A stretch of DNA of 64,000 bases. It comes from a virus. Under the pieces are notes generated by a model, which saw nothing but the letters and a program-made list of their open reading frames with translations, was not told the DNA's origin and searched no databases. The stretch covers positions 1 to 64,000 of the IMG/VR virus record IMGVR_UViG_3300022833_000005, one strand, 5' to 3'. This document shows, piece by piece, positions 1 to 64,000 of this stretch. Made by a program: the position numbers and the translations under genes. Position 1 is the first letter of the stretch. Every line of letters starts with the position of its first letter.

Positions 1-1
1 T

Positions 2-364
2 TTATCTTGATATTTCTATTATACTTTCAGGGTATTCTTTACAAGCATTCAAATATTTCTCTACAAATGGAACAAAATGTTCATACATTCCCCACCCGTT
101 AGAGCTATTGAATTTCTCAAAATGTTCAGGTCTAGCTTTTAAATCAGCTAATCCTATTTCAAGTAGTTCAATAATATCACTTGCTTTCTCCTTGGCTATT
201 TCTTCAGGTCTCCATAATGCTTTATAAATACCTGCTTCTGCTGCCATACTACCTAAATTATGGGTAATGTTAGCATCATAAACTTCTTCATCATCTCTAA
301 TGTGAGTTTTACCTTCATCATAACTAATCCATCTTGGTCTTGTTAAATATACATCTAAACTCAT
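2..364 (-). CDS. Conserved phage hypothetical protein
   Basis: 120 aa ORF, start overlaps upstream stop; MSLDVYL...NITHNL...LWRPEE...NGWG pattern recalled from phage proteins. Confidence 0.75.
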   Translation of the reverse strand: MSLDVYLTRPRWISYDEGKTHIRDDEEVYDANITHNLGSMAAEAGIYKALWRPEEIAKEKASDIIELLEIGLADLKARPEHFEKFNSSNGWGMYEHFVPFVEKYLNACKEYPESIIEISR

Positions 365-1014
365 ATCTCTAAAATGTTTCCGTTACTACTTAATCTACCA
401 AACTTACCATCAGTTACTACAGAACCATTACTAAAAATAGTATCTTGTCTTGATAACTTTACAGTACCAGCATTGATTATATCATCATTATTATGAATAT
501 GTCCAAAGCATACCAGTTTTAAGTTAGGTAGGTTTAGTACTCTTTTCTTTAAAGCATTACATCCACAAAATTCTAATTCATGGTTTCTACTATAAGATAA
601 ATCCAAGATTCCTTTTGGTGGACCGTGCACCACTACAATATCAGTATCATCAGGGATAGTTTGCCACACTTTATCTAATTTAAATCTTTGTTTCATAAAA
701 GACCAATTGCCAAAAGAAGGTGTATGAGGACTTCCCCATATTTTCAATCCATTTATCTCCACACTTTCATTCTCTAAGTATATAATATTATATGCCTCAA
801 AGTCATCTTTAGTTACTAATTTAGACTCAATACTTGAATCATGATTACCAGCTACAAATATCTTATGCTCAATAGGTAGTGTTTTAAACCAATGTATGAA
901 GTCTCTTACTTCAGGTTCATTAGTATAAGGAGCTCTAGGGTTAGAACAGTCACCACTAAAGATGACCATATCTATTCCTTCAGGTATTTCTAATAATTTG
1001 TGATATGTGTGAGT
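361..1014 (-). CDS. Calcineurin-like metallophosphoesterase, main body (N-terminal DxH motif interrupted)
   Basis: Motifs SGD, AGNHD, VHGPP, FGHIH; the frame begins ...THTYH and lacks the Asp of DxH, which lies in other frames (1014-1082 and 1790-1825). Confidence 0.85.
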   Translation of the reverse strand, partial: THTYHKLLEIPEGIDMVIFSGDCSNPRAPYTNEPEVRDFIHWFKTLPIEHKIFVAGNHDSSIESKLVTKDDFEAYNIIYLENESVEINGLKIWGSPHTPSFGNWSFMKQRFKLDKVWQTIPDDTDIVVVHGPPKGILDLSYSRNHELEFCGCNALKKRVLNLPNLKLVCFGHIHNNDDIINAGTVKLSRQDTIFSNGSVVTDGKFGRLSSNGNILEI

Positions 1015-1082
1015 TACGTATCCGAGAAATGCCAAACACGAAGCTTAGCTTTTCCCGGAGTAGTTGTTTTTATATTTTTCAT
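1014..1082 (-). CDS. Second, insert-borne N-terminus of the metallophosphoesterase (MKNIKTTTPGKAKLRVWHFSDT*)
   Basis: ATG at 1082; ends TGG CAT TTC TCG GAT ACG TAA, and the last A of TAA begins ACT CAC ACA TAT CAC of the main frame. Confidence 0.65.
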   Translation of the reverse strand: MKNIKTTTPGKAKLRVWHFSDT

Positions 1083-1770
1083 ATTCTTTTACTATTTGTT
1101 TATTAAATGACTCTGTATATCCTGGATAGTTTGTCTTAGGCATGTATTTATAGTTTTTGAACTCTTTTTTAAAGTTATTTTCTATATCATACGCTTCTCT
1201 TCCTGGTATTTTTATATTGTTAATAATTTTATATTTATAATTAAATTTATGTAATTGACTAAATCTTCTACTTATTTCAAACTTTGTTAACCCTACTTTA
1301 AAAAAAGACTCATTATCATTATAAATATTTATTAAATAAAAATTAACGACACTATTTAAATATAGATTAAATACTCTGTCCTTGCTAAATCCACATTTTT
1401 TTGATTTTGAAATATTTGATTTATTTATATCAATACAGGTTATTTTAGAAACATCATGACCTTGAAGAAGGTCATACAATACAGCATGATATGTAAACCC
1501 TTTGTGTTTTATTATAGATTTACCCTTTATTCCGCCATACTTTATAAGAGTATATTTTTCTTTTAAATTATTTAATTTAATTTGCATATATTCTACTTTA
1601 TTTACAGCAGACTCTATTCCAATTTTAAAATTTAATGCTCTATATATATTATTTTTACTATGTAAAATATTATTTTCATCATAAAAATATAATATAGAAT
1701 AATTATTAATAAAATTTACAACTCTATATTTAGGATGTTTTTTATAAAACTCTATAATTTTTTCATTCAT
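1045..1770 (-). CDS. Putative free-standing homing endonuclease, GIY-YIG superfamily (T5orf172/MUG113-like C-terminal domain)
   Basis: FYLI...FFKVGLT...RRF...E...GYTESF pattern; very AT-rich and Lys-rich; sits inside a conserved gene. Confidence 0.7.
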   Translation of the reverse strand: MNEKIIEFYKKHPKYRVVNFINNYSILYFYDENNILHSKNNIYRALNFKIGIESAVNKVEYMQIKLNNLKEKYTLIKYGGIKGKSIIKHKGFTYHAVLYDLLQGHDVSKITCIDINKSNISKSKKCGFSKDRVFNLYLNSVVNFYLINIYNDNESFFKVGLTKFEISRRFSQLHKFNYKYKIINNIKIPGREAYDIENNFKKEFKNYKYMPKTNYPGYTESFNKQIVKEYEKYKNNYSGKS

Positions 1771-1774
1771 AGGT

Positions 1775-1782
1775 CAAATATA
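1775..1782 (-). promoter_or_regulatory. Bacteroidota-type -7 promoter element (TATATTTG) directly before the endonuclease ATG
   Basis: Matches TAnnTTTG; ends 4 nt before the start codon. Confidence 0.5.
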
Positions 1783-1789
1783 CTAATAT

Positions 1790-1825
1790 TTAATTAATAG
1801 TATCCCCAATGTGCCATATTTTCAT
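1790..1825 (-). pseudogene. Original N-terminal fragment of the metallophosphoesterase (MKIWHIGDT-IN*)
   Basis: ATG AAA ATA TGG CAC ATT GGG GAT ACT, then insertion sequence and TAA. Confidence 0.75.
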
Positions 1826-1923
1826 AAGTTTATTTATTTTATTTTTAATACGTATAAAGCAGATAATTCTTTATATCTGCTCAGAGAGTTTTAATCTCAT
1901 TATGTTACTATGAAAGGTAATTT

Positions 1924-2019
1924 TTATTTGTTATTTTTTACAGAAATAATATACCCTATATAGATTATTCCACCTATTATTAATGCTGATGTTATTATTC
2001 CACCTATTATTATTTTCAT
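1924..2019 (-). CDS. 31-aa hydrophobic membrane peptide
   Basis: MKIIIGGIITSALIIGGIIYIGYIISVKNNK; preceded by the array junction motif. Confidence 0.55.
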   Translation of the reverse strand: MKIIIGGIITSALIIGGIIYIGYIISVKNNK

Positions 2020-2024
2020 AATTT

Positions 2025-2273
2025 CTATTTGTTTAATGTTATTTTCACTTGTAGTTTATTCAATTTATCAAGTATCTTATTAATTTGATATGTTGAAGCA
2101 TTACTATCTTCAACTAAATACTCTATTTCTTCTATTAATTTTTGCATTCTATCTTTATTAATACCTACTAGTGTATATGAATTTAAATCTCCTTCGTGAT
2201 ATCCATCTGTATATCCATCCCTATATCCCTTTTTCTGTTCTTCACTAATTACTTCATTGTTTTTTGTTTTCAT
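2025..2273 (-). CDS. Hypothetical protein (GYxDG repeats, coiled C-terminus)
   Basis: 82 aa ORF bounded by direct repeats. Confidence 0.65.
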   Translation of the reverse strand: MKTKNNEVISEEQKKGYRDGYTDGYHEGDLNSYTLVGINKDRMQKLIEEIEYLVEDSNASTYQINKILDKLNKLQVKITLNK

Positions 2274-2342
2274 AATTTATATTTGTTTAATGTTAATATT
2301 TGTCTTCCTACGTCAGTCATTTGCCAACGCTTTTTTTACTTT

Positions 2343-2468
2343 AGCCAACAATGTATAAAATTTATGTACTATATGCTTTTAAGTATAAAATCAACTAATT
2401 GCATCGTTTTATATGTTACAACGTATAATCTATTATCAGTACACAAACCTTATACAAATACGTTGTAA
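2343..2468. repeat. attC-like imperfect inverted repeat
   Basis: AGCCAAC-AA-TGTATAAAATTTATGTACT ... AGTACACAAACCTTATACA-AATAC-GTTGTAA. Confidence 0.5.
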
Positions 2469-2699
2469 GTTATGGTGTTTTATCTATCCAACCATTACCC
2501 TCACAGCATCTACATAGTCCTCTAAAACTATCAGTATATTTTTCGCCACAACTAACAACACCGTTTAAAGAAGATTGCTTGTCCGCGTATTCTTGCATAA
2601 TTCTGCCCTCTACTTCATATTTAAACTTTTTGCTAATTCCATTCTTTTTTGCCTGTAAAAACTTTCTGCTTCTTTACTCATTTTTTTTATTTTAATTAA

Positions 2700-2837
2700 T
2701 TATACTGAAAACATTAATTTTTTAATATTTTCTATTATAATTTCATTCCCACTTAGGCACTCTGATAAAATTTCATTCGGAGTTCTATTTGTTAAAGTTG
2801 CGTAAGTTTCGACTGCTAATTTCATTGTAGTTTTCAT
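2700..2837 (-). CDS. 45-aa hypothetical protein (MKTTMKLAVETYATL...)
   Basis: Translated by hand; start lies in the junction motif. Confidence 0.55.
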   Translation of the reverse strand: MKTTMKLAVETYATLTNRTPNEILSECLSGNEIIIENIKKLMFSV

Positions 2838-2842
2838 AATTT

Positions 2843-3127
2843 CTATTTTCTTTTAGGTGGTGTTGTAGTGTTATCTACATTAGGTTGTTGTACGCCTATA
2901 TTAATTGTTTGTTTTAAATCCTTCTTTTTAGGTTTAATTAATCTTAATCTTTTAGGGTATGCTGTAACTATATACTTCCCACTCATTACACATCTCAATT
3001 CTATCAAGAATATGAAACCATCAAAGATTATATCTGTAACGACTACCCCCACTTTATTATAATTTATAGGCTCTATGTAGTTAAACCTTTTTCCAATCCT
3101 AATCTTAAAATTTGTTATTTTATTCAT
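2843..3127 (-). CDS. Hypothetical protein
   Basis: 94 aa ORF; start and stop both lie within junction motifs. Confidence 0.6.
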   Translation of the reverse strand: MNKITNFKIRIGKRFNYIEPINYNKVGVVVTDIIFDGFIFLIELRCVMSGKYIVTAYPKRLRLIKPKKKDLKQTINIGVQQPNVDNTTTPPKRK

Positions 3128-3148
3128 AATTTCTATTTGTTTATACTA

Positions 3149-3358
3149 TTAAATAAATGGCACACCATTATCCAAATTTTCATTTAGTTCGTCTATCCAT
3201 TTTTGTATTTGCTTTTGATTTTCAGCAGGTCTGCCAAATTTCAAATCTTTCAAGCAATCTACCAAATGGTAGCGTACAGGCATTTTTAATGGTAATCCTA
3301 TACTTGCAGACCTTTCTTTGTCTGTCATTGGTTTTGTTAAAATTTTTATATCTTTCAT
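3149..3358 (-). CDS. Hypothetical protein
   Basis: 69 aa ORF; start lies in the junction motif. Confidence 0.6.
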   Translation of the reverse strand: MKDIKILTKPMTDKERSASIGLPLKMPVRYHLVDCLKDLKFGRPAENQKQIQKWIDELNENLDNGVPFI

Positions 3359-3413
3359 AATTTCTATTTGTTTAATTTAATATATATATTACAAATTATG
3401 CTGTTTATGTAAA

Positions 3414-3530
3414 TTATATGTCACTTATCTCTTCTTCTTCTTCGTTAAATTCTGCATGTTCTTTACATTCAGAACAAATATCTGAACCATACCAACTATC
3501 TGCACCGCAGCAATCTGAAATTCCATTCAT
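3414..3530 (-). CDS. 38-aa small Zn-finger-like protein (SDCCGA...ICSECKEH)
   Basis: Translated by hand; CC and CxxC motifs, acidic tail, start in the junction motif. Confidence 0.7.
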   Translation of the reverse strand: MNGISDCCGADSWYGSDICSECKEHAEFNEEEEEISDI

Positions 3531-3544
3531 AATTTCTATTATAT

Positions 3545-3742
3545 TTATAAATTTTTTAACTCTGTTATAACTTTTTTAAAATAAGGAATTTCAATTTCTG
3601 CGTTTAATTCGTAACCTTTTTCAGCTGTAATAATTAATTCTTTTACACATATTAAAGCGCATTTTTTAGCAGCATTTACTCCAATTTCTGATCCTCTGTA
3701 AAATTTTTCTATTAATTCCCTTGCTTTTTCTTTTGGTTTCAT
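3545..3742 (-). CDS. Hypothetical phage protein (MxPKEKAxEL...AKxCALIxV type)
   Basis: 65 aa ORF, start overlaps upstream stop. Confidence 0.7.
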   Translation of the reverse strand: MKPKEKARELIEKFYRGSEIGVNAAKKCALICVKELIITAEKGYELNAEIEIPYFKKVITELKNL

Positions 3743-3975
3743 ACCTCTTCTATTTTATTAATCACATCATCTTTTATAGATGAAAGTTGTGTAAACGATA
3801 ACTCTTCAAATATATCTTGTGAATCACACATTACATATTCTATATTAAACTCTGATGGTGCTCCTGGATAACCTGAACCATCACCATGATAAGATTCTTC
3901 AGCTTCAGCTTCTATATATTCTCCTCCTACAACTAATATAAGAGTGTTCCATTTTATTTCAATTTCTTGTGTCAT
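3739..3975 (-). CDS. Acidic hypothetical protein
   Basis: 78 aa ORF overlapping both neighbours. Confidence 0.65.
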   Translation of the reverse strand: MTQEIEIKWNTLILVVGGEYIEAEAEESYHGDGSGYPGAPSEFNIEYVMCDSQDIFEELSFTQLSSIKDDVINKIEEV

Positions 3976-4357
3976 GTTTGTTTAAAGATATAATTACGTT
4001 ATTCCACTTACCACCTTTCATACTAGTATTAACAAGAAAATCAATTCTATGTTTAAACCTTCTGTTCATTCTGTCATATACAGTCCAGATACCATTCATT
4101 TCACCTGCATTCTCAACACAAACTTTAGCACCAAATATAAATCCTAAAGGTTCTAAGTCTCTTGACACTGCTATCCATCTATGTCCAGCAGGATTATCTT
4201 TATTGATTCTCTTGTTTGATGCTGTTATAAATGGTGTACTGTCTGTTTGAGCAGGAACTGCGTGATAGATTGTTGCTACCACGTTACATTCTTCACTATC
4301 CTCACAAGAAACTGGAAGTAAGGATAATAAAGAATACATTATTATGTTTAGATTCAT
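3959..4357 (-). CDS. 3D-domain (MltA/3D-like) putative lipoprotein
   Basis: ATIYH...QTD...ITAS...IAVSRDL...YDRM...RIDFL; hydrophobic N-terminus ending VSC. Confidence 0.8.
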   Translation of the reverse strand: MNLNIIMYSLLSLLPVSCEDSEECNVVATIYHAVPAQTDSTPFITASNKRINKDNPAGHRWIAVSRDLEPLGFIFGAKVCVENAGEMNGIWTVYDRMNRRFKHRIDFLVNTSMKGGKWNNVIISLNKHDTRN

Positions 4358-4746
4358 ATCTCAGGGATGTTTGTAGTGTAGAACTTTTCTTCTACTAATT
4401 TAGAATTTGTCATCAAGTTGATCTCTTTCTTAACTTGAGCTCTTGTATCATTAACTTTATAAACTCTTCGGGCTAATTGAATAAACTCATCTTTAAATAA
4501 GTATTCATCTTCTAACACTCTAAGTTTATCCTCTATCTCCCACAATTCTGTATTGATTCGTAAGAGTTTAGCATGATGATGAGAACCATTATCATATTCA
4601 TCTACTATATCTACTACAATAGGAACTAACATTTCCCATTCTTTAGCAACATTTGCTAATGCAATTGGATTAGTAATCTTTTCTTTCTTAATTTGAAGAA
4701 TTGTGAACTTGTCTACAATCTCTCCATTAGATACTTCTAGTTTCAT
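4354..4746 (-). CDS. DUF6165-like protein
   Basis: EVSNGEIVDKFTILQIK...LWEIED...FIQLARRVYKVNDTR...LVEEK. Confidence 0.7.
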   Translation of the reverse strand: MKLEVSNGEIVDKFTILQIKKEKITNPIALANVAKEWEMLVPIVVDIVDEYDNGSHHHAKLLRINTELWEIEDKLRVLEDEYLFKDEFIQLARRVYKVNDTRAQVKKEINLMTNSKLVEEKFYTTNIPEI

Positions 4747-4749
4747 AAT

Positions 4750-4956
4750 CTATTCTTGATTAGTTGGATAAAATATTTTTTGTTCTTCTGGAGTCATACC
4801 TGTTATTAGAAACTCTCTCTCTATAATAGATAAGTGAGGCATTACATTTTGTATTAGTTTCTTTTGAATACTCCATTGAAACATCTGTGCTGCAGTAACA
4901 GGTAATTCCATTTTATTATGTTTACCTGTTATTATACTTTGTCTAGTAATTATCAT
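4750..4956 (-). CDS. Conserved phage hypothetical protein
   Basis: LIQNVMPHLS...EREFLITGMTPEE pattern. Confidence 0.7.
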   Translation of the reverse strand: MIITRQSIITGKHNKMELPVTAAQMFQWSIQKKLIQNVMPHLSIIEREFLITGMTPEEQKIFYPTNQE

Positions 4957-5231
4957 GTGCTTAGTTTTATATTTAGTTTATCTTGTTGTAATAAAATATG
5001 TCTATACTTAACATCAATTTCTTTTTGATGCATTTCAACTTTATCTCTTTGTATCTGTTGATGATGTATCATTAAAACACCTTCTTTAGATGCTTTAATT
5101 GTTGTCAAAGCTAATCTATTTATTGTAGATGCTTTAACTATTGATATTTTATCATCTTTAACTAGTTTAATAAGTTCAGTTAAATCTTCAGCTAATACAT
5201 TATTTATCTCCATGTTCTTTTGTACGTCCAT
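4953..5231 (-). CDS. Hypothetical helical protein
   Basis: 92 aa ORF overlapping both neighbours. Confidence 0.6.
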   Translation of the reverse strand: MDVQKNMEINNVLAEDLTELIKLVKDDKISIVKASTINRLALTTIKASKEGVLMIHHQQIQRDKVEMHQKEIDVKYRHILLQQDKLNIKLST

Positions 5232-5700
5232 CTTTTATCTTTTTTAGTTCTCTGTATAATATCATTTGTTGTCTTTTACTTGCTTCTAAATGTTCATTTA
5301 AATATATTAAAGGCATATTAAGCAATTGCCCTATATAACATCTGTGTAAACTATCTCTATTTTTTCTATATGATTTATCATTATGTATTTTATTTATTTC
5401 AGGATTTAATTTTTTCCATCTTTTAACAAAAAATACATTACTTTTCCTTACACAATTATTACATTTATGAATTCTTTTTTTATTTAAATCTATTTTATTA
5501 GTAGATTTTTTATTACATATAGGACAAATTGTATATCCAAAATATTTTATTAATAATAAATGAGAACTAATATCTATTCTTTTTCCTTTAAGTGTTGTTT
5601 GTCTACAAGTCAACAATTTATTTAATTTATTATTAATAACAACACCATCTTCTCTAATAGAATACCGCTTATTAGTATCTTTAATAAATAGCTGTTTCAC
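5200..5700 (-). CDS. Basic protein with NUMOD4-like start and Zn finger (possibly homing-endonuclease derived)
   Basis: GTG start; RYSIREDGVV; CPIC...CNNC. Confidence 0.55.
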   Translation of the reverse strand: MKQLFIKDTNKRYSIREDGVVINNKLNKLLTCRQTTLKGKRIDISSHLLLIKYFGYTICPICNKKSTNKIDLNKKRIHKCNNCVRKSNVFFVKRWKKLNPEINKIHNDKSYRKNRDSLHRCYIGQLLNMPLIYLNEHLEASKRQQMILYRELKKIKDGRTKEHGDK

Positions 5701-5704
5701 AATT

Positions 5705-6247
5705 CTATTTGATTCGTGTTGCTGCTATATAGTTTATCCTTGATTCTCTTTCTTTCCCTTCTCTATCTGTTATGTTAATTGAACTAGGTTCAGGAAGATT
5801 ACCATTGTAAAAACCATACAAAGTTGTTGATGTAGCTTTATAAGTATGAATTTTCACTACTAATGTATCATTCATCTTAGTTATATCAGTGTTTCCTCTT
5901 ATTACAATGATTCTACCATCATTAATAGATTTAAGTGTTATTCTGTTCGGACTACAACTAGCAAACATTACTAGTATTATAGCAAATTTCAATACGTTCT
6001 TCATATCTTTTAATTTTAATTTGAATTCAGATTCTTCTTTGTGTTGATAATACTGTTGTTCCAGTTCATATTCATACATATCATCCTCCATAGCTTGATA
6101 ATAATCTAATATCTCTTCTTCTGTTGGCAATGGTGAATATGTATTGTCATAGTCATTATATTCATAATGAAGGCTCATAATGCTATTACTAATTCTCTCA
6201 CATGTATAAGGAAATAGTTTAATAAGTAAATTGATAAATGTTTTCAT
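5705..6247 (-). CDS. Hypothetical protein, acidic N-terminal half plus lipoprotein-like C-terminal half
   Basis: Internal MKNVLKFAIILVMFASC signal-like segment. Confidence 0.6.
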   Translation of the reverse strand: MKTFINLLIKLFPYTCERISNSIMSLHYEYNDYDNTYSPLPTEEEILDYYQAMEDDMYEYELEQQYYQHKEESEFKLKLKDMKNVLKFAIILVMFASCSPNRITLKSINDGRIIVIRGNTDITKMNDTLVVKIHTYKATSTTLYGFYNGNLPEPSSINITDREGKERESRINYIAATRIK

Positions 6248-6266
6248 GTTATTAGTAATTTAAAGA

Positions 6267-6593
6267 TTAGTATTCAGTGCATTTTTCAGAGTTACCTGCA
6301 TCCACTATGTTTTTACAATAATAAATATTACCTCCATGTAGTGTAAGTCTATTCTCTTTCAAATAACTAGAATTCTTGTTATTCGTATAAAGATCTGCAA
6401 ACTCATTGTCTCCATAAAACTCATTAGCCCAATCAAACGCTGCAATGGCATTGGTAAAGTTTTCGTATCTTGTATTGTGATACACCTGAGTTATCACTTT
6501 GTAATCAAATCCATCATCAAATGCTTTGATCTTAGCTTCTATGATAGATAAATCATGAAGTGCTTCTCTTTTTAATTCTAATAATTCTTTCAT
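6267..6593 (-). CDS. Hypothetical protein
   Basis: 108 aa ORF. Confidence 0.65.
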   Translation of the reverse strand: MKELLELKREALHDLSIIEAKIKAFDDGFDYKVITQVYHNTRYENFTNAIAAFDWANEFYGDNEFADLYTNNKNSSYLKENRLTLHGGNIYYCKNIVDAGNSEKCTEY

Positions 6594-6695
6594 TTCTTTC
6601 TATATTTATTGATTAGATATAAAATAAAATGTATATCAACTCCATTACCACATGGTTGGTCACGATGAACCTCTGTTGACATACATATTTATCTC

Positions 6696-6842
6696 CTAAT
6701 ATCCTATTTCCTCTAATTCAATTAAATCTGCTTTCACTGTATATGTTCCTTTAGATATAGAACACATGAATGCTATTCCTAATGCAAAAGCTATTTTTCT
6801 AAACCCATAGAATTCTGTTGGTGTAAGTTTAATTTTCTTCAT
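6696..6842 (-). CDS. 48-aa hypothetical protein (MKKIKLTPTEFYGFRKIA...LEEIGY)
   Basis: Translated by hand; A-rich leader. Confidence 0.55.
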   Translation of the reverse strand: MKKIKLTPTEFYGFRKIAFALGIAFMCSISKGTYTVKADLIELEEIGY

Positions 6843-6888
6843 GATATATGTATTTATTAATATTGATTATGTATTTATTACTAAAGAT

Positions 6889-7073
6889 TAGTATGAATTG
6901 AACTTTTAATAAAATACTTAACACCTGATTTGTCAGGTTGTATCTATTTCCCTATATCTCGTTTTAACGGTTATGAGCATACACAACCTTATCTATAGTT
7001 GATTGTGTATTCTAAGTGTCCTCTCGTAGGAGTCCAAGATATAGTTCTGTTAATAAGTTCTCAATTCATACTA
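6889..7073 (-). ncRNA. Candidate multibranch structured RNA
   Basis: Perfect 13-bp closing stem with 4 nested stems, intergenic; strand inferred from neighbouring genes. Confidence 0.4.
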
Positions 7074-7166
7074 TCTAAATAAGTTCAACACATGTTTATA
7101 GAGGAGTTGAAAACTATATAAACCTCTTAATGATTAATACTAACTCAAGGCGATTATCCTCTCTTG

Positions 7167-7325
7167 TTAGTGTAATACTTTCAGACATGTTATTTTAATA
7201 TTTCTACTTTTACTATGTCTTTTGTAAAAGCGTTGAATCCCTCCAATACGAGATTCAGTTTGTGCCCAATATGGTCCATCAATTTGATCTATTCTAATAA
7301 GGTATTTCTTTTTATGAAAGTACAT
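7167..7325 (-). CDS. 52-aa basic hypothetical protein (MYFHKKKYLIRIDQ...)
   Basis: Translated by hand; TAACTTTG promoter-like element about 85 nt upstream. Confidence 0.35.
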   Translation of the reverse strand: MYFHKKKYLIRIDQIDGPYWAQTESRIGGIQRFYKRHSKSRNIKITCLKVLH

Positions 7326-7645
7326 GATATTATGTTTTAGTTATATGTCTTATTAATGTAATTCTTAAACTCCCCATATATCTCCAAAGATAATAATACA
7401 CGTATGCACAAAGTTAAAGAATATGGGAGAGAGAAATAGTTATTGCTATATATATTTATTAAAGAAGAGCAATTCTTCCTATAGTTATAAGAAGGTGAAA
7501 CACCCTTTAGTGGAATACTTCCATCTTATAACACACACTGTTCTTACAAAAAAACAACTGTTCTCCTTACTATATACACCTGCAAAAGGTTATAAGCACA
7601 GCGTTTATAAGCCCAACCCTATTTTATCAATCCCACCCTATATAT

Positions 7646-7667
7646 AAAAGGGGAGTGTTAACTCCCC
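7646..7667 (-). terminator. Intrinsic terminator after 7675..8064
   Basis: GGGGAGT-4nt-ACTCCCC stem followed by TTTT on the minus strand. Confidence 0.7.
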
Positions 7668-7674
7668 AATCATA

Positions 7675-8064
7675 TTAAAATGCTACTAATTCAGCAGGGT
7701 CAAAAGTAGGTGCTTGATAAGCTACTGCTTTATCGTTAACAGCGAACTCAATTAGTCCACCACCACTTGGCATTGTAACAATGTTAATCATCTCTCCATC
7801 AGGAGTGATGTTTTCACAGATGTTAAACCCTTGTATCATACTAAGGCTAATCTCCTTAGAGCGTAAGCCTTGTGATACCTTCGATGAACAAACTACTTGT
7901 GCGGATGTTCCGTCAAGTTTCTTAAGGATAAGAACAACACGCTTGTCAGTGTTGCTAAAGTTTGTTGGTATTAATGCAATCTTTCCCCCTGTTCCTGTAA
8001 CCTCAGCTACTGTTCCTAATTCAGTTCTCTCTGTCTGTTCGTAAGTAATAAATTCTACTGCCAT
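7675..8064 (-). CDS. First gene of the leftward (putative early) arm, unknown function
   Basis: 129 aa ORF with its own terminator. Confidence 0.75.
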   Translation of the reverse strand: MAVEFITYEQTERTELGTVAEVTGTGGKIALIPTNFSNTDKRVVLILKKLDGTSAQVVCSSKVSQGLRSKEISLSMIQGFNICENITPDGEMINIVTMPSGGGLIEFAVNDKAVAYQAPTFDPAELVAF

Positions 8065-8340
8065 CTTTTTATGTTTTTAGATGTTGATTGCAAGGTGATG
8101 GGAGTATCCCCCACTCTGCAATTTATGCGTGGGGTCTTGAATGGGAGGGGACTCACCAAGTACGCATATGATGATGAAAATATTTTTGAAAAAAAAGTTT
8201 TTAAAAATTGTGATAAATATTAAAAAATTTAATTTACCTTTGGCGGGTGGGTGGGTTAATTAATAATAGATTATACACATGCAGTGACTAGTAAATCATT
8301 AATGTTATTACATAATATAGCATTGGATAATGAAAGGTGA

Positions 8341-8371
8341 TTAGGTTATGTTGTTTTTTGTTGTATATTTG
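8341..8371 (+). promoter_or_regulatory. Bacteroidota sigma70-type promoter for the rightward arm
   Basis: TTAGG...TATATTTG (8364-8371), 22 nt upstream of ATG 8394. Confidence 0.6.
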
Positions 8372-8393
8372 CTAAGTATAATATAACTAAATC

Positions 8394-8852
8394 ATGGAAA
8401 ATAGAAAAATAGTTGTTCAAACTCTACAGAAGGTATTAGATGATGAGTATGCAATTGCTGAGAAATATTATTCTATCCTATCAGTAATCAATAATCTTGG
8501 TCTTACTAAAAGAGAAGTTGAATTAGTAGCTTACACTGCAGTGAATGGAACAATATCTTATGCTAACAGAAGAGCTGAGTTTTGTGAGAAGTACAAAACA
8601 ACATCAGCTACAATTAGTAACTTGATATGTAGTCTTAAGAAAATTGGATTGTTTATAAAAAAATCAGGTAAGATAAAGGTGAATCCTATAATTGTCTTAG
8701 ATTTCAAAAAAAATTTAAACTTAGTTATAAAGATAGTGCACAATGATGAAAGTGAAGAAATTGACATTGAAGGATCAGTTATTGAGGAAAATGTCAACAA
8801 AACTAGTGATATCAGAGAAGGTATTGAGTCAAGTGATAACACATCAGTTTGA
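8394..8852 (+). CDS. RepL-like winged-helix DNA-binding protein
   Basis: LTKREVELV...ISNLICSLKKIGL...IKVNP; position upstream of the terminase as in crAss-like phages. Confidence 0.55.
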   Translation: MENRKIVVQTLQKVLDDEYAIAEKYYSILSVINNLGLTKREVELVAYTAVNGTISYANRRAEFCEKYKTTSATISNLICSLKKIGLFIKKSGKIKVNPIIVLDFKKNLNLVIKIVHNDESEEIDIEGSVIEENVNKTSDIREGIESSDNTSV

Positions 8853-9096
8853 TAGTGCACACGAAGCATTAAAGACTAACAATAGTGTAGAGATCTCTGG
8901 ATTTGGTAAATTCTTGTTTAACCAGAAGAAAGCAAAAACTAAGATACGAAAGCTAACTGACATACAGATAAGCTACAATGCAATGTTAGAGAAAGATGAA
9001 ATCACTAGTAATAAAGCAGATTTTATAAAAAGTAAAATTAGTGCAAATAGCTTAACATTAAATTCACTAAAACCAAAAATAGATGAAGATAAGTGA
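8743..9096 (+). CDS. HU/IHF-like DNA-binding protein
   Basis: SVEISGFGKF signature; basic. Confidence 0.7.
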   Translation: MMKVKKLTLKDQLLRKMSTKLVISEKVLSQVITHQFDSAHEALKTNNSVEISGFGKFLFNQKKAKTKIRKLTDIQISYNAMLEKDEITSNKADFIKSKISANSLTLNSLKPKIDEDK

Positions 9097-9379
9097 AGTG
9101 TATGAAGGGTGGAGAAATAACCTATTTCCTCCTGAGAAGTTAAAAGATAAGATTATAGAAGTTAGTAACGAAAGACTAGCTATATGTAAATCATGTAAGA
9201 ATCACTCAATGTATCATAGTACAGTTAGAAAAGATGATCATTGTATTGCTTGCGGATGTACACTATCAGCAAAAACAAAATGTTTATCATGTTCCTGCCC
9301 TATTAACAGTTGGTCAAAAGTGCTATCTGAAGAGCAAGAAAACAAATATAAAGAATATGAAAACCCCAAGACTAAGTAA
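9083..9379 (+). CDS. Cys-rich Zn-binding protein (DUF6171-like)
   Basis: RLAICKSC...CIACGC...KT...SCPINSW. Confidence 0.7.
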   Translation: MKISEVYEGWRNNLFPPEKLKDKIIEVSNERLAICKSCKNHSMYHSTVRKDDHCIACGCTLSAKTKCLSCSCPINSWSKVLSEEQENKYKEYENPKTK

Positions 9380-9641
9380 AGTGTCAATTTCATCTTTAAT
9401 GGAAATACTTAAAGCTTTATATGAAGAAGGTGCGGATTACATAGATATTGAAGGAGATTATTGTTATAAGAAAAAGAACGATGTTATAAAAATTACAGTG
9501 AAGCCTGAATATTATATAGATGAAGAAGAGGAAGAGGAAGAAGAATTCGATGAATATTTAATAACTGAAGAAGATTTTCAAACAAGTAACAAAGAAACCA
9601 ATAAACTTTTGTCTGATGAAGACATAAATGATCTAATTTAA
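9357..9641 (+). CDS. Acidic hypothetical protein
   Basis: Likely start MKTPRLSK at 9357; poly-Glu tract. Confidence 0.65.
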   Translation: MKTPRLSKVSISSLMEILKALYEEGADYIDIEGDYCYKKKNDVIKITVKPEYYIDEEEEEEEEFDEYLITEEDFQTSNKETNKLLSDEDINDLI

Positions 9642-9642
9642 A

Positions 9643-9927
9643 ATGGGTAATAATTACTATTGTAAGATACAAAAACTCTTAGGAGATTTAAAAAAATCTT
9701 ATCCTCAATATAATATGGGTAAGCATTTAGCTACTTGCTTAGATGAAATTGATATAAGACACCTTTGGGGAATCGATGATAAGTTATTATATGCTAAACT
9801 TAAAGATTATAAAGTGCAATTAGAGTTAGATGTACCACATGATGAATCTGAAATAGATGATATATTAAAAGATGGTATGAAACTAACTAACATATTTGAT
9901 AATGATATTGAAGGATTCGGATACTAA
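9643..9927 (+). CDS. Hypothetical protein
   Basis: 94 aa ORF in operon. Confidence 0.7.
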   Translation: MGNNYYCKIQKLLGDLKKSYPQYNMGKHLATCLDEIDIRHLWGIDDKLLYAKLKDYKVQLELDVPHDESEIDDILKDGMKLTNIFDNDIEGFGY

Positions 9928-9980
9928 TGAATTAACATTTATCTACTGGGAAGATAGTTGGAACACTGAAAAACTACAAA

Positions 9981-10316
9981 ATGGCAACACTAAAAAAAAC
10001 TACATACGTCACTGCTGAACTTGATTGGGCAGAAGAGCAATTAACTCACTGGAGAGCATATATTGATGCAAATGCTCTTCCTAATTTAACAGATAGGATA
10101 GAATATAAACAAACTGCTAATGGTGGATCAATACCAATGGTGGTTGCTAGTATTGAAGCTCAAGGTAAATTTGTTCAAGAAACAATGAAAAATTATTTAG
10201 CTCTTTTAGAACAAGTAGATAAACTACGTGAAAAAGAAGAGAAAAAGACAGTGGAAACTAGAGGTGGTGCTAAGTTAGGTAGCATGGCAGAAGATTTTAT
10301 TAAGGGAAGAAACTAA
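9981..10316 (+). CDS. Probable terminase small subunit or terminase-associated protein
   Basis: Helical 111 aa ORF coupled (TAATG) to terL; C-terminal TRGG. Confidence 0.45.
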   Translation: MATLKKTTYVTAELDWAEEQLTHWRAYIDANALPNLTDRIEYKQTANGGSIPMVVASIEAQGKFVQETMKNYLALLEQVDKLREKEEKKTVETRGGAKLGSMAEDFIKGRN

Positions 10317-12337
10317 TGAAATTACATAATGTAGACTATAGCGATTGGCTCATCAATCAAAAAAGAATTCCAGATGAAGATTCAGAACAATATAAAGAGT
10401 TCTATAATTTTCACAAAGAACTCTGTATGGATGGGTGCATGATGAATGGAGTTTACATAAACCCTTTTCTATATTGGCACTTAAATGTGTGGAATACAGA
10501 AGTAGATACAATTGATGAATACGGTAGAATCAACCAGAAGTATGCAAACCCTTTATTAAGAGATAATGAATGGCTTGTAACTAATGAGATTGATAGAGCA
10601 CAGAAAGAAAAAAAAGGATTAGTAATTCTTGGAATCAGACGTTTTGCTAAATCCGTAATAGAAGCAAGTTATATTGCTCAAGGTGCTACATTTGATGAGA
10701 ATTCACAAAATGTTATTGCAGGATTAAATGCTCCCGATATTAAACTTATTACAGATAAGATTGATAAAGGGTTAAACTTTGTTCCTAAAGCTTGGAAATG
10801 GCAAAGAGTTGAAGATAACTGGGCAAAGCAAGTTACGTTAGGAGTTAAAACTAAAAGTGGAGAAAGAATTCCTTTTAGTCAAATACTTATTAGAAACTTA
10901 GATGGAGGTGCTAATGAAGAAGTAATTGCAGGAACTAAACCTCGTAGATTAATTATTGATGAGATTGGTAAAGGAAGTTTTTTAAGAGGGTTACAAGCAG
11001 CTATTCCAGGATTCACTACACCATTTGGTTGGGGTTGTAGTCCTATACTAACAGGAACAGGGGGAGATATGAAAATGTTTCATGATGCTAAATCTTTAAT
11101 GTTTGATGTAGAAAACTTTAATTTTCTAACATACAATAATGCAAAAGATAATCAACGTATTCATGGTTTATTTATTTCTAATAAATATAGAATGGAAGCT
11201 AAAGAAGAATCATCTCTTGGTGCTTTTTTAGATCAACCTAAATGTTCTGATTTACATAATGTTTCAATGATGGTTTCTAATCAGGAATTAGCTGATAAGG
11301 TAACTACTGATAATTTAGAAAGATTAAAAAAAGCTGGTGATAGACTAGCATATCTAAAAGAAAAAATGTATTACCCTCAAGAGGTAGATGATATATTTTT
11401 AAATGAAGATACAAATATCTTTGATATAGAAGGAGCAAAACGTCAAAAAAATAGATTACTTGAAAGAGAAAGAACAGGTACACCTGTTATATTATATGAT
11501 GATGGTGATGGTGTAAAGCATGAGTTCACAGACAAAATGCCAATAAGTAATTTCCCTCTTAAAAATTCAGATCTAAAAGATGCTCCTATAGTTATTTATG
11601 AATTCCCTGTAGAAAACCCACCATATGGTTTATATGTTGCAGGAGTTGACCCTTATAGACAAGGTAAATCAGCATATAGTTCTTCATTAGGATCTATATA
11701 CATATATAAAAGAATGCATGCTATATCTGGTGAAAAATATCAAGATATGTTTGTTGCAAGCTATTGTGCTCGTCCTGATAAGAAAGAAACTTGGGATGAA
11801 CAAACTCGTTATTTAATTAAATACTATAACGCTAGAACATTATGTGAAAATGATGAGATATCGTTTATAGATTATATGATTAGTAAAGGGGATGATAGGT
11901 ATTTAGAAAAACAACCTAACTGGTTAAAAGAAATAGTACCAAATACTACAGTGAGGCGTGACTATGGAATACATAGATCTTCAGAAAAGATTAGAACTTT
12001 TTTACATGGATGTTTAAAAAAATATTCAGAAGAAATTATTATTAGTGAAACTAATGAAGATGGTGAAGAAGTCAAACAAACTAAAGGTATGGTAAAAATA
12101 CTAGACCCTTTATTATTAGAAGAAATGATACAATACAATGAAACAGGTAACTTTGACCGTATCATTGCAGCAGAGTTAGCAATTGCGTTAGCTATGAAAC
12201 TGGATCCAATAATGGGTAGAGTTGGAGACAAGCAAGATGTTAGATTAACAGCTATGCAAAACAAAAATAAAAAAAATACACTATTCACACAATCCCGTGG
12301 AATGTTTGATAGAAAAAAAAATAAACTTTTTTCATAA
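10316..12337 (+). CDS. terL: Terminase large subunit
   Basis: RRFAKS Walker-A-like, LIIDEIG Walker B, GTGG, AGVDPY and NFDRI RNase H-like motifs. Confidence 0.92.
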   Translation: MKLHNVDYSDWLINQKRIPDEDSEQYKEFYNFHKELCMDGCMMNGVYINPFLYWHLNVWNTEVDTIDEYGRINQKYANPLLRDNEWLVTNEIDRAQKEKKGLVILGIRRFAKSVIEASYIAQGATFDENSQNVIAGLNAPDIKLITDKIDKGLNFVPKAWKWQRVEDNWAKQVTLGVKTKSGERIPFSQILIRNLDGGANEEVIAGTKPRRLIIDEIGKGSFLRGLQAAIPGFTTPFGWGCSPILTGTGGDMKMFHDAKSLMFDVENFNFLTYNNAKDNQRIHGLFISNKYRMEAKEESSLGAFLDQPKCSDLHNVSMMVSNQELADKVTTDNLERLKKAGDRLAYLKEKMYYPQEVDDIFLNEDTNIFDIEGAKRQKNRLLERERTGTPVILYDDGDGVKHEFTDKMPISNFPLKNSDLKDAPIVIYEFPVENPPYGLYVAGVDPYRQGKSAYSSSLGSIYIYKRMHAISGEKYQDMFVASYCARPDKKETWDEQTRYLIKYYNARTLCENDEISFIDYMISKGDDRYLEKQPNWLKEIVPNTTVRRDYGIHRSSEKIRTFLHGCLKKYSEEIIISETNEDGEEVKQTKGMVKILDPLLLEEMIQYNETGNFDRIIAAELAIALAMKLDPIMGRVGDKQDVRLTAMQNKNKKNTLFTQSRGMFDRKKNKLFS

Positions 12338-14922
12338 TGGCAATTATTAGATACACAAAAGAAGACAACGTTGAAAACGCTTACCTAAATATATTTCCTG
12401 ATCAGTTTAAAACTATTAAACAAAAGGAAGATGATGGTTGGATTAAGAATACAATGGATTACTTTGCAAATAAAGCATATGCTGAGTATATAAAAAACAG
12501 GGATACGTTTGTAAAAAACTATGACTTGATGAAAGGTATATTAAGGAGAGAAGACTTCTTAATAGATGAACCAGATGTTAAGAGTTTTACAGACATGCTT
12601 ACATCAGATTTATCATTACCTTCTTATGTTAAGATGTATTCTATTATAACAACTCCTGTAAATGAATTAGTTGGTGAGATATCTAAAAGACCTGATGCAT
12701 TTAGAGTTAAAGCATTTGATGATGATAGTCAAGCTCAAGAATTACAATTTAAAACAGATACATTACAAGCTTATGTAATTAGTCAAGTGAAGCAACAAAT
12801 AATGACAAAAGCTGCTATGTCTGGAGAAGAAATTTCTATAGAAGACTTAGATCAACTTACAATGGATAAAGTAAAAGATGAACTTGATTCATATACATCT
12901 GTTGCTGAAAAGTGGGCCAATCATGTATTAACCTGTCAAAAAGCGGACTTCAATTTAAAAGAAAAAAGTGAGGATGCTTTTAGAGATTTACTTATAACTG
13001 CTAGAGAATTCTATCATATATATGAAGACAACTCTAAATTAGGATTTAATGTTGAAGTGGCTAACCCAAAAAATACTTGGTTCCTTACAACACCAGATAG
13101 AAAATATATTTCTGATCCATCAGGAAGAGCTCAGGGAGCCTATGCTGCTGGTACTGTGGAGGTTATGGAACTATCTCAAATTATAGAAGTTTTTCCAGAT
13201 CTTACAAAAGAAGAGATTGATCATTTAAGAACATCAACTCAAGATTTTGGATTACTTAATGTTCGTGAGTCAAACTTAGGAAATCCTAATGCTGCAGAAG
13301 GTATTGATTCAATTAACTATGATACTTATGATCCTTTAGTTTTACAGGAGCGTATGATTATAGAAGGTGAAATGAAAGAAAATAATGATGGACTTAAAGA
13401 CTTTTTAGGACTTAATAATAATGTTTCGTCATTTGGATATAAATATGTTGTTGTAAGAAGTTACTGGATATCTAAGAAAAAAATAGGTAAGTTAATATAC
13501 ATAGATGAATTAGGTAATGAACAATCTACATTAGTAGATGAAAAATATAAATCAGGAGATATGCCTTCACAGCAATCTCTTGAATGGGGATGGATTAATC
13601 AATGGTATCAAGGAACTAAAATTGGACCAGATATCTATCATGTTAAACCTTATAAGCTTTTAAACTATTGTCCAATTATAGGTACTACTTATGAAGTAAA
13701 AAATACAGAAGCTAAATCTCTTGTAGATTTAATGAAACCTTTTCAAGTTATATATAATGTTTGTATGAACCAATTATATAAACTTCTTGAGAAAGAAGTA
13801 GGTAAAGTACAATTAATGTCTTTAAGACATGTACCTATTCCTAAAGATGGGGATGCATCAGACGCTTTAGATATATGGGAAATGGAAGCTCGTGAAAGAG
13901 GTGTAGTATTTATTGATGATAGTCCTGAAAATTTAAAAGGACCTAGTTCATTTAATCAATTTACATCTTTAGATCTTACAAGAACTCAAGAGATACAATC
14001 ACGTTATACATTAGCTCAACAAATGAAAGCTGAATGTTGGGAATTGATTGGTATGTCAAAACAACGTATGGGGTCTGTAACTGCATCAGAAACAGCTACA
14101 GCAACAAATACTGCCATGCAACAAAGTTATACTCAGACAGAGCCTCTTTTTGTTGCTCATGAGTATGTGATGGGTCAGTTATACCAATCTATAATTGATG
14201 CAGCTTTATATATAGAAAGTTCAAAACCACTATCTACACTATCTTACATAACAAGTGAAGGCGAATCTGCATTTGTACAAGTGAATGGATCAGATTTAAA
14301 ATTCCGTGATTTAAAAGTATTCTTAACTAATAGACCAGAAGACACACAAATGTTTAATGAACTTAGAGGATTATCTCAAGCTCTTATTCAAAATGGTGGC
14401 TCACTTTATGATATAATAGAATTGTATAGTACTAAGTCAATGAGAGAGATGAAGAAAACTTTCAAAGATTTAAGAGACCAACAACTTAAACAACAAGAAC
14501 AACAAGTACAACTTCAACAGCAACAACAAGAGCAAGCTGGTAAAATAGCACAAGCTCAAATGCAAGAAACTGCAAGAATAACTGCTGAAGGATTAGCTAA
14601 TGAAAATTATCAAAATGAATTAGATCGTGTTAATAAAATAGAGATTGCAATGATAAACGCAGCATCTAAAGAAGGTACATCAGATGTTGATTTAGATGGA
14701 TCAGGTTCACCAGATATATTAGAATTAGAAAACATAGCTATGCAGCAATCAAAAGCTCAAAAAGATTACAATAGTAAAATGTCTGATATAAACTCTAAAA
14801 ATAGTATAGCTCAACAAAAGCTACAAGTTGAAAGAGAAAAAATAAAATTAGCTAGAGATAATCAAGCAAATGACTTAGCTGTTGCAAAAGAGAATGCAAA
14901 AGGTAGAAATAATAAAAACTAA
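12337..14922 (+). CDS. Portal protein
   Basis: 861 aa, follows terL; SLVDLMKPFQ..YN and IGMSKQRMG; Gln-rich C-terminal coiled coil. Confidence 0.88.
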   Translation: MAIIRYTKEDNVENAYLNIFPDQFKTIKQKEDDGWIKNTMDYFANKAYAEYIKNRDTFVKNYDLMKGILRREDFLIDEPDVKSFTDMLTSDLSLPSYVKMYSIITTPVNELVGEISKRPDAFRVKAFDDDSQAQELQFKTDTLQAYVISQVKQQIMTKAAMSGEEISIEDLDQLTMDKVKDELDSYTSVAEKWANHVLTCQKADFNLKEKSEDAFRDLLITAREFYHIYEDNSKLGFNVEVANPKNTWFLTTPDRKYISDPSGRAQGAYAAGTVEVMELSQIIEVFPDLTKEEIDHLRTSTQDFGLLNVRESNLGNPNAAEGIDSINYDTYDPLVLQERMIIEGEMKENNDGLKDFLGLNNNVSSFGYKYVVVRSYWISKKKIGKLIYIDELGNEQSTLVDEKYKSGDMPSQQSLEWGWINQWYQGTKIGPDIYHVKPYKLLNYCPIIGTTYEVKNTEAKSLVDLMKPFQVIYNVCMNQLYKLLEKEVGKVQLMSLRHVPIPKDGDASDALDIWEMEARERGVVFIDDSPENLKGPSSFNQFTSLDLTRTQEIQSRYTLAQQMKAECWELIGMSKQRMGSVTASETATATNTAMQQSYTQTEPLFVAHEYVMGQLYQSIIDAALYIESSKPLSTLSYITSEGESAFVQVNGSDLKFRDLKVFLTNRPEDTQMFNELRGLSQALIQNGGSLYDIIELYSTKSMREMKKTFKDLRDQQLKQQEQQVQLQQQQQEQAGKIAQAQMQETARITAEGLANENYQNELDRVNKIEIAMINAASKEGTSDVDLDGSGSPDILELENIAMQQSKAQKDYNSKMSDINSKNSIAQQKLQVEREKIKLARDNQANDLAVAKENAKGRNNKN

Positions 14923-14949
14923 TTAATTAAATTAGGAGGGAATTATATA

Positions 14950-15027
14950 TTAATGCTATATTATCAAAAATAGTTGGTAAAACTAACAAATAAAGCTTTG
15001 ATATTAAATAGTGTTGGTTTATTTTTA
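14950..15027 (+). promoter_or_regulatory. Promoter with upstream TTAATGCTATATTAT box
   Basis: TTTG (14997-15000), TATTTTTA (15020-15027); box shared with 62605-62619. Confidence 0.5.
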
Positions 15028-15065
15028 CATTGTAAAACCAATTACGCAATTAAATATAACTACAT

Positions 15066-16325
15066 ATGTCTGATAATTTAGATACAAATAATACTTTCGG
15101 TATAACAGGAACTATGGATATGGGAGCAGGAAATCAAACTTTATTGAATGATTTAATGAGTCCAGAAACTGCATCAGGTGATCCTGATACTATAACACCT
15201 CTTATTAGTGAAGTGGATAAAGCAAAACCAAACAATAGTGATGACCCACTAAGAGGGAAAGATATTACACGTCCTGCAAGTGTTGATGGTAAAACTGATG
15301 AAGAAAAACAAACTGGAGAATCACTAATCGCTGATTTTTTAAGTGATATAGATGAAGAGGAGGAAGAAGAAGAAAGTGTAACTACACCTAAAAAGAAAGT
15401 TGAAAATTTTGAAGAAGAAGAGGAAGGAGAATCTACAGAAAATGTTTCTCAATTCACTGCATTAGCAAATGATCTTTTCAATTTAGGAGTTTTTAATAAA
15501 GAAGATGATGAGGAAGTATCTATAAATACTGCTGAAGAATTCTTAGAAAGATTTACAGCTGAAAAGAAAAAAGGAGCAAATGAATTAGTACAAGATTTCA
15601 TTGGTCAATTTGGAGAAGATTATCAAAATGCTTTTGAATCTATATTTGTAAAAGGAGCAGATCCAAAAGAATACTTTAATGCTTATAATAAAATTGTAAG
15701 TTTTTCTGAAATGAATTTATCTAAAGAGAGTAATCAAATATCAGTAATGAAACAAGCATTATCTGATCAAGGATTTGAACCAGAAGACATAGGTACTGAA
15801 ATTGAAAGATTACAAAGTTACGGAGATTTAGAATCTGTTGCTATAAGACATCATAAAGTATTAGTTAAAAATGAAGCTAAAAAGCTTCAAGGCATAGAGA
15901 AAGAAGCTGAACAAGTTCAACAACAAAAAGCTGCAATCAAAAGCGATTATGTTAATAATGTTCAAACAATTCTATCTGATAAAGTAAAAAATAAAGAGTT
16001 TGATGGTATACCAATTAACTCTAAATTAGCAAACGAACTACAAGACTTCCTATTAGTGGATAAATGGAAAACTCCTGCAGGTGAGAACCTTACGGATTTT
16101 GATCGTGCTATTTTAGATTTGAAAAGACCTGAAAATCATGAACAAAAAGTTAAAATAGGACTTTTACTTAAAATATTAGAAAAAGATCCAACATTATCTA
16201 CAATACAAAGATCAGGTGTTACGAAAAAATCGAATCAACTGTTTGGGGAAGTAGCAAGACAAGTAACTAAAAGTAAAACAATTACTTCACAAAATAAATC
16301 TAAACCCAAGTCATGGTTTTTATAA
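15066..16325 (+). CDS. Acidic scaffolding-like protein
   Basis: Highly acidic, coiled, between portal and major capsid protein. Confidence 0.65.
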   Translation: MSDNLDTNNTFGITGTMDMGAGNQTLLNDLMSPETASGDPDTITPLISEVDKAKPNNSDDPLRGKDITRPASVDGKTDEEKQTGESLIADFLSDIDEEEEEEESVTTPKKKVENFEEEEEGESTENVSQFTALANDLFNLGVFNKEDDEEVSINTAEEFLERFTAEKKKGANELVQDFIGQFGEDYQNAFESIFVKGADPKEYFNAYNKIVSFSEMNLSKESNQISVMKQALSDQGFEPEDIGTEIERLQSYGDLESVAIRHHKVLVKNEAKKLQGIEKEAEQVQQQKAAIKSDYVNNVQTILSDKVKNKEFDGIPINSKLANELQDFLLVDKWKTPAGENLTDFDRAILDLKRPENHEQKVKIGLLLKILEKDPTLSTIQRSGVTKKSNQLFGEVARQVTKSKTITSQNKSKPKSWFL

Positions 16326-16356
16326 TAGTAAATTAATAACAAAAAACAAATAATAA

Positions 16357-17922
16357 ATGGCAATTCAAACTATCCCAGGATTAACTGGTTTTACTTATGC
16401 ACGAGTAGCGTCTATGGACAAACGTGCTGTAGGAAAGCTAACTGATTCAAATCACCTAGAGTCTTTTCACTCTACTGAGCCTGCTGACTATGATAAAAAA
16501 ATCATAAGTCTTTATACTCAATCATCATTGTACAGCAATGATTTCATGGACATGATCAATAAAAGCACACCTTATTACATTGATAATAATAGTGATGCTT
16601 GGAAATGGAAAATCGCAGTTCCTTACAAATTTCCAAAAATTATTGATATAACCTCATCTACACAAGCAATCATTGATGGTAGTGGTAAAGTAGGTATTGA
16701 CGGTCAAGAATTTCAACTTATCTTAGATACGAATGAATTTTCTAAAAATGCAATTATATCTGTAGGAACTCGTCAGTATGGACCACGTTTCTACGTAATC
16801 AAAGATCCACAACCGTGGAATGCTGGTTTCTTATATTCATTTACATTAGTAAGTGATAATCCAGTTATCGATTTTGTAAATACTATCTTCTTAGCACAAG
16901 GTGTTGAGTTAGAATTAGTAGATGCTGCTATTGGAGAATTTGATCAAGACTTATTAGGTCTTCCTCGTTTAGGTGAGGAAATCACTATGTTTGAATCATT
17001 AGGTTCTGCATATGGTTATGAGCACAAAATTACTGAATGGGCTGATGATAAAATGATGAGAGATGCTTCAGGTAAAGCATTAGATATTTTAGTATATGCT
17101 CCACAAGTACGTAACCAATTACCATTAACTCGTAATGATATTAAATGGGAACCGTTTGTAGAATTCTGGATGCGTAAGTCTATGTTAGAATTAAAAGTTA
17201 AACGTATGATCTGGGCTAAACCAGGTACGGTTAAGAGTGGTGGTTCTAAACAAGAAGTAAAAAGAACATCTGCTGGTGTATACCACAGAATGAGAAATAA
17301 CGGAAACTTAGTACAATACAACCGTGGAGAATTTTCAGCTAACTTGATTCGTTCAGTATTTGGAGATTTATTCTACAGAAGAGTGGATGTTAAAGATAGA
17401 AAAGTTAAAATGTATACTAATGAGGCTGGTTTCGATGTATTCCAACAAGCTCTTAAGAATGATGCATTAAACTCAGGACTTACATTCATGGCAGATTCTG
17501 GAAACAGATATATGCAAGGTGAAGGACAGTCAATCACTTACAACTTTGCATTTGATGCGATGGTTACTCGTGAAACTGGACGTGTAGAACTTGTTCACTT
17601 AAAAGAGTTGGATTTACCACAAACTAACTTAGAGTTTGGACAAAACAAAAAGTCTACTCCTGTATTTATGGTATTTGATGTATCACCACAATCTGATGGA
17701 TCTATGATCAACAACATTAGAGAAGTACGTATGAAGGGAGCACCTTCTATGACTTGGGGTTATATTGATGGAACTCGTCATCACTTAGGATTTGCTAAAT
17801 CTCAAGGTATGAGCTCTGCTAACAAATTCCCAGGATATGAATTATGGATGAAAGATCGTTGCGATGTTTTCATTGAAGATTTATCTAGAACTGTATTGAT
17901 CGAAGAGATCCCACAATTCTAA
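16357..17922 (+). CDS. Major capsid protein (crAss-like HK97 fold)
   Basis: 521 aa, strong codon bias, synteny; MYTNEAG...F and LxHxxxxD patterns recalled from crAss MCPs. Confidence 0.88.
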   Translation: MAIQTIPGLTGFTYARVASMDKRAVGKLTDSNHLESFHSTEPADYDKKIISLYTQSSLYSNDFMDMINKSTPYYIDNNSDAWKWKIAVPYKFPKIIDITSSTQAIIDGSGKVGIDGQEFQLILDTNEFSKNAIISVGTRQYGPRFYVIKDPQPWNAGFLYSFTLVSDNPVIDFVNTIFLAQGVELELVDAAIGEFDQDLLGLPRLGEEITMFESLGSAYGYEHKITEWADDKMMRDASGKALDILVYAPQVRNQLPLTRNDIKWEPFVEFWMRKSMLELKVKRMIWAKPGTVKSGGSKQEVKRTSAGVYHRMRNNGNLVQYNRGEFSANLIRSVFGDLFYRRVDVKDRKVKMYTNEAGFDVFQQALKNDALNSGLTFMADSGNRYMQGEGQSITYNFAFDAMVTRETGRVELVHLKELDLPQTNLEFGQNKKSTPVFMVFDVSPQSDGSMINNIREVRMKGAPSMTWGYIDGTRHHLGFAKSQGMSSANKFPGYELWMKDRCDVFIEDLSRTVLIEEIPQF

Positions 17923-18113
17923 TAACAATAATCCGAGAAGAATCCCCTCTAACCACACTATCCCTCCCTCAGAGGGGGTGCCCTTCTCAAAGTGTCCAGT
18001 TAAACATTTGCTTTAATTGTGCACTATAAAAAAATAGAATGCTGGATTAAGTTTCTACCTATTCAATTAGAGCATTCTACTATAAATAAACCAAATATTA
18101 ATTAAACTACATT

Positions 18114-19082
18114 ATGGGTAAATTAGGAAAAGTCTCCACTATAAAGAGACAATATAATAGTTCTCAGTTACAAACAATGGATAGTAACTTAGCACAACAA
18201 GGTATGACCAGGATTCCTGGAACAGGAGTTTTTAAATATCCTTATAAGGAACTAGACGGTCAGTATAGAACTGGAATGGATCCTAATGCTGGTTATATAA
18301 AACGTATACAAGATCCAACTGAAAAAGAGTTAGAAATTGAACGTGTTACAAATCTTAAAGCTAAATTAGAAGCTGCTTTGGGAGATATTGATTTAAGTTC
18401 TAGATCTTCCTTTTGGAATTATGGACTATCAACAGGTCAAAATGATTCATTGCATGTACAACCAGTTAAGTTGTTAGATGGAGATAATTTTTATGATCTT
18501 AACAATCCACTGCAAGAGATTGCATTTGCTTGGTTAAGAGTACATCCAACAATAGCATCTTCTTACCAAGCGTGGGAGAGAGGGGAATTTCCTGCAGAGA
18601 CACAATTTTATGTTGTTAATGATGATATCGAAAGTGCAATCATTTATAAGAAGAAGCAGTTAATCAACAAAGCTATTATTAAGTTTGATGGTATGACTCC
18701 TGAGAAGAAAAAGAAAGTTGCAAGACTTTTAGGACTTCCTATATCAGATGATACAAAAGAAGAAGTTGTTTATAATCAAGTTGATAATTTGTTAAAACAA
18801 TCAGAAGTACAATCTGGTAACTTTAAAGGACTTAATCCTGTTGAAGTGTTTAGCAGATTTGCTGACATGAAAGAAAATTTACTACATATTAAAGATTTAG
18901 TTAAGCAAGCTATTCAACATTCAATTTATAGAGTTAAGCCAAGTGGTAAAGTTTATGAAGGTGAATATGAGATAGCAAAAGAAGAAGAAGAATTAATTAA
19001 ATTTCTAGCTGATGAAGATAATCAAGATGAGTTATTAGTATTAGAAGGAAAATTAAAAACTAAAAAAATAGCTTCTGTATAA
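18114..19082 (+). CDS. Conserved crAss-like protein downstream of MCP
   Basis: Synteny; 322 aa. Confidence 0.65.
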   Translation: MGKLGKVSTIKRQYNSSQLQTMDSNLAQQGMTRIPGTGVFKYPYKELDGQYRTGMDPNAGYIKRIQDPTEKELEIERVTNLKAKLEAALGDIDLSSRSSFWNYGLSTGQNDSLHVQPVKLLDGDNFYDLNNPLQEIAFAWLRVHPTIASSYQAWERGEFPAETQFYVVNDDIESAIIYKKKQLINKAIIKFDGMTPEKKKKVARLLGLPISDDTKEEVVYNQVDNLLKQSEVQSGNFKGLNPVEVFSRFADMKENLLHIKDLVKQAIQHSIYRVKPSGKVYEGEYEIAKEEEELIKFLADEDNQDELLVLEGKLKTKKIASV

Positions 19083-19092
19083 GGAGCTATTT
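19066..19092 (+). terminator. Terminator-like hairpin
   Basis: AAAATAGCTTC-TGTATAA-GGAGCTATTTT spanning the stop codon. Confidence 0.45.
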
Positions 19093-19109
19093 TAAAACAT
19101 ATTTAATAT

Positions 19110-19841
19110 ATGATACCAGTAGATAGTTTATTGTACAAGATAGATCAAAAACTAAATAAACTATCAACTAACGAGCATCAGCAAATTCAATTAGAAGACA
19201 AAATCTTAGCTTTGAATGAAGCTCAGATTAAGTTGATAAAACAAAAAGTTGATGGTTTTAGTATAGTTAATAGATTAGGAATGGATGCCTTTAAAAAAAG
19301 GTACGAAGATTTACAAAATCTAGTAATAGATTATAATAATCAACCACTTCCATTAACTCTTGCTAATTCAGAAATAAATCAATGGAATGCTGATATAACA
19401 AAACTGTTACCAAAATACATGTTTTATGTAGATAGTTATGTTATAGCAGATAAAGGTAAGTGTAAAGGTCGTAAGATCTGGATAAATAAAGACTTAGCAA
19501 AACATGGTGACTTAGCATTGTTATTAAATAACGATCACTACAAACCTAGTTTTGAATATCAAGAAACTATAGTTACACTTAGCTCTAATACCATTAGTAT
19601 TTTTACAGATGGTACATTTACCCCAACAACTCTAAACTTAATGTATATGAGATATCCCGTATATATTAACAAGGAAGGTTATATAATGTTAGATGGAACA
19701 GCTTCTGTTAATAAGAACTGTGAACTTGAAGAATATCTAGAAGACGAACTTATAGATTTAACTGTTCAAAACCTAGCAATGTATACAGAGAATAGTGCTG
19801 CTGTACAAAGTGCACAATTTAGAATACAAACAAACGAATAA
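19110..19841 (+). CDS. Tail ring/adaptor structural protein
   Basis: LNEAQ...RYEDLQNL...YMRYP...CEL pattern; synteny. Confidence 0.65.
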   Translation: MIPVDSLLYKIDQKLNKLSTNEHQQIQLEDKILALNEAQIKLIKQKVDGFSIVNRLGMDAFKKRYEDLQNLVIDYNNQPLPLTLANSEINQWNADITKLLPKYMFYVDSYVIADKGKCKGRKIWINKDLAKHGDLALLLNNDHYKPSFEYQETIVTLSSNTISIFTDGTFTPTTLNLMYMRYPVYINKEGYIMLDGTASVNKNCELEEYLEDELIDLTVQNLAMYTENSAAVQSAQFRIQTNE

Positions 19842-19869
19842 TTTTTAACCTTTAAATATATAAACAAAA

Positions 19870-21000
19870 ATGGCTGATTTTTCATTAACCACGTTATTCG
19901 TGGTTCCAGTAGGGCAGACTGCTCTCCCTAGCACTGGTTCGACACAAGATCTTACCGCAGGTCAAGTAGGATTTTTTAAAAGCGATTATGCTGTAGCAAC
20001 TTCTGCTAACATTGCTGCTTCACCTTACTTCTACGTTGCACAAGGTAGGACAAATACTTACTTACAAGGATCTAAAAGATCTGACAAAATTGCAGGGTGT
20101 CCTTCGGGAGCTGGCTGTAAGTCAAACGTAACTGAATGGTACAAAGTATCAGGATGTTCAACTGCATCTAATCAAATTACTGACGTATCTGACTTCACTG
20201 TACAGTGTGGTGATGTTTTAACTTTAACGTTAAGAGCTCACTCTTCTTACATTGATACTCTTTATTTCAATGGATTTACCAGATCAGTAACTATACAAGC
20301 TCCATGTTGTGAATGTGGTGGTGATGTATGTACTGATGTAGACGCTAATGCACTAATTAATCAATTAATTGTTAAATTAGAACAACAAGCTCCTGGAAAT
20401 AATCCAGACAATGTTTCATTTAACTCTTTCTTTACATTTGAGAATGTAGGTGGTACTAAATTACGTATCCATGGAAAACCATTAACTAAATATGGACAAG
20501 CATGTGATGTTGCTGCTTTCCCTTTTGAGTATGATAGAATGCACTTCAGTACTTTCATCTACGATGGACCTGCTACAACTGCTGACTTTATTGTTGCTGA
20601 TGCATGTAACCTAGTAGCTGCACCTGTTGTTATTCAAATAGCATCTTATGCTTCTGGAGGATCTGAAGAATTTGCACAATTAGAGAAAAACTTCTATAGC
20701 TACCAAGCTGGATATTTAAAATCTCTATATAGAATGGGTGGATACAATGAGAACTTTGAGTCTTGGGTAACTGCTGGAACAACTTATGATAGTTATTACA
20801 TTAAATTTAATACCTATGATAAATCTGCTTATACTTGGGGTGACTTCATTCATGAAGATGCAACTGTAATTCTTGCTGTGCCAAATGCTGATACAAGTGG
20901 TATCGCTGTATTAGTACAAGCTGTATTAGTAGCTGGATTAGGAGCTGTTGTTGATAACAATGCTTGTATTACAACTACAACTACAACTACTGCTCCATAA
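19870..21000 (+). CDS. Auxiliary capsid/structural protein with poly-Thr C-terminus
   Basis: Codon bias like MCP; synteny; strong terminator follows. Confidence 0.65.
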   Translation: MADFSLTTLFVVPVGQTALPSTGSTQDLTAGQVGFFKSDYAVATSANIAASPYFYVAQGRTNTYLQGSKRSDKIAGCPSGAGCKSNVTEWYKVSGCSTASNQITDVSDFTVQCGDVLTLTLRAHSSYIDTLYFNGFTRSVTIQAPCCECGGDVCTDVDANALINQLIVKLEQQAPGNNPDNVSFNSFFTFENVGGTKLRIHGKPLTKYGQACDVAAFPFEYDRMHFSTFIYDGPATTADFIVADACNLVAAPVVIQIASYASGGSEEFAQLEKNFYSYQAGYLKSLYRMGGYNENFESWVTAGTTYDSYYIKFNTYDKSAYTWGDFIHEDATVILAVPNADTSGIAVLVQAVLVAGLGAVVDNNACITTTTTTTAP

Positions 21001-21042
21001 TTATAGCATGTTGTAGGTAGACAATAATAATAAACATAAACC

Positions 21043-21091
21043 TATGCCAGAGGAGAGGATTAAATCTCACATCCTCTGGCATTTTTTTTTT
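21043..21091 (+). terminator. Intrinsic terminator
   Basis: ATGCCAGAGG...CCTCTGGCAT followed by a long T run. Confidence 0.85.
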
Positions 21092-21102
21092 AAAATAATA
21101 TC

Positions 21103-21669
21103 ATGGCAGTCACTTTACAATTAGATATATTACTCCCTCCTACTTATAGTGTATTGTTGCTTTCTGTTACGGATGCTTCTATCTACCCAAATAGTCCTCC
21201 AATAGTATCAGCACCAACAATCGAAATAACAGTACCAAATTTTGGTACTAAGATTTTACCTTTTGTACCATTACAAACAAATGTATTTGGATCTGACACA
21301 TTAGGAATAACTGAAGTTGGATGTAAACAAGATTTACCCGATGGTATATATCATATAAAATATTCTATTGCACCAGCATATCTAAATTATGTAGAAAAGA
21401 CTATATTACGTGTTGACAGACTTCAAGAAAAGTTTGACAATGCGTTCTTAAATTTAGATTTAATGGAATGTGATAGTGCATTAAAAACACAAGCTAGTGT
21501 AAATTTAAATACTATAAGTTTTTTAATAGCAGGAGCAATTGCTTCAGCAAATAACTGTGCAGAAGAGGATGCGTTAAAATTATATCAACAGGCAAGTACA
21601 ATGATTGATCAATTCTTAAAGTCAAATTGTGGTTGTTCAGGAAATAACTATGTGTTAAACTTTAGATAA
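21103..21669 (+). CDS. Structural protein (tail hub-like)
   Basis: DLPDGIYHIKYS motif; synteny. Confidence 0.55.
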   Translation: MAVTLQLDILLPPTYSVLLLSVTDASIYPNSPPIVSAPTIEITVPNFGTKILPFVPLQTNVFGSDTLGITEVGCKQDLPDGIYHIKYSIAPAYLNYVEKTILRVDRLQEKFDNAFLNLDLMECDSALKTQASVNLNTISFLIAGAIASANNCAEEDALKLYQQASTMIDQFLKSNCGCSGNNYVLNFR

Positions 21670-21670
21670 T

Positions 21671-21772
21671 ATGGCTCAATGTGCAAACTGTGGTACTAAT
21701 GTGGGATGTGGATGTCAACTACAAGGTGGTTTATGTGCTCATTGTAACAGTAATTCTAATAAAGTTAAATAA
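21671..21772 (+). CDS. 33-aa Cys-rich peptide (MAQCANCGTNVGCGCQLQGGLCAHCNSNSNKVK)
   Basis: Fills the gap between two structural genes exactly; 6 Cys. Confidence 0.7.
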   Translation: MAQCANCGTNVGCGCQLQGGLCAHCNSNSNKVK

Positions 21773-21774
21773 CT

Positions 21775-22128
21775 ATGCTATCACCAAGATTAACAAATTG
21801 TCAAGGTTGTTCTGAAATACCTGGCTTACTTAAAAAAATAGATTGCAAGTTAGCAGAACTTGGTAGCAACATGTACAATAATATTGTATTTATGTTAGGT
21901 TATGATATTCCTGCTACTAAAATAATGCAACTTATATCATACAAACGTATCTTAATATTTAAGTATTGTAATCTTGATTATGCAGGTAATTGTTCTATTG
22001 GTAAAATTAAAGGTAAGGTTATTAGATTAACTGCTGGATGTGTAAGTAAGTGTAATCAAATTAAAGTATACACTCCTGAAATACCTAATCCTGAAGTTAC
22101 AACAACAACAACTACTACTAGTTTATAA
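21775..22128 (+). CDS. Cys-rich structural protein (tail hub-like) with poly-Thr tail
   Basis: 117 aa; synteny. Confidence 0.55.
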   Translation: MLSPRLTNCQGCSEIPGLLKKIDCKLAELGSNMYNNIVFMLGYDIPATKIMQLISYKRILIFKYCNLDYAGNCSIGKIKGKVIRLTAGCVSKCNQIKVYTPEIPNPEVTTTTTTTSL

Positions 22129-22154
22129 ACGTTATAATATAAAAAATAAATAAC

Positions 22155-23282
22155 ATGTCAAATAATTGCTCAAATTGCTATAATGGATGCACTGAAATAA
22201 TTTCAGACAAATGTGTTAAATATACAGGAGTAGATGCTCCTGTGTTAGGAATTAAAAATGGGGATTCTCTATCTTATGTAGAGCAATCACTTATTACTTT
22301 TTTAAGTTCTACATTAGATGGAACAGGAATAATTCCTGTAGTTCTATCAACAGACATTTGTCCAGCTCTTCAATCTAATTTACCAGAGTGTGAGCCGTTA
22401 AGTTTAAATAACTACCTTACTGGGTTAGTTAAAACTTTATGTACCTTACAAGCAACTGTAGATGAACTTGAAGTTGATGTAGTAATAGTTGAACCATACA
22501 CATTAAATTGTATAACTGCATCATCGAATTCAGATACTAAGATAGTTTTACAAGCAACTATAAATAAGTTATGTGCTGTAAATACACAACTTAATGATTT
22601 TATACTTTTTGTGGATAACATGTATGTTAAAGTATCAGATATAAATACATACATTGCAAATTATATTAATTCAAATCCAGCTCAACAATTAATGAGTAAT
22701 AGAATGGTTCCTTTTTCAGCACAGCCTTATTTTGGAACATTAAATAACTTTGATGCAAGTGGGTCAGGTATTGGTCTTTGGGCTAATATATTTTTATGTA
22801 ATGGTTCAAATGGAACACCTGACTTAAGAGGAAGAACAGTTGTAGGAACTACTAGTGGAATGGGTGGAGGATCATTAAGCATAGCAGTAGATCCTTCTTT
22901 TGCAGGAAACCCTACATACAACTTAAATTCTGTAGTTGGAACAAACTCAGTAATTTTATCACCTGGTCAAATTCCTGCACATACGCATAGTAACACTGCA
23001 ATAACAAACTTATCTCCTTCAGAGCATTCTCATTTAATGGCTGGTGCTAGTTCAAATGCAGTTACTCTAACTAATCAAGTTCCAATAATACAATCATTTA
23101 GTACAGGTGGAAATTTTGGATATGGTTTATATGGTACTACAAACGCAGCTACTCTTGGAAAAACTAGCAATGTTACAATAACAGCTACAACGTTAGTTAC
23201 AAATCAACTTACAGGTGGTGGATTAAGTCATCCCAATTTTCAACCTGCAATTGGATCATACTACATAATTTACATACCTTAA
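22155..23282 (+). CDS. Tail fibre with collar-like domain
   Basis: LCNGSNGTPDLRGR..VG, QIPAHTH, HPNFQP...YII; Cys-rich N-terminal domain. Confidence 0.75.
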   Translation: MSNNCSNCYNGCTEIISDKCVKYTGVDAPVLGIKNGDSLSYVEQSLITFLSSTLDGTGIIPVVLSTDICPALQSNLPECEPLSLNNYLTGLVKTLCTLQATVDELEVDVVIVEPYTLNCITASSNSDTKIVLQATINKLCAVNTQLNDFILFVDNMYVKVSDINTYIANYINSNPAQQLMSNRMVPFSAQPYFGTLNNFDASGSGIGLWANIFLCNGSNGTPDLRGRTVVGTTSGMGGGSLSIAVDPSFAGNPTYNLNSVVGTNSVILSPGQIPAHTHSNTAITNLSPSEHSHLMAGASSNAVTLTNQVPIIQSFSTGGNFGYGLYGTTNAATLGKTSNVTITATTLVTNQLTGGGLSHPNFQPAIGSYYIIYIP

Positions 23283-23293
23283 ACTTTAATAAA

Positions 23294-23584
23294 ATGACAT
23301 ATTTACCTCAAAATTCGTGCGGTTGTAATAGCACTACATCATCTCCTTGTGGAGCAACAGAAGGTTGTCTCTCAAGTACTATTATTTATAATGGACCAAT
23401 TTTACCTGCTTCCGGAGTAAAACCATGTGATTCATTAAATGTAACATTGTCAAAAATAGATGAAGTTTTAAGTTTGTTATTATCACAGCAAAGAATAAAC
23501 ACCAATGCTATTAATGCAATCACTTTACAAATTATTGATATAAATTCTCAAATAACAATTATTAATAATACATGTTGTCCATAA
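23294..23584 (+). CDS. Short fibre-related protein (Cys-rich N-domain plus coiled coil)
   Basis: IIYNGP...DSL shared with the 22155, 62678 and 63101 proteins. Confidence 0.65.
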   Translation: MTYLPQNSCGCNSTTSSPCGATEGCLSSTIIYNGPILPASGVKPCDSLNVTLSKIDEVLSLLLSQQRINTNAINAITLQIIDINSQITIINNTCCP

Positions 23585-23587
23585 ATC

Positions 23588-24355
23588 ATGACAGTAATAC
23601 TAACATTATCTTCTGCAGGAACTGACGTTTCATTATTTGATTTATACTCAGATATTGATAGTTATAGTATTGCCTTTGAAACTGGAGTTTCTAAAGCAGC
23701 TTTAATTGCTGGTTATACAACTTCAGCATGCCCAGACTATGCAACTATTGTAAGAGTTCAAGCTACAGGACAATGTGTTAATTACATGGATATAATATTA
23801 TCACAAACAACAACTACTACTACATCTAGTACAAGTACTACTACTAGTACAAGTACAAGTACAAGTACAAGTACTACTACTAGTACTACTACTAGTACAA
23901 GTAGTACTACTACTACAACAACAACAGCTACACCAACAACTACAACCACAACAACAACTCAAGCACCAACAACTACAACCACAACAACAGCTGCACTACT
24001 ATGTCAATTAAATGGACCTAGTGCTGTTTTTTATTCACCACCAACAACAACTACCACTACCACTACCACTATACCCCTTGATAATAGTATTAGATCGTCT
24101 AGTGCTATAGCAAGTGGATATTGTAATTCAACACTTGATACTTTTTGTTTTGTAGAACAACAAAATGTAAATGTAATAACTATAGGTGATAGAATTTGGA
24201 ATGATGCATTTTATCAAAATTATATGGTGGGAACAAGCACTGCTCAAAATTTAATAAAATATCATATTGAACTAAGTAATTTAAGTGGGTTTGGTGTAGG
24301 AGTAAATTCTACTGGATATGTAATAAACCAAACATCAATATGTTATGTACCTTAA
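23588..24355 (+). CDS. Mucin-like Thr/Ser-rich virion protein
   Basis: 70-aa N-domain, about 60-residue Thr/Ser tract, Cys-containing C-terminal module. Confidence 0.75.
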   Translation: MTVILTLSSAGTDVSLFDLYSDIDSYSIAFETGVSKAALIAGYTTSACPDYATIVRVQATGQCVNYMDIILSQTTTTTTSSTSTTTSTSTSTSTSTTTSTTTSTSSTTTTTTTATPTTTTTTTTQAPTTTTTTTAALLCQLNGPSAVFYSPPTTTTTTTTTIPLDNSIRSSSAIASGYCNSTLDTFCFVEQQNVNVITIGDRIWNDAFYQNYMVGTSTAQNLIKYHIELSNLSGFGVGVNSTGYVINQTSICYVP

Positions 24356-24375
24356 TTAATTATAATAAATAAAAT

Positions 24376-24606
24376 ATGGCAGCACCACAAATAATAGTAA
24401 AGTTAACATCTGCAGGAGTTGATTCAGGTCCCTGTGATTTATATTCAAACACTGATGGATATGTAACTCCTATAGCAACAGGTATAGCTATAGCAACATT
24501 AACGGGGGCATTTGGATATTATGTAAATGCACCTATAGGAATTACAACTATAAGAATACAGAATAGTGGGAATTGTTCAAATTATGTAGATACAATAATA
24601 ACATAA
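24376..24606 (+). CDS. Small paralog of the 23588 N-terminal domain
   Basis: LTSAG.D.GP.DLYS...GY...TTIRI...G.C.NYVD. Confidence 0.75.
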   Translation: MAAPQIIVKLTSAGVDSGPCDLYSNTDGYVTPIATGIAIATLTGAFGYYVNAPIGITTIRIQNSGNCSNYVDTIIT

Positions 24607-24608
24607 CT

Positions 24609-24845
24609 ATGACAGGAGGAATACAAATAAATACATTAGGACAAAGCACAGGTCCCTTTTTTAATTTATATTCAGATATAAATCAATTCACAGCACCTTT
24701 TGAAATAAATGTAGATAAGGTTGATTTAATCAATGGATATGCAACAGATAAAATACCTAACTCAACTACTATAATAAGGGTTATGTCTATAGGGGAATGC
24801 AACAATTATTTAGATATATATACAGGAGGTTCAGGACAATATTAA
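24609..24845 (+). CDS. Small paralog of the 23588 N-terminal domain
   Basis: GPFFNLYSD...FE..V.K..LI.GY...TIIRV.S.G.C.NYLDI; ATG at 24609. Confidence 0.75.
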   Translation: MTGGIQINTLGQSTGPFFNLYSDINQFTAPFEINVDKVDLINGYATDKIPNSTTIIRVMSIGECNNYLDIYTGGSGQY

Positions 24846-24855
24846 TGAATTTAAA

Positions 24856-24917
24856 AAGTCTTGTTTTGTTGGTTTTATAAGACTTCTCCTAGGGTGTTAA
24901 TAGCTCTAGGAGTTTTT
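24856..24917 (+). terminator. Double hairpin with intrinsic terminator
   Basis: AAGTCTT...AAGACTT, then CTCCTAGGG...CTCTAGGAG-TTTTT. Confidence 0.7.
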
Positions 24918-24919
24918 AT

Positions 24920-24998
24920 TTATAATCAAAGTAATTATAAAAAATAACCTTCTTTAGTAAAATTATTTGGATTATCAAAGATAATTTTTATATATTTA
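24920..24998 (+). promoter_or_regulatory. Promoter with TTATAA-N9-TTATAA box
   Basis: Box 24920-24940, TTTGG 24966-24970, TATATTTA 24991-24998. Confidence 0.55.
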
Positions 24999-25027
24999 CC
25001 ATATTTTTTAACTAAATAAAAAACCGA

Positions 25028-26266
25028 ATGTCGTATAACCAAGAATTACTTGATAAATTACAAGGACTTTTAGCATGGAAAAAAAGTAAAACATTTTATG
25101 CTGCTAAGTTAGAAATAACTGAAAATGAAGTATTAGCATTACTCAAAGAATTAAAAAATAAGAATAAAGATGAAGGTGAAGAATTTTTAAAATCTGCAAA
25201 AAACTTTAAATCTTATGACACTTTAACAAAAGTTAATGTAGAAAAAGGAACAGTTGAGAGTACAATAACTTTAGATTTTGAACCTAAGAATGAAGTTGAG
25301 TTAGCAGAATTACATAAAATAGATTTAAATACTTATACTATTACAAACTATTGGTCTAAATTACTTCCAAGTGGAAACTTTACATCATCAGTATTTTCAA
25401 AGAGAAAAACACCCAAGGATTATAGTGCTGAAGACTTTAGCAACTTCCTTAAAAATTACAAATCAAATTACATTCCAATAGATGCTCCAATAAGATCTGA
25501 TAAACAATTAGTAGATATTGAACTATCTCTTTCTGATTATCATTTAGCAAAGAAAGATGTTAATGGAGATAATGATCCAATTAATAGAGCTGTAAGATTT
25601 TTCACTATTGCTCAGAACTTAATTAATAAGACAAGATCTATTTATGATATAAATAGAGTTATATTACCTATATCTAATGATTATTTTCATACAGATAACT
25701 ATCAAAATCAAACTACAAACGGTACACCTCAAGATGTTATAATGGAGTATTCATCAGAATACGAACTTGGTTTTGCTATTTTAATAGACACTATTAAAAT
25801 GTTAAAAGCAAATACTAATCAAGTAGAGGTAATATTAGTACCAGGTAACCATGATAGAACAAAAGGTTTTTATCTAGCACACGCATTAGATATATATTTC
25901 TCTGCAGATAGTGATGTTACTTTTAAAAGAGATGATAGTTTAATAAAAGGAGTGTTACTTGGTGAAACATTTATTGGTTATCATCATGGTAATTGTAAAA
26001 TAGAATCATTGCCTTTATTATTTGCAACTCATCCTTTATATAGTGAGATGTTTGGTAGAGCTAAATATAGAGAAGTTCACACAGGTGATAAACATCACTA
26101 TATGGCTAAAGAAATAAAAGGTGTAAGAATACAACAAATGCCTAGCTTATCTGCAACAGATAGATGGCATAGAGATAACAATTTTGTACATAGTGTACGA
26201 GCAGCATTAGCTTTAGTCTATGATTTTAAAGTGGGCAAAGTGGCTGAATTTGAAGAAAGAATATAA
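25028..26266 (+). CDS. Calcineurin-like metallophosphoesterase with N-terminal HTH-like region
   Basis: SDYH, NDYFH, PGNHD, HHG, GDKHH motifs. Confidence 0.85.
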   Translation: MSYNQELLDKLQGLLAWKKSKTFYAAKLEITENEVLALLKELKNKNKDEGEEFLKSAKNFKSYDTLTKVNVEKGTVESTITLDFEPKNEVELAELHKIDLNTYTITNYWSKLLPSGNFTSSVFSKRKTPKDYSAEDFSNFLKNYKSNYIPIDAPIRSDKQLVDIELSLSDYHLAKKDVNGDNDPINRAVRFFTIAQNLINKTRSIYDINRVILPISNDYFHTDNYQNQTTNGTPQDVIMEYSSEYELGFAILIDTIKMLKANTNQVEVILVPGNHDRTKGFYLAHALDIYFSADSDVTFKRDDSLIKGVLLGETFIGYHHGNCKIESLPLLFATHPLYSEMFGRAKYREVHTGDKHHYMAKEIKGVRIQQMPSLSATDRWHRDNNFVHSVRAALALVYDFKVGKVAEFEERI

Positions 26267-26268
26267 TT

Positions 26269-26994
26269 ATGGCAACATTAAGAAAATTAGTTTCAGATGT
26301 GCGAGGAATGCACAGAATCCTATCAACAGATGCACTTATTACTGATAGAGTAATTGCTTCTGAAGTAAAGAATAATTCTTTAATGTTAATTAAGAGGGAA
26401 ACTAATTTAAGAAAACTTTGGGCTAGTGATACTTTATTTACAACAATTCCTTGTTTGGAAATGAAAGAAGTACCCATCTCAGAATGTTGTGAATATTCAG
26501 ATCCTTACACAGTAGCAAGAACAAAGTTTAAACTTCCAAGAATATCAGAAGGTAATTATCAATATGTAATACAAGGTGTTTATTCTATAAATGCTATGAG
26601 TGGTAAAGGTAGTAAGTTAAAAGAAATAACTATTAATAGATATTTAAACTTAATAAATTTACGTATAGTTAAAAAAGATAGTTATTTCTGGATATCTAAT
26701 GGATATTTATATGCAACTAATCCTTCACTTAAATCAATTAGATTAACTGCATTCTTTGAAGAAGATGTAAGTAACGATATCATGTTTCCTGAATGTGATT
26801 GTGGGAATAATTTTAACTTAGATGACTATTGTAAAAACCCTTTAGATAAAGAGTTTTCATTACCTGGATATCTAGAACAGCAAGCATTAGCTATGACTTC
26901 ACAAAAACTATTAACAACATACTTTAATATCAAAACTGATATGAGTAATGAGGGAATAGATGGTCAAGCTCTCAATGCTCAACCAACAAACTAA
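26269..26994 (+). CDS. Tail ring structural protein
   Basis: Synteny before the IHF-like and tail tube genes. Confidence 0.6.
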   Translation: MATLRKLVSDVRGMHRILSTDALITDRVIASEVKNNSLMLIKRETNLRKLWASDTLFTTIPCLEMKEVPISECCEYSDPYTVARTKFKLPRISEGNYQYVIQGVYSINAMSGKGSKLKEITINRYLNLINLRIVKKDSYFWISNGYLYATNPSLKSIRLTAFFEEDVSNDIMFPECDCGNNFNLDDYCKNPLDKEFSLPGYLEQQALAMTSQKLLTTYFNIKTDMSNEGIDGQALNAQPTN

Positions 26995-27005
26995 ATAAAT
27001 AGTAA

Positions 27006-27485
27006 ATGGCTAGAGTTGCTGTTGATTGGAGAAGTGCTAGTAAAATTAACTACACTGACTTTTGTAAGAAACACCCATTGATAAGTTTAACTTTTAATGA
27101 ATGGAGGAATATTCTATATGAGTTCAATGATGGTTTTAAACATCATATATTAGAAACAGGATTTAGGGAAAAACTTCCTTGTGGTTTTGGAGAGTTTTCT
27201 ATAAATAAGAAAAAAAGAAGAAAAACAAAAGGTGTAGATGGGAAAGAATTTATAAATCTTCCTATTGATTGGCAAAGAACCAAAAAGAAAGGTAAGGTTA
27301 TATATAATTTTAATTATCATACAGAAGGATATTTTTTTGGTTGGATGTGGTTTAAAGATACTGCTAGATTTAGAAACTCTGCTTTATGGTATTTTAAACC
27401 ATCTAGAACAACATCAAGATTACTATCACACTATATAAAAACCGACAACAAGTACCAACACATCTATAATGAATGGAAAAAATAA
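27006..27485 (+). CDS. crAss-type IHF-like protein
   Basis: LPCGFGEFSI, IDWQRTK, NYHTEGY, FKPSR. Confidence 0.75.
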   Translation: MARVAVDWRSASKINYTDFCKKHPLISLTFNEWRNILYEFNDGFKHHILETGFREKLPCGFGEFSINKKKRRKTKGVDGKEFINLPIDWQRTKKKGKVIYNFNYHTEGYFFGWMWFKDTARFRNSALWYFKPSRTTSRLLSHYIKTDNKYQHIYNEWKK

Positions 27486-27488
27486 ATT

Positions 27489-28442
27489 ATGTCGTACTAC
27501 TATAAATACAATTTTATCTCACCAGAACCGATCTATGCAACGGTAAAAGAAGAACTAAAAAGTTACTTTGATACAGGAGCAGTAGATGATTTACTATTTC
27601 CTACTTACTTGGACAAATGTCTTAGAAAGTTAGGTAGGACCACTTATGTTATTTCTGAACAAGTTTTACATGTAGAAGATTTTGAGGCAAGACTTCCTGA
27701 TAATTTTCATGCTGTTAGAGAAGCTTGGATGTGTGCTGAAGTTCAAGGTAACCCTTATCCTTCTGCAACATCATTTTACTCACAAGCAGCTAATGCTACA
27801 ACTATCCAGATATCACCTTTAACAATAGGAGGTACACCTTGTAATAACAAGGATTGCCAACACCCTAATTGTGATGGTACATGCATGCCTGAATTAGTTC
27901 AAGCTGTATATAAAACAAACACATCTATAGATAGATCATATAGACATAGTTATTTACTTAAACCAGGGAATATTTCTGCTAGACAAAACTGTGATGTAAC
28001 TTATAGAAATGACTGGAATCAATTTGCACCACCACTACGAGAATTTACTCCTGGGGCATCATCTTATGATTCATTTGATATTAGAGATAATAAATTTGTA
28101 ACTAATTTTAGAAATGCAGTGGTTCATTTAATGTTTTATTCTGTAGGATATGATGAAAAAGATAATCAATTAGTACCTGATAATTATAGAATTGCAGAAT
28201 TTGTTGAAGCTTTTATTAAATTCAAAGTGTTTGAAAGTTTAACTAATCAAACAAATGATGAAACATTCAATCAACTTCAGCAAAAATTAGCATATTATAA
28301 ACAACTTCATGATGAAGCTTTTATAATGGCAGATATAGAGATTAAGAAGCAAACTCCTTGGGAAAAGCAGAGAAGGATAAAAAAGGATCTTAACAGATTT
28401 AATATGTATCAACTTCCAAATAGTAGAAGACGTAATAATTAA
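27489..28442 (+). CDS. Tail tubular/ring protein
   Basis: ARLPDNF, TNFRNAVVHL, LVPDN; immediately precedes the muzzle gene. Confidence 0.7.
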   Translation: MSYYYKYNFISPEPIYATVKEELKSYFDTGAVDDLLFPTYLDKCLRKLGRTTYVISEQVLHVEDFEARLPDNFHAVREAWMCAEVQGNPYPSATSFYSQAANATTIQISPLTIGGTPCNNKDCQHPNCDGTCMPELVQAVYKTNTSIDRSYRHSYLLKPGNISARQNCDVTYRNDWNQFAPPLREFTPGASSYDSFDIRDNKFVTNFRNAVVHLMFYSVGYDEKDNQLVPDNYRIAEFVEAFIKFKVFESLTNQTNDETFNQLQQKLAYYKQLHDEAFIMADIEIKKQTPWEKQRRIKKDLNRFNMYQLPNSRRRNN

Positions 28443-28447
28443 TAGCT

Positions 28448-31400
28448 ATGGCTAAAGAGGAAAAGATTAAAGAGCAAAGTGATATTCGTTTAGAAATGGC
28501 TACTGCTACAGCAGGGTTAAGTTTAGATACTTCAATTAGCCAGGTTGGACCTGGTAGGTTAACTTATGCTTTAAATGCAGCTATTGAAAATTTTGATTCT
28601 GCTTCTACAAACTATCAAAATGAACCAGGTAATGAATTTTGCTTGGTTTTTCCTGTAGGCTATAAACTTATTGGGGAACATTTTATTCCAGAAAAATCAA
28701 AAAACATATTATTTTTAGCAAACCCTGTAACAGGAGAAAGTGAAATAGGATATATGGAGAATGGTGATTGTCAATATCGCACTCTTATAAATGCTAAATG
28801 CTTAAACTTTAGCATTAAAAATCCTATTCCTAAAGTTGTGCATAGAATTACAAATTGTACAACAGAAATATATTGGACGGATGGAGTTAATTCTAGAAGA
28901 TATTTAGATATTGAAAATATTCCATATAAGTTAACCGGAGGTACTCCTGGTTGTGATCCTGTTTATGGCAATGAGTTAGATTGTAATCAACTTAAAATTC
29001 AACCAAATTTTAGTATTCCTAGATTAAAAATTAGTAAAATAGATAGTGTAGGTAATTTAATTGCGGGCACTTATCAATTTGGAGTACAATATTCAGATGC
29101 TGTAGGTAATGAATTAACTTCTTATTATTCTATAACCAATCCTACACCCATTGCTGATCAGTTTATAACATCAATAAACACTAATTACAATGTTGGAAAA
29201 TCTATTGTTATAAATGTTTTAGATCTCGATTTAACAGGTCAGTTTCAATATTTTAACATAGCTGTAATAAAAACCATTAATAACATTGCATCAGTTGAAT
29301 TAATTGGTACATATAATATTGAAGACGCAACAAAAGAAATAACATACACTGGTGCAGATGAAACTGTTATACGGTTATCTATGTTAGACATATTTGAAAA
29401 GTTTCCATATTATGATATAGCTCAAGATGTTACAGCTGTACAAGATGTTCTTGTATGGGATAATTTGACATCTGTTGATAGAATTAACTATCAATCTATT
29501 GCTAGTGAAATAAATATATCTTGGGAAACTTATAAAATACCAGCAAATGAAAATTATGCAGATGAGTTAAATGCTACAAATCTTCGTGGATACATGCGTG
29601 ATGAGGTGTATGCTTTTGAAATTGTATTTCTTCTTAAGAATGGAAAACAAACTGATGGTTTTCATATTCCAGGTAGAGTAAAAAGATTCACTGAAGATTT
29701 TCCTGATGTTCCTGATACAAATAATGATTTTATTGGAGAAGCTGATTATTACATAAATAATGTAGGATATAAAGCTTGGTGGAAAGTTTATAATACAGGT
29801 ACAGTTACAGGATTTACTCCAGAATATAACTCATCTACACAAAGTTCAAACTATAAAGGATCATATCAATATGGAGAATTTAGTTATTGGGAGTCTACAG
29901 AAGAGTATCCATGTAACACTGATTTGTGGGGTGAACTGTCTGGACAAAAAATAAGACATCATAAATTTCCAGATGTATTAGTTAGTCCTATTATTGAAAA
30001 TGGTAAAATCTTTTACAGTAATGATTTAATTAATATCAGTGAACTTCAGATGCAAAATGATGCTGTTTTTCCAATAGGTGTTAAAATAAACAATGACGAG
30101 ATTGATTCTTTAGTACAAAATTCTGAATTAACAGAAAATCAAAAAGATGATATTATTGGATACAAAATTGTAAGAGGGGATAGAGGTACTAATAAATCTA
30201 TTGTTGCAAAAGGTATACTTAGAAACGTAAATAAATATACAAGAGATGAAGAAGATTTTTATTACGCTAATTATCCATATAATGATTTAGAAACAGATCC
30301 ATTTATATTAGCAAACAATAACGCATGGAGTGATATATCAGAACCTTGGTTATTAACATTACCTGCAAGTGCTAATGAAGAAGATGGTATATATGAATAC
30401 GTAAGTCCTATAAATGGTAAAAGTGCAAAAGGAACTATAAAACCTGGGGAAACAATAGAAATATGTTCTATAAGTAGACCTTCAGGATTAATAGGTAAAG
30501 AGTTTTTAATTGGTCCAGGTAATTATGATGTATGGGAATTAGAAGCTATTGGTTGTGCTGGATGGGGAGCAAGTTGGTTTGATCCTTTTACAACTGATAA
30601 CTCTATTGAAGTATATGACTCACAGTGGTTAGCTGGATCAAGTAATCTTGGCGGTAAAGATCCTGCAATATTTGTAAAAGTTAATGTTAATGCTGTTACA
30701 GATTGTTACAGAAGTTGTGATAGTGGACCATTTCTTTGTCCGACTCCTAAATCTAAAAAGTTAATGGATTCAGTAGATATGCCTATAGGTATAATTTCTA
30801 CTGAATTGAAAGGTAGGAGATCTACATTAGGATGTCAATCTCAAAAACCACAAAAGTCTATAAAAGAACAGCAAGATACAGGACTTATATATAGACAAAT
30901 ATTTAATTCACCAGAAACTTCATTTGGTCAACCTTTCTTAGGAAGTGTTTTAAAATTAGAAAGTGTTTTATTTGGTAAAGGAAATTCACATTTTGTATCT
31001 GTTAAAGATGAAGCTAAATATAAACTATTATCAAAAGAAGCACAATTAGATGCTTTAAATAGTTCTAGAGATGTTGCAGCATTAACTAATGATTTTAATG
31101 CTGGTGTAATGTTTACTATGTATCAATCATATTTAACAATATATGTAAATGGTATTACTAGAAAAAATTATGCAATGTCTTTTAACTCTAGAGCTAATTA
31201 TGATTATTCATACCCTATAGAAAATAATGTAGAGGGTGGAATAAAACAAAGAGAAATAGATGTAACAAGATACTTAATCCCCGGAGTGCAATCTTTAGGT
31301 CTTGGTGAATTATCAATTAATAATTGGAATAGAGAATCATCTGTATTTATAAAAACGTCTGAAAACAGAGAAAGAGAAGATTCAACAACGACATCTATAA

Positions 31401-34357
31401 CACCTTTTCCTTTTCCAAGTAATACACCAAGTTTACTTACTGATTCAGGTTTACCATCTATAGTGGATAAATCTAGAATGACAATTGGTAATTCTGGTTA
31501 TTGCTCCACTCCGGAAAAACAACAAGATGTTTCTGTTGTTTCTTATTACGCTTCATTGAAAAACATTGTTGTTAATCAATGGGGCCAAATTTATTCATAT
31601 CAAACAATTGATACAGGATATCAAGTATCTATTAATAAAACAGGTACTTCAGTTATGTTTGGAGGAGACGTATTTATTTCAAGATTTGCATTTAAAACAA
31701 AACTTCCATTCTTCATTGATAATAGAGTGGGTAGACCTGATGACTCTAACGTATTTTATGATGAACTTGGAAACATAGGTTATCCAAAATACTGGCATTC
31801 TGCAAGATCGATATTAGAAGATTACTTACCTGGTCCGGAAGCTGATAACATTCCAATGAGAAATCTTATTTCATATAAGGCTCATAATTTTGATTGTCCA
31901 AATACTCCATCAGAAGTTGCACCTGGATCAGGATCAGCTAGAACATTCTATGATGGTTTCTTTTATTTATTTGCATATGGAATTCCTAACTTTTATTGTG
32001 AAACTGTATACAACACAGATTTACGTCAAGCAACTAATAATAAAGAAGGAGACTTTTGGCCTCATGTAAGTTCTGGTATTCCAGATGATTGGTTACAAGA
32101 AACAAACGTAACTATTGCTCAAGACAACACGTATAATTATAATGTAACTTATTCTAAACAGAACAAAGAGAATTTATTTACACACTTACCTGCTGATTGG
32201 AAAAAAGATTTATGTTTTACTTATTATCCTTTTAGAGCTATTTATTCTGATGCAGCTACAGATAATTCTGATATTAGCATAAATAACTGGTTGATATACA
32301 GAGCTCTGTCATTTCATAACTTTCCACAAAATTATGGGGCACTTGTGTCATTAGATGGTATTCAAAATAAAGCAATACTTGCTAGATTTGAAAATAAATC
32401 ATTACTATATAATAACTTACTAACTATAGATACAAGTAATCCTCAAGCTGCATACTTAGGCAACTCTAGATTATTTGATTCATCACCTCCAATTGATTTC
32501 GCTGAAACAGATCTTGGATATGTAGGTAGTCAAAATAAATTTTTATTAAAAATACCTCAAGGTCAAGTAACAATTGATTCTAAAAGAGGTCAAATATTTT
32601 TAATACAAGGAACCCAAATTCAAGATTTAGCAACATTTGGTTCCGGAGTGAATAGATTTATGACAGAACATTTACCATTTGAAATATTAAATCATTTTCC
32701 TGAAGTTAAAATAGATAATAATTACAATGGTATTGGATTACATGGAGTATATGATAGTAATTTTGAAAGAATTATTATAACAAAACTTGATTATATTCCA
32801 ATTAAAGCTGGAGTGTTTTATGATAATTCAATTCAGCAATTTTATGTAATGAATGGTGAGATTAAACAAGAAGTATTTTTTGATGAAAAAGAATATTTTT
32901 GTAATAAATCTTGGACAATGTCTTTTAATTTCAATACAAAATCTTGGATATCTTTTCATAGCTACATACCTAATTTCTACATAGGAGAAAACAATTTCTT
33001 TTATTCTGGAATGAATGCATGTTGCACAGATGGTGATTTAATAGTATTAGCCGGTGTGTTAGATCCGGTAGTAATAATACCAACGACTACTACTACTAGT
33101 ACTACAGAACTTTTTCCTCAAACAACCACTACAACTACAACTTTAGATTGTATTATAAGTGGTGGAACTTTTATAGGTACAGATTGTACTATAGTAGCAG
33201 GTACAGGATATATAACAATTCCACCAACTACTACAACTACAATATGCCAAAGACCAAATAACTTAATAGAGTTTGGTTTAGGTGGAGGTTATCAAGTTTC
33301 AGGTTCTGCTGCAGTAATAAGTACAGGTAGTGCAATAGATGCATGTAACGCTAGTGAGTTTGTAGAAAATAATTATAATCCAGAAAATCCTTCAAACAAT
33401 GTATCAGTAATTGAATTTATTGTTTCAGCAACATCATTAAATCTAGGTTCAGTCTTGTACCTTGGACAATTTACAGATTGTACACAGGCTCCAGATGGTT
33501 GGTATTGGATTTCTGACTATTCTATTATTTATGTACAATATGGTATAGTTCAAGAAATTTATGATTGTGATTCTCCAGTAACAACTACTACCACTACTAC
33601 CTTTAATGAAAACTGTATTGAGTTTTATTTAAACAATGAAACACAGATTACTGTAGGTTATTCGTACACCGATTGTAATGGTATATTCATTTCAGATGCT
33701 TTTTTAGTTGGACTTGAAGAAATTTCAATTTGTGCTATTTCTGGAACACTTGATCCAGAAAGCGGTATAACTGTAAGTATAGTTGGTGATTGTAATATAA
33801 CAACAACTACTACCACTACTACTGATACACCAATAACAACTACTACCAGTACTACTTCTGCACAAATAGCTTGTAATAGTTTTGTTCAATCTGGTGGTCC
33901 TGGTATTTCGGATTATTTCGTAACAATGGCCAATCCAAATGGAGGGCTTATAACATTTGATTTTAACGCACAAAGTATTCCAGATAAGTTAGAAATAATA
34001 CACATGTTACCTTCAAATGTTTTTATTAAGAAAGCAACTTCTAGCATGGATGCCAATAATAATTCAAGTAGTTTTGATAATGTTTACGGAACAAGAACAA
34101 GTAATGTAATACCTTCTGGAAACCTAGGAAGTATAAATCAATTTATTGGATCAAGTAAAGGATCGATACCTACTAGGTATAATGAATTCGTGGCAGCAAC
34201 AGGCGTTACAAATTTACCATTTACTTCAGGAAGTCAACAAAGAATATGGTGGGTTTATAGTGCTGCTGATTATGCAAATTCAAATCAAGTAAACATACGA
34301 GTTACAGGAGATAATGGCACACAATGGGATTTTAATAGAGTTTGTGAAATTCCTTAA
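28448..34357 (+). CDS. Tail stabilization/muzzle protein, N-terminal part, with a poly-Thr-linked Cys-rich C-terminal extension
   Basis: YALNA...NEPGN, IYWTDG, GYMRDEVY, FGGDVFISRF, SWTMSF...WISFHSYIP; low-complexity extension after about 33025. Confidence 0.82.
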   Translation: MAKEEKIKEQSDIRLEMATATAGLSLDTSISQVGPGRLTYALNAAIENFDSASTNYQNEPGNEFCLVFPVGYKLIGEHFIPEKSKNILFLANPVTGESEIGYMENGDCQYRTLINAKCLNFSIKNPIPKVVHRITNCTTEIYWTDGVNSRRYLDIENIPYKLTGGTPGCDPVYGNELDCNQLKIQPNFSIPRLKISKIDSVGNLIAGTYQFGVQYSDAVGNELTSYYSITNPTPIADQFITSINTNYNVGKSIVINVLDLDLTGQFQYFNIAVIKTINNIASVELIGTYNIEDATKEITYTGADETVIRLSMLDIFEKFPYYDIAQDVTAVQDVLVWDNLTSVDRINYQSIASEINISWETYKIPANENYADELNATNLRGYMRDEVYAFEIVFLLKNGKQTDGFHIPGRVKRFTEDFPDVPDTNNDFIGEADYYINNVGYKAWWKVYNTGTVTGFTPEYNSSTQSSNYKGSYQYGEFSYWESTEEYPCNTDLWGELSGQKIRHHKFPDVLVSPIIENGKIFYSNDLINISELQMQNDAVFPIGVKINNDEIDSLVQNSELTENQKDDIIGYKIVRGDRGTNKSIVAKGILRNVNKYTRDEEDFYYANYPYNDLETDPFILANNNAWSDISEPWLLTLPASANEEDGIYEYVSPINGKSAKGTIKPGETIEICSISRPSGLIGKEFLIGPGNYDVWELEAIGCAGWGASWFDPFTTDNSIEVYDSQWLAGSSNLGGKDPAIFVKVNVNAVTDCYRSCDSGPFLCPTPKSKKLMDSVDMPIGIISTELKGRRSTLGCQSQKPQKSIKEQQDTGLIYRQIFNSPETSFGQPFLGSVLKLESVLFGKGNSHFVSVKDEAKYKLLSKEAQLDALNSSRDVAALTNDFNAGVMFTMYQSYLTIYVNGITRKNYAMSFNSRANYDYSYPIENNVEGGIKQREIDVTRYLIPGVQSLGLGELSINNWNRESSVFIKTSENREREDSTTTSITPFPFPSNTPSLLTDSGLPSIVDKSRMTIGNSGYCSTPEKQQDVSVVSYYASLKNIVVNQWGQIYSYQTIDTGYQVSINKTGTSVMFGGDVFISRFAFKTKLPFFIDNRVGRPDDSNVFYDELGNIGYPKYWHSARSILEDYLPGPEADNIPMRNLISYKAHNFDCPNTPSEVAPGSGSARTFYDGFFYLFAYGIPNFYCETVYNTDLRQATNNKEGDFWPHVSSGIPDDWLQETNVTIAQDNTYNYNVTYSKQNKENLFTHLPADWKKDLCFTYYPFRAIYSDAATDNSDISINNWLIYRALSFHNFPQNYGALVSLDGIQNKAILARFENKSLLYNNLLTIDTSNPQAAYLGNSRLFDSSPPIDFAETDLGYVGSQNKFLLKIPQGQVTIDSKRGQIFLIQGTQIQDLATFGSGVNRFMTEHLPFEILNHFPEVKIDNNYNGIGLHGVYDSNFERIIITKLDYIPIKAGVFYDNSIQQFYVMNGEIKQEVFFDEKEYFCNKSWTMSFNFNTKSWISFHSYIPNFYIGENNFFYSGMNACCTDGDLIVLAGVLDPVVIIPTTTTTSTTELFPQTTTTTTTLDCIISGGTFIGTDCTIVAGTGYITIPPTTTTTICQRPNNLIEFGLGGGYQVSGSAAVISTGSAIDACNASEFVENNYNPENPSNNVSVIEFIVSATSLNLGSVLYLGQFTDCTQAPDGWYWISDYSIIYVQYGIVQEIYDCDSPVTTTTTTTFNENCIEFYLNNETQITVGYSYTDCNGIFISDAFLVGLEEISICAISGTLDPESGITVSIVGDCNITTTTTTTTDTPITTTTSTTSAQIACNSFVQSGGPGISDYFVTMANPNGGLITFDFNAQSIPDKLEIIHMLPSNVFIKKATSSMDANNNSSSFDNVYGTRTSNVIPSGNLGSINQFIGSSKGSIPTRYNEFVAATGVTNLPFTSGSQQRIWWVYSAADYANSNQVNIRVTGDNGTQWDFNRVCEIP

Positions 34358-34570
34358 ACAACTACTACCATTACTTTATCAAATTGTTTAGACTATTTGG
34401 TTCAAGGATTGTCAGGCACTATTACAATTAGGTACACAGCATGTAATGGTTTTGTTGATGAAACAACATTTAATGCAGCAACTGGACTATCAATTTGTAC
34501 ACAACCAGATTCGATAGATATAATAGAAGGGCAAGGAACTATAAACCTTCAGGGAAATTGTCTTAGTTAA
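34358..34570 (+). pseudogene. Startless 70-codon Cys-rich module in frame behind the muzzle stop codon
   Basis: TAA then TTTTITLSNCLDY...IRYTACNG...LSICTQ...QGNCLS*, resembling the module at about 33610-33795. Confidence 0.75.
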
Positions 34571-34607
34571 TTATTAAGTTCAGAATTTATATAAATAAAA
34601 TAAAGAG

Positions 34608-35474
34608 ATGTCAAAAACTATATCAATAAAATTAACAAAAACTGGACCTAATGTAGGACCTTTTAATATTCTTGACTTAGCTGGAAATATTTTAGCTTCA
34701 TCTATTTTACTGTCATCACTAATAGATGGCATTGCAATTGTTGTAGATGATGATGTTGAGTATATAGTTTTGGAATCATTAGAAGGTTGTACGTTTAAAA
34801 AAACTATTCAACTAGAAAATATAAATCAACAAGATTGGATAAATGAAAAATATGTTGAAGATAACACAGGTTGTATTTGGACACATTTAAAAAACACCAC
34901 TTTATATAATTATTATTATGGTAAAATAGAACCTTACATAATTGAATATCCTTTTTCATATAACTTCCAAGATGAAATATTACAAAATATAAAAGATTAT
35001 AGTGAAGTATTTAAATATTTACCATCAACAGTTGGAGTGTTTGATAATAATAGAAAAGTTCAAACAAACAAAAATTGGTTTAATAAAGCTATTTTATATA
35101 ACGGACAACAATGTTCCGGAGTGTTAGAGTTAGTTCCAAAACCTGAAAATAATTTATTTGAATATTTAAAATATCCTTTATTTAATTCAGATAGTAAAAC
35201 TATTACATTTACAAAAAGTGATAGTTTCTATCAATATAATACTTTTTGGTCAGTAGAGGTAGATTCTGAAATTCCAATGTTCACAACATCTTGTGAATCA
35301 TTATCTATAGATAAAGTGATTAATCAGTCTAATATGGATTATGGACAAAGATCATTTAAGAAATCTCCTCTTAGAGCTAGAGAATTAAAGGTGAGGCATA
35401 TATTAGATAACTCATCTACAACACATATAGTAAGTCAGTTTATTATTACACCTGCACAAATAAGTTATAAATAA
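34608..35474 (+). CDS. Probable C-terminal part of the split muzzle protein, fused to a 23588-family N-domain
   Basis: IKLTKTGPNVGPFNI domain, then IWTH...YYG...PYIIEY...FNKAILYN.QQCSG.L.L. Confidence 0.7.
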   Translation: MSKTISIKLTKTGPNVGPFNILDLAGNILASSILLSSLIDGIAIVVDDDVEYIVLESLEGCTFKKTIQLENINQQDWINEKYVEDNTGCIWTHLKNTTLYNYYYGKIEPYIIEYPFSYNFQDEILQNIKDYSEVFKYLPSTVGVFDNNRKVQTNKNWFNKAILYNGQQCSGVLELVPKPENNLFEYLKYPLFNSDSKTITFTKSDSFYQYNTFWSVEVDSEIPMFTTSCESLSIDKVINQSNMDYGQRSFKKSPLRARELKVRHILDNSSTTHIVSQFIITPAQISYK

Positions 35475-37222
35475 TGAAAGGTTGGTTAGATACATTTGAT
35501 AAAGCACAAACAGGAGCAAGTCTTCCTGGTGCTACTGGTATGATGTATTCTCGTTCATCTACATTAGATTACACTAAAAAAGCACAAGATGGTGATAAGT
35601 TTAAAAAAGACTTGTATGAAAAAACTAGAGTTAAAATAGATAATACAGCAGTTAAAAAACCTTTTATTTTACCAATTTTATCAAAAGAACAAATAGCTGA
35701 AAAAGCTGAAAAAAAAGCAGAAGAGATAAGAAGAAATCAACCAGTGTTTTCTTCAGATGATAGATCTCCTGAAGAAAGAAAAGCTGCTATAGAGAGAGCT
35801 GACCAAGTAAAAAATGCAAATTTATCAATAGGTGAAAAACTTTTACCTTACCTTGCAAATCCTTTTCGTGCAATTGGGGATGTTGTTGAACCTATGATAA
35901 ATTATGTAAGGCAAGGTAATATAGGTGGTAGTTCAGGATGGCAACATGCAACAAATCCTTTTCCTACCACTCAAGAAATAGCCCAAGAAGTAGAACTAAA
36001 TAGAACAGATCCTAATTTAAATTGGGGAGATAAGTTATTAAATAAAACTAAAATAGGATTAGGAGAAGTTCCTGCAGCAGCAATTAACTTAGTTACAGGA
36101 GCAGCTTTTGCACCTACAGGTTCTGGAGTTAAGGGAATGTTGAATTATGCATTAAACCCAATTGCTGGAACAAATTCAACAATATCTCCAATTATAAATA
36201 AACTTAAAAAAGATTTAAAAGCATCAGGAAGAAAGTTTGTTGCAAAAAATATACCAAGAAAAGTAAACACTCTTGTAGAAGGAACAGATATGACACTTAT
36301 AACTAATTCTAAAATAGGTGAATTATTTGACAAAACTGGTATACCAAAAGCATTAGGTTGGGAAAGGGGTTTTAATTATGGACCTAACTCAGAAGGTAGA
36401 AAATTTGTTGCATCTGCAAGTAATCCAGGTAAAGATGTTGTAGACTTATCTAGTTACACTGATGAAGTTGGTAAGTATTTTTCTTTTGAGAATGCATTTG
36501 TAAAAAACCCAATGACTGCAGGAAGAACCATGAAAGCAATGGAAAATGTTATTCCAAAGTATGGTATAATAAAACAAAACCCAGCATCAGGTTCGTTAAG
36601 CCAAGACTCTTTTAATATGATGGTTCAACGTTTAAAAAACCCTAGTAAATATAAAGATGTAACAAATTACGGTGATGATTATATATTTTTAAATAGGTTG
36701 GCTAATTCTAAAAGAATGATAAACCCAATAACAGGTAAGCCACATATTACTAATAGAACACTAAAAGATCAAAATTTATTTGATGGGGTTGAATTAAATG
36801 CTTTAGAAAAAAAATATAGTGATGTTTTCAACAAGCTTAGTGATAAAGGTATAGTCAATGGTGAATATAAAGGTCTAACTAATAGAGCTATTAAAATACC
36901 AGGTTTAGCAGATGATGTTTATCAGATTGGAATACCAAATATATCATTGAAAAAATTATATAAAGATGGTGGTTGGTTGTCTAAATATGAAAATGGTGGA
37001 GTGATAGAAGATGACAGAGGCCAATGGGCTCATCCAGGAGAAGTAACAAAAATAAACTCCAATAACATAACAATGAAAGGAGTAAACTATCCCGTCCTTG
37101 GGGTTTCAAATACAGGTGATGAACAATTGATGATGCCTGGAGAAAATTACAAGTTTGATGGGAAAAGTGTTACAGAGTATCCAATAATAAAAAATGGTGG
37201 ATGGTTATCTAAATATAATTAA
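35474..37222 (+). CDS. Virion cargo/ejection protein
   Basis: KAQxG and KxGGWLSKY repeats; C-terminal ITMKGVNYPVLG...MMPG...VTEYP. Confidence 0.65.
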   Translation: MKGWLDTFDKAQTGASLPGATGMMYSRSSTLDYTKKAQDGDKFKKDLYEKTRVKIDNTAVKKPFILPILSKEQIAEKAEKKAEEIRRNQPVFSSDDRSPEERKAAIERADQVKNANLSIGEKLLPYLANPFRAIGDVVEPMINYVRQGNIGGSSGWQHATNPFPTTQEIAQEVELNRTDPNLNWGDKLLNKTKIGLGEVPAAAINLVTGAAFAPTGSGVKGMLNYALNPIAGTNSTISPIINKLKKDLKASGRKFVAKNIPRKVNTLVEGTDMTLITNSKIGELFDKTGIPKALGWERGFNYGPNSEGRKFVASASNPGKDVVDLSSYTDEVGKYFSFENAFVKNPMTAGRTMKAMENVIPKYGIIKQNPASGSLSQDSFNMMVQRLKNPSKYKDVTNYGDDYIFLNRLANSKRMINPITGKPHITNRTLKDQNLFDGVELNALEKKYSDVFNKLSDKGIVNGEYKGLTNRAIKIPGLADDVYQIGIPNISLKKLYKDGGWLSKYENGGVIEDDRGQWAHPGEVTKINSNNITMKGVNYPVLGVSNTGDEQLMMPGENYKFDGKSVTEYPIIKNGGWLSKYN

Positions 37223-37266
37223 ATTAAAAAAAATCCACTAACTTTACAAAATATAATACAATCAAT

Positions 37267-40200
37267 ATGAAAGCTGAAATCTTAAAAATAGCAAACGTTA
37301 AAACTGAAAAAGAGTTTTATAAAAAGTTTCCAAATGAAAAAACCTTTATGGCAAAACATGGGAAAGCTGTAAAGAAACTAATGGTTAAAAAAGCACAAGT
37401 TGGTTCTATGATTAAAAACATAGACACACCAACAGGTAATGTTTCACCTACTCGTATAGATAATGATTATTTAAATGATCATGTTGCTTCACTTACAGGA
37501 GGTAAATCACAAGAACAGCTTAGACAAGAAGAAATGTACAACGCTCAATTGTCTAAACTTCAAGAACAATCAGGTGGAGGTGGTGGAGGTGGTTTATCAG
37601 GACTTATATCAATGGGTCAAAAAGCATATGCAGCATATAATGCTCAAAATGCTAAAGGTGCTGAAGGTGCTATTGATGTAGAAGGTGTTGATATTGGTGG
37701 TGCTGATGTTGGTAGTGGTCGTAATGGTGAAACACTTAGTAAGTTTTTTATGGGTGCACCTTTACCTAATGCTCAAACAGGTAAAACATTTGGTCAAAAG
37801 GCAAAAGATGTATATAATTCAAAAGCTGTTCAAGACTATGGAATTCCTATTATTGATGATATAGTATCAATTAATGATACACTCAAGGCTCAGAAAGAAG
37901 CAAAAGCTGTAGCTAAACAATCTAGAATGGTTTCTGATGTAGCACTGCAAGCTTCTAAAACTCAACCAGAAAGAATAGAACGTGATTATGTTCGTCCAGA
38001 AGATATAGAAATGACAGGGGAAGAATTCTTTCCTATATATGGGGTTGGTACAAATGTACTTGCTAAAAATGGTGGTATGTTTAGTGATCAAACTTATGCT
38101 TCTTTAAATAATGTTAATCAAGAAAAAATATTTAATCAAGGTGGTTATTTAAAGAAAGCTCAAGATGGAGCTAGTTTTAGTGACATGTCATATGGTGGTG
38201 GAGCAATGGGAGGGTTTGGTATGCAAGCAGGTCAAGTAGTTGGATTTAATAATGATGCTGGTTCGCAAATAGGTGGAAAAATAGGTGGAACTATAGGTAG
38301 TATATTTGGACCTGTTGGTGGAGCTATTGGTGGTTTTATTGGAGGTGGTATTGGAGATATGTTAGATAGAGATGATAGAAGAATTGAAATAGATAATGAT
38401 AAAGCTGAAAGAAATAATAAAGAATTAAGTTATAGTGCAGTGGCTCCTTCAGTTCAGGCTGGGTATGCTTCTCATGTACGTAATGGTGGAAATGTTGTAT
38501 CAGACTTATTTAAAGATGGTGGTAACTTACCATCTAACCCATCTGCATTAGATACAATGGCTATGGGAGGAGATATCAAAACTTTATGGGGTGGTAGTGT
38601 TGATACTGTTTCTTATAACCCTTATGCTGGTGGAGAGAGTATTGAATTTAAAGGAAACTCTCATGACAATTATGATCCTAAAACAAGACAAACTGGAATA
38701 GGTGTTGCTTATGGGGAACAATCAGTTGCTAATAATGAAGCGGTTGTAGAGGTAGAGAATGAACCTGCACAAAAATTAAGAGATGGTGGTGGTGATGAGA
38801 ACTTAGTTATATATGGTGATTTAAAAATTCCAGATGAATATGTAGATGAAATTGGTGATAACAGAGCAAAAGGTATGAAGTTTAAAAATTACGTAAGTAA
38901 ATTAAATAAAGATGAATCTAAAATTAATAATAAGATGGGTAATGCTGCAGATGTGGGGTTAGAATCTGACCAAACTATTTGGGGTCAATTAGAAAGAGCT
39001 ACATCAAATGTTATTATTGATGGAGGTGATGAGAAGTTAAAAAATATTGCTACAAAGAAAAATATACTAGCTGATTTACAAAGTGCTTTAAATGATACAT
39101 TTGATGACTTTCAAATTAAAGGTAATGAATTTATTAATAGAAGTAAAATAGTAACAGATCCTGAAAGAGTTGCAAATGCTAAATCTGGTAAGACTGTTCC
39201 CAAGGCACAAGATGGTAATGAGTCAGAAAATGAATTTGTATTAAATACTCTACCTAAAGATAAAAAGAATTATAAAAATGCAGCAGAGGCTAAAAAAGAT
39301 GGGTTTGAATTTAATAAAAAAACTAATAATTGGGAACGTGGTAATGAAACAGCTGCTATAGAAGAAAAAAAATCATCATCTTCAGCATTGGATAATGTTC
39401 GTAAAGGACAAAAATCTGGAGAAAAGTTTTCTGGTAATGTAACTGAAGAGCAATTTGAAACTCTTAAAACAGAAAACCCTTGGTTTGATTGGAGTAATTT
39501 TGATCTATCTAAAAAAGTTAAATATAATGGTAAAATGGTATCTGCTGATACATTAAGGTATCAAAAAGAATTTAATAAAATATCAGAAGATTCTGGATCT
39601 GATGTTAGAATTAAGGCAGATGGATATTTTGGAGAACAAACAGCTAGTGCAAGATTTAGCGAAAGGATTGAAGGTGCACCTGCTAGTAATGTTATTGAAA
39701 CAGCTACAGTAGATGAACCTACTACCACTGCAGAAGAAACAACATTAACTCCTAAGATTCCAAATATTCCTAATTTTATGAATAGAACACAAGGTGAAGG
39801 TCTTGACGGGAATCAATTACTTGCAGAACAATATGCAATGGCTACTAACCAAGTTCAACCTGTGTATGCTCAATCGTATACACCGAACTTAAATGTACCA
39901 TATGACATATCGTTACAAGATCAAATGAATGAAATCATTGCTCAAAGTAGAGCATTAAGTAGAAGTACAGCTTTTGAAGGAAATCCTGCTGCTGCTGCTC
40001 TAATGGCTGCTCCTATGTATGAAGCTATAAATAAAGTTAAAGCTGATGAGTTTAGAGCTAACCAAGCAATGAAAAGTCAGAATGTAATTGCAAACAATGC
40101 AGAACTTAATAGAGCTCAGTTAACAAACTTAGAAATATTTGATAAACAACAAGATAAGCAAGCTGAAGCTACTTCTAAAACTAGAACCCAAAATATAGAT

Positions 40201-40629
40201 ATCCTTAGTTCTATTTCTGACAAGTATTCACAAAGAAGATTAGAAAATAGATTAGAGCAAACATATCAAAATCTATATCCAACATTTGGGTTTGATAGAA
40301 ACTTTCAAACAAGAGTACAACAACAAGCTACCTTTAATACAGGTCAAGGTTCTAAGGGGGGTCAACCATCATTATCAACACCAGGTTTTAATGGGAATGC
40401 TAATAATTTTAGCCAAGGTTTTAATGAAATTAATTCATGGATTGATTATTTTAGAAATTCATCTAAGCAAGATCAAGAAAGAATAAAAAAAGAAGAAGAG
40501 GCTAAAAAATTAAAGGAACAAGAACTTACACCTATAACTCCAGAAAGTAAAAATGGTAGAGTTGTAAAAAACAACACTAAAAAAAATAATAAAAATAGTA
40601 ACATTCTAAGAGCACTACGAGATTTATAA
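37267..40629 (+). CDS. Virion cargo/ejection protein with Gly-rich membrane-type segment
   Basis: GGTIGSIFGPVGGAIGGFIGG; GNSH...GI...EVE motif; many xxGG motifs. Confidence 0.7.
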   Translation: MKAEILKIANVKTEKEFYKKFPNEKTFMAKHGKAVKKLMVKKAQVGSMIKNIDTPTGNVSPTRIDNDYLNDHVASLTGGKSQEQLRQEEMYNAQLSKLQEQSGGGGGGGLSGLISMGQKAYAAYNAQNAKGAEGAIDVEGVDIGGADVGSGRNGETLSKFFMGAPLPNAQTGKTFGQKAKDVYNSKAVQDYGIPIIDDIVSINDTLKAQKEAKAVAKQSRMVSDVALQASKTQPERIERDYVRPEDIEMTGEEFFPIYGVGTNVLAKNGGMFSDQTYASLNNVNQEKIFNQGGYLKKAQDGASFSDMSYGGGAMGGFGMQAGQVVGFNNDAGSQIGGKIGGTIGSIFGPVGGAIGGFIGGGIGDMLDRDDRRIEIDNDKAERNNKELSYSAVAPSVQAGYASHVRNGGNVVSDLFKDGGNLPSNPSALDTMAMGGDIKTLWGGSVDTVSYNPYAGGESIEFKGNSHDNYDPKTRQTGIGVAYGEQSVANNEAVVEVENEPAQKLRDGGGDENLVIYGDLKIPDEYVDEIGDNRAKGMKFKNYVSKLNKDESKINNKMGNAADVGLESDQTIWGQLERATSNVIIDGGDEKLKNIATKKNILADLQSALNDTFDDFQIKGNEFINRSKIVTDPERVANAKSGKTVPKAQDGNESENEFVLNTLPKDKKNYKNAAEAKKDGFEFNKKTNNWERGNETAAIEEKKSSSSALDNVRKGQKSGEKFSGNVTEEQFETLKTENPWFDWSNFDLSKKVKYNGKMVSADTLRYQKEFNKISEDSGSDVRIKADGYFGEQTASARFSERIEGAPASNVIETATVDEPTTTAEETTLTPKIPNIPNFMNRTQGEGLDGNQLLAEQYAMATNQVQPVYAQSYTPNLNVPYDISLQDQMNEIIAQSRALSRSTAFEGNPAAAALMAAPMYEAINKVKADEFRANQAMKSQNVIANNAELNRAQLTNLEIFDKQQDKQAEATSKTRTQNIDILSSISDKYSQRRLENRLEQTYQNLYPTFGFDRNFQTRVQQQATFNTGQGSKGGQPSLSTPGFNGNANNFSQGFNEINSWIDYFRNSSKQDQERIKKEEEAKKLKEQELTPITPESKNGRVVKNNTKKNNKNSNILRALRDL

Positions 40630-40702
40630 CTAATTCAATTATAAAGAATTAACAACACTTGTTATAACAGTTAGGATAATAGAATAAATCATATTACATT
40701 TG
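40624..40702 (+). promoter_or_regulatory. Promoter with TTATAA-N9-TTATAA box
   Basis: Box 40624-40644, TTAGG 40671-40675, TACATTTG 40695-40702. Confidence 0.6.
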
Positions 40703-40709
40703 TTAAATT

Positions 40710-43364
40710 ATGGCATCATACAAAGACCCAGCAAACCTTAAGTTTAATCCTTATGTACAACAACGCCCAGTTGAGGCGATGATGAAAGTCGGTGTGTACA
40801 AACAAGAGAAATATAACGAAGGTGTACAGAAAATACAAACTAGCATTGATAACATTGCTGGATTAGATGTTGTTAGAGATGTTGATAAAGCATATCTTCA
40901 ATCAAAACTTAATCAATTAGGAAGTAACCTCAGCAATGTAGCTGGTGGAGATTTCTCCAATTTCCAATTAGTTAATTCTGTAAATGGAATGACTAATCAA
41001 ATAGCTAAAGATCCAAAGATATTAAATGCTGTAGGATCATCTGCTAGATATAGAAAAGCTTTAGAAAGTAAAGATAAAATAACAGGTGAAGGAAAAGGTT
41101 CTGCGTCTAATGATTTCTTATTTAAGAAAGGTGTAGATACATGGCTTATTGGGGATGCTAATGCTACATATAACGATACCTACAAACCTTATACTAATTA
41201 TAAGAAAAATGCACAAGATGTAGTAAAAAATCTTGTAAAAGATACTACACAACAAGATGTTGCTTTTGACTTTAATGCAAATGGAAATATTATAGGTATA
41301 CGTGATGCTATAACACGTACAAAAATTGAAGGTATTACACCAGGAAAAATACAACAAGCTTTATTAGCAGGTCTTAGTCCTAATGATTGGCAACAGTTAC
41401 AAATTGATGGTCAATACCAATATTCAAATGTAGAAGATTCTGCTTTTGTAAATAACATTAACAGTTCTTACACAAATACATTTACTAAATATTCTGAGGA
41501 AAGAAATAGATTATCTGCATTAGTGAATACAACAGGTGATCCAATTGAACAACAAAAATTACGTGATCAAGTTGAACAGTTAGATGATGTTATAAAAAAA
41601 ACCAGAAGTGAATATAATAATATATCTAAAGGTTTTAGTAATGGTGATGTTGAATCTGCAAAATCTCAATTATATACAAATGATTGGATGACTAATTTTT
41701 CTAATTCTTTTTCTAGTTCAAGTGTAACTCAAACTTATGAAAATAATCCTTTTGCTAAAATGCAAATGGATAGAGATAAGATGCGTCAAACTAGGGATAT
41801 AGCTGAGGCAAAGATGAATCAATTAGAAAGATTTAATAATAATAAAATTGAAATAGAAAAAGAAAAAGCAAGACAGTTAAAATTAAATGGGGGTTATGGT
41901 GAAATAGGTTTACCTACAAGTAAGGATGCTACAGATATTGATGTAATTGCTACATCTGAAATTCAAAGAGATAATACTAAACTTCAAGTAGATAATGAAA
42001 CAGGAAAAATTGCATCTAAATATCAACTTGATGAGGTTGCTTTACTAGAAGTAAAAACTTTGTATTCACAAGGTGCTGCCATAAGATGGGATTTAAAAGA
42101 AGATGTAAGTAAATTAATAGAATTAGAAAGACAACTTGATCTTCAAAATAAAACAATAGATAGTGCTAAAGGTGAAGCTAATACTTTATATCCAAATAAT
42201 GTAAATTCAACAAAAGCTATAGGAAACTTAGCTGGAAAAGTATTCACATTTCAAGAAGGGGGAGATACTTATGAATATGATTATCCTGTTGCCTCTGAAT
42301 TATTTAGAAAGTTTGATAGAGAATACTCATCTCTTACAGGATTTAGTTCAACACCTGCTGGTATGCCTTCTGGTAGTGGTAGTATACCAAAGCATAAATT
42401 TCATGATGACATTGCTAAACAAGAACTTAGTGCTGGTGATTTTAAATTATATAATATTTGGAGAACCCAGGGAGAAAGTGAAGGAGATAGTGGTGAAACT
42501 CTTTATAAAAATATAAATAGTGTTCGTAATAGTGTAAAAAGATTTACTGACGAAAGAGATGCAAAAGTAAATAAATATGTAGCTGATTATTTAAAAGATT
42601 CTCAAGTGATTAATCAACAAAGAGCATATTCAATACCTACAGGAAAGGAAGAAGAACGAGCTGCATTTAGACCAGTGCTTACTAGCATTGCATCAATTGT
42701 TGAAGATGTAGGATTACCTAATGATAAAAATTCTGCTGATGGTATTAGATCAGCAGCAGCTGATTTACTAAGTGCTTCTGTATATACAGACGATAATGGT
42801 AATTATAGTATCGAGGTGTTAAAAAAAGATAAGACTAGTATAAGTATAAATATTCCTCAAGATGTTTATGATCAAGCATTTCAGGGTAGATTTGATCAAA
42901 ACCCTGGAGTTAAAGCTTTTAATCAAACTTACTTAAGACAAATGTTATCTAATCAAAATGATTTATTTCAAAATCAAGAAGGTACCTTTGAAAAGAAACC
43001 AAAAAACTTCTATACTACTTCTACCAATAATGAATATAATACCACTCCAGAAAATTCACATTTAGAAGGTCCAATAGATTTTCCAAATGTTTCTATGTAT
43101 GGAGTATCAGGAAATATTGTAAGTAATAATAAACCAACAGGAGAACAATCATCTTTTATATTACAATTAAATGTTTTTGATCCAATTCTAAAAAAGCATG
43201 TATTAGTTAATCATCTATTTGCACCAATGGATAAAAGTAGATTAATTCCAACTATGCAAATGTTAAGTGATACAGCAATCTTTCAGTTACTTAATAATAC
43301 TGATAAACCTATGCCTTTAGAATATAAAAAACAATTAGAAGACGCTTCAAAACAATTGCAATAA
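40710..43364 (+). CDS. Virion cargo protein preceding the RNA polymerase
   Basis: 884 aa; PYVQQRP N-terminus; synteny. Confidence 0.65.
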   Translation: MASYKDPANLKFNPYVQQRPVEAMMKVGVYKQEKYNEGVQKIQTSIDNIAGLDVVRDVDKAYLQSKLNQLGSNLSNVAGGDFSNFQLVNSVNGMTNQIAKDPKILNAVGSSARYRKALESKDKITGEGKGSASNDFLFKKGVDTWLIGDANATYNDTYKPYTNYKKNAQDVVKNLVKDTTQQDVAFDFNANGNIIGIRDAITRTKIEGITPGKIQQALLAGLSPNDWQQLQIDGQYQYSNVEDSAFVNNINSSYTNTFTKYSEERNRLSALVNTTGDPIEQQKLRDQVEQLDDVIKKTRSEYNNISKGFSNGDVESAKSQLYTNDWMTNFSNSFSSSSVTQTYENNPFAKMQMDRDKMRQTRDIAEAKMNQLERFNNNKIEIEKEKARQLKLNGGYGEIGLPTSKDATDIDVIATSEIQRDNTKLQVDNETGKIASKYQLDEVALLEVKTLYSQGAAIRWDLKEDVSKLIELERQLDLQNKTIDSAKGEANTLYPNNVNSTKAIGNLAGKVFTFQEGGDTYEYDYPVASELFRKFDREYSSLTGFSSTPAGMPSGSGSIPKHKFHDDIAKQELSAGDFKLYNIWRTQGESEGDSGETLYKNINSVRNSVKRFTDERDAKVNKYVADYLKDSQVINQQRAYSIPTGKEEERAAFRPVLTSIASIVEDVGLPNDKNSADGIRSAAADLLSASVYTDDNGNYSIEVLKKDKTSISINIPQDVYDQAFQGRFDQNPGVKAFNQTYLRQMLSNQNDLFQNQEGTFEKKPKNFYTTSTNNEYNTTPENSHLEGPIDFPNVSMYGVSGNIVSNNKPTGEQSSFILQLNVFDPILKKHVLVNHLFAPMDKSRLIPTMQMLSDTAIFQLLNNTDKPMPLEYKKQLEDASKQLQ

Positions 43365-43365
43365 T

Positions 43366-46300
43366 ATGGCAAATAATAATTTATTAGAAAAGGCTCAAAA
43401 AGGAAAAGCAATAGCTAAACCATTAATTCCTGCACCTACACAAGTATCTGCTCCCAACCCTATGGTTGATGAAGCATATATGCAAGAACGATATGGTAAT
43501 CATAGTGGCTCACGTCAAGTGACTGACTTACCTTCTATTAATTATCGAAGTCCTAACACAAGTATTGATATATCAGATGGTGGTGGATCTTCTGCGTTAC
43601 AAGATCTTTTAAAATTTGCATCTGGTAAAGATGAAAGTGGAGGAGGTATAACAAGAACTCTTGATGAATATGCTCAAAATGAGTCTGGTAGATATGATTT
43701 CTTTATGCCAGGAAGTTTTGATAATGAAGATGCTGCTGGACAACAGCAAGGTTTTGGTTCTAAAATGGTAAATGGTATAGGTAAGGGATTATTACTTACA
43801 GGTACAACTTTTTTACAAGGTACTGTAGGACTTGTCAATGGTACATTCCAAGCAATTAATGATGGTAAATTTTCTTCATTTTACGATAATGAATTTAACA
43901 GATCATTAGATGAAGCTAATAAGTGGAGTGAGGATGCTATGCCTAATTATTATACTGCTCAAGAAAGTAATGCTAATTGGTATTCACCTAAGTACTGGGC
44001 AACTGGTAACTTTCTATGGGATGGTGTAGTTAAAAATATGGGATTTGCAGCAGGAGCCTATTTTACTGGAGGTGTTTATACATCTGCATTAAAGGCTTTG
44101 CCTTATGCTTCTAGATTATTCTCTGTAGGAAAAGCAGCAGAAACTTTAGCAGCAACTGAGGCTGGATTAGCTGGTACTAATAATGTGGCAAACGCTTATG
44201 GTAAAATAAGAAAATTATCTGATACGTTTTTAAAAGACTACAAATCACTTAATCTTGGTGGTAGAGTTTTAGTTGCTGGTTTATCTACAACAGGTGAAGC
44301 TGGTATAGAAGCTTTACATAGTAGTAATGAATTTAGACAAAAATTAATTGATAAACACATTGAACAATTTGGTGTTACACCAGTGGGAGATGATTTGGAA
44401 GCAATTGATATAGCTACAGAAGGAGCTGGTAATGCTACGTTCTTTACAAATGTTGCATTGTTAACTGCAACCAATTACATTCAATTTCCTAAAATACTAG
44501 GAAGTTCTTATAAAGCAGAAAAAGGAATAATCAATGGACTAGTTAGAGAGATAGATGACATTGCATATAATGCAGGTAAGTTTACAAGTGTAGTTTCTAA
44601 GTATCCAAAACTTTCTAAACTAAATAAGATTAGACCTTATACATTTTCTATATCAGAAGCATTTGAAGAGGTGAGTCAATACTCTGCAACTGTAGGTACA
44701 CAAGATTATTATAATAAAAAATATAACGGTGAGGCAACTAGTTGGATGGAGTCAATTGGTGTTGGTATTACAACAGGTGCGTTTAGTGATGAAGGTGCTA
44801 AGAATGCTCTTATAGGTGGTTTATCAGGAGCTCTAATGTTAGGTAGAGGTAAGTATAAACAAAGTAAAGCAAAAACAGCTAATACAGCTAAGGCTATCGA
44901 ACTTCTTAATAAAACATCACTTTCTGATTTTACAAAAGAAACTATAAACTCTGTAAATAGAGGAACTGTTCTTCAACAAGATAGAGAAGCAGCTCTTAAG
45001 ATTGGCGACATTCTTAATAGTAAAAATATAGAAGCTGATTATATTATTAATTATCTTACTCCTAGAATTAAGTATGGTAGATTTGATTTAGTAAAAGCTG
45101 ACATTACAGAATATCGTAACCTTGCTGCCACTGAAGAAGGGTTTGCACAATTACAATCTGAAGGAAAAGCTCTTGAATCAGATACTAAAGAAGCATATAT
45201 AGCTAGACTTGATAGATTTGAAGAAACTGCAAATAATACTAATTCTTTATGGCAATCACTTAACTTACGTTATAGTGGACAACTAGGTGAAGATGGGAAA
45301 CCTACCTACACAAGTGACGTAATGAATAAGATGTTATATGCAGCTGCTAAAGTTGCAGACTTTGATGTTAGGATACCAGAACTATCTGGCCCATTAGCCT
45401 CAGCAGGAATTGATACTATAGGTATAGTGCAATCCCTAATTGATGGAAATGTTGAAGCTTTTAATGAAGCAATCGTATCTATTAAAGGTATGGACATTCT
45501 TGCTGATGAAAAAGAAATACTTGCTACTCAATTAGAAGATCTTTCTGAAATAGCATTAGAAAGAAAAGATTTTATAAAAGCATATGAGGATATTAAAAAC
45601 AACCCTAAAGAATATGCAGAAGCTCCATTAAGTGGAACTACTGGAGAAGCTGCTACACACTCTTCAGAAACTATTAAAGTTAAGACTAAACAAGGTGAAA
45701 TAGAAGTTGAATTAGGAACTGAATACTTTGTTGGGAAAGGTGTGGATTATTCAAAAGATCCATTAGATACTCCTGTAACTATTTCTCAATTTGTAGTAGA
45801 AGGTGTAAATGAAGATGGCACTCTTAAAATAAAAACTCAAGATGGGAATATAAAAGATGTATCACCAGATGTTCTTGAGAATTTTAAAATAGGAAAAGTT
45901 TCTACATTAGAAAATAATAAAACTGCTAACTTTTTCTACAATAATAGAAATGATATCTTTGAATTTAACTTTGGTAAAAACTTTGGAGGTAGAAGAAGAG
46001 GTAGACTTGAGTATCAAGATGGTAAACTTTACTTTGTATATTTAACTCCTAAAGGAAAGGTTGCAAAAAAAGAACTTAATAACTCTCATTTTATTCCACA
46101 AAAGGATTTTAAAATGCCAAGGGTATCTAAAGTGGGGAATGTAAACAGTCCACAACAACAGGAAGCTAGAGAACAATTTTTATCACCTGCTGAGGTAGCT
46201 GCACAAAAAGCTACACTTGCTAAAAATAGAGATGCTCGTCTTGAGGTTCTTTCACAGCTTGGTCAAGAAGCTACAGAAAGCCTTGAAGAAATAAATAAGA

Positions 46301-49300
46301 ACTTAGAAAAACAAACTAGTGAATTAAATAAAGTTAAAGAAGATTTAGAAAATATAGAGAAAATGAAAGTGGCTGGTCTTAATGGTCCAAAAATTAAATT
46401 AAACTTCTCTAAAGCAACTAAAGTATTTACACAAGCTTTAAATAAACTTACTAAATTACAAAATATTATTGAAGCTGATATAGCTGACCTTAATAATCAA
46501 AAAGAAGAACTAGAACTTAACATAGCTTATTTCCAAGATTTTACAAATGAGATAAGTGATTTACCAGAAGATAGTGATGAATTTTTACAAGAACTTAAAG
46601 ACCAAGTGAGTCTATTAGTTGATAATGGTAAAAATTTAAATAATGCATTGTCTGCAGCAAATAAATTAGCTAAGGGTGTGGATAAGGCTATTAAGGATGT
46701 CACTAAGTTATTTAGAAAAACATTAAAGGGTGCATACATTGTTGACCAAGACTATTCACAATATTTAAGTGAGTTATTAGATTTAGTAGCTGCAGGTGAA
46801 AACTTAGCAGTAAACTGGCCACTTCTAAAAATAGAAATGGCAAACTTTGCTCTTACTAGTGATCTCTCTAAAGATGCTACAGTAAATGATAATTCATTAA
46901 TTAATGCAATTGATTCTGTAAAAAAATTAACTAAAGACTTAGCTGATATGAGAGCTGAGTACAAAGCTAGAAAAATTATTACAGATAGGTTTCAAAAGAT
47001 AATGAATGAGTATAAAGCTCAAGTTAGTCAGGAAGAAAAACTTACTAATAATAATAAATTAGTCAATCAATTATTATCTACTGCTGATAATGGTCCTGTA
47101 ATTGATTCATCTAACTCAGTGGCATTTGAAGCTGAGTCTAAAAAATCAAATGAAATAATACCTAGAGCAACAGTACCTGTAGATGAGGATAAAGCACATC
47201 AAGTTAGAGCTAATTTATTTGGATTAAATCTAAATTCATTTTCTAACAGAGATAGTATACGTGGTATATTTGTTACAGCTAATACACAAGATCAACTATT
47301 ACCTGGTGTAATAGAAAGAATGCTAGATAATAATGCAGAACTTATTGAAAAGTTCAAGGATGGTATGATTATCATGGTAATGATTGATGAAAGTGGGGCT
47401 CTTGTAGGTGTTGATGGAAAACCTATACCTAAAGAATCAATCCTTTTAGATAATGCAATTTATCAAACAATGCCTTCACAAAGTTTAACTAGTGGTGGAA
47501 TGTTTAGAGAATCTACAACTCAAGAAGTTAAAGATAGTGTTATTGAACAATATAAAGCTTGGCAAAAAGAAACATTAAGTCAAACCACATTAGGTATACC
47601 TCAAGAAATAGATGCCTCTTTTGGGTCAACTGAATCTAATCAAAATAATACAACATCTGCACAAGATGCAGGATTAATTACAGAAGATGATTTAGAAATA
47701 CAAGATTTAATTTATATTCCTACAACAAACAAGGCTGCATCTAAAGGTACAGTTGCTTTCAATTCTCCATTTGGAAGTGTGTTTTTAGAACTCCCTAATG
47801 GATATGTAAAACTTAAGAATAGAATACATACAAAGGCTGAAGCTACTGCAATATATGATTCAGTGCTACAACTAGCTAAAAATATGTTAGATGTTTCTAG
47901 TGGAGGTATCAACAGTGATAGCTCTGTAAGAATTTTAAGTTTTTTAAGAGGTGTTGTATATTGGGGAATTCCAAAAGATCAACAAGGTAATAGAAAAGAA
48001 ACTGGAAACAATAGTGTATTTTTTGAAAAAGATAAAGCTACTGGTTCATTAATGTTAGTATTGTCAAAGGATGGTACTACTTTTAAATTTACACCAAGTC
48101 AATTAGAAAAAAATAAAGTATTGATTATTAATAAGTTAGAACAGATGTATAATAATGCAACTGGATCTAAATCAAAAGATATAAATAAGAAGTTTGAACA
48201 AATAATATCTATATCTATAGATGGAGAATTTAAATCTGTAACCTGGTTAAATTATCAATCATACTTATTATCAAATAAAAACCCTGATGGTTCTCAAAGA
48301 GAAGGGTATCAAGTACCATTGTCTACAACAATCAATCCTGAAGAAGAAGGTAAGGTAAATAGAAAAGGTATATACTTTTATACTACTAATACTGCTGATG
48401 ATTTTATTATCCCAGAACCTAAAGCAGTAGTTAAACCTATAGTTCCAAAAGTTCTATTACCTAAAGGGGCACCAACAGTTGCTTCAACTGATACAGAATT
48501 TGAATTTACAGTGGGTGGAGCACCTACTGGAAAATGGAAATTAGATGGAGTTTCAGTGAACACATATGTTTCTCCAGATGGAAAACAAATAATGTTTACA
48601 GCTTCAGCTGATACTAATATGGATAATTACACTGAAACAATTTCAATATTGAAAGGTGGTGATTTAGATGCTGTTATCAAAACAATAACAGATGCAGGAA
48701 AAGACTTTAAACAGATACTAAAACAAACAGTATATAACGCTATTGCATCAGAACTTACTGTTGATGCATCACAGGCAGCATATATAGAAGCTATAACACC
48801 TGCTCCTGAAGTAATTGCTCAAGATTCTGAATTTGAGTTTACAGTTGTTGAACAATCTGCACAAGATCAAATAGATGCACTTGAAGATCAGATTAATAAC
48901 ATGATGTCTGATATTAATTCAGAAGATCTTCGTATTGCTATTGAATCAGAAGCTGATAGAATTAAACCAGAAAATTGGAATAAGGTTGAAGCTTTCTTAA
49001 AGAAAAACTTTCCAAATCTTCCTGTATATAGAGTGAAGAATATTATTCAAGCTACTAATGGAAGACAAGCTTGGGGTATGTTTAAGGATGGAGCTATTTA
49101 TGTATATGAAAATGCAGAAACTGGTACAGCTTATCATGAAGTGTTTGAGGCTGTTTGGAAAATGTTTACAGATGTTAAAGAACAAGGTTCTGTAATTAAT
49201 GAATTTAAATCTAGACAAGGAACCTTTGTAGATAGACCTACAGGGAAAACAATTAAATACTCTGATGCTACTGCTGCTGAAATAAAAGAAGAACTTGCTG

Positions 49301-52300
49301 AAGAATTTAGAGATTATATACAAGATAAAAAGATTCCAGGTAAATCAAAAGGTGGATCATTTATTTCTAGGCTATTTGCAGATCTTAAAAACTTTATTTC
49401 AAAATTTCTTTTGGGTAAAGATGCACAGTCTAAAACTGAAGAGTTATTTTCTAAAATAGGAAATGGCTATTATAAAAAACATATGCCATATGCTACAAAG
49501 CTATCTATGGCTAAAGAAGGAATAATAAGTATTGATGATGCATTTGCTACATCTGAATCTGAATTTAGATTAAAAACTCTAAGTGATAGACAAAGTGCAG
49601 ATGTTAATGATGAAATGACCTTTCTTCTTATAAATAGTTTGATTAAAACAGATAGAAGTTTATTTAATATACCAAGTCTTTCATCAACAGAAGTTTATGA
49701 TAACTTAAAGGTGGGTGTTCTAACAACTATTAGAAAAAAAGAAATAGCAATTAATAAGTTACTTAAAAATGGAACTGATCTTCCTGTAGGTACTTTGTTA
49801 TCTATGGTTGAGCAAAATCAACAATTAGAAAGAGATGTTGTTTCTGACTGGACAAGACTTGTAGAAAGACATAAAGAATATATTAGATCTTTTGAAATTA
49901 CATTTGATGAAGCTGATAATGTTCAATTAGGTGAAGAAAATAAAATTAAAGAAAGTAATAAATTTGATGCAACAAAAATAGATAGTTTTAAAAAATCAAA
50001 TGTTGCTATTAGATTATTATTAGCATCAAATCCAACATATAGTGAAAATGGTAAACCTGTTTTATCATCAATAAACGGTAGGAAGTTAATGCCTGTAAGT
50101 AAAACATTTATAACTTTAATGAACAGACTTCATAAGTCTACTAGTATAGAAGATATGATGTCTAAGTTGGGTAGTATGGCAATGGAAGATCCTGCATATA
50201 AAACTCTTTACAAGCGTATAACTAAAACAGATGCTACACCTGGTGCAGTAGATTTAAGTAAAATAGATACTACATATGGAGCATCTTTACTTTCTGGAAT
50301 GTGGAAAACATTTAAGAAACAAAATCCAGATGTTAAGAATGTATTTATTTTTGATAATGGGGAAGTAGCTGTAGGTGATGCTGCTCTTTCTAGTGCAGCT
50401 AATCAATTAAGATCTGAATATATTAATTCTATTGCTACATTAGCTAAAGCTGGAAAAGGTTTCTTTACATACGATGTTAAACAAAATGCATACTTTGTAA
50501 GTAAGAAAAAGTTAGGAGCTGCTCCTACTAATACATATACAGAAATGGTAAGCTTTCTTGCACAGATGGGTATTCCATTTACTGTAGCAGAAGTTAAAAG
50601 ATTAAAAGGTTCTAATCAAAGAGTATTTTTTAATGCTGTAAATGGTATTAAAAGAAGTCTTGCAATATCTGGTAAGATTACAAGTCTTTCTAAAAAAACA
50701 TTAGATATAAATAAAAGATTATTAGAATTAGGTATTTTAAAAACAGCAATTGCTAACCCAGAATTTAGTAGTACATATTTTAATGTAAGTGGTGAGCGTA
50801 CACAATCATTCATAGGAACTAATGCCGCTTCTGACTTACACAATGCACTATCATCTATACAAAACTTAAGTGAATTAGCAGGAACTCAATATGAATATAT
50901 ATTAACAGATAGTTTCTCAAAAGGTTCTAATATAATAAATAGAATGTTTACTTCATCTGGACAACGTAAACCTGATATTGATTTATTTAATGTTGCATAT
51001 GCTGGTGGTACAATAAATGAGGCTAAAGGTCAACAAAAATCATCTGCTAATCTTACATTTACACAAAGACTTGCTCAAGAATTAAATATGAACTTAAGTG
51101 GTCAATATTTAAACTTGATACCAGGAGATGCTTCTATTGAATGGATGTTAAATATGGGTAACCCTATTCATGCAAATGATTTTAGTAGAGGTTTTACAGA
51201 TGTGCATGATATATTTAAAGGGTATTTTTTATCTGAATTTGAATTATCTAAAGAAGATAGATCGATAGCTAATGTAAAGAATAGAGAAACTAAAGATTTA
51301 CGTTTCTTCAAAGGTATACTGGGAGATAGCTTACATGCTGATGTAATTACAACAGAAGGTACAGCAGAAGAGGTGTATATTATGTTTGAAACTAAAATTA
51401 AAGAAGCTACTGAGCAATTTATAAAAAAAGATGTAGGTAGATATATAAAATATTTACAGGCGTATGGTGTATTATCTAATATCGATGGGACATATACATT
51501 TAAAAATGTAGACCTTGCTGCAGACATGGATGCAAATCAAATGATTAGACAGCTTACAGCTATCAATGTTAATTATATGATTGCTAACATTGAAATGCAT
51601 AAGTTACTATACTCTGACCCGTATCAATATAAAGATGAACTTAAACGTACAAAGAGTTTTAACTCTCCTCGTCAGGCAATTGTAAGTAATTCACCTAAGA
51701 TGAATGTTGCATTTAATAATGTATGGAATGAAGGATTTAAAAAAGGAGACGTTGGTTATACTAATTTTACACAAGATTATTTTCGTACAACTACTCATAA
51801 AGATGTAATAGGTATTGTAGATTTACCTGGTTATGGTTCATATGAAGAAACTGATGGTGGTGGTATAATATCACAGAAATCATATCGTGAGTTTAGAATT
51901 AGAGCTAGTGATTGGAATGAGAATGAAGAGTTGCAATACAGGTATGATGTAGCTTTTGAAAAACGTGATAAAAAAATAAAGTTAAGTAAATCTGAAATTG
52001 AAATTCTTAAAAATAAAAATCCTGCAATTAAAAGTGCTTATACATCACTTAAGCCTATTGTGTCAGGATCTAAACTTGGTAAAGATGGGAACTCTTCTAA
52101 ATTCAATAATGTTGTATTAGATAAGTATGCACTATACCCTCTATCTTATAGAATCTTAAAAGAACTTAATGCTGATTCAAATGCATTAAAGTTATATAAT
52201 AAGATGCAAAATGAAGATGTTGATTATATTGTATTTGACTCTGGTAGAAAAGTAGGTGCTGAAACATCACATGATACATATAATAAAGATGGATCATTTA

Positions 52301-55300
52301 ATGATGGTGAATATATAGATATAGTTAATATACCATTTTCAATAATGAGCTTACAATCTGAAGTTCCATCTAAAGGATCGGCATTAGTTACTAGAGGATC
52401 TCAAGTGACAAAGTTGATTACCATGGATTACATGGATAATGGAGTTCCTTCTGATTTCTTTTCTGGTAAAGAAATTAGTGCTAGATATAAAGCTTGGCAT
52501 AAATTAACTGAGAAAGATAAAAAACAAAGATCTCCTTTATATAAAGAGATAGTTCACAATCAAGAATTATTAGTAGAATTAACCAATGAAGGATTTAGCA
52601 CAATGCTTGTCCGTCTAGGTATTATTGAAAAAGATGGAGAGTATATTGTAGAAGATTTTTCAGAAGCTACTAAAACATTACGTGATGAATTATTTAAAAG
52701 AGAAATTAATGATAACATAAGTGACGCACTAACTGGATTTTTAGATGGTAAGTCTGTATTAGAAGCTACTCCAGCGTATCAACAAATTAAAAATATACTA
52801 TATTCAATTGTAGATAAACAAATTGTTTCTCCAAAAATATCAGGAGGATTAAAAGTACAAATACCTTCTGCACTACTTGAATCAACTCGTACAGAAGAAA
52901 CTACAATTAATGGGAAGAAAGGTTACACATCTGATGTTCTTAAATTTTATGAGGATAAAGATGGAGAAAGGGTAATGGAGATAATGGTTGGACGATGGTT
53001 TAAAAGCCCAAAGTCTGATGCTGAATTATTAGAATATTTTAATAATACAAAAGAAGGTCAAAAAATATTATCTGGATTAGCTTTCCGTATACCAACACAA
53101 AAACAAAATTCTATTGATGCAATTAGAATTAAACAATTTTTACCAGAGGAGTTTGGTGATAATGTTGTTGTTCCTGCTGGAATAGTTGCTAAGGTGGGAT
53201 CAGATTTTGATATTGATAAATTATCTATTTACTTAAAGAATGTCTTTATGAATAAAGGTGATTTAAAACTTGTACCATTCTTTGGGTTTGGTCAACAAGC
53301 TAAAGATAAATTTGCTGCTATATTTGATCAAGGAGGTTTATTTACTAAAGAACAAAAACGTCAATTAGATTCTCTTGGTGCATTGAAAGCTTTTGAAGTG
53401 GAAGGATTGTTTGATACAGAAGAAGGAGAAACTTTTAAAGATTTACTTGGCCAGATGGGTATAGTTGATCAAGAAGACACACTGGTTACTTTTGTAAATG
53501 AGATGTCTGAAATAGGAGTAAAGGATGCAGTGGTAAATAGATTATATAAACAATCTTTAGAGAATGAATTTATTCAATCATCTGAGAATTTAGTAACTCA
53601 TCCATCAAACTTTCAGAGATTAATTACACCTAATTCTGCGGAGCAACTAAAAGCTCTTGGTAAATTTATTGCTGAAAAAACTACAGGTGGTACTTTTGAT
53701 TATACTGATGTGTCAAACATGTTAGATAGAAGGTTCATGGCTAGGCTTAGACATTCATTTGTTATAGGTAAACAAGCAATTGGTATTGCTGCAGTAAATC
53801 AAACTAATCATTCTTTAAATCAAAGATCTGCTGTATATGTAGATAAAGATAGAATGTCTAATGTTTCCATAGAAGATGCTGCATGGTTAACGGTAGGTAA
53901 TGGTGATGTTAATTTTGAAAAATTTAATACAATTAATATAGATGGAAGAAACCTTCCGTCATTATCAGGTGTAACTAATTCAGATGGTCAATTGATATCT
54001 GATATACTTGGTCAATTTATTGATGGTTATGTAGATATATCTAAAGGTCCTTGGATTATGGAACTTGGTGCTAAACCAAATGTTGCTGCCACATTTATGT
54101 TTTTAACAAAAATAGGAGTGCCAATTGATACAGTTTCATATTTCATGAATCAACCTATAATTCGTGAATACTTACAAGCAATTGAGAATAAAGGATATTC
54201 TTATTTGTTTATCCAGGATATAGTTAATGAAACATTAGAAGAGTATGATAATAGAGACACATCTGTTATAGAAAGAATCCCTACTAAAACTCTACTTAGA
54301 GGTAATGTAGGTAAAGAATCTTTTACTGCTAAAGAAAAGAACGAACAACAATTTATGTTATTAGAGTTCTTGAAGTATGCTAAAATGGCTAGTCAGTTAT
54401 TTGAAGTTACACAAGGAACAAACTTTGATACATCAAACTTTAATGATCCTTATTTAATATTTAAAAAAGGTGTACAGTTAGAAAGAGCAAAAAATACAAT
54501 AATATCTTCAGTTGATGAAATTCTTGAAAATTCTTTTATAGGAAACTTAGCTGGTAAATTAAACCAGAGTAGAGATGCAATGGCTAATTTTCTAGTATCA
54601 GATAGAGGTACAGTGAGAGAGATTATACAAAAAGTTTTATTACCATACACAGGTGGAAATATAAATAATAAAAAGTTTGTAGGTATAGCAAGAAAAGTAG
54701 TCAATGATTTATTTGATTATGTTGTACAAACAGACCAGAATTTTAATTTAGCTTTACAAAAAATGTTATTGAGTGACAAAGGTGTTGCTTCTCAATTAGT
54801 TACATTTCTTAATCAAGTTAAGAAAAATCCAAGACATCCTTTATTTCACAATCATGTAATTAATTTACTTGAAGTGAGAGCTCCCATTAGAGGTGGTGAT
54901 TCTCTTCCTACTAATATAACTCTTAAGAATACTGACAATAAAGTGTATGATCAAAATAGTATCATATATGGATTTCGTGAATTAAAAGAAGCATTAGAAG
55001 GTCAAAGTGATTTATATGATAATATAGTTACATTATCTATATTACAATCAGGATTAGGTAATTCACCTATATCTTTTACATCACTTCTTCCTTATGAAGA
55101 CTTTGAAAAAATATACAATAAATCCTTGTCTAAGATTGAGAATATTCCTAACTTGAACGAATTTTACACCATTGGTGTATTTGAGAGAAATAATTGGAGT
55201 AAAAGTGATATAGTCCCTAGTACCAGTCTGTTTTCAAAGTTTGATGATAGGAAACAAAAGTTTGTTTATCCTAGTATAGAATACCTTCCGTCAAATGTAA

Positions 55301-56373
55301 AAGCTGCTATAACTAAGGGTACTGTTCCACAAATTGCAACCCAATCAGTATCGAGTGGTCAAGTTAATGATGATTACAAAGTGATGAGTTGGAGTAAGGA
55401 TATTTCAAAATCAGCAAAAGCTGAAATGCGTAAAGCTGGAGATTATTCTTATATCAATAAAGGTTTGTTTAAAAAAGTATATCAATTAGATGGTACACCT
55501 TTAATTCATTCGTATGAAGATACCAAAGGTTTATTAAGGGAATACTTTGTATATAAAATGATAAATGCTTGGGGAGATAGTTTTAGAGCTCAAGAGTTTT
55601 ATACAGAAGCTAAAGAGTCTGTTATTGATAATGGGTTTATAAAAGTGCCAAATGAAGTTTCAGATGCTACAGTTGTAAGTTTATATTCAAAAGAGAAACA
55701 AAAAAAAGTTACTAAATCTAATAGTATAACAGTTGATCAAGCTAATAGTATAAATAATTTAAAAGATATAGAGCCTGCGTATAATCAATTTTCAAATTTT
55801 GATATACAATATGCAATTAATAGGCTAATACCTAATAGTGAAAATAAAAATGTATTGTTTCATGGAACTGGTTTTGAAAATAAAATAACTTCTTTCAAGA
55901 AAAATAAGATAGGTATCTTTGCAAGTGACTTTACTACTGCTGGAGAATATGCAAATTGGGATTCTACAAATAGAGTTAAGGATAACAATGATTCTTTAAG
56001 TAAACCACAAGTGATACCTGTTATTTTTAATTTACAGAATTCAGTTAAATTAGATAGTAAACCTTATGAAGATATTGCTAATGTGTCTAGTTCAAATAGT
56101 ATAATTTCTACAAACACAATAGATCCAATAAATGGTGGTACGCAATATATAGTTAAAGATCCTTCTCAAATAATAATATTAAATTCTGCAACAACAATAA
56201 GTAAGATAGCAGATATAATTAATAAGAAAAATAAAGTATCTTTACCTGCTTATAAAACTATTTCATTACGAGATAAAAAAACTTACAACGCTGAAGATGT
56301 AAATGCTAAAATGCTAGAAGCAATGGGATACAGCCCAGAGCATGCAGGTGCACTTCTTAAAAAATTATGTTAA
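43366..56373 (+). CDS. Giant virion-packaged DNA-dependent RNA polymerase (crAss-like, phi14:2 gp66 type), multidomain
   Basis: GSDFDIDKL catalytic motif (53203-53217), FRIPTQ, TDGGG, YVDISK; 4335 aa. Confidence 0.93.
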   Translation: MANNNLLEKAQKGKAIAKPLIPAPTQVSAPNPMVDEAYMQERYGNHSGSRQVTDLPSINYRSPNTSIDISDGGGSSALQDLLKFASGKDESGGGITRTLDEYAQNESGRYDFFMPGSFDNEDAAGQQQGFGSKMVNGIGKGLLLTGTTFLQGTVGLVNGTFQAINDGKFSSFYDNEFNRSLDEANKWSEDAMPNYYTAQESNANWYSPKYWATGNFLWDGVVKNMGFAAGAYFTGGVYTSALKALPYASRLFSVGKAAETLAATEAGLAGTNNVANAYGKIRKLSDTFLKDYKSLNLGGRVLVAGLSTTGEAGIEALHSSNEFRQKLIDKHIEQFGVTPVGDDLEAIDIATEGAGNATFFTNVALLTATNYIQFPKILGSSYKAEKGIINGLVREIDDIAYNAGKFTSVVSKYPKLSKLNKIRPYTFSISEAFEEVSQYSATVGTQDYYNKKYNGEATSWMESIGVGITTGAFSDEGAKNALIGGLSGALMLGRGKYKQSKAKTANTAKAIELLNKTSLSDFTKETINSVNRGTVLQQDREAALKIGDILNSKNIEADYIINYLTPRIKYGRFDLVKADITEYRNLAATEEGFAQLQSEGKALESDTKEAYIARLDRFEETANNTNSLWQSLNLRYSGQLGEDGKPTYTSDVMNKMLYAAAKVADFDVRIPELSGPLASAGIDTIGIVQSLIDGNVEAFNEAIVSIKGMDILADEKEILATQLEDLSEIALERKDFIKAYEDIKNNPKEYAEAPLSGTTGEAATHSSETIKVKTKQGEIEVELGTEYFVGKGVDYSKDPLDTPVTISQFVVEGVNEDGTLKIKTQDGNIKDVSPDVLENFKIGKVSTLENNKTANFFYNNRNDIFEFNFGKNFGGRRRGRLEYQDGKLYFVYLTPKGKVAKKELNNSHFIPQKDFKMPRVSKVGNVNSPQQQEAREQFLSPAEVAAQKATLAKNRDARLEVLSQLGQEATESLEEINKNLEKQTSELNKVKEDLENIEKMKVAGLNGPKIKLNFSKATKVFTQALNKLTKLQNIIEADIADLNNQKEELELNIAYFQDFTNEISDLPEDSDEFLQELKDQVSLLVDNGKNLNNALSAANKLAKGVDKAIKDVTKLFRKTLKGAYIVDQDYSQYLSELLDLVAAGENLAVNWPLLKIEMANFALTSDLSKDATVNDNSLINAIDSVKKLTKDLADMRAEYKARKIITDRFQKIMNEYKAQVSQEEKLTNNNKLVNQLLSTADNGPVIDSSNSVAFEAESKKSNEIIPRATVPVDEDKAHQVRANLFGLNLNSFSNRDSIRGIFVTANTQDQLLPGVIERMLDNNAELIEKFKDGMIIMVMIDESGALVGVDGKPIPKESILLDNAIYQTMPSQSLTSGGMFRESTTQEVKDSVIEQYKAWQKETLSQTTLGIPQEIDASFGSTESNQNNTTSAQDAGLITEDDLEIQDLIYIPTTNKAASKGTVAFNSPFGSVFLELPNGYVKLKNRIHTKAEATAIYDSVLQLAKNMLDVSSGGINSDSSVRILSFLRGVVYWGIPKDQQGNRKETGNNSVFFEKDKATGSLMLVLSKDGTTFKFTPSQLEKNKVLIINKLEQMYNNATGSKSKDINKKFEQIISISIDGEFKSVTWLNYQSYLLSNKNPDGSQREGYQVPLSTTINPEEEGKVNRKGIYFYTTNTADDFIIPEPKAVVKPIVPKVLLPKGAPTVASTDTEFEFTVGGAPTGKWKLDGVSVNTYVSPDGKQIMFTASADTNMDNYTETISILKGGDLDAVIKTITDAGKDFKQILKQTVYNAIASELTVDASQAAYIEAITPAPEVIAQDSEFEFTVVEQSAQDQIDALEDQINNMMSDINSEDLRIAIESEADRIKPENWNKVEAFLKKNFPNLPVYRVKNIIQATNGRQAWGMFKDGAIYVYENAETGTAYHEVFEAVWKMFTDVKEQGSVINEFKSRQGTFVDRPTGKTIKYSDATAAEIKEELAEEFRDYIQDKKIPGKSKGGSFISRLFADLKNFISKFLLGKDAQSKTEELFSKIGNGYYKKHMPYATKLSMAKEGIISIDDAFATSESEFRLKTLSDRQSADVNDEMTFLLINSLIKTDRSLFNIPSLSSTEVYDNLKVGVLTTIRKKEIAINKLLKNGTDLPVGTLLSMVEQNQQLERDVVSDWTRLVERHKEYIRSFEITFDEADNVQLGEENKIKESNKFDATKIDSFKKSNVAIRLLLASNPTYSENGKPVLSSINGRKLMPVSKTFITLMNRLHKSTSIEDMMSKLGSMAMEDPAYKTLYKRITKTDATPGAVDLSKIDTTYGASLLSGMWKTFKKQNPDVKNVFIFDNGEVAVGDAALSSAANQLRSEYINSIATLAKAGKGFFTYDVKQNAYFVSKKKLGAAPTNTYTEMVSFLAQMGIPFTVAEVKRLKGSNQRVFFNAVNGIKRSLAISGKITSLSKKTLDINKRLLELGILKTAIANPEFSSTYFNVSGERTQSFIGTNAASDLHNALSSIQNLSELAGTQYEYILTDSFSKGSNIINRMFTSSGQRKPDIDLFNVAYAGGTINEAKGQQKSSANLTFTQRLAQELNMNLSGQYLNLIPGDASIEWMLNMGNPIHANDFSRGFTDVHDIFKGYFLSEFELSKEDRSIANVKNRETKDLRFFKGILGDSLHADVITTEGTAEEVYIMFETKIKEATEQFIKKDVGRYIKYLQAYGVLSNIDGTYTFKNVDLAADMDANQMIRQLTAINVNYMIANIEMHKLLYSDPYQYKDELKRTKSFNSPRQAIVSNSPKMNVAFNNVWNEGFKKGDVGYTNFTQDYFRTTTHKDVIGIVDLPGYGSYEETDGGGIISQKSYREFRIRASDWNENEELQYRYDVAFEKRDKKIKLSKSEIEILKNKNPAIKSAYTSLKPIVSGSKLGKDGNSSKFNNVVLDKYALYPLSYRILKELNADSNALKLYNKMQNEDVDYIVFDSGRKVGAETSHDTYNKDGSFNDGEYIDIVNIPFSIMSLQSEVPSKGSALVTRGSQVTKLITMDYMDNGVPSDFFSGKEISARYKAWHKLTEKDKKQRSPLYKEIVHNQELLVELTNEGFSTMLVRLGIIEKDGEYIVEDFSEATKTLRDELFKREINDNISDALTGFLDGKSVLEATPAYQQIKNILYSIVDKQIVSPKISGGLKVQIPSALLESTRTEETTINGKKGYTSDVLKFYEDKDGERVMEIMVGRWFKSPKSDAELLEYFNNTKEGQKILSGLAFRIPTQKQNSIDAIRIKQFLPEEFGDNVVVPAGIVAKVGSDFDIDKLSIYLKNVFMNKGDLKLVPFFGFGQQAKDKFAAIFDQGGLFTKEQKRQLDSLGALKAFEVEGLFDTEEGETFKDLLGQMGIVDQEDTLVTFVNEMSEIGVKDAVVNRLYKQSLENEFIQSSENLVTHPSNFQRLITPNSAEQLKALGKFIAEKTTGGTFDYTDVSNMLDRRFMARLRHSFVIGKQAIGIAAVNQTNHSLNQRSAVYVDKDRMSNVSIEDAAWLTVGNGDVNFEKFNTINIDGRNLPSLSGVTNSDGQLISDILGQFIDGYVDISKGPWIMELGAKPNVAATFMFLTKIGVPIDTVSYFMNQPIIREYLQAIENKGYSYLFIQDIVNETLEEYDNRDTSVIERIPTKTLLRGNVGKESFTAKEKNEQQFMLLEFLKYAKMASQLFEVTQGTNFDTSNFNDPYLIFKKGVQLERAKNTIISSVDEILENSFIGNLAGKLNQSRDAMANFLVSDRGTVREIIQKVLLPYTGGNINNKKFVGIARKVVNDLFDYVVQTDQNFNLALQKMLLSDKGVASQLVTFLNQVKKNPRHPLFHNHVINLLEVRAPIRGGDSLPTNITLKNTDNKVYDQNSIIYGFRELKEALEGQSDLYDNIVTLSILQSGLGNSPISFTSLLPYEDFEKIYNKSLSKIENIPNLNEFYTIGVFERNNWSKSDIVPSTSLFSKFDDRKQKFVYPSIEYLPSNVKAAITKGTVPQIATQSVSSGQVNDDYKVMSWSKDISKSAKAEMRKAGDYSYINKGLFKKVYQLDGTPLIHSYEDTKGLLREYFVYKMINAWGDSFRAQEFYTEAKESVIDNGFIKVPNEVSDATVVSLYSKEKQKKVTKSNSITVDQANSINNLKDIEPAYNQFSNFDIQYAINRLIPNSENKNVLFHGTGFENKITSFKKNKIGIFASDFTTAGEYANWDSTNRVKDNNDSLSKPQVIPVIFNLQNSVKLDSKPYEDIANVSSSNSIISTNTIDPINGGTQYIVKDPSQIIILNSATTISKIADIINKKNKVSLPAYKTISLRDKKTYNAEDVNAKMLEAMGYSPEHAGALLKKLC

Positions 56374-56374
56374 T

Positions 56375-59300
56375 ATGGCTACATGTCCAAATAAAAATTT
56401 AGAGTCTTGGAAATTACTTATATCATCAAGAGGTGATGATATGGCTTATTACCTATGGGATAAATACGATGGTGAAGTTCCTAATGCTGAGATGACTCCT
56501 GCTATTGTAAAGTTTAATTTAAAAGCATTAGATATTCTTAATTCTGATAAAGCTATACAAGTTTTTGAAAAAGGTAAGAAGAATGGTTGGGATATTAATA
56601 AGATCTTAACAGAGCTTCAAGTACCTAAAGAGCAAAAGCAGATTATACTATCTAAAAATATATCAACTAGAGAGGAAATCATAACATCTCTATTAGCTGA
56701 AAATAGTTTTACTGTTGAGGTTAATGTAGGAGTAGATGGGAATAAGTTTAAAAGTGATGTGTCACCTGAAAATATAAAAAGTATTAGTTTAGAAGAATAC
56801 AATTCTATAAAAGTAGAAGAGATTGAAAACGGAACTAATAAATTAAAACCTGTTAAAAATGGAATGTACTTTAAAAATAAAAAAGGAGATACTTTTTTTG
56901 AACCAACAGTTGTAGAAAATAGTTCTTTTTACCGAGATTTAACAGTTCCAGGTGGTGCTAATTATACAGAAAATGAAATATCTACACCTGCTATTACACC
57001 TAATATTAAAAGTCATGCACAATTTAGTACAGATAATGGTATAGGGTGGTTTAGAAGTGATGAACAACTTAATGATTTAACAGATGAAACTAAATTTAGA
57101 CCTGTTTATTCTTTAGATAAAATAGTTAGTTATATAGAAATTTCAACAGGATTAGAATATAATAAAAATAGTAAAAAACAAAATACACGTAGAATTTTAG
57201 AAGTACAATCTGATTTATTTCAGAAAGGTAGAGATAAAAAATCTTTAGTAAATAGTATGCCAGAAAAAGGAAACTATAAAATGTTTAAATATGGTGATTT
57301 TAATTATTTTACTGTAGATAATAAATTTTTTAAACAACCTTTAGAAGATAAAAATGATCCCTATGGTGTACCTAAAGAAATTGAAATTAATAAATCTGAA
57401 TATGATTTAGTAGTAAACAAAGAAATTAAAGAAAACAATTTTCTTCAACTACTAAACAAAAAAGGTAATTGGGTAAACTTCTTTATACAATCTATAGTAC
57501 AAGATAGTGTTAAAAAAGGTTATGAGAAAGTATTATTTCCTACAGGTGAAACTGCTGCTAAGGTGGAAGGGCATCAAACTTTAGTTGAAGATATTGCTAA
57601 ATGGGATAAAATTATAAATAAAGATTACAAAACTTGGAAATTAGAAGCTATAGATAATAATTTAGATGAAATTAACGAAAATGTTTGGAAAGGTAATATT
57701 ATATATGCTAAAAATAAAAAAGAAGAATTAAAAACACAAGGTATAGAAAAACTTAAACCTATTGAAGCTTTTTATACCAATACAGTTACTAATATACTTA
57801 ATAAGTTATATGATGTAAATGAAATAACTGATGAGCATGGTAACACTTGGAATGAAGTGACATTAGATCAAAGTTCTGTACAAGGGCAAAATATCTTATT
57901 ACAAAAAGAAAACCAATCTTCAAATAAAACTAAAGCATCTCAAGAAATTTTAAGTAAAGTTAAATTAATTATTAAGAGAATGGGAATAGATATTCAAACA
58001 ATGATTGAATATTCTAAAAATAATCCTAATGTTGATGTAACAAATGTTAATGGTTTAGCTGATTTAATTAATGGTATCATTGCTATATCTGAAGGTAAAG
58101 AAGACATTGCTCTTACAGAAGAGATGGTTCATATTGCTACAGCAATAATAGAGCAGAAAAATCCAAAATTGATTACAGAAATGATATCTAAAGTGGATAG
58201 GTTTAAAGTGTATAAAGAAACCTTTGAACAATATAAAGACATAGCTGCATATCAATTACCTAATGGTAAGCCAAACATTCGTAAAATAAAAAAAGAAGCT
58301 GTAGATAAACTTATAGCTGATCTTATTATTAATGATGGTCAATCTTTTTCAGAACTTACAGAAGAAGAAAACAGATCTATCATAAGAAGAATGTGGGATG
58401 CAATTACAGATTGGTTTAGAGGACAACATAAAGCTAGTAATATAGATTTATTTCAAGAAAGTGCTACTAGAATTATACTAGGTAATTTTGAAGGGAATGT
58501 ATTAGATTTAACTAGTAAAGAAGTTTACTATCAAGCTACAGATGCTCAGAAAAAATTACAACAAAAAATAATAGAGACCAGAGAAAGCTTAAGAAAAATA
58601 GAATCTAAAGAACCTATCAATCCTTTATTAATGGATGAAGAAGGTGCTACTAGTTACTATGAAGTGTTAGTTGATGGTGAATATCAAAGAGTTACTAAGA
58701 GGGTAACTGATAGAGTTAAAGCTTGGTACACACAAAGGTTTGGAAAAAATAAAGATTGGACTGCTCAAGAAAAAAGAGATAATGAAGTTAAACGACAATT
58801 AGGAGTTGATTTTCATAATTATTTTGAGGAGATACATGATAGATTTTTCAATACTGATGGTACAAGAAGAGAAAACTTTGGCCCACGTCCTAATATTCAA
58901 GATGCTACTAAAGATGCAGTGTATACTAAACTAGAAAAGTATTATGTAGATTTAATTTCTCAATTTTCTAGAGATGGAAAAAATCCATTAGTGTTTTCTG
59001 AAGTGATGGTGTATGATCCTAAACTTAAAGAGGCAGGTACAATTGATCTTCTTATCGTAGATCAAGATGGTACATCTCATATATATGATTGGAAGTTTAT
59101 GAGTGTTGCCCAGGGTGCTGAAGATGTTGCTTGGTATAAACAAGGAGCATATAATGTACAACTTGGTAGATACAAAGACATATTAAGATCAGCTTATGGT
59201 GTAAAACAAATAGGAAAGAATAGAGCTGTTCCTATTATAATGGATTTACAAAGAGAAAATCCAAAAGACTTAAAAACTAATTTAAAAATTAAAGGAATTA

Positions 59301-62300
59301 AAATTGGTTCTGTAAACCCTAAAGAGATTCAAGATCTTAAACTTGTTCCAGTATCAGAAGAATCAGAATCTACAGGAATTAAAAAATTAGATGAGTTACT
59401 AGTAAAACTAAATGGTGTATATAAACAAATTACTAAAGATAAACCAATCACTGAAGAAGATAAAACTTTTAAAAGAGAGCGTTTAAATATTCTTAAGAAA
59501 GCTATTCGTACAGCACAGAGTACATTAAATATTGCTCCATTAGTTGATGTAATTAGAGTGATGAGGAAAGAAGGAGAGAATATAATTTCTGAATATAAAA
59601 CTACATATGAAGGAAGACCTGCTACATCAGAAGATTTTAACGATGAGCAACTATCAGATTTTGCAGATAATATAAGAGAGTATGGTGATTTAGCTTCAGT
59701 GTTTCAAGATATAAACATTGACTTAAAGGATTTAATTGAAGAAAAAGAAATTCTTGATTTAATACGTGCTGAGGCAGAAGCAATTAAAATATCCCTATAT
59801 GAAATTAAAGAAATAGCTGGGGAATTTGCAGATAAATTTATTGGTGAGAAAAATCTTGTGACTGGTTTAACTAAACCTGAAAAAGTAGTAAAAGGTTTAA
59901 GTTCTTTATTTAGAGGATTATCAGATTTACCACTAGCATCATTAAAACTTTTATACAAACTTGCTAATCGTGCAATGGGCTTTGCTAATGAAGATGCATT
60001 ACAAGAAGTGAATGACCTTCTCGCAATAAGAGATAAACTAAAAGCTAGAGGTGGAGATTTAAGAAAAACTGTACAGCAAATTTATCAAAAATCTAGTGAA
60101 GGTGGATTAGTAAATAAATTAATATACAGATATAAAAGAGAATTCTTCCAAGAGGTTGATGCAAATGCTGAAGAGGGAAGAAGAAGTAGACAGTGGTTAA
60201 AAGATAATGTTGATTTAAAAGGATATTCAATTGAAGCTTCTAAAATATTAAAAGAAAGACTTTCAAAAATTAATAAAACTTATGATGACGGTGAATTAAA
60301 AGAAAAACTTTTATTAGATGAAATGAGAAAGTGGGATGTTTCTCGAAAAGATTTTAATGGTTTTAATAATTATGTAATCAAAAGACACCCTTTATTAAAA
60401 TGGGAATCTACTGAATATATTAATCTTGCAAAAGATCCAGAGTTATTTGAATTATATAATTATATAACTAAGATAAATAAAAAAGCACAGTCTGTAGGAT
60501 ATATAGAAAATAAAGTGCAATCTACATTTTTACCATTTGTAAGAAAGACTATGGCTGAAAGTTTAGCTTGGGATTTTAGTTTAAGTTCAATAAGTAATTT
60601 TAGTGATAACTTATCAGTAAGAACTTCAGATGTAGGATATGGGAATATTAATGAAGTTACTGGAGAGGTAGAAAATAGTATACCAAAATATTACACTTCA
60701 GATTTTACCAAGGGAGAAGATGGTGTAAATGATTATTCTGATGTAAGTGAAGATATATTTAAGAACATGATAATGTACATTAACCATATGGAGAAGTACA
60801 AATACATGTCTGAAATAGAAGGTCAAATAAAATTAGTTCGTTCAATAGAAACATTCAAAGATCATTTACAAACTTCAAAATTTAGTAAGGTTGTAATGGA
60901 TAGTAATGGTAAACCTATTATTGAAAAAGGAAATGCTGACAATGTAAAAATATTTGATTCATTTTTACAAACTGTTATATATGGTCAAAAATACACTGCT
61001 GATAATACAGATATTGCATTAGGTGATGGTTTACTTACTAGTATTAAAAAAGGTATCAATTCTGTTGCAGGTAAAGAAGTATATAAAATTGGGGATAAAC
61101 CTGGAAGTCTATCTCTAATTAAAACTATTGATGCGATGAATAGGGCCTTTCAATTAAAGACTTTAGGATTTGAATTTATATCAGGTGCTGTAAATATATT
61201 TGGTGGTAACATACAAGTTGCTACTCAGGCAGGAAACTACTTTAAAGCAAGAGAGTTTGCTAAAAATGAAATGATGTTAGTTGGTAATCGATTTAAGAAC
61301 GATGATGAACGAAGTATGTTTATTCAACTTATTGATAAATTCATGCCATTAAAAGATGATCCTACTTATGAGAAGATGAAAGCTGCAGGAATGTCTAAAC
61401 TTACTCAGCAAAACTTTTCTGATATGTTATTTGTATTCTTTAGAGAACCTGAACAACATTTAGAAAAAACAATATTCTACACATTGTTAGATAATATGAT
61501 GGTTGAAGATGGTAAGGTTGTTAGTATTAGGGAGTTTGTAAAGAATAAATATAAAGATAGGTATAGTTCTGCAAGTAATTTTAGAGATTCTAAACAATCT
61601 ATAGATGCAGAAATAGAGTCACTTAAAAAAACAAGATCTATAAATTCTACTAAAAAATTAGTAGATGGTGAATTAGTTATACCAGGATTAGATTTAAGTA
61701 ATAGAGAAGAGTTACAGCGTCTAACTAATTTATCAAGAAGTATTTCTAGAAATGCTACAGGTAACATGACAGATTTTGATACTAGTAGAATGAACATGAG
61801 TGTTTGGACTAGATCTATGATGGTGTTTAAAGGTTGGATTCCTAAACTTTTAGATACTAGATTTGGAGAATTTAGAAAGATAGCTGATGATTTCTCTGTA
61901 GAAATTGGAGAAGATGGAATGACTACTGGAGATAAATATGATGTTGGTAGAGTTAGGTTATTTGGATCCTTTTTAAGTTTAAATATTGCTAAAACAGTTA
62001 AAGAAATAAATGATGTACTTATTGTAAATGATTCTGGTATTCTTAAATTAGATGAAATGTATGCACAATATGCACAATCTTATTTTGAAAGAACAGGTGA
62101 TGAGTTACAAATGACTGCAGAAGATTTCAATGACTTAATAAGAAACAATTTACGTAATCAACTTAAAGAACTTGCAATTCTTATGTCATTATTTGGAGCC
62201 ACCTTAGCTTTAGGGTTTATGGAACCAGAAGATGATGAAGATAAAGCACATAAAAACTTTTATAGATTTGCACAAAGAGTTGTAGATAAATTTACAAGTG

Positions 62301-62599
62301 AATTGATGTTCTTCTATAATCCTATAGAAATGAAAAACATCCTAGATGGGGGAATATTCCCTGCCATAGGATTAATAACAGATGTAGGAAGATTTACAGA
62401 TCATTTCTTTATGGAGACTACAGGATTAGATTGGTCAAACACAGATCTTACAGCAGTTGAAGTGAGAAAAAAAGCTCAACCAATAAAGAATTTAATGAAA
62501 ATGCTTCCTGTAAGTAAATCATTAGTTACATATCTTGCTATATCCAACTCTAAATTTGCTAAAGAGTTTGATGTAACTATTCAGAAACAAAGTAGATAA
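56375..62599 (+). CDS. Large multidomain cargo protein with PD-(D/E)XK nuclease-like domain
   Basis: Likely start MATCPN at 56375; AGTIDLL...IYDWK...QLGRY; ILEVQSDLFQ; EEMVH. Confidence 0.8.
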   Translation: MATCPNKNLESWKLLISSRGDDMAYYLWDKYDGEVPNAEMTPAIVKFNLKALDILNSDKAIQVFEKGKKNGWDINKILTELQVPKEQKQIILSKNISTREEIITSLLAENSFTVEVNVGVDGNKFKSDVSPENIKSISLEEYNSIKVEEIENGTNKLKPVKNGMYFKNKKGDTFFEPTVVENSSFYRDLTVPGGANYTENEISTPAITPNIKSHAQFSTDNGIGWFRSDEQLNDLTDETKFRPVYSLDKIVSYIEISTGLEYNKNSKKQNTRRILEVQSDLFQKGRDKKSLVNSMPEKGNYKMFKYGDFNYFTVDNKFFKQPLEDKNDPYGVPKEIEINKSEYDLVVNKEIKENNFLQLLNKKGNWVNFFIQSIVQDSVKKGYEKVLFPTGETAAKVEGHQTLVEDIAKWDKIINKDYKTWKLEAIDNNLDEINENVWKGNIIYAKNKKEELKTQGIEKLKPIEAFYTNTVTNILNKLYDVNEITDEHGNTWNEVTLDQSSVQGQNILLQKENQSSNKTKASQEILSKVKLIIKRMGIDIQTMIEYSKNNPNVDVTNVNGLADLINGIIAISEGKEDIALTEEMVHIATAIIEQKNPKLITEMISKVDRFKVYKETFEQYKDIAAYQLPNGKPNIRKIKKEAVDKLIADLIINDGQSFSELTEEENRSIIRRMWDAITDWFRGQHKASNIDLFQESATRIILGNFEGNVLDLTSKEVYYQATDAQKKLQQKIIETRESLRKIESKEPINPLLMDEEGATSYYEVLVDGEYQRVTKRVTDRVKAWYTQRFGKNKDWTAQEKRDNEVKRQLGVDFHNYFEEIHDRFFNTDGTRRENFGPRPNIQDATKDAVYTKLEKYYVDLISQFSRDGKNPLVFSEVMVYDPKLKEAGTIDLLIVDQDGTSHIYDWKFMSVAQGAEDVAWYKQGAYNVQLGRYKDILRSAYGVKQIGKNRAVPIIMDLQRENPKDLKTNLKIKGIKIGSVNPKEIQDLKLVPVSEESESTGIKKLDELLVKLNGVYKQITKDKPITEEDKTFKRERLNILKKAIRTAQSTLNIAPLVDVIRVMRKEGENIISEYKTTYEGRPATSEDFNDEQLSDFADNIREYGDLASVFQDINIDLKDLIEEKEILDLIRAEAEAIKISLYEIKEIAGEFADKFIGEKNLVTGLTKPEKVVKGLSSLFRGLSDLPLASLKLLYKLANRAMGFANEDALQEVNDLLAIRDKLKARGGDLRKTVQQIYQKSSEGGLVNKLIYRYKREFFQEVDANAEEGRRSRQWLKDNVDLKGYSIEASKILKERLSKINKTYDDGELKEKLLLDEMRKWDVSRKDFNGFNNYVIKRHPLLKWESTEYINLAKDPELFELYNYITKINKKAQSVGYIENKVQSTFLPFVRKTMAESLAWDFSLSSISNFSDNLSVRTSDVGYGNINEVTGEVENSIPKYYTSDFTKGEDGVNDYSDVSEDIFKNMIMYINHMEKYKYMSEIEGQIKLVRSIETFKDHLQTSKFSKVVMDSNGKPIIEKGNADNVKIFDSFLQTVIYGQKYTADNTDIALGDGLLTSIKKGINSVAGKEVYKIGDKPGSLSLIKTIDAMNRAFQLKTLGFEFISGAVNIFGGNIQVATQAGNYFKAREFAKNEMMLVGNRFKNDDERSMFIQLIDKFMPLKDDPTYEKMKAAGMSKLTQQNFSDMLFVFFREPEQHLEKTIFYTLLDNMMVEDGKVVSIREFVKNKYKDRYSSASNFRDSKQSIDAEIESLKKTRSINSTKKLVDGELVIPGLDLSNREELQRLTNLSRSISRNATGNMTDFDTSRMNMSVWTRSMMVFKGWIPKLLDTRFGEFRKIADDFSVEIGEDGMTTGDKYDVGRVRLFGSFLSLNIAKTVKEINDVLIVNDSGILKLDEMYAQYAQSYFERTGDELQMTAEDFNDLIRNNLRNQLKELAILMSLFGATLALGFMEPEDDEDKAHKNFYRFAQRVVDKFTSELMFFYNPIEMKNILDGGIFPAIGLITDVGRFTDHFFMETTGLDWSNTDLTAVEVRKKAQPIKNLMKMLPVSKSLVTYLAISNSKFAKEFDVTIQKQSR

Positions 62600-62604
62600 T
62601 AGGT

Positions 62605-62672
62605 TTAATGCTATATTATAATCCTATATTTCTTATAATATTTGTAAAATACATATATAAAACATAAATTTG
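62605..62672 (+). promoter_or_regulatory. Promoter with upstream TTAATGCTATATTAT box
   Basis: TTTG 62641-62644, TAAATTTG 62665-62672. Confidence 0.6.
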
Positions 62673-62677
62673 TACAC

Positions 62678-63076
62678 ATGAGAACAGCTGAAATTTGCCC
62701 AACTTGTGCCACATTCCAAAATGCTGAATGCATTATTTACAATGGCCCATACCTTTCTAATATTATTGTAAACCCTTTAGATAGTTTACAAACTATATTA
62801 ATTGCAATTAATAATAACTTAATTCCTTTAACAGGAATAACTGCAACACCTCCAGCAGGTGTACCTGCAACTTTTGTAGGTCAGTTATATTTAAGTCCAA
62901 ATAGTCCATTAGTATATTATGCATCCACTTCGGGTACTGCTGATGATTTTGAGGTATTAATAACTGCACCAAAAACAGGAGTTCCTCAATTTTCAAATAA
63001 TGCAGCTGCTGTATTTGCAGGTTTAATTCCTGGACAAATATATAGAACAGCAGACTTTCTTAAAATAGTTTATTAG
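62678..63076 (+). CDS. Small fibre-related protein
   Basis: CPTC...CIIYNGP...DSL N-domain; NNAAAVFAGL..GQIYRT...LKIV C-terminus. Confidence 0.7.
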   Translation: MRTAEICPTCATFQNAECIIYNGPYLSNIIVNPLDSLQTILIAINNNLIPLTGITATPPAGVPATFVGQLYLSPNSPLVYYASTSGTADDFEVLITAPKTGVPQFSNNAAAVFAGLIPGQIYRTADFLKIVY

Positions 63077-63100
63077 AGAAATAACAAAATTCAATATTAT

Positions 63101-64000
63101 ATGAACAAATTAGTTTGTGCAGCAAATCCTTGCCCAATTATACTTAGTAGTGCATGTGTCTTTTACGAAGGCCCTAATTTATTATGTGCTAATATTTTAA
63201 CAAATCAAACTGTTGAAGAAGCTCTTAAGAATATTGATGCTCTCTTGTGTGCTGGTAAAGGTTTAGATGGTTCATCTGGTACATCTGGTACATCTGGTAC
63301 AAGTGGCACAACTGGTACCAGTGGAACGTCTGCTACATCAGGAACATCAGGTACAAGTGGTACAAGCGGAACATCAGGTACAAGTGGTACAACAGGTACA
63401 TCAGGTAGTAGTGGAACATCAGCTACAAGTGGAACATCAGGTACGTCAGGTACTAGTGGTACATCAGGTACATCTGGTACAACAGGTACAAGTGGTACAA
63501 CAGGTACAAGCGGTACTTCTGCTACTAGTGGTACAAGTGGAACAACAGGTACATCAGGTACATCTGGTACAACAGGTACGAGTGGTACAACAGGTACAAG
63601 CGGTACTTCTGCTACTAGTGGTACAAGTGCTACATCTGGCACTAGTGGTAGCTCTGGATATGATGGAGATAAATATAAAACAACATCTACTGATTCATTT
63701 TTATTATGCAATCCAGGATGTTTAACAGTTGATCTAGGATTAGCATTCACTCCTGGTCAGTCTATTGTTGTAGCTCATGATATAAATAATTATCAAGAAT
63801 GTACAATAATAACATACAACTCTGCTAATGGAGAATTATGTTTTACAGAACCAATAACTTGTGTAGGAAGTGGTACATATAGTGAATGGTATATAAATTT
63901 AGATGGATCAACCGGTGGTGATGGGTCTTCTGGTACTAGTGGTACTAGTGGAACAACAGGTACTAGTGGTACGTCTGGTACAAGTGGTACTAGTGGTACA
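63101..64000 (+). CDS. Collagen-like (Gly-Thr-Ser)n fibre protein, truncated by the window end
   Basis: ATG 63101, open to the end; [12 protein letters not shown]...CVFYEGP, about 43 G-X-Y triplets, a globular domain, then a second tract; absent from the ORF track. Confidence 0.85.
63269..63658 (+). repeat. 9-bp-period coding repeat (GGT ACA TCA/AGT)
   Basis: Includes a near-perfect 81-nt duplication at 63458 and 63548. Confidence 0.9.

Follow-up and report, generated by a model that had tools for sequence, protein, structure and literature searches.

A viral metallophosphoesterase (MPE) gene, split within its first metal-binding motif, is probably rescued by a programmed short translational hop that belongs to a mobile endonuclease cassette; judging from sequence, the system would be a miniature counterpart of T4 mobA/gene 60. 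The gene lies in the window, i.e. the whole stretch of DNA analysed (64,000 nt, positions 1 to 64,000 of IMG/VR record IMGVR_UViG_3300022833_000005). In total, 37 distinct cassettes of the same design were found in three MPE subfamilies, on viral and metagenome contigs. With somewhat less confidence, we propose that stop-hops of 5–9 nt, driven by a hairpin and leading from Thr to Thr, are natural, widespread and selected in phages, and that they probably act as an immunity mark for homing endonucleases of at least two, probably three, unrelated families, set in a catalytic motif without an intron or intein.

Anatomy of the interrupted locus

Read along the minus strand, the old start MKIWHIGDT is followed by a 787-nt insert, whose second start runs up to GAT ACG TAA CT, and then by CAC and the MPE body. 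We refer to the two Thr codons at the gap as the take-off and landing codons of the putative hop.

1799..1825, minus strand: remnant of the original N-terminus (MKIWHIGDT, ATG..ACT), now reading into ATT AAT TAA (1798–1790)
1012..1798, minus strand: 787-nt insert with the endonuclease gene, new N-terminus, hairpin and 5-nt gap; 3-nt ACT at both junctions
1045..1770, minus strand: 241-aa ORF of the free-standing homing endonuclease type, T5orf172 domain (Pfam PF10544) at residues 145–213
1017..1082, minus strand: replacement N-terminal ORF MKNIKTTTPGKAKLRVWHFSDT, 22 codons; Asp codon 1022–1020, putative take-off Thr codon ACG 1019–1017
1021..1059, minus strand: 16-bp hairpin predicted in the RNA, extending 3′ to the GA of the Asp codon and leaving 1 nt up to the take-off codon
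1012..1016, minus strand: 5-nt coding gap UAACU; stop UAA 1016–1014, CT 1013–1012; putative landing Thr codon ACU 1014–1012
361..1011, minus strand: MPE body, 216 codons plus stop codon, starting at the motif I His CAC (1011–1009)

An earlier note on this DNA had described MKIWHIGDT (1825–1799) as cut from HTYH by a 787-nt insert with a GIY-YIG-like ORF. This description is exact to the base, and the ORF matches Pfam T5orf172 of the GIY-YIG clan (PF10544; 23.9 bits, cut-off 20) and phrog_681 'endonuclease' (E 1.6e-8). The second N-terminus, followed by GAT ACG TAA CT CAC, was found as described at 1082–1009. The ends of the insert are ambiguous by 3 nt, since ACT at either junction lets the boundaries slide. 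The endonuclease ORF runs with its last 12 codons and stop codon into the new MPE start and the hairpin's 5′ arm, and insert sequence outside this ORF amounts to ~28 nt and ~33 nt on its two sides. A group I intron, for whose core the note saw no room, was rejected: besides the 28- and 33-nt flanks, no choice of terminal-G splice site restores D-T-H, and gapped alleles exist that lack the insert. A search of positions 1–3000 against Rfam (E ≤ 10) returned no intron, ribozyme or relevant family, and three unrelated weak matches. With the intron core excluded and a new N-terminus brought in by the insert, the note's view of a non-splicing mobile element that replaces the N-terminus of its host gene stands.

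The MPE body matches Pfam Metallophos (PF00149, E 4e-12) from profile position 24 onward and keeps the GD, GNHD, HGPPKG and GHIH motifs. Its D-x-H motif arises only when a hop joins the N-terminal ORF to it (SDT + HTYH). As the note had stated, the TTG-started ORF at 1035–361, whose product begins MAFLGYVTH, is devoid of the motif I Asp. An intact allele (L003) has the same design as the old start (MKIWHISDT|HTYH). The replacement N-terminus is nearly identical to that of the L010/L043 contig, where the upstream endonuclease is absent and homology to the window starts only ~8 nt ahead of the new ATG.

The gap junction is genuine. Unitigs of two more salt-lake runs (X4 records 11 and 13; X5 record 18) span it, with the extra 5 nt, without any difference, and an identical junction is found in the independent 57-kb contig L010/L043, whose downstream protein is just 69% identical. 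The independent bridging unitigs, together with 36 other cassettes of like design, rule out an assembly error, for which the note had asked that the junction be examined. Contigs of an intact allele (runs X3 and X4) match the window to 1014 and then run on as the reverse complement of ..ATGAAAATATGGCACATAAGTGAT; near-identical intact alleles co-occur in the same lake. The window's own allele looks recently invaded, with its old stump undecayed and intact alleles nearby, and its intact frame alone is therefore no proof of function. Contig cover of 1044–1900 is missing in the four runs compared, an observation that was given no weight. Among the runs listed as containing the locus, none is an RNA run.

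An exact peptide-word search with the endonuclease yielded no relatives, and homologues emerged by local tblastn: they are 28–34% identical and sit immediately 5′ of gapped MPE genes in five loci (L136, L213, L046, L243, L247). In a structural model (pLDDT 68), residues 131–241 align best, though weakly, to GIY-YIG nucleases (VIA-align Z of 4.8 for HIGLE, 4.5 for Slx1 and 3.0 for I-TevI); a Foldseek search of the PDB yielded no match at E ≤ 0.001. The window endonuclease lacks a ~45-aa Cys/His segment that its relatives carry and, given this loss, may be inactive. Endonuclease linkage extends beyond this type: in ~20 gapped loci, same-strand ORFs with T5orf172, LAGLIDADG or NUMOD3-bearing HNH-like features end 25–60 nt ahead of the Asp codon, and none were found upstream of 78 intact alleles. 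A second, independent invasion is seen in L136, with a stump (MKILHISDTHS*) upstream of its endonuclease gene. Gapped, hairpin-bearing alleles without any endonuclease gene also exist (L043, L045, L095, L141, L147, L196).

Recurrence of the cassette, its gaps and its hairpin

A search pattern without a fixed hairpin found TAACT after D-T in five MPE genes, each of which proved to have the hairpin (5/5). With 1–12 nt of the gap left free, the MPE gaps recovered were TAACT, TAACC, TGACG, TGACA, TAGACC and TAGTGAACT; a narrower pattern, then applied to metagenome contigs, added TGACT and TAACA, for eight gap types in total. All eight open with a stop codon of the incoming frame and close with ACN directly before CAY (His). 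UAA, UGA or UAG directly follows the take-off codon in every cassette, including those from searches with the gap left free, and both the take-off and the landing codon are ACN (Thr) in 37/37, the third base often being unlike (ACG and ACU in the window). The relatives that the note suggested looking for, with the same or analogous junctions and with empty (intact) alleles, thus both exist. As most of the later cassettes came from patterns that fixed CTCGGA and sometimes parts of the gap, these counts are not unbiased, although the pattern without a fixed hairpin is among the searches free of this bias; moreover, since gene conversion can spread cassettes, part of the shared design may reflect shared descent.

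Gaps of 6 and 9 nt preserve the frame, and the 9-nt one contains two stop codons. A frameshift therefore cannot explain them, and readthrough would break the D-x-H spacing. In the incoming frame, all alleles retain a start codon and a consensus N-terminus (WHISDT or FFTSDT); the N-terminal peptide is just 9 aa long in some (L032, L045). The downstream frames of five alleles (L045, L046, L040, L196, L158) contain no ATG, GTG or TTG before the His, which rules out an alternative start there.

Among GenBank phages, a blastn search with the cassette gave a single partial match, which covers the gene body and comes from an uncultured record; the nearest cultured relatives, Flavobacterium elemo phages, carry intact genes. 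The single pattern match in bacterial genomes, in Zhouia amylolytica, falls in an unrelated ORF without a hairpin and was dismissed as chance. A whole-genome scan for more sites combining a hairpin with a stop-hop, which was not frame-aware, gave 41 matches and was uninformative.

All gapped alleles share a GC-rich hairpin whose 3′ end reaches the Asp codon; none of the 78 distinct intact alleles carries it. The 70 nt ending at this codon have a mean MFE of –21.5 (weakest –17.2) in 20 gapped alleles versus –5.3 ± 3.2 in the 78 intact alleles. In the window, the hairpin has an MFE of –21.9 kcal/mol (z –5.0; not matched by any of 200 shuffles), with a lower stem formed by UCCGGGAAA/UUUCUCGGA that includes one G·U pair. 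The end of the stem always lies 0–1 nt ahead of the take-off codon; in subfamily B the stem is 10 bp long. Pairs 0–6 of the lower stem are canonical in 18/18 distinct hairpins; covariation links the closing pair to the wobble base of the Asp codon (G-C in 10, A-U in 3), and pair 6 varies on both sides (A-U in 6, G-C in 11). G·U pairs in the stem identify the sense RNA as the strand that folds. The hairpin was not called as an intrinsic terminator and is devoid of a T run, so this role was rejected. In some alleles it encloses the start codon, where it would hinder initiation, which hints at another or an additional role. This conserved hairpin, the occurrence of the cassette without an endonuclease and the frequent third-base difference between the Thr codons add to the reading given in the earlier note.

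The frames downstream of the gap are under purifying selection. Their dN/dS in gapped alleles is 0.09–0.23, compared to 0.14 for an intact-intact pair; for 361–1011 of the window, where the note had proposed this measurement, it is 0.10 against the nearest intact relative. A downstream frame of 169–226 aa is kept in all 29 cassettes with a complete 3′ end, and the aligned gapped alleles of family A retain every catalytic motif. Among intact homologues, the D-x-H spacing is invariant and the Asp is always kept.

The main alternative in the note was a dead gene, in which the cassette broke a dispensable phosphoesterase, no full-length enzyme is made and the hairpin serves the endonuclease mRNA through 3′-end stability or regulation. 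The hairpin does start at or overlap the 3′ end of the endonuclease ORF in several loci, decay does occur (L148 has an extra base 18 nt past the gap and looks decayed), and an invasion as recent as that in the window could leave a frame open without selection, so that this allele says little by itself. The comparative data nevertheless make a dead gene improbable, as it would impose none of the constraints observed: many endonuclease-free gapped alleles retain the hairpin, hairpins have diverged by compensatory changes, eight unlike gap sequences obey the rule of stop first and ACN last, and full-length frames persist at low dN/dS.

A slightly less probable explanation places the repair in the RNA. 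The hairpin would make RNA polymerase jump forward, the 3′ AC pairing anew at the following AC, or would direct cleavage and ligation, giving a gap-free mRNA. A strong hairpin ending 3–4 nt ahead of a gap that is flanked by AC repeats is what such a process might use. However, removal at the RNA level has no need for an in-frame stop at the start of the gap, which all eight gap types have; there is neither a T run nor a slippery run, and Rfam gave no ribozyme or intron match. Known transcriptional realignment also uses far more than the 2-nt re-pairing available here.

The proposed stop-hop

We infer that the gap is bypassed by the ribosome. Translation would begin at the new ATG (1082), reading MKNIK...WHFSDT, and the ribosome would stall with peptidyl-tRNA(Thr) on ACG (1019–1017) in the P site and UAA, in a UAA-C context, in the A site. 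At this point the 3′ arm UUUCUCGGA of the GC-rich lower half of the hairpin would still be within the mRNA exit channel; as the lower half zips up behind the ribosome, it could pull the mRNA forward. The tRNA would leave ACG and re-pair 5 nt downstream on ACU (1014–1012), and decoding of the His codon CAC would then restore the metal-binding motif S-D-T-H-T-Y-H, with the junction peptide VWHFSDTHTYHK. For gene 60, forward bypassing has been suggested to be powered by mRNA pairing at the ribosome exit (10.1101/2024.12.09.627546; 10.1101/2022.08.31.505936). Because ACG and ACU have unlike third bases, the tRNA would have to hold on by two base pairs after landing, unless a tRNA(Thr) able to decode both codons is involved. 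A special phage-encoded tRNA as a helper is ruled out, since ARAGORN detects no tRNA in the window or elsewhere in the 108-kb phage genome.

The hop from ACG to ACU over UAA, as put forward in the note, is the sole reading that fits the comparative data, with eight gap types of which two are in frame. Other ways of decoding the 5-nt gaps, by a –1 or +2 frameshift near the stop (..SDTVTH.. or ..SDTTH..) or from the TTG at 1035 (MAFLGYVTH..), are the least probable of the alternatives: a 5-nt gap does equal a –1 or +2 change of frame, and the window has the TTG-started ORF, in whose place L032 has an ATG, but a slippery heptamer is missing, –1 and +2 offer the P-site tRNA nothing to re-pair with, the downstream frame of five alleles is devoid of start codons, gaps of 6 and 9 nt, being in frame, are left unexplained, and every product either breaks the invariant D-x-H spacing or loses the Asp kept by intact homologues.

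Together with the hop, we propose a life cycle for the element. Gap, hairpin and new start would move as one cassette, accompanied by the gene of a free-standing homing endonuclease, of the T5orf172 type in the window. Presumably this enzyme cleaves intact alleles where DT|H is encoded; repair of the break would copy in the endonuclease gene and the gapped N-terminus and leave the old N-terminus as a stump. The gap would interrupt the target site and so protect the carrier, as in T4 mobA/gene 60.

Relation to known bypassing systems

To our knowledge, T4 gene 60, with its homologues, has until now been the only phage example of programmed bypassing. The 50-nt bypass of gene 60 and its MobA element (Manning & Atkins; Wills et al.) resembles the MPE cassette in several respects: a stop codon right after the take-off codon, a landing codon of the same meaning directly ahead of the codon where decoding resumes, an mRNA stem 5′ of the take-off site that has been proposed to drive forward movement, and a gap that travels with a free-standing homing endonuclease gene at its expected cut site. 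In both, the host gene is left in pieces, the piece here being a 9-codon stump. Yet the MPE gaps are 5–9 nt long rather than 50 and have no Shine-Dalgarno-like site; there is no take-off stem-loop holding the take-off codon, the hairpin lying wholly 5′ and abutting that codon; and there is no long nascent-peptide signal, some alleles hopping, on our reading, at codon 9. Take-off and landing codons need not be identical here. The gene is a metallophosphoesterase, not a topoisomerase, without sequence homology between the systems, and the endonucleases are of the T5orf172 and LAGLIDADG types, plus an ORF with HNH-like motifs. By this analogy, the MPE cassette is a system that appears to work like gene 60 yet stands outside the gene 60 family.

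Synthetic stop-hops use matched codons flanking a stop (PMC5009743). There, as we propose for the MPE gene, the P-site tRNA gives up its codon where a stop slows decoding and pairs again with the following cognate codon, and the 6-nt relative ACG UAG ACC (L196) has exactly that layout. Whereas the synthetic constructs are artificial and inefficient, the MPE layout is natural and conserved, has a dedicated hairpin and, in the window, is out of frame (+5). According to a 2016 review, no natural occurrence of in-frame stop-hopping was known, while shorter counterparts of the gene 60 bypass had long been expected (PMC5009743). We found no published report of a natural stop-hop of this kind.

The byps of Magnusiomyces capitatus mitochondria, 27–55 nt long and GC-cluster-like, rely on an unused sense codon and have no link to endonucleases (10.1101/2022.08.31.505936). 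Like the MPE gaps on our reading, they are short mobile coding inserts neutralised by ribosomal bypassing between matching codons. The MPE cassettes differ in being linked to endonuclease genes and phage-borne, with gaps of 5–9 nt.

Seg and mob endonucleases of T4-like phages lie beside or inside their targets, free of introns and inteins, and spread by double-strand-break repair with co-conversion of flanks. There, and in endonuclease-split phage genes, the carrier is immune through point differences, or its gene product consists of two polypeptides. The MPE cassettes share the position of the endonuclease gene beside or within its target without an intron or intein and, presumably, the mode of spread. 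In contrast, the MPE carrier allele carries within its coding frame an insertion that needs recoding, and its N-terminus is replaced outright.

The cassette would be a minimal natural bypass, with a hairpin of ~45 nt, a Thr codon, a stop and a second Thr codon, and no long peptide signal. It would also represent a third way, beside introns and inteins, for a homing endonuclease to occupy an essential motif. Dozens of natural variants form a ready mutational series in gap length, stop identity, codon pairs and stem sequence, which makes it testable whether mRNA re-folding at the ribosome exit powers forward bypassing. Gene callers will label such genes as truncated or as pseudogenes.

Anatomy of the split gene and its empty allele

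The gene for a calcineurin-like metallophosphoesterase (MPE) in the window is interrupted within its D-x-H motif I, between DT and H, and its parts are arranged as follows:

1825-1799, minus: old start ATG AAA ATA TGG CAC ATT GGG GAT ACT (MKIWHIGDT), running directly into ATT AAT TAA
1770-1045, minus: 241-aa ORF with a T5orf172 domain above the Pfam cut-off and a match to phrog_681 ('endonuclease')
1082-1017, minus: second start, reading MKNIKTTTPGKAKLRVWHFSDT, overlapping the 3' end of the 241-aa ORF
1059-1021, minus: hairpin, MFE -21.9 kcal/mol, z -5.0
1016-1014, minus: TAA, followed by CT at 1013-1012
1011 down to 361, minus: open 216-codon frame beginning CAC ACA TAT CAC, the MPE body

The body matches Pfam with an E-value of 4e-12, from profile position 24 onward only. 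The insert separating the old DT from the His codon comprises 787 nt, of which 28 + 33 nt lie outside the ORF, and an Rfam search detected no intron in it. The earlier note's description of the split gene and insert was thus right to the base. A terminator-like stem of 9 pairs with a T-rich tail lies within the endonuclease ORF (1455-1476, minus); window 300-2400 has two sites of this kind, as against 0.2 in shuffles.

The window covers the initial 64 kb of a 107,936-bp IMG/VR viral contig, found in six salt-lake metagenome runs. The concern that the junction is an assembly error was laid to rest by unitigs of two runs besides the likely source, which bridge it without any difference. Contigs with an intact allele (an uninterrupted D-T-H junction) in salt-lake runs X3 and X4 match the window as far as 1014 and then read ..MKIWHISD(T); they represent a near-identical phage without the endonuclease, which differs at two positions, 940 and 961, both G>A (junction at window 973-1014). 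Empty and invaded alleles therefore coexist in the same samples, and the population is polymorphic for the element. Invasion of the window allele looks recent. The closest cultured relatives of the MPE gene belong to Flavobacterium 'elemo' phages, where the gene is intact (..VIWHISDTHTYH..).

Recurrence, maintenance and proposed decoding of the gap

The search for the same junction and for empty alleles in relatives, suggested in the earlier note, yielded both. The N-terminal junction could be read in 24 homologous loci. Of these, 22 were intact; L010 and L025 (L-numbers denote loci in viral or metagenome contigs), with proteins that share only 69% and 53% identity with the MPE of the window, have the window's 5 nt after D-T. 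Eighty further homologues comprised 78 intact alleles, one with TAACC and one match not starting at the His codon. Pattern searches of viral and metagenome contigs brought the number of distinct cassettes (new N-terminal start, hairpin and short gap before the His codon) to 37, a count to be read with the bias that the patterns impose on several of these searches. They fall into three MPE subfamilies:

A: WHISDT|HTYH, about 216 aa
B: FFTSDT|HFGH.NI..C.RPF, about 180-195 aa
C: VWFTSDT|HYNHKNI, about 200 aa

The common design may come from shared descent.

When 1-12 nt were left free between ACN and CAY, the gaps found in MPE genes were TAACT, TAACC, TGACG, TGACA, TAGACC and TAGTGAACT; TGACT and TAACA came from a narrower search, for a total of eight types. 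In each, the first three bases are a stop codon of the incoming frame and the last three are ACN, immediately 5' of the His codon, and the incoming frame always retains a start codon and the consensus N-terminus of its subfamily. TAGACC and TAGTGAACT are in frame, the latter with two stop codons. One mechanism could explain all eight: peptidyl-tRNA(Thr) would leave ACN at the stop and re-pair on the next ACN. In the window, re-pairing from ACG to ACU is an imperfect match, which counts against such a hop.

Other readings fare worse. Readthrough of TAGACC or TAGTGAACT would lengthen the invariant D-x-H, and a frameshift is of no help for these two in-frame gaps. An internal start is removed by L045, L046, L040, L196 and L158, where no ATG, GTG or TTG precedes the His in the downstream frame.

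Of the cassettes, 29 have a complete 3' end, and every one of these keeps the downstream frame at full length; aligned family-A alleles retain every catalytic motif. The proposed dN/dS comparison gave 0.09-0.23 for downstream frames in gapped-versus-intact and gapped-versus-gapped pairs, against 0.14 for an intact pair, but such pairwise figures also reflect the period preceding the cassette's arrival, and the window allele itself seems to have been invaded recently. A stronger argument is that the cassettes, though much diverged, have kept their stop codon, landing ACN and paired stem. L148 (IMGVR_UViG_3300000405_000031, minus strand) shares its N-terminus, hairpin and TAACT with the window and has one extra base about 18 nt past the gap (about 8428 in reverse-complement coordinates). 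This base returns the enzyme body to the incoming frame, downstream of the stop codon, and probably reflects either allele decay or a sequencing error.

The hairpin and a candidate mechanism

All cassettes share a stem whose 3' arm, ..YCUCGGA(Y), consists of the Ser and Asp codons and whose 5' arm is (R)UCCGRGR..; at most 1 nt (0-1 nt) separates the stem's 3' end from the take-off codon. In 20 gapped alleles, the 70 nt that end at the Asp codon fold with a mean of -21.5 kcal/mol (weakest -17.2), and the same span in 78 distinct intact alleles with -5.3 +/- 3.2 kcal/mol. Seven lower-stem pairs are canonical in 18/18 distinct hairpins. The closing pair changes in step with the silent wobble base of the Asp codon (G-C where it is GAC, A-U where it is GAU); at pair 6, subfamily A has A-U, and B and C have G-C. 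Since the stem contains G.U pairs, the sense RNA rather than DNA does the folding. The upper stems share no sequence relationship and vary in size from a 5-nt loop to about 40 nt. A search without a fixed 3' arm recovered the hairpin in 5/5 MPE matches. Judged from these sequences, the hairpin is part of the signal.

At take-off, ACG would occupy the P site, UAA-C the A site and the Asp codon the E site, with the 3' arm of the lower stem still in the mRNA exit channel and the upper stem, outside it, already paired again. By zipping up, the GC-rich lower stem (CCGRG/CUCGG) would draw the mRNA a few nucleotides forward, break codon-anticodon pairing and move the next ACN into the P site. We infer this pulling step by analogy: mRNA pairing at the ribosome exit has been proposed in the same role for T4 gene 60 (10.1101/2024.12.09.627546; 10.1101/2022.08.31.505936).

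Where the N-terminus has 9 codons, the MPE start codon falls within the hairpin, in its loop or upper stem (L032 3005-3065, L045 1400-1458, L143 139-196). Because it encloses the start codon there, the hairpin may also control initiation; both initiation and hopping would then depend on one structure, or on the upstream ORF being translated. Intact L067 (2240-2540) and gapped L032 (2790-3095) have about 70 nt in common, including the hairpin 5' arm AGTCCGAGAGAAGCC and the start codon. The L067 junction is normal (AGC GAT ACA CAC), without 3' arm or gap, and looks like gap loss through recombination within the loop, or a precursor state.

Linked endonucleases and known bypassing systems

Local tblastn and Pfam searches located endonuclease-type ORFs adjoining gapped genes 5' on the same strand and ending 25-60 nt ahead of the Asp codon:

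T5orf172: window, L136/L247, L213/L252, L046, L243
LAGLIDADG: L040/L244, L242, L245, L246, L149, L158; remnant in L142
NUMOD3-bearing ORF with an HNH-like DHI..N motif (read by eye): L145, L231, L239/L251

The third family, of about 310 aa, lies directly 5' of the MPE gene (L145 9769-10707, L231 10370-11314, L239 527-1450) and combines a Cys-rich N-terminus and a NUMOD3 motif with a C-terminal DHIF..G..N..L.H.DN that looks HNH-like; Pfam detects NUMOD3 only, and the PHROGs entry is of unknown function. L032 retains a 36-aa C-terminal endonuclease remnant. None of the 78 intact alleles examined has an endonuclease-type ORF upstream. Many gapped alleles have ordinary neighbours instead (e.g. polynucleotide kinase, methylase), so the start-hairpin-gap unit persists without the endonuclease.

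The gap sits exactly at the break point of the old allele, which follows ACT in the window; in L136 this point lies 7 nt further on. We infer, by analogy, that the endonuclease would cut the DT|H coding site and the gap would protect carriers, which fits this position; such protection has been demonstrated with MobA and the insert of gene 60 (10.1101/2022.08.31.505936).

The cassette would work like T4 gene 60 bypassing and synthetic stop-hops. Unlike the gene 60 family, it lacks a take-off stem-loop, a site inside the gap, a long peptide signal and homology, and it involves another gene and other endonucleases; it is not a member of that family. Shorter counterparts of gene 60 had long been presumed, with natural in-frame stop-hops not known according to a 2016 review (PMC5009743), and a 2022 preprint states that similar bypassing was unreported for other phages (10.1101/2022.08.31.505936). 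Among open-access papers and bioRxiv we found none describing an MPE stop-hop cassette.

L136 repeats the window architecture (old start MKILHISDTHS*, endonuclease gene, new start with hairpin and TAACC) in a different host gene, with an endonuclease only 28% identical. The window endonuclease (1045-1770, minus) lacks a segment of roughly 45 aa, C..HG...GRGCP.C, likely a zinc module, that is present in the L136, L213 and L046 homologues, and may be a crippled copy.
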